From Entomortierella parvispora E1425 (lineage: Eukaryota > Fungi > Mortierellomycota), in the NCBI GenBank assembly GCA_020891255.1, contig BQFW01000013.1, positions 496,001-560,000 of the forward strand: 64,000 nucleotides of DNA, written 5' to 3'. The notes under the pieces were generated by a model that ran no database searches, was not told the origin of the DNA, and worked only from the letters and a program-made list of their open reading frames with translations. Of the stretch, positions 1 through 64,000 are shown one piece after another. A program made the translations under genes and the position numbers. Positions within the stretch are counted from its first letter, which is position 1, and each line of letters begins with the position of its first letter.

Positions 1-3000
1 GAATATGAGGAATGGAAGGCTGCCTTGTTTCACTGGCATCCTCCAGACGAGAACATTCCACATCTAGAATCTCTTACTATCAGCACGCCACCGGCAGTAC
101 GTGTCTTCTACCGCTGGGTTGTGCCTATCCTCAAAAAAACTCGAGATATCCAACTAACTCCTTTTGTAATATGAAAAATAGAAGAATCTGTTCCCAAGGC
201 CCCGGTACATGAGCATGGGAAGGGCTCCTGAAGGTGCACCGATGTCACCTAAACCCCGGATATCGATGGACCCTATTGTCAAATATGGAGAGCTTTTCAT
301 GCTAGGTATATGAAGGGATCACAAAAGTTGAGATCAGAAGTTGCATCCCAGTTGATGGCTGTGCCTTTATTTACACCTTTTTTGGTCTAATATAGACGTC
401 TCCTCCCGGGCCACAAGTACACAGCGGAAGGTTGCTAGTTGGAAGCGTATCCATTGCTGTATTCGGTCTAATGGTCATTTCGTTCAGTGCAACGTGGGCG
501 ATGTAGGGTTACGACTACAGAAAGAGATTCGTAGTATTTGTAGAAATGATGGCCTTCATGCCCTAACTTTCCCCGTATCTCTCCTGATTTAGAACGATAA
601 TCCATTCGAGACTATCCCTCTCATGGAGACACTCCGAACTCATATCTGGCCTTTGGATGGGAGTTTGTTTGCGAAAAAGCACTGTTTTTGCATCAAGACT
701 TTGAATGAAGTCAACTATTACACAGTATCCCTTGAGCGGTCCAGCACAGATCAGGAAGTCTTTCACTCCTGGCTCTATGCCCTCAAATCATACGCGAAAC
801 CAGAGGTGTTCGGGGCGAGCGATCAATTGGAATATCGACTGTACAGGACCTTTTCGATCACTGTTAACGACGGACGAGGGTTGCCCAGTGATCTGGAGGC
901 ATTTTGTGAAATCTGGGTAGATGATCAGAAACGGGCCAAGACCAGTACTCGGATGAAGGTTGTAAAGGGAGGTGATCCAGAGACGCCGTTCTGGCGAGAC
1001 AGTTTTGAATTCACGTGAGTCTCGCTGGTGGTAGTGTTTGATGTGGACGATTGCTTGGTTGAAAAAGCTGACGGCTTCAATCCGACTTGCCTTCTCTAGA
1101 GATCTCGCAGCGTTCAAGGTGATCACGATCTATGTCACGCATGCCAAGGGACGCAAAAAGGTCCCATTTGGCAGAGCCGATATCCCAATCCGCAAAAGCG
1201 AGGAATGCGAGGGATGGTACCCGATTTTGCAGGTGAACGAACGGACGCGTACAAAGGAGTGGGTCGGCGATTTGCGGTTGAAGCTAAAGTGTGAGGAGCA
1301 GTTTGTATTACCTGTTGGAAACTACTCTGATGTCCTCGAGGCAAGTCTTTTCCCCGTTGTTGAGAGTCAATGTACGGCAAGAAACTCATGATGCTGTTCG
1401 ATAACACTCCATTCTTGATATCTTTTTACTTTTTTTTTCTTGTTGTAGATTCTACTTAATTTTCGTGAGAATAATGTAATATCAAAACTGGCGACTCTTG
1501 TATCGGACTTGGAGGGATTCTCGAGGAACGTGTTGAGGATTTTGGAAGGCAAAGGCCTTGCGGTGGCATGGCTCAACTCTTTGATCGACGAGGAGATCTC
1601 TGAGGCTAATCCAAGTAAGTGGCGCTGCCTATTGTTTGTAGCCTTGGCCTTGGTTTGTCTGATTTCATGTTTACTGAATGATCACTCATGACGAATGGTG
1701 TACCCCTGTTGCTTCCCCCCCTCTAGTGCGAGTGAATACGCTTTTCAGGTATGGGGCCGGAAATGCTTGGTGGTTGGACTGCAACAGGATTTATAGAAAC
1801 TGACGGCTACCTTTTTTGAACCTATTAGAGGAAACACTCTCTTGACCAAGGCCCTGGATGCGTACATGCGGCTGGTTGGGACTGAATACCTAGATGATAC
1901 CCTAGGGGATATCATCAGGGGTATTTGTAAGAATAAGGTCGCTTGCGAAGTAGATCCCTCTAAACTGGAAAAAGGCGACGACCTCAACAAGCAGTGGCGC
2001 ACGCTCTTGGTCCATACGCGAACCTGCTGGAGTGCTGTTACCGCCAGTGTTAACAACTTTCCAAGGTAGTTCACCGTGTGTCTCGGAGATCTCTTGAGGA
2101 TATCAAGGATGTTGAAACTGACAATTTGTTTTTTTTTGTAAAAAAAATAGGGAGCTCCTTCAAGTGTTTTCATATCTGCAGAAAAGACTCACGGAAAAGT
2201 TTTCGGATAACAGGATCACTGGATCTGGAAAGGATACAGATTCGGACATGTCAGGGATGGCTAGATACACGGGTGTCAGTGGGTTTGTCTTTCTCCGTTT
2301 GATTTGTCCTGCTATCCTGGGGCCCAAGCTCTTTTATATCATGAGAGGTGAGCATGCTTGACTTGATTTTACTTGCCTTTTTGAGCTTGAAGTCTCAACA
2401 TCTTTCTCCAGAAGTTCTGATCTTCCTTCTTTCTGATTGTTTTTTTCCATCTCAAGAACATCCCGAGCCTAAAGCGCATAGGACTCTGACACTGATTGCA
2501 AAGGCCTTGCAGGGTCTGGCCAACCTGGTGGAATTTGGATCCAAAGAAGTCTGGATGAACCCGATGAACGTTTTCATTCTCGTAAGAAGCTGTCCTCTTG
2601 TGCCTCAATACTTCAGCCCACTCATTATCCCTTCAAAGACAGTTTCCTGACTCGTATTCTGTCCGTTGTTCTTGTAGGAGGCCATTCCAAGCCTGAAAGA
2701 CTTTATTGACAAGATCTGCGTAAGTTGAAGTGAAATCATGGTCTGCAAAGCAGATTTGGACCTTCCTTGTTCTTTTGCCAAGATTTTGAGTAACCTAATC
2801 CCTGCGTCCATCTCCCATAGCAGTCCGAACCATGCAATTCAGGAGTGGGATCATGTTCCAATTCTGTAAAATCTCTTCCGATCCTCTCACCAAATTCGCC
2901 TGGGTCCACTGGCTCTTCTCTATTCCGTGTTCAGACCAAGAATGGAAGTGTAGGGGGAGGTACAGGCGGCAGTGGTGGGAGCGGAGCCAGCACCAGCGGA

Positions 3001-3843
3001 AGCGGCTCTGGCCCAAATAACCTTGCCCCTCTGCCATCGCCCAACTCTGCGAATCGAAACTCACAAGGCTCGCGACCCCCATTCTGCAAAGAGGGGCAAC
3101 ATCCGTTGGGACCGATTGAAAACGGAATGTTGGACTCGAGTCAGGATCTGCCGTTACTACCTCATCTCATCGACCTCGGGAAGGAATTAGCGACGTTCTC
3201 GGGCACAGTGGCTCGTGTCATCCCTTGGAAGGATGTCTACAGTGACGATGAGGTTGAAGAGGAGGAAGATGAGGATGATGGCACTACCTTGGTCGGCGGT
3301 AACGGCAACGGCAATGGGAACGGCAGTGGCAACGGAAACGGCCACGGAAACGGCCACGGGCATGGTAATGGAAACGACCATGATCACGGAAACGGCCATG
3401 GGAACGGCCACAAGGATGGTGTCGCCCATAGAGCTCTCCTTGTGAATGATCGTTGCGAAGGAGATATCCTACGCATCGTTGGCCGTGCCTGCTGGGATGT
3501 GATCCAGACTGTCAAAGAACGTGTGGAGCTCAGTGTCGAACTGGAGCAGCAGGCCCACACCCGGGCAACCGGCGGAGGCATCTTTCAGCAGTATCAACAT
3601 CCCTTTGGACAAAACCACCACTCGCAACCTTTACATAAACAACAGCAGCCTCCTCTTCATGGAAACGGCAAGATCTCTCGCGAGGGTTCGCGCGACGGCG
3701 ACTTTCAATCTTTTTCCCACGAACATTTTTTCCACGCTCATCTCGACCATGATCTGGAGCACCCGGACGTCTTCATGCGAGGAGGCGGTTTTGACAGCGA
3801 TGATGAGTCCTTTGGCCAAATATCAGGACATGAAGTAGCCTAA
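1..3843 (+). CDS. Ras GTPase-activating protein (PH + C2 + RasGAP, Bud2/Cla2-like); multi-exon, 5' end lies upstream of the window
   Basis: Window opens in a coding frame (EYEEWKAALFHWHPP). Spliced exons give a PH-like segment (HIWPLDGSLFAKKHCFCIK), a C2 segment (PFWRDSFEF, KVPFGRADIPI) and RasGAP motifs (LFRGNTLLTKALDAYMRLVG, GFVFLRLICPAILGPKLF, RTLTLIAKALQGLANLVEFGSKEVWMNPMNVFI). About 11 introns, including GC-AG 1341-1448. Last exon is ORF 2845-3843 with GN/GH low complexity. Confidence 0.9.
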
Positions 3844-4247
3844 AATGGCCCTCCAAGAAGATGGACAAGAAGAGGACATTTCTCTACTTTTTCCATCTTC
3901 TTGCTGTACTATCTTTTTCTTTTTCTTTGTTTCTCTCTCTTTTTTTTCTTTTTCTGGGCTCTCGGTCCACTGTACTTTTCAACATACCTTGTTTCGCTTA
4001 TTCACACAAGTAAAAAAATATTCCTCATCTGTCCACCTTTTCCCCAAAAACAAAACGAAGGCAAGGTCAACCTATGTCCTGCACTTCCATCACAGACAGC
4101 GCGTCAAGAATAAAAAAAGATGTAATATTTCTTTTTCGCTTTAGAAATAAAAAACGTTCTTTGAATGCATACAATAAAAAAAAAAAGATAATCTACACCG
4201 TCCAGAATCCGTTCATCGAGGACCCAGGGTTGGATTAGTTGTTGTTT

Positions 4248-6641
4248 TTAATGGCTCACCAGCTGAACCGTCAGCTCGCCCGTGCCTTCTGCCTTGCCAT
4301 CCAGATCCAAAAAAGACTGGAGACGCTGATGGATAATGGCCAACAGACTCTGTTCATCCGAGCCCTTTGCCACGCTGACCATCAAGGTCCCGATCAATTG
4401 TCCATAAGTGTTGGTCCAGACATGAGCCCGCTCCAAGCGCAAGATGGCCGGGTTAGCCGCCGACAAATGACGAATTGCCTCCTCCACGTTTTCAAGAGCC
4501 TTGGGAGGGGTGGTCTGCAAGACCAGCATGCCCAACACCTTGGCCAAGGGTCCTCCCAAAGCAAACATGGCCAACGATTGTCCAATTGCGACCATTTTGT
4601 CCAAGCTGTCCATATGGGGGAACATGGCTACCACAACCACTCCGACCACGCAGCTCAAACTGAGAAGCGTAAACTGATTGGCAACCAAGCCCATCAGCCC
4701 AGAGGAGGAAGCATGTCTATAGGCTGCCTGGGTCGAAGACAACGAGTTCGAGTTGAGAACTATAAAAGAAAAAAAAACCAATTGTGACAGAGTGTAAGGA
4801 TCAAGAGAAAGAATCAACTTTGGATTAGACTTGTTAACACTTACGGAGACAGAACTGCTTGTGGTTTTGGTATCCCAAAGAAGAGATCAAAGTAGCAGCC
4901 AATGCAATGACAGTCCAGAAAAGAGGGACGCGAACAACACTGGAGTCATAGATGCAAGAGAACGCAAATATCAGTACAAATAGCCAATCATTCACAATAG
5001 ACATGCATTCCGAGCAGTATTAAAAACGTACGCTCCATGATCGCCTCCGTGATGATCGTCCTCCAACATCAAATGTTCAAGACTCTCCTTGAGCATGTTC
5101 ATGCCGATAAAGAGCAAGAAAATGGCGTTGAACAACCCAAACAAGATCTCGAACCGTTGTACGCTACATTGAGTCAAGAGATGCGCAGTGTTAGAAACAA
5201 AGGGTCTATAATGCAAATAAGACCATCGGATAGATTGGAGATCAATCCCTACCCGAAAGGATGCTTGACAGTCGACCTCCTGAGGTTGATATCGGTATGA
5301 ACAACGCTCGATACAAAAGTATTCAACACTCCAAAGGCGTCAAACAAGAGCATGTAGGACAATCCAATAATGGCTACGGGGCCAAATCAAATAAAAAAAC
5401 GCCCTCTTTGTTAGAAATAGTTTTTGAATTTGTCTCTAGATTGCCATTGGATATCCGATCCAAGAACGTCCACTTACATAATGATCCGGCGCGCATTCCT
5501 GAAAGCCAAGTCATGACGGCAATTGTTGAGTGAACCAAGATCCAGGTGAACATTGTCTTTTGTCTGGGCATCAAGGACCCAAAGATCTCGCCATAGGATG
5601 GCAGCTGCGATCGGAAACTGACTGGATGGTGTACATGTGCATGGCCATGACCATGATCGTGATCGTGGTGATGTCCATGATCGTGACCGTGACCGTGGCT
5701 GTGGTCGTGGTCGTGGTCGTGGTGATGTCCATGATCGTGGGCGTGGCTATGGCCGTGATGAGGGCCGTGGTCGTGTCCATGGTTGTGTCCTGCAGTCCCA
5801 TGGCTGTGATTATGGTGATCATGGTGGTCATGACCGTGTCCATGGTAATCGTGATCGTGCCCATGATGATCGTGGTGCTGGTGCGAGTGGCTATCATGGC
5901 TGTGGTGCGCGTGCGAGTCATGATCCAGGCCAAAAAGACCACCAACCGGCGCTGGTGTTTGGAACCCATTGATCTGACTTATGCTTGGGCCATGATCATG
6001 GCCGTGATGTTGATGGCTATGATCCTGGTGACTATGGCCGTGGTTAGGGCCATGGTTATGGGTATCGTGACTATGACTGTGGCCCTGATGCTGATGCTGA
6101 AGCTGATCAAACACGCTATGCTCATGAGCATGTCCATGTCCAGTTCCGTGTCCGTGGCCATGAGCGGTTGATGATGATGCTGAGAAGGGTATATTTCCGT
6201 TCACGGTGTTTGCGTTCACTGATGCAGACGACATAGGGGCAGCGCCAGTCTAGGGAACAAAAATAGGTCATCATGGACGTTAGCTTTTTACATGTGGTTC
6301 AAAAAACGACATTGGCACAACGGAAAAAACGTCAGAAAAAGTGCATGCATCCCCATCCTCACCAATGGCTTTTTCAACTGCAAGAGACTATTTCCGCTGG
6401 AGCTGGCGACAGCGGAGCCGAGTCCGATGGAGGGTGATGACATGCCGGTCCTCAGCCCTTGACCAGCCAAGGGGTTGAGATGAGGCTGGTGCTGATGACC
6501 AGGGGCGGGATGGTTGTGATGGTGATGGCCCTGGTGGTGGTGGCCATGAGTGTCGACAGCGACGGTGGAGGATGCAGCGGCGGCAGCGGCGGCGACAAAG
6601 GGCGAATGGGTCCTTCGCAGCAGCTGTGGGCTTGAGTCCAT
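4248..6641 (-). CDS. Cation diffusion facilitator zinc transporter, Zrg17/ZnT6-type, with very long His-rich N-terminus
   Basis: Start MDSSPQ at 6641, intron, then His-rich ORF 5374-6234. TM segments include SIIGLSYMLLFDAFG and HPFGVQRFEILFGLFNAIFLLFIGMNMLKESLEHL (CDF signature). C-terminal domain MLVLQTTPP..HLSAANPAILRLERAHVWTNTYGQLIGTLMVSV. The LLFD in place of an HxxxD metal site points to the Zrg17/ZnT6 branch. Confidence 0.85.
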
Positions 6642-7300
6642 GGTTGCTGGATGAGAGGGGGTGCTGGGTCCGCTTAGGAGGAAGAGGAGAGGAAGCAAGG
6701 AAGGAAGGAAGGAAGGAAGGGAGGAGACAAAGGAATGAGACAGAGGGAGAAGACAGAAGGAGAGAAGGGGTCAAAAGTATCAAAGCGGCGGTCAAGAATA
6801 GATTTGTGTGCCTTCCTGGCGTGTTTAATTGCCTGCCAGTCAGACACCAGCTGGACATGGCACAGATCCCGCCCACGTTGCTGCACGCGCGCTGGTGGGT
6901 GGGGCGCAACGTTCGATGCTTCTTGTGTGCCTTGCTCTCTCTTCTCTCTTCTCTCTTCTCTCTTTCTTTTCTCTTTTGGTCGATCGCTCTCTCTCTTTGC
7001 TTCTGTCTCTGTCTGTCCCCTTCTTTCCTCGGGTCGATTCTCTCTCCTGGAGCTTTGGTCCGTTCGATCAGAGTTTGCCTTCTTGCTTCGTCTGTGTCGT
7101 GCTCATCTTGATCAAAGTTGGCTTAGTTGACCCAGAGTAAACTATTCACTACTCAAGATGTATCACGTGCATCGTTTTACCAGGGATTTCTGCTTCCCCA
7201 CCGTTGTTGATCGGATCTGATCATCCCTACAAGTTCAGCGCACCACCCGCCATTCATCTCTTCTTTCTTCACTTCCACTCTTCTTTTGTCCTTTGTTCCC

Positions 7301-8751
7301 ATGAGCGACATCTCCGCCTCAGCATCGACCTTGGCTGTCGTCCCCACTGCTCCCAAGCAGGCCACCCTGCTGCAGTGCATGCTGGTGAGGCCCTGCATCC
7401 TGATCACTCTCCTCCTCAACGGCTGAACTGACCCCCACCTTTCGTCAACAACCCCTCCCGGTTGGACTCCTTCCTCACTCTCTTTCACTCACCCAAATCA
7501 AACCCCTTGCTCCCTACCTCTATAGTCTGGAGCCATGGCGGGAACTGCCGTCGACACTGCTCTCTTCCCCCTCGACACCCTCAAGACCCGTCTCCAGTCC
7601 AAGGCTGGTTTCGCTGCCTCGGGTGGATTCAGAGGAGTCTACTCTGGTTTGACCAGTGCCGTCATTGGAAGTGCACCTGGTGGTAAGGACAAATTCGCAC
7701 CTTCCAAGAGCTTGTCGCGACCCAGCACCTGGGAGAACTGGACGGTGGCGCTTTTCTTGAATGACTTTATTTTCGATCTAACCGTGTTGAGATCTGCCCC
7801 GACTTTTCCTCCCTAGCCTCCATGTTCTTTGTCACTTACGAAGGACTCAAGAAGACTCTAACAACTGTCTTGCCTGATCCTCAGTATGCCCCTGTGGTTC
7901 ATATGATGTCTGCATCTGGAGGAGAGATTGTAAGTTGGCGTTCCTTATCAGATTCCCACAATTTTTTGATTCTTCACTCCACATTTTTTTTTTTTTTCAA
8001 AAGCTGACTCTGTGACGAGGAGCCCATCAGCCATGCGGGTGATTTAGGGTCCTGAGGTACGTTTATTAACTCTAACCACGACGCCTCACATTTGCGGCAT
8101 GTCCTCTTTTAGGCTGCATGCTTTGTCAGAGTGCCTACAGAGGTGATCAAGCAGAGAATGCAGACCAAGCAATTCCAGACCACGAGCGCAGCCGTCAAGT
8201 CTGTCATCCATAACGAGGGCATTCTGGGCTTTTACCGCGGTTACTTCAGCACGGTTGCTCGCGAGGTACACACGGGACTTTTTGCAGAGGAGCTCTTCAT
8301 GGTCGAATCTTGATCCGTGTTCGTTTTACTTATACTCTTTACTTGCTATTCTCTCTTCTAGATCCCCTTTACGTGCATCCAGTTCCCATTGTACGAGTAC
8401 ATGAAGAAGACATATGCTCACGCGACCCAGAGAAAGCAGGTGGATCCTTGGGAGGCTGCCATCTGTGGTTCTATTGCTGGAGGTATTGCGGCTGGTATCA
8501 CCACACCCTTGGATGTGATCAAGACGCGTCTCATGTTGAGTCAAAGGAATGCCACTGTCGGCGCTGCTGGAGCACCCAACGCTGCCTACTACTCTGGAAT
8601 TATTCCCACCTTTAAGCGGATTCTGGCTGAGGAGGGTCCTAGAGCCTTGTTCTCAGGTATTGGGCCCCGTGTCATGTGGATTTCGATCGGTGGAAGTATC
8701 TTCTTGGGTGTTTATGAGAAGGCCAAGGTTGCGCTTGCGGACCGCGATTAA
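7301..8751 (+). CDS. SAM5: Mitochondrial S-adenosylmethionine carrier (SLC25A26/Sam5/Pet8)
   Basis: Exon 1 MSDISAS..QCML at 7301 joins [42 protein letters not shown]. Three PxD/ExxKxRLQ carrier repeats ([21 protein letters not shown]). Ends [24 protein letters not shown]. Four introns. Confidence 0.92.
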
Positions 8752-9019
8752 GAAATGGGGAATTTGAAGAACCAGTCAATCATCATCACCAGCATCATAT
8801 CGGATTCATGGACTAGTCCCACTAAAGTTGTTCGACAGCGGATATTTTTGTCCACCTCGCTAGACGAAACAGAGGGTACCCATTCCCTCATAATTGTAAC
8901 ATAGGCTACTTAGCATTCAAAAAAAAAACATCATTTCTCCCCTCAAACACTCATGGCCAGCTGTGCGTGCGCATGATATATATCATCAAGATAGAGTAGG
9001 TGCTACGGTGCTTATTATT

Positions 9020-12000
9020 CTAAACGCTACTGGCTTGCGAGAAGGAGATGACGGATGGGGAGTCTGATTTCTTGGTCAAGACCTTGAGTTCTCGTACTAC
9101 AGGAACGTTTCCTCGCAGGCCCTTAAACCTACATTCCACAGTCCTGGCTTCTGAAAACCGACTTCTCAAACGAGTTACCGCCTATTTTTTCAAAGAGGAA
9201 GAGTTGGAGTATTAGATTGGCACAAAGATGAGAAATGAAGGCAATTTGCATCTCATGAGTAAAAGAAAAGACAGAGCTTGGTCCGCTGGCAACCCTTACC
9301 TCGCGCGCTTCTGACTCTTTGTCACGGACGAGTCGACGAAACTGAGCAATAGAAATATCAAACATTTTCTCAATAACGTCCTGATCCAGTACACCTTCAA
9401 ACATTTCGTTCAAAGATTCTTCGCTTGAAAGCCGAGCTATAACCTCCGGGTCTACCAGCGAAGGCTCCGTCGCAGGCAGTAGGATGATGGGGATGGAAAC
9501 TGACAGAGTCGTCAAAGAGAATTTCCCAAGTTTGTGGACTCGTGCCTAAAAAAAAGGAAAAAGTCTTTAAGTAAATGTCTTCAAAAAAGCAATGGGGGTT
9601 CGCGTCTTTAGATAGATTTCCCCTTTACCTTGGTTCTGACTTCCATGCCCTCCTGAACCATCTTTGCAACTTGCTGCACTTCAACTTCAGGGACAGTCAC
9701 CGCTTTCAAAATGCCAAAATCATCCATGTCATCCATATCAAACTCCAATAGTGTTTCCTCCTGTTTGATGACAGTGACAGAGTTGTCACGTACAAGGGTC
9801 GGGACCACATTGCTGCCTGCCTCCAGCCCTGGCTCCGTCTTGATCACCCGATGGATATCCAGCGACTTTACTTCTTCCTGGCAAGACATCTTTACAGGAA
9901 CAGCAGGCGCCACATCGTCATCGTCATCAGAAGACAAGGCAATAGCTTCCTGATAGGTTGATCCACCGCTGCGCTTGTCAAAAGTGTCAACCGCATTCGT
10001 GCTGGGTTCATTTTGTTTGGTCGCTGGTTGTGCTTCCGGCGAGGCACGGGTCGGTGTCGGTTGAGGTGATATACGAGTCAGTGCAGGTTCCTGTGATGCA
10101 CGGGTAGATGTCACTACAGGAGACATACGAGCAGGTGTCGCTACAGGAGACATACGAGCAGGTGTCGCTACAGGAGACATACGAGCAGGTGTCGCTTCAG
10201 GAGACATACGAGCAGGTGTCGCTTCAGGAGACATACGAGCAGGTGTCGCTTCAGGAGACATACGAGCAGGCGTCGCTTCAAGCAAAGTACGGCTCGGTAG
10301 CGCCACAGGTGATGCAGTGGTCAGTAGTGCTTCGGGTGACGTACGGGCGGATGTACCTCGTTGCTCAAGCTCGGATTCCGCAATCATTGTTGCTGTTGGA
10401 GGTTCCTCGGCAGTTGTGGTTTGGACGTCTTCCATACTCCTGGATTCAACAGCAGTCGCTGGTTGGTGTATCTGTTCGCTCTCGAAAGCCGGCTCGAGCT
10501 CATCAGTTGGGATGGCCTCGCTCTTCACCACCATTTCAGTCTTGACGCGAACTAGCTCCAGTTTCAACTCTTCCCCAGACAGTTTCTCCGGATTCTCAGC
10601 GAGATTCCTGGACGCACTCTCTACAGGAGAGCTCTCTCGACTTTGACTGATCTTGATCTCTTGCTTTATATCTTCACTTTCCTCCAACGGTTCAATATCG
10701 CCGCTGAGGACAGGTAACATTTCAGTTTTGACGTCAACAAGAGCTTTCTCCTTCGTATCGACGTCCATCGACTCCACCCTTCTAGGCAGCAGTGAGAACG
10801 ACTGTGACCGTCGTCGGTTCGTATAGCCATCCTCTGGTTTTTTATCCTCTTCCTCGTCCTGGGCTCCTCGCTTCTGAGAAAGGGCTCCGAAACTGAAAAC
10901 ATCATCCTCAAAAGGCATATAGTCGTTGTCCTCAAAGTCATCGAGGATGGGGCTGGTATGTCGTCTGAAGAGCCATTCTGAGGTGTCGTCCCTGTAATCC
11001 TCATCTTCAATATTCGCCATCATTTTCTCATAGTCCACTCGCGGTGGCAGATCGTCACTGTCAATGATATTGTCCATTTTCTGCCACCCGTCGTCATCTA
11101 AATCCAATATTGGGGATTGGCTCAGTGACCTCGGACGATCGGCAAATGGATCAATATCCATGTCATTCTTCCTATGCCCTCCTTCCTCCGTGTCACTGTC
11201 GGTGTCGCTGTATGGTCTTTTCTCATTGCGTGTCGACTGCGAAAAGCTCTCTACTTCCCATGTTCCCCGTGGACGGTCCGTACGCTTTGGCTGTGGCGAT
11301 GCACGTGGCGCTCGGAGACTCAAGATTCGTTTCTTTGCCGGCGATCGAGTAGCGATGAGCGGAGGACTCTCTTTTCTCCAGTCTCGGGTACGTGGCTGTG
11401 GTGTTCCATTCAGTAGTTGCGGGGGCATAGTGGGTTGGCGGTTTGTCGGTTGTGAGGTCACTAGCTCCTCTACTGAGAGTTGGGATAGGACAGCCCAGTT
11501 TCCAATGTCATCATCAACGTCCATGTCATTGAATTGGTCCCACTGTGGCTCTTCTTGCCACTGGAATTGATCATGATCCTCTCGTTGCACTTGATCGTAA
11601 GCGGGAGGCGGTGTAGTTAACGGCGGCTGTTGTCCGGGAGGTGCCACACGCCAAGGATTTGGTATATCTCGATTAACATTGTGAGGTGCTAGTGTAGTAC
11701 TGTTGACTCTAGTCGTGGAGGACCCAAATGTGGTATTCACGGCAGGTATAGCGTCTGCTGCAGTCACTGCGGGCTGATGGTTACTCCAGATATTGTTTGT
11801 GGGGGGGATGGTCCGTGCTGGCTGTGGGATCATAGCAAGGGGTGTCCTGGCTCTCACTGGAGCCAATGAATTGGCTCCTGGGGGTCGTGGGGCTGCTGCA
11901 GCATTTGGCAAGAGGCTAGACATACCAGAATGAGGCAAAAAGTTAGCTCTCTATGTAGATCCATTAGTGATGGCGATCGTATAAGGTTCTTGGGTACAGA

Positions 12001-12797
12001 CATACCCGAGTCGTTCCTGCATCTTGTACATGATGGCTTCAATCCTAGGCTTTTCGTTCAGCTCTGCGACCTCTCCTCCCAACAATACTGTATTCTTTGA
12101 GTCTAATTGAAGGATCCCATGACGGAATTCAACATCTTGCACTCTGATCTATAGTTCAAAAAAAAACGTACACACACTACGAGTTAACAAAATAATTTCG
12201 TCCGCCGAGATTCCGATCCTCCTTGATGGTGCTATCCATATCATAACTAAAAGTTACCTTGGCGCCCAATTGAATATCGATCGCGATCCCAGGTATCTCG
12301 GACATGATCATCGCCTTTGCCTTGCGCACACCATCCGTCACATCTAGGGCCAAGAAACTTTTTGGCAAATATTTCTTTTCAGCCACAGGTCCATTTCCTG
12401 GATCGTCGGCCGCTGCTCCTCTGGCAGCCTCAACAGCTTCCACGGCCTCGAGCATTCTGAGCGAACTCAAGCCGACATCCCGAATATCCAAGATCTGCAA
12501 GATGACACCCCCTTCATCGTTTTTCCCTGAAGGATCTCGAGGTTTGTTGGGACCGAGGCTGGGAAAGAGGCGTTGCTTGTGCGGGGTGACGTTCGTGCTG
12601 GGGAGGATGGGTTTTGGGTCTAGGGTACGAAAGTCGGCAAGGAGGTACATCTGGTAGAGATGGTGGACGAGTTGCTGATCTGTGCTGGCAGGGTGGGTGG
12701 CTGTACGGTCTGCAACGCATTGCCTGGTCCACTCGACGGACGCATTGACTCCGCGCGCACGAATGGCGTTGCGGATCAGGAGGTCGTCATGCGGCAT
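9020..12797 (-). CDS. RMI1: RecQ-mediated genome instability protein 1 (N-terminal helical + OB fold, long disordered linker, C-terminal OB-like region)
   Basis: N-terminus LYQMYLLADFR, ILQILDIRDVG, LALDVTDGVRKAKAMIMSEIPGIAIDIQLGAKV and DVEFRHGILQLDSKNTVLLGGEVAELNE match the RMI1 OB1 pattern. ORF 9608-11938 is the linker and ORF 9129-9515 the C-terminal domain. The final exon and stop at 9020 are inferred. Confidence 0.8.
10117..10278 (-). repeat. Coding minisatellite, 6 x 27 bp, encoding (E/V)ATPARMSP in RMI1
   Basis: Plus-strand unit caggagacatacgagcaggtgtcgct(a/t) repeated six times in tandem. Confidence 0.95.
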
Positions 12798-13110
12798 GCG
12801 AAAACAGCACGGGAGGGGAGGAAGGTTAGGAAGAGAGAAGGGAGGAGAGACGAAAAGACCGATGAACGGGGGAAAGGAAGGAAGAGGAGGATGGAGAAAG
12901 GGGATGCAAGGAAGAAGGTCAAACGAACAGGCACCAGCGACGCGTGCCTGACAGGGGAGGTCTGTTTGTGTTTTCTGAGATGCAAATTGGTGGCGCTTCG
13001 GTGCTCTTTCTTTCTTCTTTCGCGTCCCTCTGACTTTTGACGCATGGCTGCCCCTGGCTCTTCTTCCATTTGTCCTGCCTCTTGTCCTTCCTTCCCTTTT
13101 TCATTCCTCA

Positions 13111-13711
13111 ATGTCGTCTACTTCACGCACTGTCTTTGTCACCGTCGGGTCCACGCGCTTTGACAAGCTCATTGCTGCCGTGTCCTCGCAGCCCATCCTG
13201 CATCTACTCCATTCCCTGGGCTACACTCATGTCACCATGCAGCATGGAGCTGGACCTGCACCCACTTCCGCAGCCAGTTCAGCCACCGCTATTGGGGTTG
13301 ATTCTTACAACTACAAACCCAACTTGCACCAGGATATGGAAGAAGCAGATCTTGTCATTAGTCATGCAGGTCAGTGCCGTTGAGCCGCCGAACAGAGCAC
13401 TGACTTTTTTTTTGATTAAAACGAAGGGTGATTGAAGTTCTAACCATCTTGAATTCCCAACAGGCTCTGGCTCGATTCTGGAGGCTCTCCGACTTCACAA
13501 GAAGCTCATCGTGGTCGTCAATGAGGAGCTCATGCACAACCACCAACTGGAGCTTGGATCTGCTTTGCAAGAACAGAAATACCTGGTTTGCTGTACCACT
13601 GATCAGCTTGAAAAGGCTCTCAGCGCCAAAGAATACGAATCACTCCAGCCCTTCCCAGAGCCAAATCCTTCAGTCTTTGCAAACCTCTTGGACCGACAAC
13701 TTGGACTTTGA
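13111..13711 (+). CDS. ALG13: UDP-N-acetylglucosamine transferase catalytic subunit
   Basis: VFVTVGSTRFDKLI..ADLVISHAG / SGSILEALRLHKKLIVVVNEELMHNHQLELG. One intron, 13370-13463. Confidence 0.95.
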
Positions 13712-13865
13712 TTCTTGTAGCCCTTATACCCCTCGTTCACTTCACTCTTCAACAAGACATTAAAAGCGTAACATTATTTGATTCATTGATATTTTGCTAA
13801 TTTGCTATGGAGCGCTAAACGATCGCCTGAATGATGAATGCCTGACATCGATGAATCCGCCTGGG

Positions 13866-15488
13866 CTAATATCGTCCTGTAAACTTGGCCGAAGTTCCAT
13901 AAGGCATAATGTACTTTGGCAGTCTGGCGTGCTGACGTCCTGTCGAGGCATGATGAACTTGTTGAGAACTGCTTCTTTGAGCATCCTCGTCCTTCAGTCG
14001 GCGCTCATGTTTGACTCTGTCCTCCTCTTTCACTTTTCGCTCTTTGATCAGTTCGTGGGTCACATAATCGCGACGTCTTTGCTCTTGAAGCTGCCGAAAT
14101 CTGATATCCTCTTGCTGACTTTTCTCCTGTGAGACACCACTATAAGATCCAGCAATGTATTTCGAAGAGTCCTCAGTAGCAGTGTGTTGCTGGTTCGTCA
14201 CGGTGTGAGAGCTCGAATAACCTCCAACTACCTGGTCAACACGAACACCCAAGCATGGGGTTGCTTTAACGGCCAGCCGCTCCTGAGAATATGACGGAAA
14301 TTGCAAAGGATTCGAGCTCTCCTCGCGGTAAATGCTCCTTTGAGTATATTGGTGGAACTGGTCCTTGAAGGTAGAGTCGCTTGCCAATGAAGCGTGTTCC
14401 TCGGTTCTGACCACGGCGGGATCGTCTATAAACTCAAAACCATCGGATGCCAAAGTTGGTGTGTGCAAGACATCGTTGACTGCAAGACTTGTTTCGCCTT
14501 GCCTCTCCTTATCTGCCCCTCTGCTCATGGTCAGATCACTGCGAACCAAAGGTAATAAGCGTCGACCATCGAAAGACAAGTTTGGGTTGATTTGGGGCAT
14601 GCGCATTCCAAGGTACAAGCTGCGTACATTTGGAAGCTCTCGAAGAGTTGCTGGTCGGCTGTATCCAAGTTGATTGGGCATGGTCCATGGACCAACAAAA
14701 AGTCGAGTCCCTGAAAGAAGACCCGAGAGCCGCTGTGATGGCGCAGCTCTGTGGGCAATCATCTGGTGATCATCCTGCGACCTTAAGCTGAAACTCCGAG
14801 GGAGGTTTCCATATGCACTTGTCTTTCCTTGCTCCTTATCCCGTTTCGTGGCACCAGAAGTGGCGGTCAAGGCTGTAGCATGTTGATAAGCACCCCTCAT
14901 TATCCCTGCATCAGATTGGCCTTTTTTTCGGTCGGGCACGGTTGTGTCCCTGACCACTGCGTTCTTGCTCGGAACTCGACAGGGGCCATCATCCTCCTCC
15001 TCCTCGAGGTCATCCTCGTTGGCAAGCTTGCTTTTGATTCGCCGCCTTTTGTTTTCCTTTCTTCGCTTACGGGCCCTCTTTCGCTTACGGACCTTTTCTT
15101 CCGATTTTAGGCGTCCTTCTTCCGCATCCTGATCTCGGTTGTGGTCTTGGCCAACCTTTGTTATCAATAAAATGCGAGAATTTAGGTTAATATGGTTGGA
15201 ATAAAAGCGGGATTTGTATTTTGACCAAAAACAGAGTCAGGAAGGGGTTCGTCTTGCCTGGATGGCAGTTGTAGGGACAACCGCAGGACTTGGCAACGAA
15301 ATGGTGGAAGCACTCGGAAAGGATGACCACTTGAGTCCATGGCTGTGAGTGCTGGAGGCATCCCCTTCAGTGATAGAAGATGCCACGGATTTTTCTTCCT
15401 TGTGGGCTAGGTCAGATTCTGAGAAGCGAATGTGGATTCTTCTACTGCCTTTGAAAAAAGTTGTACTTTTCACGAGTGTATTGGGCAT
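13866..15488 (-). CDS. Hypothetical, largely disordered, charged protein (Lys/Arg-rich NLS-like tract, acidic patch, C-terminal coiled coil)
   Basis: Exon 1 MPNTLVKST.. (15488-15258) joins ORF 13866-15155 in frame through a putative GC-AG intron 15156-15257. No domain recognised. Confidence 0.6.
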
Positions 15489-15708
15489 GATTGGAAGCAG
15501 GGTGGACGAGAAAGAAAAGAAAAGTGAAAAATCAAAGAAAGCGCGAGAAAGATGACCAACAGCTTCAGCAATCAAGAGCTAAAATCAGTCGGTTGAAATT
15601 CAGAGATGCATTTGTGTGCGCCTGGAAACGAAGGGAAGATATTTTTTCAGATACAACAGGCAACGCTTGTCGCGTCATTCTTTATTGAAAAGGGTCAATG
15701 GATCATGT

Positions 15709-18249
15709 CTAGACATTGACATTGCTCCTATTGAGACTGGGGCCAGGGGTGCAGAGCTCTTTGGAGTGCAACTGGATGCTATTGTTGTGGACTTTTTTGA
15801 CCATCCTAATTACATCATACAGAACCCAACAGTCAGATTAGTCTCCTTTTCTCCAATTTGCTCGTTTTCACTGATTAAGCCTGACCATTTCACCTACCCT
15901 GAACCGAACCCAGTGCCAAGAAGTACCGCGGCACCCAATGTCGTTTGCCAGAGATTGAGCCCGATCTCTTGTCCATACCAACGCTTGTTTTCCTTGTCCT
16001 CTCCTGACGAGGAGGCTGATCCAGCAGACATTCCTCTCCGATGTCTCTCTTCCAATGCTTGTCGCATCTGTTCACTGTCCAGTGTGTTATCATTCCGAGC
16101 GCCAAGCACGTTCTGGCCTCCTGATATTGAGTTGAACGGGTAGTGTCTCGTGGGCGACTTTGTCGAGTTGGGCGATCCTGACGTCGGCCGAAGGGGAGAT
16201 GAGCCTCGAATTAATCCGCTGGGTCTTAGACCAACTTGCAGTGGAGGACACATGGTGCCAACCATGCCCACCCTTGATACTGACACATGTGAGGCTAATG
16301 AGCGCTGATCTAGCGCCCTAGAGAAGAATCCTTGATGTGGTTCAGGAATGGGACACCTCTTGCGTCTGAGGCGTGAAGGTGTGGATGCTCCTGATGAAGT
16401 CGGTGACGTATGAGCTGAGGATGCAGGCGAGGAGCAAGGTGAGTGGTCGTCTCCTGTGTTGGCTCGACGTTCCCGTGCAGCATGGTCTAGGATAGACTGA
16501 GCCTTGACACTCCATGATACGTATCGTGTAGCCAACAATGACGAAGGCCCCTGCAGAACCTTGTTTGCCACAGAGTCGGGCGGAGTACAAGATGCCTGAG
16601 AATGGGGGGAAAACAAGGGGGTCGTGCTTCCAGAGAAGGGCGGGTCATCACTGTTGAGTGTAGTCGATTCGATCTCGTAGTAATGTTCCGGTGAAGATCT
16701 GCTGTAGGGTGACTCGCTCGTGGAAAGGATCCCCCTGCGGTAAGTTTTCTTCTGTCGACAAGCCTCAGAGTCTGAGGAGGCACTGTCGTAATCCCTTGAG
16801 TTTGGTGTTATTGACCCATGGAAATAGTGCGGTGAAAGGTCGCCCAAGATCGATTCCGGGTTGGAGGGCCGTAGGTGAGGTGATCCAGAGGAAGAGTAAT
16901 ATAGATGGGTTGGCGAGGCGGGAACTAGGGGTGATGAGCGTTGAGAACGCGAGTCGACAGTGTATATTCTTCTAGGGCGATGGTTCCTTTGCCTGAAGCG
17001 AGGTCGAGGTCCAGTCGCCAGTAAAGTTGAGAGACTATAGTTCCATGCAAAGAGAAGACAAGTACCGGTGAGAACAGTGCAGCAATAGCCATGGTAAAAT
17101 GGTCTCATTCCGCGCAACCAGACACACCCCCGGTCAGCAGTCAGGGGCTTGCGCCCAAAGCACAAGGAAGAGGGCATCATGTGTCAACAGAGACCATTTC
17201 TCCTTTGCCCTTATTCGTCCATGTTTTGCGCAAGCGAAGACAAATCTTGGTCGCACAAGCTCATCCCATCGATGGTTCAAGCGCGTGCAGTGTTTCCAGA
17301 GAAGGGTGTTCACATTTGCTTCCCTCGCTACCCCTTGTTTGCATCCCACCCATGACCCTCCTTGCGGTTGCAATGCCAAGGGACGATCCTTATCTGGCCA
17401 GCAGCAAAATAAAACAGACAAAAACAACATCTTGTCGTTGAAAAGAGTGGGTATAGTTGTTGATGATGTGTCTCCTTTGGTGCGTACGTATGATGACTGT
17501 TAGCACAGGTCTGTTTACTGCGCGCCAATTTTCCCTTTTTTTCAAGTCTGCTGACATTTGGATCGAATGATGCTCTTCCCCCCTCATCCTCCCCCTCTTG
17601 AGTCGAGTTGTCCCTTCCCTGTCTCATGCATTTGTCGATATGTTACCTGGCTCGGAGGGCCTCCTCGACTTGCTCCTGTTCTTGTGAAGAGGGAAACGGT
17701 GACGACATGTTGGAGGATGCGGAGGGTAAGTGGCCGGGGTAATCGCCCTTGGCCGCAAATCCAAGGGACCTGCCTTGTTGTTGGTATTGGGTGAGTTGTG
17801 GTTGGTGCTGCTGATGGTGCTGATGGTGATATGGGTAAGGCATAGGGTTGTTCTCATCGTCAAACATCAAGTCATCTTCGCCTTCGATGTCAGAGTACTC
17901 TATCTCAGAGTACTCGTCCGAGACGAGTTCTCTAGCCGACAGTGAAACCCAGGATGCTATCAGAGAGAGAACGACACAGAAAAAAAAGGGAAGAAGGGGG
18001 TGGTGGGAAAGAGGCAGGCATGTGGTTAGACCCAGGATTGCAGACATGGCCACGATAAGAAGGTAGATGATACGGCGACTTGCCATCACCACAGGGCGAA
18101 CCTGTGCCGCTAAGCAGCTGTAGTCGAGGTGAGGAAGTGCTAGAGGAGTGGTAGTCGGCAGTGTCGGGGAAGATGAAGGCTGACGAGGCTCGTGAACGAT
18201 GGGCGCCTCTGGTCGTATTTGTGGACGCGGGTTGTGTGGTGTTGGCCAT
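15709..18249 (-). CDS. Hypothetical Ser-rich tail-anchored protein with N-terminal acidic AIM/LIR-like cluster
   Basis: Exons 18249-18084 (GC donor), 17956-17647 and 17034-15898 join in frame: MANTTQ..CGD/ASWVSL..EEALRA/SLSTLLA..LWQTTLGAAVLLGTGFGSG. It either stops at 15894 or splices (15806-15897) to a last exon ending at 15709. Confidence 0.65.
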
Positions 18250-19166
18250 ATGGGATGAGGGCGAGGAATAAGTCGTGCTATGAGCGCAGTCTGACGGAGG
18301 GAACTGCAAGAGAGGAAGAAGGGAAGAGAGGAATGAAGAGGAAGGGGAGGAAGGAGAGGAAGGAAGCCAGGAAAGGAAGCAGGGAATGAAAAAGGCGAGG
18401 CAGGGAAGTGACAAGGTGAGACGGGGAAGGGAAGAGAAGAGAGACGAGCGAAGATAAAAAAAAGAGGGGAAAAAAGGTTGTGCACCATGTCACCGTCCAT
18501 GCAAAAAAAGGAGCTCTCTCGCCCACAAGACAATCGAGAAATTAAAAAAAAAATATAAAAATGAGGAAAAAGGGTGGGGAACATTCGCTCGCTGGCGATT
18601 GGACGCGCTGCGGGTGTGGCTCGTGGTTCCCTGGATGCCTGTGTGCCTGGTGACCGCCAGTCTGGTCAGTCAGTCTGCTTGCGGGCACACAGGAGGAAGC
18701 CATGTCATTCCCGCGAGTGATTCAGTCAGTCTGGTTGTTGGGGAGCACCCTGAGGGCAGGAGATGGTCCGTGTCTCGAGGGGTGTTTGCTCGCCTGGTAC
18801 ACGGCCACGGAACATTCATTCAAAGGAAAGAGACGCCCCCTCGGTGTGTCTCCATCTGCGCCCATTTATCACACTTGCATCATGTCAAACAAGCGAGACA
18901 GCACACCCAAAGAGCCGGTCTGTCCCACCTTCGCCAGTCTAATTTTGACTTTCAACTTCGCCCTCCTTCTCTCTTTCTCGTCTTCATTCCGCATCACATC
19001 CACAACGGTGCTTCACCACTCCTCCCCTCCTCTCTCTCTTTCTCCCTCCATCACCTCGTGTCAGCTCTTCTGCTCGCGTTTTCTCCCCTCAGCTTCCTTG
19101 ATTCTATCCATCCTCTCTTCTTTGCCCACCCCTATTCATTCGTCTCTTTCACTCGCCTAAATCACC

Positions 19167-22100
19167 ATGCAGGAAATGACCTTTGGCTCACCTTTGAATC
19201 AGGAACATCTGCTCCGACCACAAAATGGACAAAAGATGAAGCTCAAGGAAAAGTTCGTCGAGATCTACGACATGTTTCTTCGGGTATGGTAGATGTGTTC
19301 CAGTGTTTCTAGCACCATTGACCTGTGGACGGGAGTGTGTGTTCTTGTCGCGTCTAGTGCTCAACCCTCACCCTTATTTGTGTATACAGGGCCAGGATCC
19401 AACGCTTGGAAAGGACCCAGACGTCTTTTGGGATGAACTGTTTTTGATAAAGGTATTCGCGTCCAACATCCAGGAAAAAGGCTTGGGACATATTGACAGA
19501 TCGGAGCAAGTGCTCATATAATCCCCCCTTGATATCGCGAGGATAGGTCAATGCGGATTATCTCTCCTCCAGCCTGCGCCGGATCAGTGAGGATGAACTC
19601 CTTGCCATTAAGGATGGTATCAACAGTATTTTTTTGCACGCAGTCCAGACCATGCGCGACCCACTTCCACAAAGAAGACTCCATGCCATGCAGGTAGGTA
19701 GAATTGACGCGGACGCATTTGATGTTTGTTTGACAAGGTACCTTTTACTAAGTGCAGCCCCTATTGTCGATGATAATTGCTTGCAGACGCTCACGATCGT
19801 TCTTGGAGAAGTCTTTCGGAAAGGATTCAACAACTGGAGCTTTGATGTCATTCACCTCTTAGTAAGTACTGGATTGAAAGAAGCTCGGAGATATACTTTG
19901 GTCATTGGCCCCCTAACTTTTTGACAAAAAATTGTAGACTGGATTGTCCCATGCGGATCTAGTATTCAGGACATTGTTGCAGGGACTTTGTGATATTCTG
20001 GATGGCGATGAATCTCGTAAGTTGAGGAATAGGAACCGAGCTATACTCACGGACTTTTCTAATTGTGAGTATTTGAAATAATGGCACAAATAGAAGAGAT
20101 GCAGGTGGTGGCCCTGCGTCTGGCCATTGCTCTTGCCTGTGGCAACGACAATGTCAACAAGAACAGTCTTAATGAGTACTTCATTCAAAAGGACATGTTC
20201 CCCTCATTGATCAAGGCAAGTGATTTTCACGATGCGATCCTCTTTGCGTTAAAGAATGCGAGCATTTTGTTACTAATATGTTGTCTTTGTTTTACGCACT
20301 TCAGTTCTTCACAAAGGTCGACTCGGTTGAAATTGCGTTCGAAACATTGGCTTTGTTGAGTTTGTTGGCAAATTACAACAAATACGAGACAAAGAATCCG
20401 TATCTGGAGCGCTTGGCGGGTTTGACGGATGAGCAAATTCTTAGGAAAATGGTCCTTGTCATAGTCCAAATATTTGACAGGATGAGAAGGTACGTGCCCG
20501 ACCAGTTCAAGTCAAGTGTCAACATGTATGCAATGTAGCGTATCTCTCTAAGCGAATGACTCCTCAACCCTCAACTCTTTAGATCCTATACTGTGGTGAT
20601 GGACGACGATGATCTATCCACCGTCTCAAAGCTTACAGGCGCTTTCTCCTATGTAACAGGCATGCTTTGGAACCCAAAGGGGCAGGACAGTGCTGCCACA
20701 GATGCCGCTTTTGCAACTCTGTATGACGTGAAAGAGTTTGATCCGCACTCATGCATGTTTTTTTTTTCGGACGAACACTGACAATTCTTCTGGATTTACA
20801 GACCAGACAGCAGGGTCCCTGTCTTGCTCGTGCTTTACGACCTTATCAATTCCAACAAGCGTTTTCGACACGTATTCATATCCTTTTCTACTACGGATTC
20901 AGGAAACGATTCTATTTCACTTGAGGCTGGAAAGGACCAAGCGTCTGCAGAAAACAGCGACACAGCTTTGGGATCGTTTTTGTCATTCTCCTCGTACCTA
21001 CTTCAGCACAATCGCACGCAACGATCAGCACCGTATACCCATCTATGCCTTATCATCATGCTCATTCTTGTGGAGGATCCTGCCGTTTACTCGTACCTGT
21101 GTACCATACCGTCTGCACATGATGCGGCTGCTGCTGTAGTACCTCAGATCAACCAAGCGGGATCAATGGCTCAAGTTCGCCTTTGTCGCCAAAGACAGCC
21201 AGTCCTTCCAAAGGCGAAGCAGGCTCGGCCCATGGCGGCTGTCTTGTTGGATGTTATTCTTGGATTCCTGAAGCACAACATGAAGAAAAAAATGCAAATC
21301 GACTGCTTCAGGTGCGTTTATTTGGGTGGAAGATTCAAGCATTGATGAACAATGCGGCTGACCCAGAGTCTATCTTTATTGTTGCATCCAGAATTGCCAT
21401 AGCCATTATTTTTGCAGTTTCCAGTAGGTTCAAGGCCTTGCGAGTCCGATTGCGTAAGTGCCATGACCATGTTACGATGCTGATGTATGTCGTCCGAGAT
21501 CGCATTGCTAAATATTCATCTATTGCTCATAGCCTACCACTGGGTGGAAATATGGACTTCTCTCCAAGGGCTGGTAAAGTTTTTGCAAGCCAATGCAAAG
21601 ACGTTTCAACATTTGCCCGAGGCCCGCGATCTAGTTGCAGAGGTTGTTAGCACGGGCACATCGAGTCAAAGCTTTGATGATAAGATCACTACTAACAACA
21701 ATGACTTGCCTACTCATAGACGATTGACCTTGTCAATTACTTTGTTACTTATGGTGATTTGATCATGCCGGATCCCGCGAGTCTGTACGCTTTGTACTAT
21801 GAGATTGTTCGGTCTGGTATCGAGCCTTACCAGGATTTGACAAAAGAATGTAAGGTCAACCTTTCTAGAAACTACCAAGATACCATGAACTTTAAGATTG
21901 GCCATGTCGCTAATCAACTCTTCTCACTACCAGTTTCGATTACAGTCTACCCAACACTTCCGGCGCCTCTACCGCATCATGACCTCACATCCCGTAATCG
22001 ACTCAACTTGGCTCCTTCTCCTCTGTCCAGCACGATTGACTCTGGACTAGTATCTCCCCCAACAACCTCGCCTCCTTCGTCCCCTTACCCACATTCACTC

Positions 22101-22517
22101 CGATCTCCGTCGCCGGCTCATGGCACTAGCAGCTCTCACCAAAGACCCATTTCGATCGACCTGTCCAACATCAACCAGGTCCATACATTTTTCTTTACTC
22201 ATCTCCTTGCGTGGCGCGATCTGAACCCGACCCGCAGCCTGGGACCAGACCTTGTGTCGACAATTATTAAAAACCACTACCAGGACTTGACTCTAGTGCC
22301 CAACAACCTGGATGCTTTCCTAACAGTGAAGCATGGAAAGCATGCAGGAACAGGGGGCCAAGTGATCAAGAACGACAGCGGTCCACACCCTGCATGGGAT
22401 GGATACACGGAGGTTCCTGGCAAGGTCCCATTCTTCAGGCAGTTGACGCGGTGGGCAGTGATGGACGTACGAGCAGTATCGAGGGCGAATGCATCGAATG
22501 CATCGACTAGGGTTTAG
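19167..22517 (+). CDS. ARMH3: Armadillo-like helical domain protein 3 (C10orf76/DUF1741 family)
   Basis: MKLKEKFVEIYDMFLRGQDP..FWDELFLIKV, FETLALLSLLANYNKYETKNPY, FFDTFLPDPA-like IMPDPASLYALYYEIVR region and YQDLTL match the C10orf76 pattern. About 12 introns, including GC-AG 20216-20304. Confidence 0.85.
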
Positions 22518-22839
22518 CCACTTGATATGGCTTGAAAAGAAGGGCCAAAGATACAAAATGGTGCCAAGAGACAGCGAATAAAATAAAACGAGAATGGCTC
22601 TCAGAACATGCGCTTGGAACTCTTTTTGTTGTATGCTTCCTTCCCTTTCCCTCTCCCTCTCCCTTCCTGTTCTCCCTTCCCTCTCTCTCTCTCTCTCTCT
22701 CCCTCTCTCTCTTTCTCTCCTCATCAAACAAATCCGTCTGTACTGCCTGCCCTCGCCACATCCATTTCCCCGCAGCCGAACTCCTATTTCCGTCATCAAG
22801 CTTCAGTGACTCAGTGACCCGTGGACACAGCCGAGAACA

Positions 22840-24345
22840 ATGCCTTCAGCACGGCATGAACTCCGGAGCCAGGCCAGGGCCATCCCTTTGGTCACCGTCT
22901 CCCTAGCAAACGGACATGTGCGCCAGACCCGCAGGCATAGCAATCAGAGTCGAGGCGCACGCCATGGTCATTCAACAGAGCATTCAGGTGGCGGACCACT
23001 CCAACGACAAGACCTGCCGTCCGACCTGCCTCCTCCCTACGACTCTATCCAATCCTCGTCCTCGTCCTCCAACGGTCAAATCCACACCCCCAACCAAAAC
23101 ACAGAGCTGGTAACTGCCTCCCCAAGTGACGCAGATGTGACCGACGCCGTTCTGCACCTCTCCAGGACCCTGGTTTCGAGCAAAACGAGCCCGCAGCCAA
23201 AGCCCGCCAGCTCGTCCTGGGTCTTCATGATGATTTACAGCTGGACACACACCACCCAGACAGCGACCCGACTCTTTCATATTCTGACAACCAAACCAAG
23301 CAGTTTGCTGAAGGAGCTTCAGGGACAGAACGAACAGGCTCTCCTACAGCAGCAGCAACAACAACAGAAGCGGCAGCGCAAGAGCATCCAGCAACTCACG
23401 GAGGAGGAGGACCGCATGGAGGATGACCCCGACATGGTCAACGGCACCGCCACGGAGATGGTCTCAGTGAGCATGATGAACACGCGAACAGCTGCTGCGA
23501 TGGCTGACACAATCGCCGATACAGAGATGCAGGATGGTTCTGGCAGTCGGGAGGATGGGTCATTTGATGACGGGGACTCTGATCTGCCAAGGACACCAAA
23601 ACGAAGAATCGACCAGTACCGGAACCCGTTTGCGCCATCTGTGGTCGGTATGGATGATCAAGAGGACGACGAGGGCTGGCTTGGCAATGGGGACCTGGAC
23701 GATGGGACGATAAAGTCCAACTCTGTGCGACTGACGGCGACGAACCTGACCCCACAAAGAGCCATGCCCGACTTTGCAAGGCCCTCTTCTCTGGGAATGG
23801 CGATGGACCCTCATCAGTTTGAGACCAGTGACAGAGATACGATCTTTGATGCCCAAAGCAGAAGCAGCCGCAATGGATCCAGACGCAGTCTTTCCCCTCC
23901 CTCCTCAATTTTCAATACTTCAACCGGCGTCACTTTTAGCAGACCTTCTTCCGCAATGTCTAGGTCGTCAGTGGATGCACGGTCACCGCTCTCGACTGTC
24001 ACCACATCTGCAGCAATAATTTCACCCACGCGCTCTTCCGAAACAGCGTCAACATCAACCGCTGCAGCGCTGAATGAGCCCCAGTCCAGGCACAACAAAA
24101 GCACCCTCGAGGACCAACTTTACTCACCGCCAGAATCACCATCCCAGTCCCCACAACCACAACCACGGCAACACCCACAACCGCCTCGACATCACCATTT
24201 TCATCCACCCCCAGACTCTCCGTGGAACGAGGACCAGCATCATGTGACGCCGACCTCGGAAGGACTGAGATCTTCATCAGCATCCATCAGTGTAGCTACC
24301 ACTCACTCCTTCGCACCCTCCTACGTCGAAGAGCTGGTCTCATAG
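22840..24345 (+). CDS. Hypothetical 501-aa single-exon Ser/Pro/Gln-rich protein
   Basis: Long ATG-initiated ORF preceded by a CT-rich promoter-like tract. No recognisable domain. Confidence 0.7.
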   Translation: MPSARHELRSQARAIPLVTVSLANGHVRQTRRHSNQSRGARHGHSTEHSGGGPLQRQDLPSDLPPPYDSIQSSSSSSNGQIHTPNQNTELVTASPSDADVTDAVLHLSRTLVSSKTSPQPKPASSSWVFMMIYSWTHTTQTATRLFHILTTKPSSLLKELQGQNEQALLQQQQQQQKRQRKSIQQLTEEEDRMEDDPDMVNGTATEMVSVSMMNTRTAAAMADTIADTEMQDGSGSREDGSFDDGDSDLPRTPKRRIDQYRNPFAPSVVGMDDQEDDEGWLGNGDLDDGTIKSNSVRLTATNLTPQRAMPDFARPSSLGMAMDPHQFETSDRDTIFDAQSRSSRNGSRRSLSPPSSIFNTSTGVTFSRPSSAMSRSSVDARSPLSTVTTSAAIISPTRSSETASTSTAAALNEPQSRHNKSTLEDQLYSPPESPSQSPQPQPRQHPQPPRHHHFHPPPDSPWNEDQHHVTPTSEGLRSSSASISVATTHSFAPSYVEELVS

Positions 24346-26146
24346 CCCCCCCCCCCAACCTTTGCCTATACCAATATACACATACAAAGCGCTTTTTTCT
24401 CAAAATTGATGTTTTCCTCGCCTTGCATTTAATTGACTCGATCAAGTCATCTGCGGCAGGTTGACTTGTCAGCTCCTTCGGGACCCTCCGCCCTTCACTC
24501 GATAAAACGAGACCCTGCCCTGACGACTTGGCTTCCCTCTTCTCTTCATCAGATAGAATGAGATTACATAGTTGTCAACAATTCCGTTGTCGTTTGAGGC
24601 ATTTTTATGGCTCGCTTCCACAAGATATTTGTTCAAAAATCGGTCGCGTCTATTACATCACCGTCCCATTCAGAATTCTCAACTCGGATGCATATCGGTC
24701 GTTGATCTCATTCGGTATACCCTACACATAACTGAACCCTTTTACAACTTACAAAATTCAAACAGCTATGGCTGTTGAGATTAGTCAAATGAGATGATAT
24801 TGCGAGAACTAGTCATTACTTGAACTCGCCATTATTTGCCAACAGCAAAAGAGTTACGAAGACCCCCAAAGAAGTATGTGCGTCCCCCCCCCCCCCACAC
24901 ACACACACAAAAAAAAGAAAACATAGAATTTCTGTATCATGGTCGAATAGAGTGGAAGTGTTGCAACTTTCATCCAGAGACTGGCTTCTGTTCTAACACA
25001 AGTCATCATTTGACAGAGTCATCTTCGATGACAGGAAGAATTCAGCACGATCCACTCTAGGTAGATTTCGGATTTTATACTTTCATCGAATCTTTGCAAC
25101 AGCCTTGATGAAACAGGATACCAACAAAGCCGAGGCTCCTCTTTTTTTTTTTTTTTTTTTTTTTCCTTGTTTTTCTCCAATGGAACCAGGGCATGTTGGT
25201 AGTGGTAGCGCACCCTGTGGCGCTAACTCCACCGCATTTCGGTATTCGCTTCTAGCATTGTATCCGTATAGAGCTACCAACTGCTTCCTGGGAATAGCAA
25301 CGACTATGATAAGGCCTTTTCTCTCATCGACTAACGAGGGACCGCCGTCCTCTCCTTGCTGTTTCCGATTCATCTCGCGCGTTCTTTGCAACTCGAACTT
25401 GCATCAGTGCCAGAGCTGTGGAAACAATTTTGAAACTCTAGTGAATATCTGCCTTTTTTTTTTTTTTTTTTTTAATTCATTTCAAGTCCTGAAGAGGCGA
25501 TGAGGCAAGATCTTTTAGGCGTAACATCCGGCCAACTACGATAACGCTAACGCTCCACAGCATAGGCTTGGTGCAATATATTTAGTTTGATAGTCTACTT
25601 AGTTCGAAAAGGTCGGGTCAAGCGAACCTACTAATCTTTATTCCTTCGCGTCGGTTGCTCCAGAGTCCACACTTGACAAAGACGAATCGACTTAAAGGTG
25701 GTCTATGATAGTGGAACAGACTTGAGAGAAAAAAAAAAGAGAAACCTAGGACAAGGAGAGGGGCTTTTTTTATTTATCATGAGCAACAAAGTCAGCTTTG
25801 TTTGCACCGAAACCACAACACGCAGTTATATTCCACTCTGCACCTAATGCCCCATTGTCCATCAGCAAAGTTGAATACCATCCAGCTGCTAGAGCACGCA
25901 ATTACTGCAAGATATGGAATCCGCCGCGGATATATTAGGCTATAGCTAGAGTGGGTCGAATAGATAAATGACGCTGCTGGAGGTTCTCCTCGTTCTTGTT
26001 TCTTTTTGTAAGTTGTCTTTATTGTGTTTGCATACTGCATTTCAAGAAATAAAGGGATAAAGGGAGACGGTCATTTTTGTAAAGAACACAACGACCACCA
26101 TCCCAATAGCAAGGAGTTGATTTTCTATCTCTTCTTGTCTTTTTTT

Positions 26147-27223
26147 TTAAAGCTTGAGGATTCTCTTGCGGACGTTCTCCAATGCCTCGCTGGTGGGGGA
26201 CTTGGCATCCCACTCCAAAACGAGTCCCTCCTGAGCGTTTGGTTTAGGGATGACGTGGAAGTGGACGTGTCCGACAGCCTAGACAATGACAGACAAGTAA
26301 AATAAAATTGCTCAAAGAGTCAGTACGAGTACGATCGGATCCTTCCAAAGAGTTGTGCTGCTTTTGGCGATTGTTTCTACCTGGTGAGCAAGACGGCCGT
26401 TGTTCTGCAAGATGTTGTACTCCTTGCATCCAAGGGCCTGGGCAACCTTCTTGGCGGTGGGCAAAAGGTCAATCATCTCGTGGTCGGGGAGCTCGTGCAA
26501 GAACTCGGCGTGGTCTGTAGGGCAAAAACAAAGGCTAAATGTCAGTCCACTTTTTAACTACAACTCATTGGGCATCAATCAGCAATTGAGTTGTCAGCAA
26601 TGAGTGTCCATTGTCCTTACGCTTGGGAATAACAACCTGTAGGTAAAATAAAAGAAAAGGACGTTGTTTTCGTTTAGTTCATGGGTTCCGGAAGGACGTG
26701 CAGTACCACTAACGGGTGCGCAGAGGGCTGACTTACAGTGTGTCCCTCGCTGAGAGGTCCAATGTCGAGGAAGGCGAGACTATGGGTCAAGGAAAGAGAG
26801 ATAGCAGGGTAAGCGATAGTACGTACTTTTGGACGGGGAAAAAAAAGAAAAAAAACTATTTCTCACGCGTCCCCAACGCGACGAGAAAATCTGGAGGTGA
26901 GACGGGGACTGGATCTTTTTTTCTGCCTGTTCTCAAGACAAGGCTGACTATTCCATGGTCCAACATAGCCTTGACGACAGTTGAACTCCCCCCACGATCG
27001 ACCATAGCAATAAGAACAGAAGGGAAGCAAAGTGACTGAAGAAGAGGTCCTGCTCCAACTTTCGTTGCAACGCCACGCCCTTGGGTTTTGAAGTGAATCC
27101 AAGACTCGGAAGACTGCATTCCATGCGAACCATTCCGTACCTGTGCTCGGTCTCAAAGAGAACCTTGGAGGGAATCTCGCGCTTGACGATGCGGCAGAAA
27201 AGACAGGAAGGACTAGAGGCCAT
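26147..27223 (-). CDS. HNT1: HIT-family nucleotide hydrolase (HINT1/Hnt1)
   Basis: Five exons: MASSPSCLFCRIVKREIPSKVLFETEH / SLAFLDIGPLSEGHT / VVIPK (16 nt) / HHAEFLHEL..YNILQNNGRLAHQ / AVGHVHFHVIPKP, containing the HxHxH triad. Confidence 0.95.
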
Positions 27224-27424
27224 GTTGTTGTTGTTTTGTTGCGGGTGAAATGGGTAGAGAGAAAAGAGTTGCCTTCGGTTGGGTGGGAAAGAATGAAAGC
27301 GAAACCCGTTTGTGACGTGACTTTTTTTTCTCTTCCATGGCAACGACGCGCCCATCTTTTCCGCCATCTTGAGCCGAAAATCAATTGTCCCTGACTCTTT
27401 CCGCATCCCATTTGTTCATCCACC

Positions 27425-28050
27425 ATGCTCAGATTCGCCCTTCCCGCCAGGACCACCCTCATGGGGATCCAGCAGCGCGCATTCTCATCTGTAAGAAAAT
27501 ACCCATGGAAAGAATGAAGAAAGAACGCGGTCCAACTTCTCCGACCGCTCAGTTTTGACTTTGCGGACCTGGTAGTTTCATTTCGTTTCGTTTTCTAACA
27601 AATAATTCCCGCTTCTAGTCTCCTCTCGCCCAAAAGTCCTTCCCAGCTTTGGTTCAGGAGATCAAGGCGACCAACAAGAACATTCACCATCTTTCCCCCA
27701 AGGACCTCAAAGCCCTCTCCTCGACCCCTTCCAACCCCCATGTGATCGACGTTCGTGAGCGCCACGAGATCGAGTCTACGGGAACCATTCCCGGCGCCAT
27801 TGTCCTTCCCCGTGGCGTTCTCGAACGTGATGTCGGCAAGTTTATCAAGCAGGATGATCCCAGAGACGTGGTCGTCTACTGCGCCGGGGGTTTCCGCTCC
27901 ATCTTGGCTGCCGAAAGTTTGGTCCGCCTCGGCTATGGAGTGGTCGAAAAGGAAGGACAATTGGATTCAAAGAACGGAGCCAAGGTCTGGAGCTTGAACG
28001 AGGGCATGGACGGTTGGATCAAGAACGGATTCGAGGTTGAAAAGAAGTAG
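27425..28050 (+). CDS. Single-domain rhodanese/sulfurtransferase with predicted mitochondrial presequence
   Basis: Exon 1 MLRFALPARTTLMGIQQRAFSS (Arg/Ser-rich, no acidic residues). Exon 2 has VIDVRERHE..GTIPGA..VVVYCAGGFRS..NEGMDGW. Confidence 0.88.
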
Positions 28051-28292
28051 AATAAATAATAATGGAGCGTTTTATTTGATGAAATATATAACAGATTTGC
28101 AAAGGAGCAGGAAGACATTCTATGTCAGTGGCCAGCAGGAAATCCTCTAAAGAGACAAAAACTTTTGCTCCTGAACCTCTTTAGACTGGAAACCAAGGCA
28201 CAAAGAGAAAACGATCGTCCGATCCCAAGCATGGTTTCTTCTTTTGAGTCCTCTTCTTATTTCTAGGGATACTGAAAAAAATGGTGCGGTAT

Positions 28293-31200
28293 TTATCCTC
28301 TCTTAAAGTCAAAGAGAGATCGAAGTTCCTTGGGGGAACCAGCGCGTCTCAAGAAATCGTGCTATTGGAGAGATCGTGGGAAAGAGCACAGCTCATGTTA
28401 ATATTAAAATTTCACTTCAAACAAGATATTCATACATGACCCTTCCCAACATGAACAGATAAACTTACGTCCAAGAGCTCTCTGGAAGCAGCACGACTCT
28501 TCACATCCACACACAAGCAAACGGCCAAAAAGTTCTTCAGCTCGGCACTCAAAGTCTCGGGCTTCTTCAAAGTAGGGGTGCCGTTGGTGGCGATCAGGTA
28601 CAGGGCCTTGAGAGGCTCCTCATCCAGGTATGGAGGCTCTTGCTCAATCATCTCAATGGCCATAATACCCAAAGACCAGACATCGACCTTGGCGCCATAT
28701 TCCTTTTGCTTGACAACCTCAGGGGCCATCCAGTAAGGAGTTCCGACCAAAGTCGCACGCTTGTTCTTTTGGTCAGTCAATTTCGCGCAGAAACCAAAAT
28801 CGGCTATTGGGAAAAGTAGAAAATCTCGGTTAATACCACTGCACTGCCGATTGTACTGCGATGATCAGATGGACCGTTTGGGATTCCCAACGTACTAATC
28901 TTGACATGTCCATAAGAGTCCAGAAGGACATTGTCCGACTTGATATCTCTGTGGATGATGTTCTGGCTATGCAGGTGCTGCAATCCTTTGCAGGTCTACA
29001 TTGGCAATAAAAGGAAAGTGAGTCAAAATGCTCACATGCTTCATGAAAAGAAATTAGACCATTAGCGTCTTTAAAACATCTTACCTCCAAGCAGATAACT
29101 GCAATCTGGCTCTCTGACAGTTTGTTGTTGTCGATAACATCTGTCAAAGCACCGCCCTCCATGTACTCCATGACAACCCAGAGCTCCTGACCTCTGACCA
29201 GGAATGAATCCAAGTAGTTGACAATGTTGGGATGTGTCGATTCCTTCATAACCAAAATCTCGTTGACAACCAACTCTTTCCTGGGCTGCATGGAGAGATC
29301 CATCTGCTTGATTGCCACCTTTGTGTTGGTGGTGAGATGTTTTGCAACATAGACCGAACCAGAAGCACTAAGACAAAACAGGGAACATTTCAAGTCAGAT
29401 ACCAACAAACATCAAAGGTACAAAGGAATGACTACTATGGGCGAAAATGACTCTTACCCTTGACCAACTTTTTTGATCTTGCTGTACAGAGTGCTAGGGT
29501 CACCCGAGGAAACAACGCTCTTAAGCTTCTCCATGACCTCCTTTTCCGTCATGGTTGAAATACGTCGCTCCACAACCACCTTGGGGGTTCCAGTGCCATT
29601 CAGAGCCGCTGCAGCATCAGCGACAGCAGGGCGCGCAGCAATTGGAGGAGGGTTGGAGACCGCTTCTGAGGAGGCACCGGGGTATCTGGGCAGGGTGGGT
29701 GAGGTGTTGGTCCTTGCAGGTGGTCCATAGGGGCTTTGTTGGCGAAGACTGGCTGGAGGAGTCGTGGGCGATGGAGGTGGTTGTGCTTGAGAGTACTGGT
29801 GGGGGGCCGAGCTGGATGAGGGGGCGTTGAACTGATGATTGGGTGCACGGGGTGACTATAACCACACATGCAGTTAATAAACGCTCGGACTACAATTATG
29901 CATTCAGCCCAAAGACGGGTAACAACGACATAAACACTTACAGTGGGTGATGGTGGGGCATAGTCTGGGCGCGCATTGGGAGGACGAGGCGAGAGATTGG
30001 GTCGAGAGCCTGAAGGCTGCTGCTTATCGTACAGACCTAGACTCGACATTCTTTGGGTGACAGGAAGGCTGTCAGAGCTCTGGGAACGCTCTGCAATTGT
30101 GGGTCTGGGTTCATCAGGGCGGGCAGGTCGTTGAGGACGATCAGGGCGTGCAGAGGGAGTAGGAGGCTGTTGTCTAGGCATGAGGTTGGCCCAGCGGTCT
30201 CCTTCGCCATCAGTAGGAATAAGAGGGAGGGTCTGTGGGACCAAAGATGGCTCTCCGTACTCTGCCTCGTTTCTCTTTGTTTGATCCGTGTAAAACTCCA
30301 AGACTTCCAAGACTGCCTGGGGGTTGTTTGCATAGTCCTCTTTGGTGATGGCTGATCCTGTCAAGAGCTTGGTCCATGTCTCTGGCAATCCCTAGAAAAG
30401 TTGAAGTCGAGAAGGAGCGGGGTTAATGAACAATTGGTAAATTGATCGGAGATAAGACTTGGCCTTGGCTGAGGACTTACAGTGAAATTGCCAGTATTGG
30501 GGTCAAATCCTACATGGACCTTGTGTACAAAGTTGGTAGGATTGGAGACGCCCATGAGAGGTGATCTAGAGTAGATCTCATGCATCCAGGAGTAAAGCTC
30601 TTCATCGTTCTTGCAAGAGAGGAAATAACTCCTGTCTTTGGTGACGAGTTCGAAACAGTAGGCCTTGAGGTCAGTACGGGTGACGGCGGTGATGTCCTTC
30701 AAGAAAATGAGGACTACGGCTTGCGGCGTGGACTAGTTTTCGTGACGAAGAAGGGAGGAGCAAGGAGAGGGAGTCCCAAAGAGAAAGAAACAAACAAAAA
30801 TGTATTAATAAAACGGGCACAAAAACAAAAGGACGACGAGGACGACCAAACGGACAGCACGGTGCGTGGCATGGGTCCACTTTCTCCTCCCGCCAATCTC
30901 AGGCACGGACGGGGACAGGGCAACACAGGGTCAAACAGGAGACACAAAGAGAAGTCGAGCCGAAAGTAGCAAGCTGGCGCAGGGTTGGAGGGTAATAAAA
31001 TGAAAAAGAGTTGTTCTTTTCCTGCGTGAACACACACGGCGAGAGCAGAAAACAACAAGGGGCACACAAAGGTGGATTTTGACAAAGAGGACCGACCAGC
31101 CAGGGAAAAATAAAAAAAACGTGGAGATGTGGCAACAAGAGCAAACAAAAACGTGCAGCAAGGGCTATCATCATCATCATCACTTGCAGCATCTGGATGG

Positions 31201-31427
31201 GGCGCAGAACCTACCTCGTTGCGATGGAAGCTCAATGTGAGCTCGCGCAGGGTCATGTATCGCTTGGACCAGATGAAGGCCTTGAGGCCTTCCTCCTTGA
31301 CCGAGATGTAGCCGTGCTTGAGAACACCCGAGACGTTGGTGGGAGCCTGGTCACGGAGTGGCTGAATGGGGGTGAGTTCCCTGTACCTGGACAGAGGGTT
31401 GGAGTTGCTGTCTTCGGTGGCGTACAT
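28293..31427 (-). CDS. CLA4: PAK-family Ser/Thr kinase with PH + CRIB + kinase domains (Cla4/Skm1-type)
   Basis: PH domain ([24 protein letters not shown]), CRIB ([16 protein letters not shown]), kinase ([49 protein letters not shown]). About 8 introns. Last exon [22 protein letters not shown]. Confidence 0.92.
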
Positions 31428-32317
31428 GGCGAGGTCGAGAGGTTGCTATGTATGGAGAGTGGTGTAGTTGTAGAGGCGAAGACGGTCCCAAAGGTAGGCA
31501 GACACTGGAGATGAGTGAAAACGATGGAAGGAGCTGGACGTCAAAAAAAAGATGATGAGAGGGAGGCGTGGGTATATGAATTCAAGGGTTCTTTCACGCT
31601 GGACACTTCTTTTGCAGACAAAAAGGACCGAGAGAGAGAAAAAAAAACGAGGAGAGGATGAGGTGGGGGGAAGGAGGTTCGGAGAAATGAAGGACGAAGG
31701 AAGATGATGATGATGATGATGATGGACAGGATGAAAGAAGAGGTCAAAGAAGAGAAGACAAAAAGGGAAAGAAGACGAAAGTAAAAAAAAAAAAAAAAGA
31801 GTACTAGTACTTTTCCACACGGCCACAGAACGAGGTCAAAAGGGACAAAAGGGTCAAAAATCAAAAAAAAGAGCACGGCCGACCGAGGACCACCTCTGTT
31901 CTGTTGTCTCTTTGTTGCTCTGTTCCAAGGGTGGCCGTGGCCGTGGCAGTGGTGTACGATGATCGATCCTTGGATGCTCTCGTCTGTACAGAGTTCTTTT
32001 CGTTACCCTTGACGGACGTCCAAAGGAGCGAGATGTACAGACAGACAGACGGACAGAGACAAAGACAAACAAACAGACAGAGACAGGCCCGACAGGCACG
32101 GACAGGCGCAACAAACGAGGAACCTGCATACAAATATACGACTACCCAATCCTGCTGGCACCCACTGTCACTCCACCCAGCGAGAAAAGGGCCGAGGTCC
32201 ACCCTCGTTGACCAACCAACGGCTGCCCTGCGGACGAGTGAGCGGGGGCGAGAGTCAGACAAAAATCGAACCCTATTTGACTTTGGATTGTCCTTATTGT
32301 GCGATGGGTCCCTTTTC

Positions 32318-32432
32318 TTTGTCTGTCTGTCTGTCTGTCTGTCTGCTGTCTGTCTTGTATCTTGCATCTTGTCCTGGTTGGTCTGTCTTGTCTTCCTGTC
32401 CTGTCCTGTCCTGTCCTGTCCTGTCCTGTCTG
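32318..32432. repeat. (CTGT)n and (CTGTC)n microsatellites in the CLA4/WD40 divergent intergenic region
   Basis: gtctgtctgtct.. and tcctgtcctgtcc.. runs. Confidence 0.85.
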
Positions 32433-32977
32433 TGCCCCCTCGTTCTCTTGGAACTTGACCCTTGACGGAGAGAGAGCACCCTTGTTCTCTAGATTGAGTT
32501 TTTCTCTGCTTCTCTCTATCCGTCTCTCCATATGTGTTCTATCTGTTTGTTCTTTCCATTGTTCCACTGTCCTGTTCTCTGTCTGCTCTGTTCTCTCTTT
32601 CTGCGCCTGCCGTTGTCCGTCCCAATCAAAGCGTGCGCACGTTACGTCACCGCATCCAGTTCCATGCACGTGCTGCAAATCGACCCCTCTCGCGTCCCTC
32701 ACGCGTCGCGCACAACACTGGCCCAAGGCACAAACAAACACACAAAACTCCTCCAAGACGGGCTCAAGGACGACAATCAATCAAAGAACGGATTTCCATC
32801 CATTTCATTCCACCTGCTGTATCCCGCATAGCATCCTGCTTCATCTCTCGGCTCCTTTGACCGCCATCCCTTCCCTCACAACCCACTGATCATTCCTAGC
32901 AGGTCCAATTCAGCAAAATGACTCTCTTGGTATGTACCCCCATCTTTCATATCATCCTCCCATCAGGATTATGGGCC

Positions 32978-35673
32978 ATGGCCAAATCTTCATACAGTCC
33001 CAACCCCTCCGCTGCCGATCAGGGATGGACATGTCCCCTATCCGGATGTGTCCAGTCCACTCCAGGAATCCAGGCCAATGATCCTGGCCACCTGAAGGGC
33101 AAGCTTTTTGTCATCGCCATCCTTGTCCATATTCTTCATACAGCAAAATGTATTTTGAGAGCTGTGCACACTATGCTGGCAGTGCGACCAGTCTCTGGTC
33201 TAGCGCAAAAAAACGCGTCGAGTCATCGATGGGAGTCAATGTTGACATGTTGAAACTAACGAACTGCCTTCTTGTCTCCCTCTTGTTGGAATCGCACCAC
33301 TTAGCCAACGGAACCCCTTGCCCCCGTGGATATCAATACCAAGCCTCATATTGCCACAGGCAAGTTGCCACAGAAAAGGACGGCTGGTAACGAGATTTCT
33401 TCATGAGAGTATGGACTATAAATTAGAATCGGAAAACTGTCGCTAACTATCTCTCCTCCTATCTCTCTCTGCCGTATATTGCTCCAGCACCGGTAACCGA
33501 ATCCATCATTTCAAAATTCAAACGCTCTGCCGGCACCAATGCCAGGACTCCCTACGTGAAGGTAGAGTGCAGCACCTACAGTCAACCGTTTTTGGACTAC
33601 TTGAGATTTGTGTTTAACAAAAGAGTGTTTTTTTAACGTCCCTTTAGCCCGAGAATCCTCTCGATTATAACCCAAGCTACGTTCACAGTCTTGCGCGCAA
33701 GTACCCTGACAGCTATTGGAAAAACCATGCCGAAAGCAAATCTGGCATGATCAACAAGATCAGCGAGGATCATCCTCTCAAGATGGTTGATTGCAACATT
33801 CATGACCAGGCCCCTATTACGGGAATGGCATTGTCTCCTGACGGCAGCATGTTGGCCACATTCTGCAACCTGGGATCGGCAAAAATCTGGAGTCTGGAGG
33901 ACTACTCACTGCTCAAGACCTTGCGCGATGCAAAGGTATATAACGGGACTCAATGTTCATTTGCACTCTCACCATCATGCATGTATTATTTTCCTAACGC
34001 AAATGGCCATTCTCCTAATAGGAAGAACACATTGACGAATACTACGTTGGCACGTTTGTGCCTGATCAAACAATGTTGCTTGTCGGCGGAAAGCTCAAGG
34101 ACCGAAACAACTGGTCGGAGGCTGACGAAGACAACAACATTCTGCCTTGCCCCCTGAAGTTGTTTGACATTTTGACAGGCGAGGTAATCACACAACTGCA
34201 AGGCCACACCGAGGAGTTGCTCTGTGTCAAACGTGTTCAATTCAACGGAGAGAACTACTTTTTGAGTGGAAGCCAGGATGGCTACCTGAACAAGTGGCAC
34301 ATGAGCTCAGACTGGAAGTAAGCTATACTTGGCAATGAACTAGATGCGGTAAATCGAAATCCTCGCCTAACTTTCTAACAACGACTTTGCTTATAGGTCA
34401 TTACAATCAATGGTACAGATGGAGGATGGCGTTACCTGTATGGCTTTCACAGTCTCCTTCGTCCCCAACACCGGCAACAAGTACTTCCTCGCCGCTGCGG
34501 ATGAGAACCTTCGACTTTACGACTTTGAAAACGCTGCTGTAAGTGTCTCGGAGCGACGTTGCATGCATGTGCAATGACTGAAAAGTTGCTTACTCTATCT
34601 TGTTATATGTCTCGGAATAGCTGCTTCAAACATTCGAAAACATGTACTCGTCTTACTGTGATTGTGGCAAGTTCATTCAGGCCGTTGATTTCCCTTTCCC
34701 CCCTCCAGTTCCAGAGGAAGAGGCTGTTGCTCCTGAGGTCGAGCAAAGCGAGTCTATTATCAAGAAGGGAAAGATGAAGGCCGAGGATACCGTGGTGGCA
34801 AAGGCACCTCAACAGTTTGCCTACTTTATTTCAAGAGGAGTGGAGTTGCTCGACTCTGAAGAGCGAATGATTGGTAAGGCCGAAAAAAAAAGACTGCGGT
34901 CCTCAAACAAGTGAGGTGATGGCCTTGTCTCGTCGAATTGATATTAATCTGATAATTTATCCTTCTAGCCAAGGACTATAACTCTTGTACCCTTCACAAG
35001 TTGGTGTACCCAGACACCAAGGGCGGAAAATGGTACCTGACCGAAGTCAAGCGATTCCAGGATGAAGAGTAAGTCAATTGTCTACTTTTCTGGACATTCA
35101 GTGAGACAACCTCTAATTTTTGTCACTCTATAGGTATTTTTCCAACGCATGGCTCATCAAAATCGCATCCAATGGTCGTTACATGATGGCACCAACCTGC
35201 ACTGGCGAGGTGTTTATTTACAATCTGAAGACCGGCCAAGTCACTGGAGTTTTGAAGGACCACGATGGTATGTTTGTAGAACGAAGAGGAGCGTGTAAAT
35301 TGAATAATGACGGTACTAACACACTCTAAATTGACAGATGTCGAAATTCGTGATGTTCTCTTTCACCCCACAAGACCTCTGTTGTTCACCAGCGCTGATG
35401 GTAAGAGGACCTGACATTTGAAGGAGGCAATTTTTGGAGGTGGACGACACCCTAACGTATGAGTATTTACTATGTCATATAGACGGACAGGTCAAGGTGT
35501 ACACCTACAGCAAAGAAGAGGATCTGGAGAAAGCACTCAAGGACTCTGCAGAGACAGAGCGGAAAGCAAACGAAGCTTCAGCCCTGATTTCGGTTGCTGC
35601 AGATCTCTCGGCAGTTTCGGTCAAGGATGCTGATGAAGAAGCGGAGGAAATTTTGAATGTCGATACCCTATGA
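32978..35673 (+). CDS. WD40-repeat protein, family unassigned; multi-exon
   Basis: Repeats HDQAPITGMALSPDGSMLATFCNLGSAKIW, LQGHTEELLCVK..SGSQDGYLNKWH and IRDVLFHPTRPLLFTSADDGQVKVY. About 10 introns, including GC-AG 33360-33487. The start and first exons are uncertain. Confidence 0.8.
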
Positions 35674-36075
35674 TGAGGATGCCGAAAGATGATGGCCTCA
35701 CTGTCAAAGCTGAACCACTCTCTCCGCGCAATCTGCGTGCATAAACTAAATAAATCCTTTTTTAAAAAAACCAACATGAACGTGGCCCCATCGGATCCTC
35801 GGAGGTGATGAAATTGCGTCGCCTGATTGTGTTTTTGGCCAAGGAGACATTACTGATCCTCAGATGGGACCCTCCTCTCTTTTCTTCTTTGCACCTTGAC
35901 CTTGTAACATAGTATCAAAGACCTCTTTGACTCAACCTACTCGTGCAAACCATGAGTAACTGGTCTTTTCGTCGATCACCCAAAGGTAACCCAATATGAT
36001 TCTCAAACTCGAACTTAAACTTGAAACGAAGCACAAATAATCTTATCGCCAATTTGCTCGCTCTCAACATGGACG

Positions 36076-38322
36076 ATGAAAGGTGCAAACATGCGTGACC
36101 CCCAAAAAAGCTGTTCGGCCCCCAGTCTCCCAGTGGGGCCGAAAGCAGCTTCTGAATCCAACAATCCTCTTGTCAAACGCGTCGGATCAACCAAGGATGC
36201 TCTTTACAACAAACTCGACAATGCACTCCAACATTCGCCACCGGCGCCACCAAAGTCCAGCAAGGACTTTCTGGCCAAGCTCAGGATGACTCCAGTCCCA
36301 GATTTGAGGAAAGAGACTTTTCCGAATTCAAACCCCTTCCCAGCTTCCTCCACACTTGCCTCTGCACCCAATTCGCTCCCTCGCTCGCCTTTCTCCAGGC
36401 CGGCTTCCCTGTCAGACACGCCTTCATTCAGCTTTGGAAGTATCAGCGTTCATAGAACTCCTTCTTCCCAATGCACCAAAGACTCAGAGATCACCACGGC
36501 TCAAATTTGCACCATTCAACACACGAACGAGTTACCAATCACTGGTCCTGTAATCTTGGAAGACGAAAGAGATTTTCAGATGAAGACCGAACCCTCGACA
36601 GATCAGATCTTGGTGGAAGGAGACTCTTCCAATGAGTCGTTGTGCATGCCGCTTTCTTCGCTGTGCTCAAGTCAAACTCTCGCTTCCGAAGCATCAGGAT
36701 CGTCCACTGTGGATAAACCCCTCAAAAAAAAGCCTGTTCCCGCGCCGAGACCGCCTTCGAAACGCACCCATGAGACATTGATCAGCTCGCAGCGAAATAC
36801 CAGCGGCGAAACCTCGTCAACAAGAAGCAACGCCGACAGGGATGGCCACCTCGATGACTCCAGCCATAACTGCCTTGCACCCAACAGCTCGCCCGACCAG
36901 TCGTGTCTCATGGACGCGTCCACCTTGATCCGACGCCTGTTCAACAATCCGCTCTTCTCGGATCTCGAGATTCGCGTCAATGGCTCTACCTTTCATGTTC
37001 ATCGAGGCATCCTCGCAGAGCACTGTAGCCACTTCAGGAGCCTCTTTGAGAAAGCTCGACGACAGGATCCAGAGAACGCTGTCAACATGATCGACTGCTC
37101 TTATGTTTCAAGTTCGTCCTCGCTTATCATCGATTGTCAACTGTCTATCCTAAATGGGGTCGACCAGGATCCACCCAAAAGTACAATCCCCATCACAAAA
37201 GTTGACTCGTCCGATCAGTCGTCCAACATTGGCCTCGAGTCTTGCAGTCAAGTCGCGATGCTTCTGAGTGAAGCTGCCTGCGACTCTTCTGTGGTGCTGC
37301 CAGTGCACCAGGGCAGTGCCCAAGATGGTACAACAACAGCCAGAACAAGGACGCAAGCTGCTTTGGAGCACTCTAGCTGTTCGACGCTCAACTCGGTCGC
37401 ACCTGCAACTTTTGCAACTGGACCTGCAAAGATGTCCTTCTCGTCTATCTTTGTGATGGGTGAGCAGACGCAGGGCTACGACGCGCACCACTTTGCCGTT
37501 TTTCTTCAGATACTCTATGGAGTCCTTGCCTTGGAGGCTATACAAGACCTCGACCTTTTGCCCGTGTTTCGGATCAGTTACCTCTACAATGTTCCAGGAC
37601 TGACATCGGCACTCAGTCTACACATCTTGAAGACCGTGGTCCTCTCTGTTAGCACTTGGCCGTCTTTGCTTCGGTTCTCGGAGCGGTATCGATTGCAGTC
37701 GATCAAGCAACGGGCGCTCCACTATGCCAGTCGTCATCGAGAGATCTGGACTTTGGCCGTTGAACTGTTGACTCTGGATGATTTCAAGGAGGTCTTGAGA
37801 GGCATTCGACCGGAAGATGTCGTCAAGTCTGAACCAAGGGTGGGCCTTCCTACCTCTGAGCATTCCGAAGCAAAAGCAATGAGATCTAGGGCGGTCAAGG
37901 ATGAGCTGTTGATGATGTATCTTTTGGTTCATTATCACAGTGGGATCGCGTCGTCATCGTCTTCTTCATTGGATGCGACGCTTTGCAGGAAAAAATCTGT
38001 TTCATCACACATGGAGGGAATTGCTCGACGTCTGAGTATGACTTGGCAGATGAAAGGAATCCAGAGGCCATTGCATCAACAGCAACAGCAGCAAATGAAC
38101 GATTGCACATCGGGATTGGTGGTGGATGCTGGCGAAGGAAGCGAGTGCAGTGCGTCAAAGGACATGTCTGATACAGCAAGAGGGGGCCAACAAAACGACG
38201 GGGCCAAGATGCCGATAGCAGGGCTGCCTATCAGGATGGACAAGGCCGAGAAGGCTCTGTCGTGGATGAAGCAATTCAAACGCGAATGCGGTTGGGATGG
38301 AGACGTGTCTCATTTGAGCTGA
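36076..38322 (+). CDS. BTB/POZ-domain protein (probable Cullin3 adaptor), single exon, 748 aa
   Basis: LFNNPLFSDLEIRVNGSTFHVHRGILAEHCSHFRSLF is the BTB start. FAVFLQILYG..ISYLYNVPGL and a BACK-like helical region follow a Ser-rich insertion. Confidence 0.85.
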   Translation: MKGANMRDPQKSCSAPSLPVGPKAASESNNPLVKRVGSTKDALYNKLDNALQHSPPAPPKSSKDFLAKLRMTPVPDLRKETFPNSNPFPASSTLASAPNSLPRSPFSRPASLSDTPSFSFGSISVHRTPSSQCTKDSEITTAQICTIQHTNELPITGPVILEDERDFQMKTEPSTDQILVEGDSSNESLCMPLSSLCSSQTLASEASGSSTVDKPLKKKPVPAPRPPSKRTHETLISSQRNTSGETSSTRSNADRDGHLDDSSHNCLAPNSSPDQSCLMDASTLIRRLFNNPLFSDLEIRVNGSTFHVHRGILAEHCSHFRSLFEKARRQDPENAVNMIDCSYVSSSSSLIIDCQLSILNGVDQDPPKSTIPITKVDSSDQSSNIGLESCSQVAMLLSEAACDSSVVLPVHQGSAQDGTTTARTRTQAALEHSSCSTLNSVAPATFATGPAKMSFSSIFVMGEQTQGYDAHHFAVFLQILYGVLALEAIQDLDLLPVFRISYLYNVPGLTSALSLHILKTVVLSVSTWPSLLRFSERYRLQSIKQRALHYASRHREIWTLAVELLTLDDFKEVLRGIRPEDVVKSEPRVGLPTSEHSEAKAMRSRAVKDELLMMYLLVHYHSGIASSSSSSLDATLCRKKSVSSHMEGIARRLSMTWQMKGIQRPLHQQQQQQMNDCTSGLVVDAGEGSECSASKDMSDTARGGQQNDGAKMPIAGLPIRMDKAEKALSWMKQFKRECGWDGDVSHLS

Positions 38323-38815
38323 TTTATTCCGGGTAAATTTTGTTAGCGTCAATTATGCAACGCCGCCAAGAAATAAAATGTCCGGCTGAACGCAAAGAAG
38401 AAAGATGCAGGGTTCAATTTTTACGACGACCGACGATTCCAGTTTCTTTTCTGATGCAGTATCAATGAGCTGAATGTGCATCTCGACTCTGAGCTTTTGA
38501 AGGAAAGGACCTTTATGAAAATCAATAAACCGAACAAAATGAACAGAAACGTCAACTTAGGATTGCAGTTCCGTCTCGTCAAAGAAAAAAAAATGCGCCG
38601 TTCTCTCTGCACGGCGCGCTCACGTAGTGCAAAAACCTTGCATCATGAGAGCAATCCACATACATGAAATCCGAAGACCCTTCTTTTTCCTTAAGAGGTA
38701 TAGCCTTTTTTTGTGTTGTTTTTTATTGATACATCTTTTTTTTTTTTTTGTTCCTGAAGGAAAAGGGTCTGTGGGAGGGGGGGGGGGGGGGGGGGGAGGC
38801 TGTTATCTTTGTTCC

Positions 38816-39586
38816 TTAAACGGCCTGTCCTCCGTTGACCCTCAGGATCTGGCCATTGACCCAGGACGAGCTCTCGCCCGACAAGAAGGAGACGATGCCC
38901 GCAATCTCATCTGGCTCACCCAAACGGTTCTGTGGGTTCATGCTGGCAATGGCGCTGACCATCTGCTCCGTCTTGCCTTCACGGAATCCATCCGTGTCCG
39001 TGGGGCCAGGGTTGACACAGTTGACGGTGATGCCTTTCCGTCCCAGATCCTTGGCCATGACGCGGGTCATCTGCTCAATGGCGCCCTTGGTGGCCACGTA
39101 CAGGAAATAGTTGGGCCCAATGGTCGACATGGTGGTCAAGGTGGAGGAGAGGAGGATCAGACGGCCACCCTTGTGAAGGTGAGGGATGACTTCCTTGGCA
39201 AAGAACATGGGGGCCTTGACGTTGAGGCGGAAGGCTTCCTCAAACGAGTCCTCAGTCACTTGCTCGATCGACTGCATCACGATCCAGGCGGCGTTGAAGA
39301 CGACGATGTCCACTCGACCGAATGCAGCCAGGGTTTCTTGAAGAATCTTCTTTCCTTGATCCAAGAAACCCACGTCACCCTGAACAGCAATTGCTCTCAC
39401 GGAAGATTTGTTGGCGGCAGCGTGGGAATGAATTTCGTTAACGACTTCCTGGGCCTTTGCAGCGTTGGACTGGTAGTTGATGACGACGTTGTGGCCGTCC
39501 TGGGCGAGACGGATGGCAATGGCGCGACCGATACCGCGGGAGGAACCCGTGACGATGGCGACCTTGTTGGCAGAGGGAGAAGACAT
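38816..39586 (-). CDS. Classical short-chain dehydrogenase/reductase (FabG-like), intronless, about 256 aa
   Basis: TGSSRGIG Rossmann motif, VFNAA, catalytic YVATK and VNCVNPGPTDT. ATG at 39586. Confidence 0.93.
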   Translation of the reverse strand: MSSPSANKVAIVTGSSRGIGRAIAIRLAQDGHNVVINYQSNAAKAQEVVNEIHSHAAANKSSVRAIAVQGDVGFLDQGKKILQETLAAFGRVDIVVFNAAWIVMQSIEQVTEDSFEEAFRLNVKAPMFFAKEVIPHLHKGGRLILLSSTLTTMSTIGPNYFLYVATKGAIEQMTRVMAKDLGRKGITVNCVNPGPTDTDGFREGKTEQMVSAIASMNPQNRLGEPDEIAGIVSFLSGESSSWVNGQILRVNGGQAV

Positions 39587-40279
39587 GGCTTGCGTGTGTG
39601 TGTGTGTGTGTGTTGAGAGGGAGTCTGAGTGAAGGATAGAAGAAGAAGCGTGCTGAAAAAAAGGGGAGAAGGGGAATAAACATTGTCCTTTTATACGACG
39701 TTTTTTTCCTGCAAGCTCTGTCAGCAAAAAAAAGGAGGACGCATGGACGTCCCTTTCAGGTGGAACGCTCTCTAAAATGATAACCTTGTCCCACCCACAA
39801 ATCGTTGCGCAGTGGGTACGTGGTGCTGACTGTGCACAGGCGAATGCCGTTCTATCGTAAAAGCCACCCCAGCCACCGAAAAACCGCGTCTGCCCTCCAC
39901 TCGACCCTTGGACGCGTTGTTTTTTCCGCTCTCTCTCATTTGCTGAAGAGCAACTGCGGTGCACTAAAGGAGATTGTGTCCAACTGCATTCCCATTCTTT
40001 CTCCGCTCAGTGGCTCCAGGATGCAAAAGCCCCCGCGTCTCTCTCTCTCTCTCTCTCTTTTTTTTCTGGTTGATCCTGCCACCGGCATTGAGGCTTACGT
40101 AGCCTAAGCTGCTCAAGCGTGATGTCATTTCATGAAGGGCCATTTAGATACAAGCTAGACTACCATCCACCTCTTGAGAGCCAAGAATGTTTAATGATTT
40201 TTACATCCAGATCCTTTTTGGCTCCAGCAGGGTACATGTACGCTCTTCAATTGATTCAACAACTTTTACGTTTTTTGTA

Positions 40280-43200
40280 TTACTTGGCTTCTTCTGTAGA
40301 CTTTGATACTTGGATATAGTGCGCCAAGTTGGGCATCTGCATAAAGCCCTTTCCGACACTCCTAGAAGTCGAGCCATGGGATCCCGATTGGACCGGGCCC
40401 TCTTGGTCCTCCTCATCCTCCTCTTCTTCACTGGCTGTGGTATTGCCAAGATCAATCAACATGGCGGTGGATTTCTTGCCCCGCTTGGTTCTTCTTCTCT
40501 GGGCCTTGACTACTTGCACCGCGAGTCTCCATCTATTGATATCATAGACCCCGGGCTGTGTGAAACAGGCGATCAATACAATTTCAACCTCCTGTAACGG
40601 CTCCAGGTATCCAGTACTAAACGTTGGTCCTGACCAGAAGAATGGGTGTGCATTTGTGTGGGGGTTGCTGGCTTCCAGCTGCGCGATGGAAAGAGAGGAA
40701 ACCGATGTTGTCAAGGAGGGACGACCCTGTGGAATTCCAGCGTTGTCCGTTTTTTGGACGGACAAGGCCTCCTTGTATGAGAGCATCTCCAGCGTGTACT
40801 CCACATGCTTATTCCATGAGCAATTCTTAATGACGATTCGAACAGGGGTTTGGCACATTCTATTGAATACAAAGAAAGAAAGAAAAAAAGGAAAAAAAAC
40901 ATGGGTCAGTAAGTTACTCCAATGTTGATCACTCCGCTTGTACCTGATGAATAAGTGGATATTCTTTCTTACCTAGACTGCGAAAAGTCATGATGGACAA
41001 CATCATCGGAGAACATGGCAATCTTGGCGGGGCTTCCATCATTGAAATGTGGGTTCATTGTCAGAGCATGTACCAGCGCTGCTTGATCCCGCATCGTTTG
41101 TTCATACAAAGCCCTACGAGCAGTCTCTGTTTCTTCTCCATCTCCGTTCAGATCATCCAAGGGGTCAATGGGCTGGAAGGGGTTCATTTGAACTCCGAGG
41201 TTGATGCCAATAATGTAATGGTGTCCACGCCTGTTCAATTTGGGTATGTTCCAGAAAAGGGCCAGATCAATGTCGTTGCTTCCGTAGACTGAGAACAGAT
41301 TGCGGCGGTCTACTGAGGCTGGAATAGACGAGAACTGGGTCGTGAGGGTTCCCTGACGCCAGCCTACTCTAGACGCCCGTGAAAAGTGTTGCAGCGCTGG
41401 TGAAGAGACTTCGATGTGCGAGTTTGTCTAATAAACGGAGGGCAAATAGCAATGTTAGAGTTACTCTGGGCGACGGCCAGTCTGTACCGCCTTTCAATAG
41501 ATAACTCTCCTACCGTGGACAAATGACAAGCTTGAAGAGTCAGAGGTGGAGGCACATCCTTGAGTTTCTCCTGTCCAATAACCAACTTTTCCAAGGCTTT
41601 AGACATGAATCGTTCAGGTGTCAATGCAGGAGGGTTGGGCGACTCGCGCTGTCGAATCCTGTAATAAGTGAAGACAGTCTGCCGAGGGGCAATGGATCTA
41701 TAGTCTTCCGAGTCACTAAAAAAATATACCCAAGATTAGCTGGTCTGAGAAATACACCAATTATCATGTTTCAATCTTCAGGACTGTAACACGTACTCCG
41801 ACTTTTGGACCGACTCAATCACCCAAGAGGCACTCATGGATGAGATCTGCAAGAACTCGAAATTGGGGACCGTCTGCAAGTTCTCCGTCTATGTTAATAA
41901 GATAGTTGGGCTGTGTTAGAAGCCAGTAGTGAACGACATTTTGCTTCCCAATGACAACATAATATACCTCGATTCCAAGAATAAATTCGTTCAAACCCTT
42001 GGTACTCGGTCTTGTAAAAGCATTGATCTTGAGGGAAGGCAGGACTTGTGCAGTTACAGTGTGGCGCAACGTTCTCACACCCATGGCCGTTCCACCCTGC
42101 TCAGACTCGTACGAAAATACAAACAAAAAGTTGTGCTTGCCAATCTTGTCACCACGTAACCAACAGGGAATCTTGATACTCGCCCCTGGAGCCAAAACAG
42201 TGTCCAAGATCCGTTGACTTGCTGTAGCCTGCAATGAATTGTCGACTTCGATACTCTCCATAGCAGAGTCGCCTTCGCCTTGGTCTAAAAGTAAAAATGG
42301 CTTAGGCTGCTGCTTCCTTTCTGTAGAAGAAAACAAGGGAAATACTCTTCCACACTTACTGTAGATTCCAAGATCGCCTTTGTCCTTTTTCTCGCCAATA
42401 CAAAAGAATGAAGGGTGGCTCATACGAACAGTCAAGTTCTTCAAGCCTTTCTTTCCTCTGTTTTTGATTTCCAACGAGAGCTCGCAAACTTCACCAGACA
42501 AAAGCATCTCTGGCGACGAGTGGAATTCCACGTCCAGCAAAGGCATCTCTGGAGCCACAAGGATATCGAGGCTCTTGTCCTCCTCGTGCATCACAGACAT
42601 CATTTGGTCTTTGGTCGTGTTGAGACGTTTTCCTTTCTTAATAATGTCCTTGTACGCGTGAACCTGTCCCTCGACATTACAGTGAAGACCCATGACCTTG
42701 ATTTGACCCTCCTGCTTTGGCAGGATTTCGAAAGTGAGCTACAAATTCATAAAAGTCAATGGTTATAAGCGTTCATCCAAAATGATATCGACCACAGCGA
42801 CGTAGGCGACTTACAGTTCTGATCTGGCCTGGCTCCAAGATAACCCTGTCGATACGGTCGCAATCAAATGCAGTAAATGACACCTTTCCTTCAAAGTCTG
42901 GGTTCTGTTGATCATAGAGTCGCAAGTGCGCTTCCTCGGCAGCATCAACAGGAACGGTGAACGAGGTGGTCGAGGTGCTGTGTTCACAGCCCAGCACAAT
43001 GTCTGTCAGAATAACGGGAATCTGCAGAGGGTTTTTGATGTTGACGGTCGCCAAGACATGTTCTACAGTAGTTCAAATGGCGCGGAGCAAATTAATGAGG
43101 GAGTTCTATGATCTCTTGACTCTGAAACGACATATTCTACATACCTCCTACTGCGGAAATGACACGCTGTCCTCTGGAGCTTAAGGTACCTTGAGACACG

Positions 43201-45984
43201 CTCTCCAGCTCAGCCCACCCTTCGCCACTTTCATTCACGGACTGGGAAGTCGACAGCACAATCCTTGCCGTAGATCCAAGAACGATCGGCAAAGGGAAAT
43301 CAGGGAATGTTTCTCGCAGGGGATCTGCTTCAATCTTGTTGGTATAGTCCTATTAGACAGTGGTGTTAGAATTGCTATAGACAGCCTGACTCTTTTTCGA
43401 TCCAATGATCAACTTACCCTGTAGACGCTCAAAAATTCCTTCATATACACCGCTTGCTGTTGTGGGGACTGCCTGCTTTCACGCAACAGCTTCTTGTAGT
43501 GATCCAGTACTTCCTCTGATTTCCCAAGTTGATAAGACTGTCGTCCAAGAGCACAGCTGATGTGGTCGTCTACCAGTTCCCAACCCTTGGAATCATATAC
43601 CAGAGAAGCGGCCATATAGCACCGATAGGCATGCTCTTTCTACAAAATACATTGAGTTAGACAAAGGAAATAATCGAAACGAAAGCATATCTCATTTTTT
43701 TCCACCATACTTGGTCTGCCTTGTTGAATCGATGGCCAGCCATGATCATGTGGAAGGCGTATTTACGGATAGATGGTCGAGACTGCTTGAGATAGCAATG
43801 GGCTGCCTGTTCAAGGAAAAGACCATTACGAAGATCGGAAGACTAGTAGAGTAGAAGAATAGGAGTTTTCAGGGTTAAAAAAAAGACAGATTTCCTTCAA
43901 CGACTTCTGTGCAACGAAGTCCACTTCGTCACTACCTCTCCTGTCATTCTTGTCAACGTATTGGGAGCATCCTTGTATAGATTGCGCTGTTTGCAGAGCT
44001 CGTAGCAAAGCAAGGTTGCACGGGTTCCGAAAAAGGGCGACTTTGCCTTGTGGATATAAGAATTGACTGCAGACTCAAAATAATGATCCACATCGTTTTT
44101 GGACCCGAGCGGTTGTGGTGCCATCAAGAGGCAAAGTCCAATCATTTCCTACCGTAAGAGCAACCAATGAGTTTAGACGTTGCACTACTGCAGTTATATG
44201 ATGAGAAACAGAAGTACAGGCCCGACTTACTTGAGCACCTCCATAATACTTCCAGGCTTTATCCGATGCGAAATCCTTTTTTACGGTTTCGTAAACCGAC
44301 GAGGCGAACTTGTAGTCACGAAGCATGAATGCCCAATCTGCCAATTTGCGCATCTGAGCTTCCGGAGAGGCGTGCGGGTAGATAACACTTCCATTTGATC
44401 CGGCCGTTGGTGACTGCTGGATAGAGGTTGCGGGGTTTTTGGACCCTGTCCCGAAATAACGTCGGAAACGTCCAGCAATACCTTTACGTGAAGCAGCAAC
44501 TTGCTCATTCCAGGTCATGATGTTTCTCTCCATGTGAGGAATAATACTTTGCGACAGCATCTCCCTCAGGAAGGTCGAAATTCCCGTAATGTCCTCGCTG
44601 CTCATATAGCATCCATAATCCTCTGCAGTCTTTTCGGGATGAAGCAGCAAATCCAAAACGAGGCTGTTGTTTTCGGAAGGAGGCAGTACTAATGGCTCGT
44701 GGTCAAAAGTTCCATCCTCGTCGTCATTCCCAAGCTGAGCAAACACAGGATTCGAAGCGAATGTTGGTGAGTTGTTTCCAGAATAAACAGGCGATGACGT
44801 GGAAGACCGTTGGTTCAGCAGATCCGAGACTGTTCCTGGCTGTGTTGCAGAGGAAATGGATGATAATGAACTGCGGTTCGCGGAAGGATCTTTCGCAGCA
44901 TGTCCCATCGCCAAAAGTCTTGATTGAGCTACACTCTTGATCCAGTGGTGAGCATTCCTGTTCTTTGGCAGCGTCAACTTTTCCGGATCCACAGAGTTGA
45001 TCTTCAAAATGTTGCAATGCAAGCCAAATGTCCGGCGCATCTTGTCCAATTGTTCCAACGCACTACAAAAGGGTATCGGGCGGACTGCAGTCAGCTATTG
45101 CAATCTCAAAGTCCTTGTCAGTCATAAGGACGAATATAATCCCTGAAATACCTGTCAAGATTTCCCCGCGAACAATCGTGAACAAGGACATAGTATTTCA
45201 GCAGCGTAGGATCCATGTATGCTTTCTCGAACACGATGGGAGGTGTGCTCATATTGTTCAGCTGGTGAATTTCGCTTATAGGGTCGAGCGAGAGAGAGGA
45301 TACAGCGATGATGCATGCCACTGGGTGCTCAAAGGTTTCGTGATCAGACACGCCTCCAGTCATAAAGAACAGGTCTCGGTACCGAGCGTACCATGGATAC
45401 ACGCGTTCCGGAGGAGCTAATAGAACAGAGAGTATGTATGTTGAGTTGTTGAGTCCAGCACAGCCAGTCTGATAAAGTGCACCATACTCTGTCTGTCGAA
45501 ATTCGTGTACCATTCAGATATTCGGTTGTGACCTGGCTCGCGTCCTGGATCTTGTAGCGATCTTCGTACCCCTGCGCCTCAGCGCGTACAACGTCCGCCA
45601 ACCACCGATCCGCTGTCCTTGGGTCTGGCTCCTCAAAATGATCCAGCTCTACAAAACGCATAGTGAAGTTGTCGATGGAGGACGGTAATCCCATAGAGGA
45701 GCCGTGCACAGTGACTATAGCGAATGGTTGACGGCAAAAGGTAAAGGTAAATGGCATGCATTCATAAGCGACAGTCTTCAAGTAATTCATCTCTTTGCAT
45801 TCTTGCCTCGGCCTTCCATCTGCTCAGCGAATGGCTTGAGCAAGTCAACGAGTGATGGTATATTGTTGAGCTGGCAGAGTTCAGTGACGCCCTGGGAGGG
45901 AACGACAGCGATCCTCGGGCTCATTGTCCTGGAGACCAGCTCGCGGGCCGAGAAGTCCCTGCCGCGCATATGAAAGGATGCCAT
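40280..45984 (-). CDS. TRS85: TRAPP III complex subunit TRAPPC8/Trs85
   Basis: MSPRIAVVPS, TFEHPVACIIAVSS, LLKYYVLVHD, SPEAQMRKLADWAFMLRDYKFA and LFLEQAAHCY..RKYAFHMIMAGHRF. About 15 introns, including GC-AG 45715-45806. Confidence 0.92.
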
Positions 45985-46418
45985 GGTCCCGCTGTCTCAG
46001 TAGTCCGTGCAAGTATACGTGGCAGGCGTGTGTGTCCTATGTCGGTTCCTGCTCGGCTCTGGCAGATGAGATGAAGGAGAGGAGGAAGGGAGGAGTCGAG
46101 ATGATTGAACAATGGCGCGAGGACGGACGAAGAACACGCATGCACGCAGTCGGCGCACGTGATACGCGCCTGGAAGAGATGCATGCAGGTACATTCATTC
46201 CCTTCCTTACTCTCTCTCTCTCTCTCTCTTCATTCCTTCACCCTCCTTCTTTTATTCTCCCTTCGCTTGACTCTCTATCCGCTTCTGTTGTTACACTCCA
46301 TTCCCGACAACACGCCGTTCTGTCTGCCTTCTTGTCCATGACCATCCCCTGACTCAACACAGCCCCAACCACTCTCTCACGCTCCTCTCTCCCTTCGATC
46401 CTTGGCACCCAATAATTG

Positions 46419-49400
46419 ATGGCCTTCTTCAACAAGATCAAGACCGTGGTCCAGACCGAAGGTGCCCGGGGTATTCGCCAGGCCTTACAAAAGGAGGGCA
46501 CCAAGCGTTTTGCGCAGGATCTCTCTGCCCACCTTGCCGTGGACAACCTCAACTTTTGTGAGGTACAGTGCTTCCAAATTCAGCCTCGAATGACGACACT
46601 TGGTTACCCGGTAGATAATCCTTCTACTTTGCTCACAGCCTCATCCCCATGTCCTTTTCTTTTCCCCCATATGACGCTAGACACGCCGCTATGGTCTGCC
46701 TGCCCTCATCTCGGCCATCGCTGTCGACCCTGTCCAGGGACTCCTTGCAAGTGGTAAAAAAACTCAGTCCCTTGCTCCAATTCTACAAACATGCTGAAAA
46801 AGATCTCTAACTGAAGCACAACATCACATAGGCACTTTCAAAGGCACGATTGCAGTAACAGGAGCGACGGAGCAAACGTGCTACCTCGAACTCGAGGAGG
46901 CCGTTTCTGTCAAAATGATCGCCTTTCAACCCGGCTCTCCTGTCCTCATCGTCATCGATGCCAAGAACGCCATTACGGTCTTTGACTTGATCAAGAAGAG
47001 GCGCCTTTTTGTCAGGAATGCACGAAGTGTAGTGACTTGCATGGAGTTGATCCCAGGGACCAACTGGCTGTTCCACGGCCTCAGGGACGGCAGTATCGAT
47101 GTGTTTGATGTTTACAGAGGCCAGGCTGTCCCTTACAGGATCCCCAATCTTATACCCGAAGGAAGCAGACACTCACTTGTCGTGAGTATCCAGGCACACC
47201 CAAAAGACAACAATCAACTACTGATCGCCTACAGCACCGGCATTGCCTTGTGGAACCTCAAGCAAAAGTCAGTGACCAGGACTTTTATTTTCGAGATCCC
47301 TCCTGGGGCCATGGGCGGTATTACAGCGGATCCAGGAAATGCCAACATGCACCAAAGTCGATACCCCCAAGTCACAGTTATTTCATGGAAGCCGGATGGC
47401 CTTGGGTTTGTCAGTGGGTATGATGACGGATGCTTTGTATTCTGGGATATTCATCAGGAGCACCCTCTTCTTGCAAGGACCATCCATGAGATTCAAGTCA
47501 ACGTCCCAGGGATCAGACCTGTGTTTGAAAGAGATGCAGCTCAGTTTGTGCCGCTGTATCGACTCCAGTGGTGCCTGCACAAAAACTTGGAAGACACAAC
47601 CCTGATCGTGGCAGGAGGAACGAGCTCGATCGACATGTTTGGCCTGCATCTGTTTGACTTTCCAGCCAAGGCGGATTACCGAAGCCCGAGACGCCACCAA
47701 ACCTTGACCATGGACAGTGATATCTTGGACTTTGTGGTCCTGCCAAAAAGCTCGCCGTGGTACAATGGAGGTCTGGATCCAGTTTCTATTTTGGTCCTGA
47801 CCAACCGCGGAGGAATCAGATCTTTCGGGTTTGACCCAGCTCACTCTGTTCAGGCCATCCCATCTTGCTTGTCCATGGTCGAGCCCAGACTCTTGTTGGC
47901 AAAGACCTATGCCTACGGCCATCTTCCACAGGATCAGTTCCATCGACTCTTGCATGGCCTACAGGACCACAGATCTGCAGCACGGACTCCAAGAATACCG
48001 CTCCGAGGAATTCAACTGGCAACTATTAGCGAGGAGAAACTCTGTCGGGACCTGCTGGTGACTGCACATGCGGATTGTAGCATTCGGTTCTGGGAGGGAG
48101 CATCTTTTCGACCACTGCATCATTTGACTGTAGAGCTCGGATCGTTGTTTTTCAAGGACCAGGCTTCTATCGTGGCTTTCGACTATTCAATTCCAAGCCA
48201 AGTCTTGGCAGTTGGATTTTCGAATGGCCATTGGGTTTACGGTCGTTTATCAAACGGCGCAGACTTTTCACGTCAATCGAGTATCTCAGGATCGGTGCCT
48301 GGCAGTGCTAATGTCTCGCGCCAATCCAGCATCACGGGACAGGCTGCTCCTCTTCCGGTTGCTGTTGCTACAGAGACAGAGTTGGCAAGAGCTATGCGGG
48401 ATTCTTTGACATTGGATAGAATCGACGAGGGTGACCCCACACACTCGGAAGGATGGGGACTAACAGCACCCGCAGTCCCTAATCAACCACAACGGAGTCT
48501 CCAACAGGATATGCCCCCTCCCAGAGCCCCAACCCCATCGCCTCCTGGATCAGACGGGGCCAGTCCTGTGGCCGAACCCGCATTTTCAAAGAACGAGGCA
48601 CCACCCCAATCCGCTCGATCTCCACAGGAAATTGCGACCTCTGAAACCGACCCTAAAATCAGCGTCAACACTGGTGGCAACAGCGGCGACACGCTATCAC
48701 CGCCAACCGAGGACCTGGATTATCTCGTTCCGTGTTCGCCAGCTTCTCCCGTTGCTCTTAAAGAACTGGCTCCTCCACTGCCAGACAGGACGCCTTCGCC
48801 ATCGCTTCCTGCACGTCCTCTATTTATCGAATCTAATCTGATGAACGATTCAGAATTTTCGCCCGTCTTCAAATCGACATCTCACCTCGGGAAGATCAAC
48901 TGCATGACGATCTCAGCATGTGGATTGTAAGTCTCGGAAGGGGCTGACATGATTTCACTACATATGTTTTACTAATCGTTGACCATGATTCGTACTATAG
49001 GGTTGCGGTATCGGACGAATTTTATACCCTGAGCATCTCTGATACTCGAACACAGAGAGTGTTGCACGTTGAGGATCTAAAGGGTACGTGAGAAATTATT
49101 TGAAATGGAATAATATTTCAGTCCAAGGTCCTAACCATATTTTTCTTGACGGTTTGCTTCTGCCTGACTATAGTGGTGATGTTGGATCGAGAGAATGTGG
49201 TATCGCAAAGTGAAGGTGCGCAAGGCAACAACAAGCCGCAGCTCAATGCCCTCTCACCAACGGAGGTTCAAGCATTGCAGCGTGTTGGCGTCGTCATATC
49301 GACTTTACAGTTTGTTTTCTCCACAACAAGCGAGCAAGACAAGGTTCAGTCATTGCTCCTAATTGCAGGTTCTACAGAGGGCATCTATATGATCTTTACC

Positions 49401-51125
49401 ATTACTCCACCAGAAGGACTATTACAACCCCGACGTGTGAGAAAGGTCGAGACTTTCCAGACCAAGGAATGCTACGCATCCGTTCATACCTCCATTATCA
49501 ATGTGCTCTCGCCTTCTGAAGCCGCTGCCAAGAACGCCGCCGCTCAATCTGCCTCCAGTCTCTCCTCAGTATCGACAGCAGCTACCAGCAACAGTACTTC
49601 AGCTTCGTCATCTTCTCTACCTGCAGGATCGCCTCCACCACCTCCACCCCGCGAGCCATTGACAGTCCGATACCCGAATGACGATTTACCAGGAACTCAT
49701 CCAGGACACAGTGCCTCCCTCTCTGAATCCTCTGCCAGCATTCGCTCCGAAAACAACTCCAAGCCCTCCATCTACTCAACTCTTAGGGAGGCTCAGGACA
49801 AAGTCATGTCGAAAGCGCAGCAGCGTCTCAATTATCTGGTCAGTGTTAGTGAACATGGAATCCGACTTCATATGAACTGCACCTCGAGACGGATTCAAAA
49901 GATTGATTTGTCGGCTCATGATGCCGAAAGTCTCTATGGCGTCTCGACTCAGAGGACGGGTCGGATCATGGCGGCCAATGTGGTGTATCATGAGGGAGCT
50001 TGCTGTATTCTCTGTTTGACAGAGTCTGGCAGGGTTCTGTTGTTCAGTGTCCCCAAGCTGGAGCTGATTCCTTTACCGATCCCGAACGGAGGCGAGTTGA
50101 TGTTGCCAATTGTGCTGGAGTCGTGGAGATTGCGCGAGAGTGTGATCATGCAAGACGGGCGCATCTTTGTCCCGATTCTCAAGTTCGAGTACAGGATGTA
50201 TAGTCTCTGGGGACACGATCGCTGGATCCCAACGTCGAGTGGATGGCGACAGGAGACTATGCCTTCAGTTTCTGGACCTGCGCGAGCTGGAGACGCTGCC
50301 GAGGTATCTTACCTGCAAGTCTATGACCACTCTGTGGTAATCCCTCCACGACCCACAAACGCCACAGTCGTCTCGCGTGGATGGTTTGGAAGCAGTCAGA
50401 CAGTCGAGGAACCCCTCAGCCCACAAGATCTGGATGTACTTTGTAAGTTGACTATCGATGGTTGGATCTTGCATGTTTTGGGTGGGGAGGGGACCAGCTT
50501 GCTTGTTTTTCTTATCTATGACCACGATCGGCCATATCACAACAAAGGCAAAGGAAGTGTACCAGGGTCCGTTCTCTTTGAAATTCGCGTTCTGAACCTT
50601 GATCTGCTTGGATGGCTATCTCTGTTTGTTATCTCTCTCTCTTTTGAATTTTTTTTTTCTCTTATCGATTCGATGGATTATTTTTTTTATTTTTTTGGTG
50701 CATGGATCTATCTTCCTTGGACACTCTCAATCCACACTGCGCTGCATCAAGGCAATGCGGTTTTGTCTCCATCCTTTTTTCTATACTAACCCACTTTTGT
50801 TTGTTTTGTTTTGTTTTTTTGATTAGTGGGCGGCGAACATTATCAATCGGTGAATCCGGTTCTGAAACGAGCCGGTGTTCAAGGTCCGCCCGGCGTGGCT
50901 CCGCCCCCTCCTCCCAAGCTGACCTCGTCCTCCGGTGGCGGTGGTGGCAGTGCGGGCATTGCGGGCATGATGAACCAAACCATGCAAGGACTGGACGAAC
51001 GTGGCAAGAGACTGGGTCAACTCGGCGACAAGACCGCCGAGATGGAATCTGCCAGTCATGACTTTTTGGCCGCGGCCAGGGAATTGAACGCGAAAAACGC
51101 CAACAAGAAATGGTACGAGTTTTAA
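46419..51125 (+). CDS. SRO7: Tomosyn / lethal(2) giant larvae / Sro7-family WD40 protein with C-terminal R-SNARE-like helix
   Basis: RRYGLPALISAIAVDPVQGLLASG, FVSGYDDGCFVFWD, LLVTAHADCSIRFW and C-terminal QGLDERGKRLGQLGDKTAEMESASHDF. About 5 introns. Confidence 0.9.
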
Positions 51126-51607
51126 GATAGCTCATCACCTATTGTCATCGTCTTCGTCAAGTCTTCATTTTTCTTGCAAAGTACAATAACGTGCATGTTG
51201 TCAAGTTCAAATCAAATACATCTGCCCCCAATGCTCTTCTCCATACCCCAAAGGTGATCGACTCCAGGAGGGACATCTTTTCATCTTTATACCCAGTTGC
51301 CTTTGCGGACAAACCTTTTTTGGCCAGTTTTGTATTTGTGCAGATCTTTTGCTTGGAACGTGAAGGGGGTTCACTCCCCCCATTTACAAAAAGACCCGGC
51401 ATTCAGAATTATCTTTGGTTATTTTTGGTTATTTTTGGTTTATATTTTGCCTGGCGTTGGATGGAAAGAAGATGCAAAAGAAAGAGAGAGAGAGGAGTAA
51501 GAGAGAGAGGGGGGGGGGGGTATTTACATTTCCAAAGTGAAAAGAAAATAGAGAGGAATGAGGAGACGTGGGGTTCAGAAACAGGTGGGATGGGGGATTC
51601 ATATTAT

Positions 51608-54600
51608 TTAGTTCTCCACCGGAATATCCTGCTCCCGGTCCAACTCGGCCGCCCGAGTGCCGGCCTTGAGGGCCGTGGTCTGGCGTTCCAACTCCAAGAG
51701 TTGATCCTGGAGTTGCTGGATCCTGGCCTGAAGTTTCGCCTCGTTGGTCTCGGACAAAAGCGGCTCCTCGTCATCATCCACATCACCCTCCACTGCGGCC
51801 GAAGGAGCGGTGCTATCATGAACGTCGCCGTCGTCATAAGCATCGTCATCATTATAATCATCGGTCATCTTGGATTTCGACTTTTTGTTCTCCTTGCGGA
51901 CCATCGCTTCCGTGGGTGGGTAAAATCCATTGGCTCGACGGTATTGACGATGACGCTTCTGACGCTCAGTCAACCAAGCCCACATCACGTCCTCCTCGTA
52001 TTCGCGTTCCCGAAGGTCTTCTTCCACATCCATCCACCAGACACTACGAGATCGAGCTTGGCTGTCAGAGCTCGAGGATTCATCGGTTGCAAGAGGAACA
52101 CGGGCGGCCTGTCCTGCAGACTTTTGCTTGGTAAGAATCGGCCCAAGTCCCTGTCGTTGCAACAAGTCTCCTTGGATCTGCTCAATTCGCGCGGTCACGC
52201 TCGAGATCTGGTGCCAGATATACACATTGGCCAACATCGCCATGCCCAGCACCAGAATCAGAGCCAACTGTGAACCATCCATCTGTCCCTTTTCTTGCCC
52301 AGATGTTTGGAAAGAACCGAGGGCCTTGGAAAAGATGGACCCAACGCCCTCCAAGAGCCCCACAGGCTTGGATTTTGAAATAGGTCCGCTTCTAGGTTGT
52401 GGCTGCTGTAGTGATTTCTCGCCCTCAGAGGCCACAATAGGCTGGTTGACGGGCGCCCGAGCCTCGATCTGTACAGGTGGAGGAGACGCCGCCACTGGCT
52501 GAACCGCCTGGACTGCCGCTGCGGCTGCAGGAGCAGCGACAGCGCCAGGTCCAGGAAACTCGGCTGGATGGGCCGCAATGTATTTTCTCAGGGTCTTGTT
52601 CAATTCTTTGTAATGGGTCGTCAGACCCTCGGCCGCGCCCTTCTCGATCTGGCCCTTGATCCAACTGCTCTTTGTAAACTCGACTGCTCCTGTGACAACA
52701 ATCTGAACCTGACTGGGACCAGCCCAGGTGATGCAGGTCCGGACTTTGGTCGTGAAGCTGCCACCAGAGGGCACATCTGGTGTCGAGGTCGTGGTGACAG
52801 TGGTGGTATAGTCGTCAAAATTCTTGGTCTCGCACACATCGGTCAAGATCGCCTTGGTCGTCTTGGGTCCAATCGGCATCCCGAGCCACCTTGTGTACCG
52901 AGTGACCTTTGACGATGTCGAGTCGGCCGTCTTTTTCCAGGCCTCCTCCTGCACGTCCGCACCCTTCATGGCTTCTGATGTCAAAAAGTCCTTCGAGAAA
53001 TTCGAGTCAAACAAGAGCTTCCACATGGCTTCGACAGTTCCTGGGTAGGTCTCAGTCATGAAGGTGTTGGCATAGTGACGGCCATCCTTGGAACATTTGC
53101 AGGCGGTGCGTGCATGCCCCCTGACTGTCACCGCCACTACAGGCGCTGCGGGTGCTGCAGCATTATTGGGTACTGAATAAGGCGCGGTCAAAATGGGTGC
53201 TGAATGTTGCATGAACGCAGGCGAATTGGGCGAATGTCGGTCAGGATAGGATTCAGTTCCCGCCCTGGGCCGGAAAGTCGGTGTGAGTGAGTCCTGCTCA
53301 AAGGAGGTGCGCGTCGAACCACCTGTGGATGGCCTCTTTTCTGGTCCATCAAAGGATATGGGGCGGGGAGGCAGTTCCGAAACGGAGCGAGGGCGTCCTG
53401 TGCGTTTGTTATTGTGGGTGGGTGATAGACAACCTATTCGGGTCGCGAAAAGAAAGAGAGATGGTTGGAAAATGTGTTATGAGATGCCTGCCGAAAATGA
53501 TGTGCCCGATGGACCTGAAAATAAACAACAGACCGCACGGACGGACTAAAACTAGGGGTGTGCGCACATGTTACTTACCATTTCGATGGTCATCGTCGGG
53601 TATGATGGGTGCAATAACATCTACAAAAAAAACCACAAGATATCAAGATGTCAACATCAACAATGGGATACAAAAATACAAAAAAAACAAACAGGAATTT
53701 TTTCACAAAAGGAAAAAAAAAAAAAAAAAAAAAAGTCAAAACAGCAAACATCTTCTCGCCTCGCGTTCCTTACCTTTGATGAGCTTTTTGACCGCGGCCC
53801 TTTTGGATCCGCGTCGTCTCAAACCTGGACCATTCGCACTTTGGTCTCCCTCCTCATCATCCAAGTTCCACTCGTTGCGATCATCCTGAGACGCGTTCGA
53901 GAATGTGCGCAGGTGACGGTTTTTTCGGGATTCTCGGCCCGACATGAACGACTGAGCGTCGTCGTCGTCATCACCAATGGTCAGTGTGGATCTGTTCTTG
54001 GCGTGGTTACTATAATGGATGGTAGCTACCGAAGCATTGGCTGCGCAGGGGAAGGACTTTCTCCAAGCTGCCATCAAGAGGTCATGGGCAGCGTCACGAG
54101 ACAGAAACGAAGCAAAAAAGTGGCCCTTGGTATTGGTCGCTGTCACGATGCTGATCGCGTTCGGGATCACAAAGGCCGTCATCCTCTTTTCAATGGCTGT
54201 AATTTCTGAAAAAGCAATGACCAACTACGAGGGAAGAAAAGGAAAACGTAAAAAACTGTCTGTCAATTGATCTCCTGCTACTGCTGTTGCCTTGGTCAAC
54301 AATCACAACGGCTGGCCTGCATAGAATTTTGTTTTCATTATCTCATTCTTACATTTGTGACCCAACCAAAGATGTTGGCATTGAAGCAGACATGGTTCTC
54401 GCTGATGTAAAGTCGACCCTGAACGAGGATTTCCTTTTGAAGCGCACATCCGTAATCTAATAGGACAGACGTGCACAATTGGTCACGGTCAGGCACAGGA
54501 ACAGACAAAGAATAATCTGAAAAAAAGTAGAAAGCAAAAAAACGACCCTAAAATCGACTCTCTACCCCCTCTCCCCCTACTTTCCCCTTGCTTCTTCGCA

Positions 54601-56095
54601 ACACGCCACTTTTTCACGCGACTCGTTTGTTGTTTTTTGGTTCGTCTTTTTTTGCCTTTTGTAAACGTGAGAGTGCTTTGCGTGGCCCGTCCACGGACAA
54701 AAACCGGAATGAGGTTGAGGCAGGGGGTTTGCATCCCTTTGGATGAACCTGGGTCGGTCGGAAAAGAACAACTTTCCGAATGCGGTGGAATCCAGGTGAG
54801 TTCGTCTGGTGTGTGCTCTCTATTGTTTTTTCTACTTTTTTGGACGGCCCGTCAAAGCGCCTGTGAACGGAGTTTTTGCCTCCGCCGCGTACCCCCCGCT
54901 CTCCTTTCGATCTTGTTCTCTGGCCCTCCCGTCCTTCCCTTCTATAAACAGGTTCTTCCTGGACCCTGCCTACTTTATGGAACCAGGGCGAGGCCCGATT
55001 GTGCTGCATACAGCAACACATTGATCTGATGGACACACTGCGCTGTGAGTACAGCCCCAAATGGCTGTGAGTACAACCCCAAATGGCTGTGAGTACAACC
55101 CCAAATGGCTGTGAGTACAGCCCCCAAATGGCTTCTGCTTGTTTCGCCAAGCCCGCCATTCTCCCTCAAAAGCTTTACAACAATCTTCGTCAGCGTGGTG
55201 TGACACACACCGTGGAGCGGAAATATGCTAGCGGTATTTGGGAAGGGAATCATTGACAAAGATGAAGGGAAGAAAAGAAGGAACAAAGTAAAAGCAATTT
55301 TTTTGGGCAGAACTTACCCTCGATCAGCTTCTCAGTGTCGGGGACGCTTCTGAACAGTGTATGGTAATCGCTGAAGCGTTTCTCGTTGGCGTATACAAAG
55401 CTGATGTTGGTATCCGTGGACTCGTCGCCTTCATGGCTGCTGCGTCGTGAGATCGATGATGAAGTAGAGTCGACGCCGGTGGCAATGGTCTCTGGGAAAC
55501 TGCCCGGTCCGTGGCTCCACTGAGCGGTGTCAATGGACATGGACATTGGGCGAGGGCGGGGATCCTGAACGGGCGTACGTCCGTAGATCGAGGGAGTCGG
55601 GGAGCGAGCAGAGTCAGGGGAGGAAGAGCTGGTGGGAGGCGAGACAAGGATAGGGGCCGAGACAAAGTGTTTGCCTTTGACAGAGCGTTGGTTTGTCGGG
55701 AGGGTGGTGAGAGTGGAGGCAGTGTAAGGAGAGCTGATAGAGATGACGGGAGGAGGAGCAAAGGAAGAAGGAGAGGAAACAAGGAACTCGCCTGTGTGGA
55801 TGGTGGTGAAAGAAGTGAAAGAGGTCAAAGGCGAAGAAGCAGTCGAGACGGATATGACGGGCGATGCGGTATTAGAGTCGTTTCCCCGGGGGCGATGATC
55901 AAATCTCGGAGAGGCGGGCGGGGTGGACGAGGGAGAGGAGGAGCGAGAAAACTGGATCTCAGGAACAAGCAGAGGAGGGCTCTTGGGGTGTTGGAGTCGA
56001 GGAGGACTCCGCGGTGCGGGGCCGGTGGAATGAAGGTCCTGCGGAAGGAGCATCGTCGGGTCTGCAGCGGCCGGCGGAAGAATTGAGCCGGTCAT
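51608..56095 (-). CDS. GRAM + VASt (StARkin) sterol transfer protein at membrane contact sites (Lam/Ysp2/Aster family)
   Basis: GRAM domain (DYGCALQKEILVQGRLYISENHVCFNANIFGW, IEKRMTAFVIPNAI, HFFASFLSRD), VASt domain (TPDVPSGGSFTTKVRTCITW, TKSSWIKGQIEKGA), a C-terminal TM segment and a coiled coil. Four introns. The start could be the next Met (MLLPQ). Confidence 0.88.
55042..55133. repeat. Intronic minisatellite, about 4 x 22 bp
   Basis: gctgtgagtaca(g/a)ccccaaatg head to tail four times, with no spacers. Confidence 0.9.
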
Positions 56096-56712
56096 TGTGT
56101 GAGATGACAGATTCAGACGCTAGTTCTTGGAGAGCAGGTTTGTCTGCTCTACAGCAGAGAAGGGGAGGGGGAATGGAGAAGAGAAGGACAAGAGGAGAAT
56201 GGAGAGGAGGAGGAATGGGATGGGATGGGATGGGATGAAGGGATGATGCACATGCACACAGACAGACAGACAGTGATGAAGGGTAGTTGAACAGATGGGC
56301 CTCGTCGTCAGTCTTTGCCTTTGCTGAAACGGAGTTGTGTGGTTTTTTTATTTTCCTTCTTTTTTTTTCATTGTTTGGCCGCGGGCGAAGCAAAGTGGAC
56401 TTTCGGTCCCCTGCAGTCTGGCGACATCGACTGTACATCGAATCCTCTAATTGACCGCCCTCTCTAATTGACAGTCCCGTTTGGGTGAAATGGTGAAGTG
56501 ACGTGGGAAGAAAAAGTGATCCCAGCCTGGGATCTGTGACGTTGTTTTCTCGCGCGCGCCACTGATAAGCCTGAATCGAGCTTCTGTAATCTCTGCCCCA
56601 AAACGATACATATCGAGCGTGGTTTCTTCGAGGTTCTTCTTTCTTCTTCTTTTCTTCTCTTCTTCATCTCTCCACCCCCCTTCTCCACATACCCTAACCA
56701 CCACTTCCCACC

Positions 56713-59299
<2,587 letters not shown>

Positions 59300-60343
59300 A
59301 TGATTTTTTGCCCAACTTCTCCCCCCTCCCAACCCCCATTTCATTCTTTTGTGAAGCCTCATATCAAGGAACCACAAGACAATAAAAAAAAGCATTTGTA
59401 AATAACAAAAACAAAAGAGGACATGACCCCAATGCAAGAAAAGGAAGATTCTTGATGTTCGTTTTCGTCTGTACTCTTTTGGTGCCACCAAAAAAAAACA
59501 AAGAAAGTGCCCAGGGACAAGGGCAAACATAACCTTTTGACGAATAGGAATCTGGCCCAACAACTGATTCGTGGATCAAAGCAGGGCGCTCATGAGACCA
59601 ATCACCCTGGTTTTTTTTTTTTTTTTTTTTTCACCTCCCATCGATAAAAAAAAAAAAAAAAGGTCCTCGAGATGCCTTTGTGTCCACAGCAGAAAACTCT
59701 ATCTTGGATACAGCGTCCGACTGGTCTTTCTGAGAGAAAGGGAGGGTGAAATTGAAAAGAGTCAAAACCAGAGAGAGGATCTTGGAATGAGGTCATGTTC
59801 AAGACCTGACAGGAGCTTGTCTTCAGTAATAAAAGAAAAAAAAAAAAGGGGGGGGGGGGAGCTAATCCTTCCGGTCAGGGACGGAGGCGTCTCGCGTGTC
59901 TCCTCGTGCGATTTGCATTCTCAAAAAGTTCGACGATCCATTGGTGGACCCTCGTTATTGTAGGAATATCAATGCATGTCTTATGATTGTCTTTCCGCCG
60001 TGCCATTGGTCCCCTGTAACAGTAAAGCATGGATATGACCCCAAGAATCCAAGATGCCTCTAAAGGAAAAAAAGATCATGCAGACAGCGCAGCGGAGTAG
60101 TAAAAAAAAATGGTATGTTGTGTTTTATTGTTCGCAATATGGTGAATAATATACTTGTAATAGGGGTGGGGGGCTGATGTTCCGGAGGGCTGAGTAAAAG
60201 GTAAGGGTAAAAGGGTGTATCATCTCAGTTCAAAGAAGGGGGCTTAAAAAACGGGGTACTGGTTTTGTTGTTCAATGGGTAGTTGGGAAGCGGAAAAGAA
60301 AAATATGAGAAGGTTTGACGGGTCAAACGGGAAAATGCTGGGT

Positions 60344-63020
60344 TTACAGAATGGTGCACTTGGACTTCTTCTTGGCGATCTTCTGGGGTGCTCCGCCGTC
60401 GCGTGCCTGTCGGATCATCCGGACAACATTGTAGAACGAGCGCTCGACATTGACACAAGTCTTGGCCGATGTCTCTGTAAAGTCGCAGCCCAAGATCCTC
60501 GACATTTGAAAGCCCTCGTCGCGTGATACTTCACGTTCCTGCAACCGATCGCACTTGTTGCCGACTAACATCAGTGGTACTTGCTCTGAATCCTTGACTC
60601 GTGCAATCTGGTCGCGGAATCGCTTTATCCTCTCAAAAGTGGATCGTGCTGCAATTGAATAGACCAAGAGGAATCCTTCGCCATCCCTAGAGCAGTTTCA
60701 ATGAACAAAGGAAGATAGCCGCCATCAGTAAAACAAAACTCCTCTCCATTGGCGGCTCTCAAACACATATGCACGAGAGCATTGAACAGCTTGTCCACAG
60801 AAAAGAGAGAGAGAGAGAAATGAAAGTAAAAAAAAAAAATTGGACAATGTCTGAGCAGTCAAAGACAGCCTAGAGAGCTACTGGGGCATTCACTGGAAAA
60901 GTACATACCGAATCCATTGATCTCTCAATGCCGTGTATTCCTCCTGTCCGGCAGTATCCAGAACCTCGAGTACACAAGACTGATCATCAATCACGACCTG
61001 CTTTCTGTAAGAGTCTTCAATGGTAGGATCATATGTCTAATCATAAAAGAATATAAAGAGTTTTAGCAACGTGAACGTCTGGGGCATTCATTCAAATAAA
61101 AAAAAAAAAAAAGCCGGCTCTATAACGACGAAGGTCCGAGCCCTGTTTCAAAACCAAACACGCCACTCAAAGGAGTATGAACGAAAAAAAGCTCTCATGC
61201 AGTCCAACTTTTTCGAAATAAAACAACCAGGGAAGCGCCATGCACAAAGCTGTTCCGTTCGTCTTGTTTTCAAATGCAATTAGAGAGTGTTTGATGGAAT
61301 AGGAGGAAAGACCGAGTCGTAAACAAGAACGAGACCAAAAAACAACAAGAGCAAAACGCGATATGGGCGACCGTATGCATCGAACAAGTTAAATAAATGA
61401 TGCCTCATGGCTGCCATGCCCGCATTCCTGCCGCTCATCCGTGCTCTGTTTGATCCCCATCAGTCTGCTCCTGGCACGTTGCAAATCAGCCCTGTTGGGC
61501 GACCCATGCGTTGTTTGATTTCCACGAGCCTTACCTCTGTTTGATGCGGAAAAGAGCGTTGCATGCAGAGCGGGTCGACAGAGAAAACAAACAAAAAAAT
61601 AAGCGCAATCGATACCGAATCGGGTTTGAATTGAAGGGTGGAAGAAATACGTTAGCTACATGGTCCTGTTCAATGCCATTGCTACTATCCCATGCATTGT
61701 CGGTCGGTCAACTTACCAACAAAGTGGTTTAAGCACAACTGTTGTGGGGCAAAGTTGAATGGGTGTTGATGTTCAAGAAGAGGAAAGAAGACAAAAAAGG
61801 TCAGTAAGAAACGCAAAGCAAATGTGTTGTGGCTTTTTTTGTCTTTTTCCTTCTCTGTTGCTTTTGCTGGAAAACAACAACAGCGGAAAACTCGGTGTCC
61901 ATGCTCCATGCATCCGAATGCTCGGTGTTCAGGCAAAACTAAAGAGAGTTTTGCTCCGCCTCTGCAAGTTACACCAGTGATTATCTATCCTGCGTCTAAC
62001 AGAGAACTGTAGAGAGTTTCCACTTGCCTGGATTGTGAGTGCAGTCTATCATGGGACCATGAAAGCAAAAAGAAGGGAAAAAAAGCAAAAGGTAGAAGGT
62101 TAGAAGGTGGAATTGCCCAGGATGCAGAGATGGCGCAGGTGGTTGCGCCGCTGCCCAGGGGTTGGCTCGAGACAAGGACCTGCAGGGGCGGGCAATGTGG
62201 TTTTTTTGTCCTTTTTTTTTTCTTTTTTGTATGTTTGTTCTGTTTTTCTTTCAAGCAGGGAGAGGTTCCTCTCTCCCAAGGGACAAAACAAGCACATGCC
62301 ACCCATCTCCCCGTATGCAAAGTGATAAGATGTCCAAAAAAAAGAAGAGATCGGGCGGACCGCGGTCCGAGAAAGCAGGTTTGGTGGCAACTGAGACAAG
62401 AGATCCGGTTTTTGAAGAGGGCAAAATAGGTCAAGGATGATCAAGGGGGGGCTGACATGGAGGGAGGGAGAGAGAGAAGGAGAAGAAGAAGGAGAGGGGA
62501 AAGGGAAGGGAGAGAGGGAGGTCGTCGGGTGGGAAGGCAGCATCGCATGCTTTGTTCGCAAGGGAGAAGGACGAGGAGGGGGGGTGGGGGAAGAAGAACA
62601 AGGTCCAGTGGACTGCACGGTGCTGCAGTGCACCCGTACGCCTACACACGCCTACACACGCCTACACTCGCCATGTCACCATGGATAAACTCATCCTTCC
62701 TATCCTTCTTCTCCTGCGAGACTGTAGGAAGGCACAGAGAGGGACAGACGACAACATACCTTGCCAACACCTCCATCCTATGGATGAGGAGACAGAAAGA
62801 AAGAAAAGAGAGTTAGTGGCTGGACGAGATGCATGCGTTTCAGAACGAGATGGAACAAAGTGTCATCTCTTTGGGTGGCAGGGCAGGGGGGTTGGGTGAC
62901 AAGGACAGAGCGAGAGTGAAAGAGGGGAGCGACCGTCAACGGTCAATGGTCAACGGTCAACGGTCGAGAGGGAGACCAAGGTCGACTTACTCCAAGAACG
63001 ACCAGCTTGTAGAGCATCAT
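60344..63020 (-). CDS. RAS2: Ras small GTPase, fungal Ras2-type, with CAAX (CTIL); seven exons including micro-exons
   Basis: Exons 63020-62991 ([10 protein letters not shown]), 62777-62760 (DGGVGK), 62045-62028 (TALTIQ), 61738-61717 (LCLNHFV+G), 61536-61535 (AG), 61036-60909 ([18 protein letters not shown]) and 60686-60344 (NKCD, ETSAK, CTIL). Confidence 0.95.
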
Positions 63021-63146
63021 TTTGCAGGAAAGAGCGAGTGAAGAAGAGAGTGAGAGAAGAGATGAGAGTAGAAGGAAGAGATGAGGGAGATGAGAGGGAA
63101 GGAAGGAAGGAAGGATGGAAGGAACAAAAGAGTGAGGAGAGAGAGC

Positions 63147-63149
<3 letters not shown>

Positions 63150-63234
<85 letters not shown>
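63150..63234. repeat. (GA)n microsatellite upstream of the Ras start
   Basis: About 85 bp of near-perfect AG dinucleotides with one interruption. Confidence 0.95.
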
Positions 63235-63237
<3 letters not shown>

Positions 63238-63575
63238 TGGAGCGAGAAGAAGAAGACGAGATGACAGATGGAGTTGAATGAGAAGAGAAGGAGAAGGAAA
63301 GAAAGAAAGAGAGAGAAGGAAAGAAGGAAGGAAGAAGAAAGCAAAGGGAAGAAAGGCAAAAAAAGGGGGCCCAGAGCACAATTCAGTTTCCTCTTGTACC
63401 TTTGCACGGTCGTGAATGGGTAGGTGTCAAGGTGCTGCACTTTCATTCATTCATTCATTGTACCTTTGCTCTAGTGCGTATCCCTCTCATTGCTTCTTGT
63501 CTTGTCTTCTCTGGCTCTTCCTGCTCGGCTTCGCTTGCTGTGTTGGCCCTCTGTCCGTCCGTCCGTTCGTCCGTT

Positions 63576-63626
63576 CATTCATTTTCATTTCATTTTCATT
63601 TTCATTTTCATTTTCATTTTCATTTC
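63576..63626. repeat. (ATTTTC)n hexanucleotide microsatellite
   Basis: Tandem attttc units. Confidence 0.9.
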
Positions 63627-64000
63627 CATAGTATCCATCATTGATTCAATCGCTCATTCATATCCCATGGTCCCTCTCCCTTTGTTTGCGCTGTCTTTTG
63701 TCTGCTTGTCTGCTTGTCTGTTTGTCTACCTGTCTGTTTGTCTGTCATCTCTGTCTGTTTGTCTGTCATCTCTGTCTGTTTGTCTACTTGTCGGTCGAAC
63801 CACCTACTCACTGGCATTGTCTTTGTCATCCAAACAAAGTCAGCACCATCCCAGACGCGTCTCTCTCTCTCTTTCCCTTCAACTCTGTTGCCTCTCTCTC
63901 TCTTTCCCTCTTTCCCCTTTTCCCTTGTTGTGTTGTTGAAAACACCCGAGGAGGTAAAAAGGAAGGGGCTGGGCACCTTTTTTTTTTTTTTTTGAAAAAG

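Follow-up and report, generated by a model that had tools for sequence, protein, structure and literature searches.

The Ras-type gene on the minus strand of the window (the whole 64,000-nt stretch of DNA that was analysed) raises the question of how its reading frame is carried between two exons that do not fit together. The fourth exon (61738-61717) reads TTGTGCTTAAACCACTTTGTTG, is followed by a gtaagt donor and ends in phase 1, and the next large exon opens with ACATATGATCCT at 61036, behind an acceptor ag at 61038-61037. Joining these exons directly across the 680-nt interval between them yields GAC ATA TGA, that is, NHFVDI and then a stop, two codons on. The original prediction held that the missing letters are supplied by a 2-nt exon, AG, lying inside the interval. 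Its statements on the exon ends, the phase, the frameshift and the motif caaacag/AG/gtaagg (slashes mark splice junctions) all hold on the minus strand; so do the ttag acceptor and the ACATAT start of the exon after the interval, except that this exon begins at 61036 and not at 61037. On the evidence set out below, the AG at 61536-61535 (minus strand) is very probably a genuine, constitutively used 2-nt exon of a Ras2-type gene.

The local sequence supports this reading in several ways. The AG at these positions is the sole AG-AR-GT within the 680-nt interval; a cag acceptor and a gtaagg donor flank it directly, and the frame requires exactly its letters. Together with the last G of exon 4 they form GAG, the codon for Glu30, in the context NHFVETYDPT, so that the mature mRNA would read ..CACTTTGTTG-AG-ACATATGAT.. 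at the joint. Upstream of the micro-exon's acceptor lies an AG-free stretch of 117 nt, which begins at its only branch-like motif, CTAAC (61655-61651), 115 nt before the acceptor. From this motif up to the cag, the intron is pyrimidine-rich, free of AG and unstructured (fold z = +1.2). When the interval was shuffled 2000 times with dinucleotides preserved, some AG-AR-GT appeared in 14% of the shuffles, and none of them had so long an AG-free tract; because 0/2000 shuffles match this tract length, the site stands above chance.

With the AG included, the minus strand carries a gene of seven exons (30, 18, 18, 22, 2, 128 and 343 nt; 561 nt in sum) that encodes a complete Ras2-type GTPase of 186 amino acids. 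The coding part of exon 1 (62991..63020, 30 nt) starts with ATG ATG CTC and ends at a gtaagt donor. Exon 2 (62760..62777, 18 nt), set between catag and gtatgt, encodes DGGVGK of the P-loop, and exon 3 (62028..62045, 18 nt) encodes TALTIQ. Exon 3 is followed by a GC donor (gcaagt), so that intron 3 (62027-61739) is of the GC-AG type; this donor is common to Lobosporangium, Linnemannia and Dissophora. Exon 4 (61717..61738, 22 nt) contributes LCLNHFV and the first letter of codon 30. Intron 4 (61537..61716, GT-AG, 180 nt) ends in the cag at 61539-61537. Exon 5, the AG (61535..61536), gives the Glu30 codon its second and third letters, where switch I begins, and intron 5 (61037..61534, GT-AG, 498 nt) runs from the gtaagg donor to the ttag at 61040-61037. 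Exon 6 (60909..61036, 128 nt) covers switch I and II (DTAGQEEY...DQWIR) and, after intron 6 (60908-60687), exon 7 (60344..60686, 343 nt with the stop) completes the protein with DGEGF...NKCD...SAK...KKKSKCTIL.

The translation contains all the motifs that define the Ras family, G1 to G5 (the P-loop GxxxxGKT, T35 in YDPTIED, DTAGQ, NKCD and SAK), and ends in a CAAX box (CTIL). The Pfam model Ras (PF00071) matches exon 7 with E = 1.9e-24 and exon 6 with E = 2.5e-11, and the top named matches of exon 7 are Mortierellaceae proteins called 'Ras GTPase ras2' or 'small G-protein Ras2' (81-87%). Over its whole length, the protein is 91-93% identical to Mortierellaceae Ras2 proteins (93.5% to P0003 and 91% to Lobosporangium Ras2) and 78% identical to Ras2 of Ustilago (Mycosarcoma) maydis. 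Orthology to Ras2 is also indicated by the LCLNHFVETYDPT signature, by the best hits and by synteny, as a convergent enolase neighbour is common to this locus and its relatives. Judged by its sequence, then, the gene is a Ras small GTPase of the fungal Ras2/RasB subgroup from a Mortierellaceae fungus. Ras2 is a core signalling gene for morphogenesis and virulence in fungi.

The RNA support for the joint consists of assembled contigs of relatives, not of reads and not of the window's own strain: a search of RNA runs only, with a 3.1-kb query, listed no RNA run of that strain, and a search of runs of any kind, with an 841-nt query, returned this strain as DNA runs, together with runs of a relative. 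A contig of this relative, which is about 93% identical (run X6, contig record 12; depth 259), joins exons 1, 2, 3, 4 (22 letters), AG and ACATATG..., with all six covered introns removed. Its aligned pieces span 62990-63023 (exon 1), 62028-62047 (exon 3) and 60908-61038 (exon 6). Exon 2 falls within the joint 62047->62990, the 22 letters within the joint 61038->62028 are exon 4 with two synonymous changes, and the joint 60685->60908 omits 222 nt at intron 6. The second contig, from JGI (L005), is 1093 nt long and intronless, has an open reading frame of 186 amino acids and reads CACTTCGTTGAGACATATGAT. Thus, the two letters are present in the mature mRNA of two relatives, both of which have ..TT(T/C)GT(C/T)G-AG-ACATATGAT.., exactly the order GTNG-AG-ACATATGAT expected across exons 4-6.

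Fungal loci were then collected through lookups of protein-encoding contigs and one metagenome scan. A YAG/AG/GT site (with AA in three loci) lies within the same Ras2 intron in five other Mortierellaceae genera; in the Ras2-type loci of Geosiphon, Gigaspora, Umbelopsis, Phycomyces and the basidiomycete Violaceomyces; and in 12 Agaricomycete-like metagenome contigs. A single YAG/AG/GT behind an AG-free tract of 74-170 nt was found in L001, L002/L003, L004, L006, L008, L009, L011, L012 and L013, and the Gigaspora site (L010) reads tag/AA/gt. For 11 of the 12 named loci, no more than 0.3% of 2000 shuffles produced an AG-AR-GT with an equally long AG-free tract upstream. The Dissophora locus (L007) offers no good candidate and is uninformative, because an AG-free tract of 114 nt runs into a gap of 25 N at the expected place of the exon. 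In the Agaricomycete Ras2-type metagenome contigs (n = 12), the 2-nt exon lies 49-76 nt before the TYDPT exon and is AG in ten and AA in two. In all, eleven named and 12 metagenome loci carry the flanked letters, whose conservation exceeds chance. In the alignment of these introns (A2), A.AG/AR/GT alone is invariant; only the splice signals are conserved, and the position of the micro-exon drifts within otherwise unalignable intron sequence.

At the protein level, V29 and E30 are invariant in 12 full-length fungal Ras2 proteins (alignment A1). Other fungi have contiguous LCLNHFVETYDPT genes, in which both flanking introns have been lost together. The prediction had proposed looking for a conserved YAG-AR-GT in orthologous Ras2 loci, and one is present in every complete locus examined, across several subphyla. 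Direct evidence for the 2-nt exon spans five subphyla or equivalent groups: Mortierellomycotina, Glomeromycotina, Mucoromycotina, Ustilaginomycotina and the Agaricomycete-type genes. As the micro-exon is conserved across these groups, it is probably older than their split.

Database gene models bear traces of this exon. In the match list examined, 25 of the 81 NCBI Ras2-type models are correct at the micro-exon joint; the faulty models drop Val-Glu, leave out exons of the P-loop, contain junk derived from introns or are missing the N-terminus. Such scars fall precisely at the joint in dozens of species, and Agaricomycete models show the same ones. For example, the Umbelopsis model P0037 (..LSTTE/TYDPT) reads through intron 4 and then uses the micro-exon's donor, as verified against L011. 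The expectation that gene callers would miss so small an exon was thus borne out in its orthologues, whose annotations are scrambled exactly there. The scars also suggest that the exon may exist in chytrids and Zoopagomycota. A simple rule would mend the faulty models: seek YAG-AR-GT between ..HFV+G and TYDPT. Taken together, the gene model, the spliced contigs of relatives and the conserved flanked dinucleotide uphold the claim that a 2-nt AG exon completes the glutamate codon.

Three other explanations were weighed. The one that survives best accepts the 2-nt exon and makes it a regulated switch, as the original prediction had tentatively suggested, in which condition-dependent skipping or a splicing stall would give a frameshifted, NMD-sensitive mRNA and so tune Ras2 dosage. 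Skipping would indeed place a stop two codons on, the exon has been retained for very long although both introns can be lost jointly, as in the contiguous LCLNHFVETYDPT genes, and plant 1-nt exons have been reported with alternative use (PMC8831610). On the other hand, the assembled contigs, which drop rare forms, include no skipped or half-spliced form, and the lineages without these introns have an otherwise identical protein. Long retention is predicted equally by a neutral, 'frozen' arrangement; losing just one of the introns requires an exact deletion. We consider the switch unlikely, and infer constitutive inclusion of the AG exon rather than regulated skipping. Similarly doubtful is its broader form, that the exon dates from an early fungal ancestor and has been kept since its two-step splicing, reliant on an AG-free tract and a branch point far upstream, serves as a checkpoint at which skipping or stalling sets Ras2 dosage through NMD.

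Far less probable is a gene with no micro-exon, in which one 678-nt intron would start at the gtaagt donor and have a non-canonical 3' end (..gatt/AG ACATAT) and the AG of the mRNA would be 61038-61037. Indeed, the aligner set the AG of the X6 contig onto those two letters and, since canonical acceptors end in ag, the mRNA is identical wherever the micro-exon is AG; a cDNA by itself is indistinguishable from one that has taken the ag of the downstream acceptor. However, the last two letters of the intron would then be TT here and TT, AT, CT, AA or CC in orthologues, and we know of no spliceosomal intron class with such 3' ends. Nor does a shifted acceptor account for the YAG/AR/GTAAG and the long AG-free tract kept in every complete locus, or for the micro-exon's donor having been picked independently by gene predictors in several species. 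The natural variants also speak against it: the dinucleotide is AA rather than AG at three genomic loci (L010, L058 and L065), and a shifted acceptor cannot yield GAA, yet in the Agaricomycete family both GAA and GAG are represented among intronless contigs that resemble transcripts (L020 and L021). The AA variants and GAA transcripts point the same way, toward the micro-exon, but come from different species: among the metagenome loci, no species provided both a gene with an AA micro-exon and a transcript with GAA. The last explanation, an mRNA without Val29-Glu30 (HF-TYDPT, from the upstream TTT/gttggt donor) or else a frameshifted pseudogene or assembly error, is the least credible of all: the HF-TYDPT join is in frame and is annotated in Podila, Piptocephalis, Gigaspora, Violaceomyces, Martensiomyces and eight Agaricomycete models, but gttggt is a poor donor, the spliced contigs of both relatives retain the Val-Glu that is invariant in A1, and an assembly indel is excluded because at least 12 independent assemblies show this arrangement of exons and introns, with the other exons intact and conserved. 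The alternative junction and the assembly indel, both named in the prediction as outcomes that would overturn it, are not seen.

If the 2-nt exon is used as proposed, its two introns would be spliced out in succession, through intron definition, because 3' and 5' splice sites 2 nt apart cannot be occupied together. Either order would be possible, because exon 4 ends in G and the 5' site therefore reads GAG/GTAAGG both before and after the removal of intron 4. In the upstream intron, the branch point probably lies far from the acceptor, at about 115 nt here and 55-115 nt in most relatives, and the acceptor chosen would be the first AG after the long AG-free pyrimidine tract. Such a branch point would hold U2 well clear of U1 on the micro-exon's donor. 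The tract is not specific to the 2-nt exon, because long AG-free tracts also stand upstream of the adjacent exons of 18 and 22 nt and of some exons of normal size, and the medians (95 nt versus about 63 nt) do not separate cleanly. We also rejected the idea that RNA structure shortens the distance from branch point to AG, as the tracts are unstructured (z of -0.3 to +1.4 in 8 of 10); the Geosiphon tract is the only one with a low fold z (-3.2). A search of the long introns for hidden RNA genes with Rfam gave nothing above threshold.

Recursive splice sites, which are zero-length exons of the form YAG/GTAAGT, occur in long animal introns. They resemble the Ras2 site in that a 3' site abuts a strong 5' site and removal is necessarily stepwise (PMC6224609). 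Nevertheless, no letters of a recursive site persist in the mRNA; the Ras2 site leaves two coding letters and is for that reason not a recursive site, and its flanking introns are short by animal standards. Nor is it a stwintron, since each of the two introns has its own complete signals and two retained letters lie between them.

A close parallel is the 1-nt exon of the CYP621A P450 genes of Fusarium (Nelson and Syed 2026, PMC12940212), which is likewise a constitutive ultra-short exon within a conserved motif; it stands between AG and GT, is needed for the frame and is missed by nearly all models. Its evidence, like ours, comes from orthologue comparison, and in Fusarium also from SRA reads. 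The Ras2 exon differs in being 2 nt long, in lying in a GTPase gene between long introns (180 and 498 nt) and in spanning several subphyla, where the Fusarium exon is confined to a single genus. In plants, APC11 and VPS55 have 1-nt exons (Guo and Liu 2015, PMC4674806; Yu et al. 2022, PMC8831610), which belong to another kingdom, other genes and another size class. They too are conserved deep across a major lineage and widely misannotated, and both flanking introns have been lost in some lineages, the same pattern as in the contiguous LCLNHFVETYDPT genes of fungi. The plant exons were proved by mutation of the exon letter in minigenes, whereas the Ras2 exon is known from sequence and from contigs of relatives. 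Exons of the same size class and kingdom are counted in the long-read annotation of Coprinopsis cinerea: 50 genes are reported to contain 57 2-nt exons, and of the 89 gene models that have an exon of 3 nt or less, 63 acquire a premature stop if it is omitted (Cell Genomics 2025, PMC12230235). These are counts, given without gene-level description, cross-phylum conservation or Ras; the Agaricomycete Ras2-type gene may well be among them.

Ultra-short exons as such are already known, and our literature search found no paper on a 2-nt exon in a Ras gene; the AG exon of Ras2 is a new and unusually ancient example. It amounts to a naturally replicated exon near the lower size limit, present in several fungal subphyla. 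Because it comes with natural AG and AA variants and with lineages that have jointly lost both introns, it lends itself well to studying how spliceosomes that work by intron definition deal with splice sites that abut, and whether the branch point needs to be distant.

The window carries on its minus strand a Ras gene split into very small pieces, seven exons in all: exon 1 (63020-62991, 30 nt), exon 2 (62777-62760, 18 nt, encoding DGGVGK), exon 3 (62045-62028, 18 nt, encoding TALTIQ and followed by a GC donor), exon 4 (61738-61717, 22 nt, encoding LCLNHFV plus a lone G), exon 5 (61536-61535, the 2 nt AG), exon 6 (61036-60909, 128 nt), and exon 7 (60686-60344, 343 nt), which ends in ...KKKSKCTIL and a stop codon. 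Rereading the sequence upheld the coordinates of the original prediction, with the small exception of the exon 6 start, which is 61036. The claim that AG is needed to keep the frame also stands: exon 4 ends in phase 1, exon 6 starts in phase 0, and their direct join translates as NHFVDI followed by a stop, whereas the seven exons including AG total 561 nt and encode a complete 186-aa Ras protein. This product has all Ras motifs, a CAAX box and Pfam Ras domain matches, and it is 93.5% identical to the protein model P0003 and 91% identical to Ras2 of Lobosporangium transversale.

The locus has several other features. The P-loop region (62028-63020, minus strand) is a chain of tiny exons (30, 18, 18, and 22 nt), and the introns between them measure 213, 714, and 289 nt. 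TALTIQ is a separate 18-nt exon in all Mucoromycota loci examined (comparison L001-L012); in Violaceomyces it is merged with the preceding exon. Intron 3 (61739-62027, minus strand) is of the GC-AG type (donor CAG/gcaagt); the GC donor is common to Lobosporangium, Linnemannia, and Dissophora, and Podila, Actinomortierella, Gryganskiella, and every locus from outside the Mortierellaceae have a GT donor. The sequence directly upstream of the ATG (63150-63245, minus strand) is presumably 5' UTR or promoter and contains a long (CT)n microsatellite together with CT-rich tracts. An enolase gene (57887-59296, plus strand) is convergent with Ras2, as it also is in Lobosporangium, Linnemannia, Podila, and Dissophora.

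The 680 nt separating exons 4 and 6 contain exactly one AG-AR-GT, caaacag/AG/gtaagg, with AG at 61536-61535. Its acceptor is preceded by 117 nt without any AG, and the sole branch-like motif of this tract, CTAAC (61655-61651), lies at its start. Any AG-AR-GT occurred in 14% of 2000 dinucleotide-preserving shuffles of the 680-nt interval, and one behind an equally long AG-free tract occurred in none of 2000. We are highly confident that the 2-nt exon is real and used.

The RNA evidence consists of assembled contigs from relatives of the window's strain. One relative, about 93% identical in exons, is represented by three sequencing runs of one sample (X4, X5, and X6) with the same species label. 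Its X4 and X5 contigs retain introns; in these DNA contigs, unalignable letters take the place of most intron sequence, and the islands of introns 4 and 5 that still align are 61127-61191, 61270-61334, and 61511-61634, the last of which holds the micro-exon. The X6 contig (1647 nt) has its introns cleanly spliced out. In mRNA sense it presents exons 1, 2, and 3, then 22 letters matching exon 4 (with two synonymous changes), and then 131 letters aligned to 61038-60908, which comprise AG, all 128 nt of exon 6, and the G that opens exon 7. Thus, the relative's mRNA has exactly two additional letters, AG, between ..TTTGTCG and ACATATGAT. Independently, a JGI contig of 1093 nt (L005) reads CACTTCGTTGAGACATATGAT and has an unbroken 186-aa ORF whose protein is 93.5% identical; since the genes of this family are 2.2-3.4 kb long in genomic DNA and have six introns, this contig is a transcript.

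On a rival reading, the AG of the mRNA would be the genomic ag of the exon 6 acceptor (61038-61037), used without any micro-exon. The read aligner placed the letters there, and cDNA by itself is the same either way; it is the comparison of species that separates the two. We retrieved orthologous loci via annotated proteins and scanned the interval from ..CAYTTYGTNG to ACNTAYGAYCC. One YAG/AG/GT site behind 74-170 AG-free nt was found in Lobosporangium, Linnemannia elongata (two assemblies), Podila minutissima, Actinomortierella wolfii, and Gryganskiella, as well as in Geosiphon pyriformis, Umbelopsis vinacea, Phycomyces blakesleeanus, and the basidiomycete Violaceomyces palustris. The site of Gigaspora margarita is tag/AA/gttagt, and Dissophora has a 25-N gap at the expected position. 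Depending on the locus, the site lies between 124 and 459 nt from the start of the interval, and when aligned with about 30 nt on either side only A.AG/AR/GT is invariant; for 11 of 12 loci, no more than 0.3% of shuffles matched the pattern. A shifted acceptor would need introns that end in TT, AT, CT, AA, or CC, varying by species, and we know of no spliceosomal intron class with such ends.

A second Ras2-type family came from a metagenome scan; it is represented by 12 genomic contigs and was placed in Agaricomycetes by protein search (Schizophyllum "ras protein"/Ras1p and Armillaria "related to small G-protein Ras2"). Each of the 12 contigs carries a 2-nt exon, AG in ten and AA in two, located 49-76 nt upstream of the TYDPT exon. 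Transcript-like contigs of this family read GAG (L022, L027, and L050) or GAA (L020 and L021), and an acceptor ag is unable to give GAA. In the gene, the two coding letters lie between two complete canonical introns, and they are present in the mRNA. An HF-TYDPT join, lacking Val-Glu, is ruled out as the main product in relatives by the X6 contig and L005, where the in-frame Val-Glu form was found as originally predicted. A recursive splice site and a stwintron are likewise ruled out, because the Ras2 micro-exon, unlike these, leaves two letters in the mRNA.

In many metagenome contigs (L016-L035 and others), LCLNHFVETYDPT is unbroken and the intron just upstream of LCL is retained; therefore, some lineages, probably Dikarya RasB/Ras2, have lost both introns flanking the micro-exon jointly. 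Joint loss is a prediction of reverse transcriptase-mediated intron loss. It has been reported for plant 1-nt exons (PMC8831610). Another Ras2-like group of metagenome contigs (..LTLQHFVET/YDPT; L036-L042, L046, L048, and L074) has a single intron and no micro-exon. This intron lies one codon further downstream (GAR ACN/gtaag...yag/TAY) and could reflect sliding of the intron or a separate gain at a nearby position.

Introns 4 and 5 would be removed stepwise, since 3' and 5' splice sites 2 nt apart could not be occupied simultaneously. Either order would be chemically possible: whether the acceptor cag or exon 4 supplies the G, the donor context is GAG/GTAAGG. Upstream there is a single branch-like motif, at a distance of 115 nt from the acceptor in the window and of 55-115 nt in most relatives, and the tract that follows it is long, U/C-rich, AG-free, and unstructured (fold z-scores about zero or positive in 9 of 10 loci). 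A distant branch point followed by choice of the first downstream AG would fit this tract and would hold U2 well clear of U1 on the micro-exon donor. The 18- and 22-nt exons, too, have long AG-free tracts upstream, and such tracts may be a trait of tiny exons generally, or of the Ras2 gene, rather than of the 2-nt exon alone. Upstream of the 18-nt exon 3, such tracts measure 279-380 nt in four Mortierellaceae genera (L001-L004 and L008) and 103 nt in the window; the longer ones are possibly another distant-branch-point arrangement.

Ultra-short exons as a kind are already established by CYP621A of Fusarium with its 1-nt exon (PMC12940212), by the 1-nt exons of plant APC11 and VPS55, which are conserved throughout the land plants and widely misannotated (PMC4674806, PMC8831610), and by Coprinopsis cinerea, whose long-read annotation counts 13 one-nt, 57 two-nt, and 27 three-nt exons (PMC12230235). 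For Ras, our literature search found no paper describing a 2-nt exon or how such an exon is conserved among fungal phyla.

Gene callers were expected usually to miss such exons, and only 25 of the 81 NCBI models in the first match list have the correct ..HFVE/TYDPT. The others lack Val-Glu (6), skip one or two P-loop exons (14), insert junk (10), have a replaced or truncated N-terminus (9), or lack the TYDPT region (17). The Umbelopsis model P0037 (..ASLSTTE/TYDPT) reads through intron 4 (..ccacaacag/AG) and splices at the micro-exon donor, as confirmed against the Umbelopsis locus L011; the same form is seen in Spizellomyces P0034 (..FISTE/TYDPT) and in Agaricomycete models with ..IE, ..VE, or ..TE before TYDPT. 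Models of Piptocephalis, Martensiomyces, Basidiobolus, and Rhizophlyctis are of the HF-TYDPT or exon-skipped kind. Together, these protein models suggest that chytrids and Zoopagomycota may have the 2-nt exon too. What makes the 2-nt exon of Ras2 notable is its age and how often it is misannotated.
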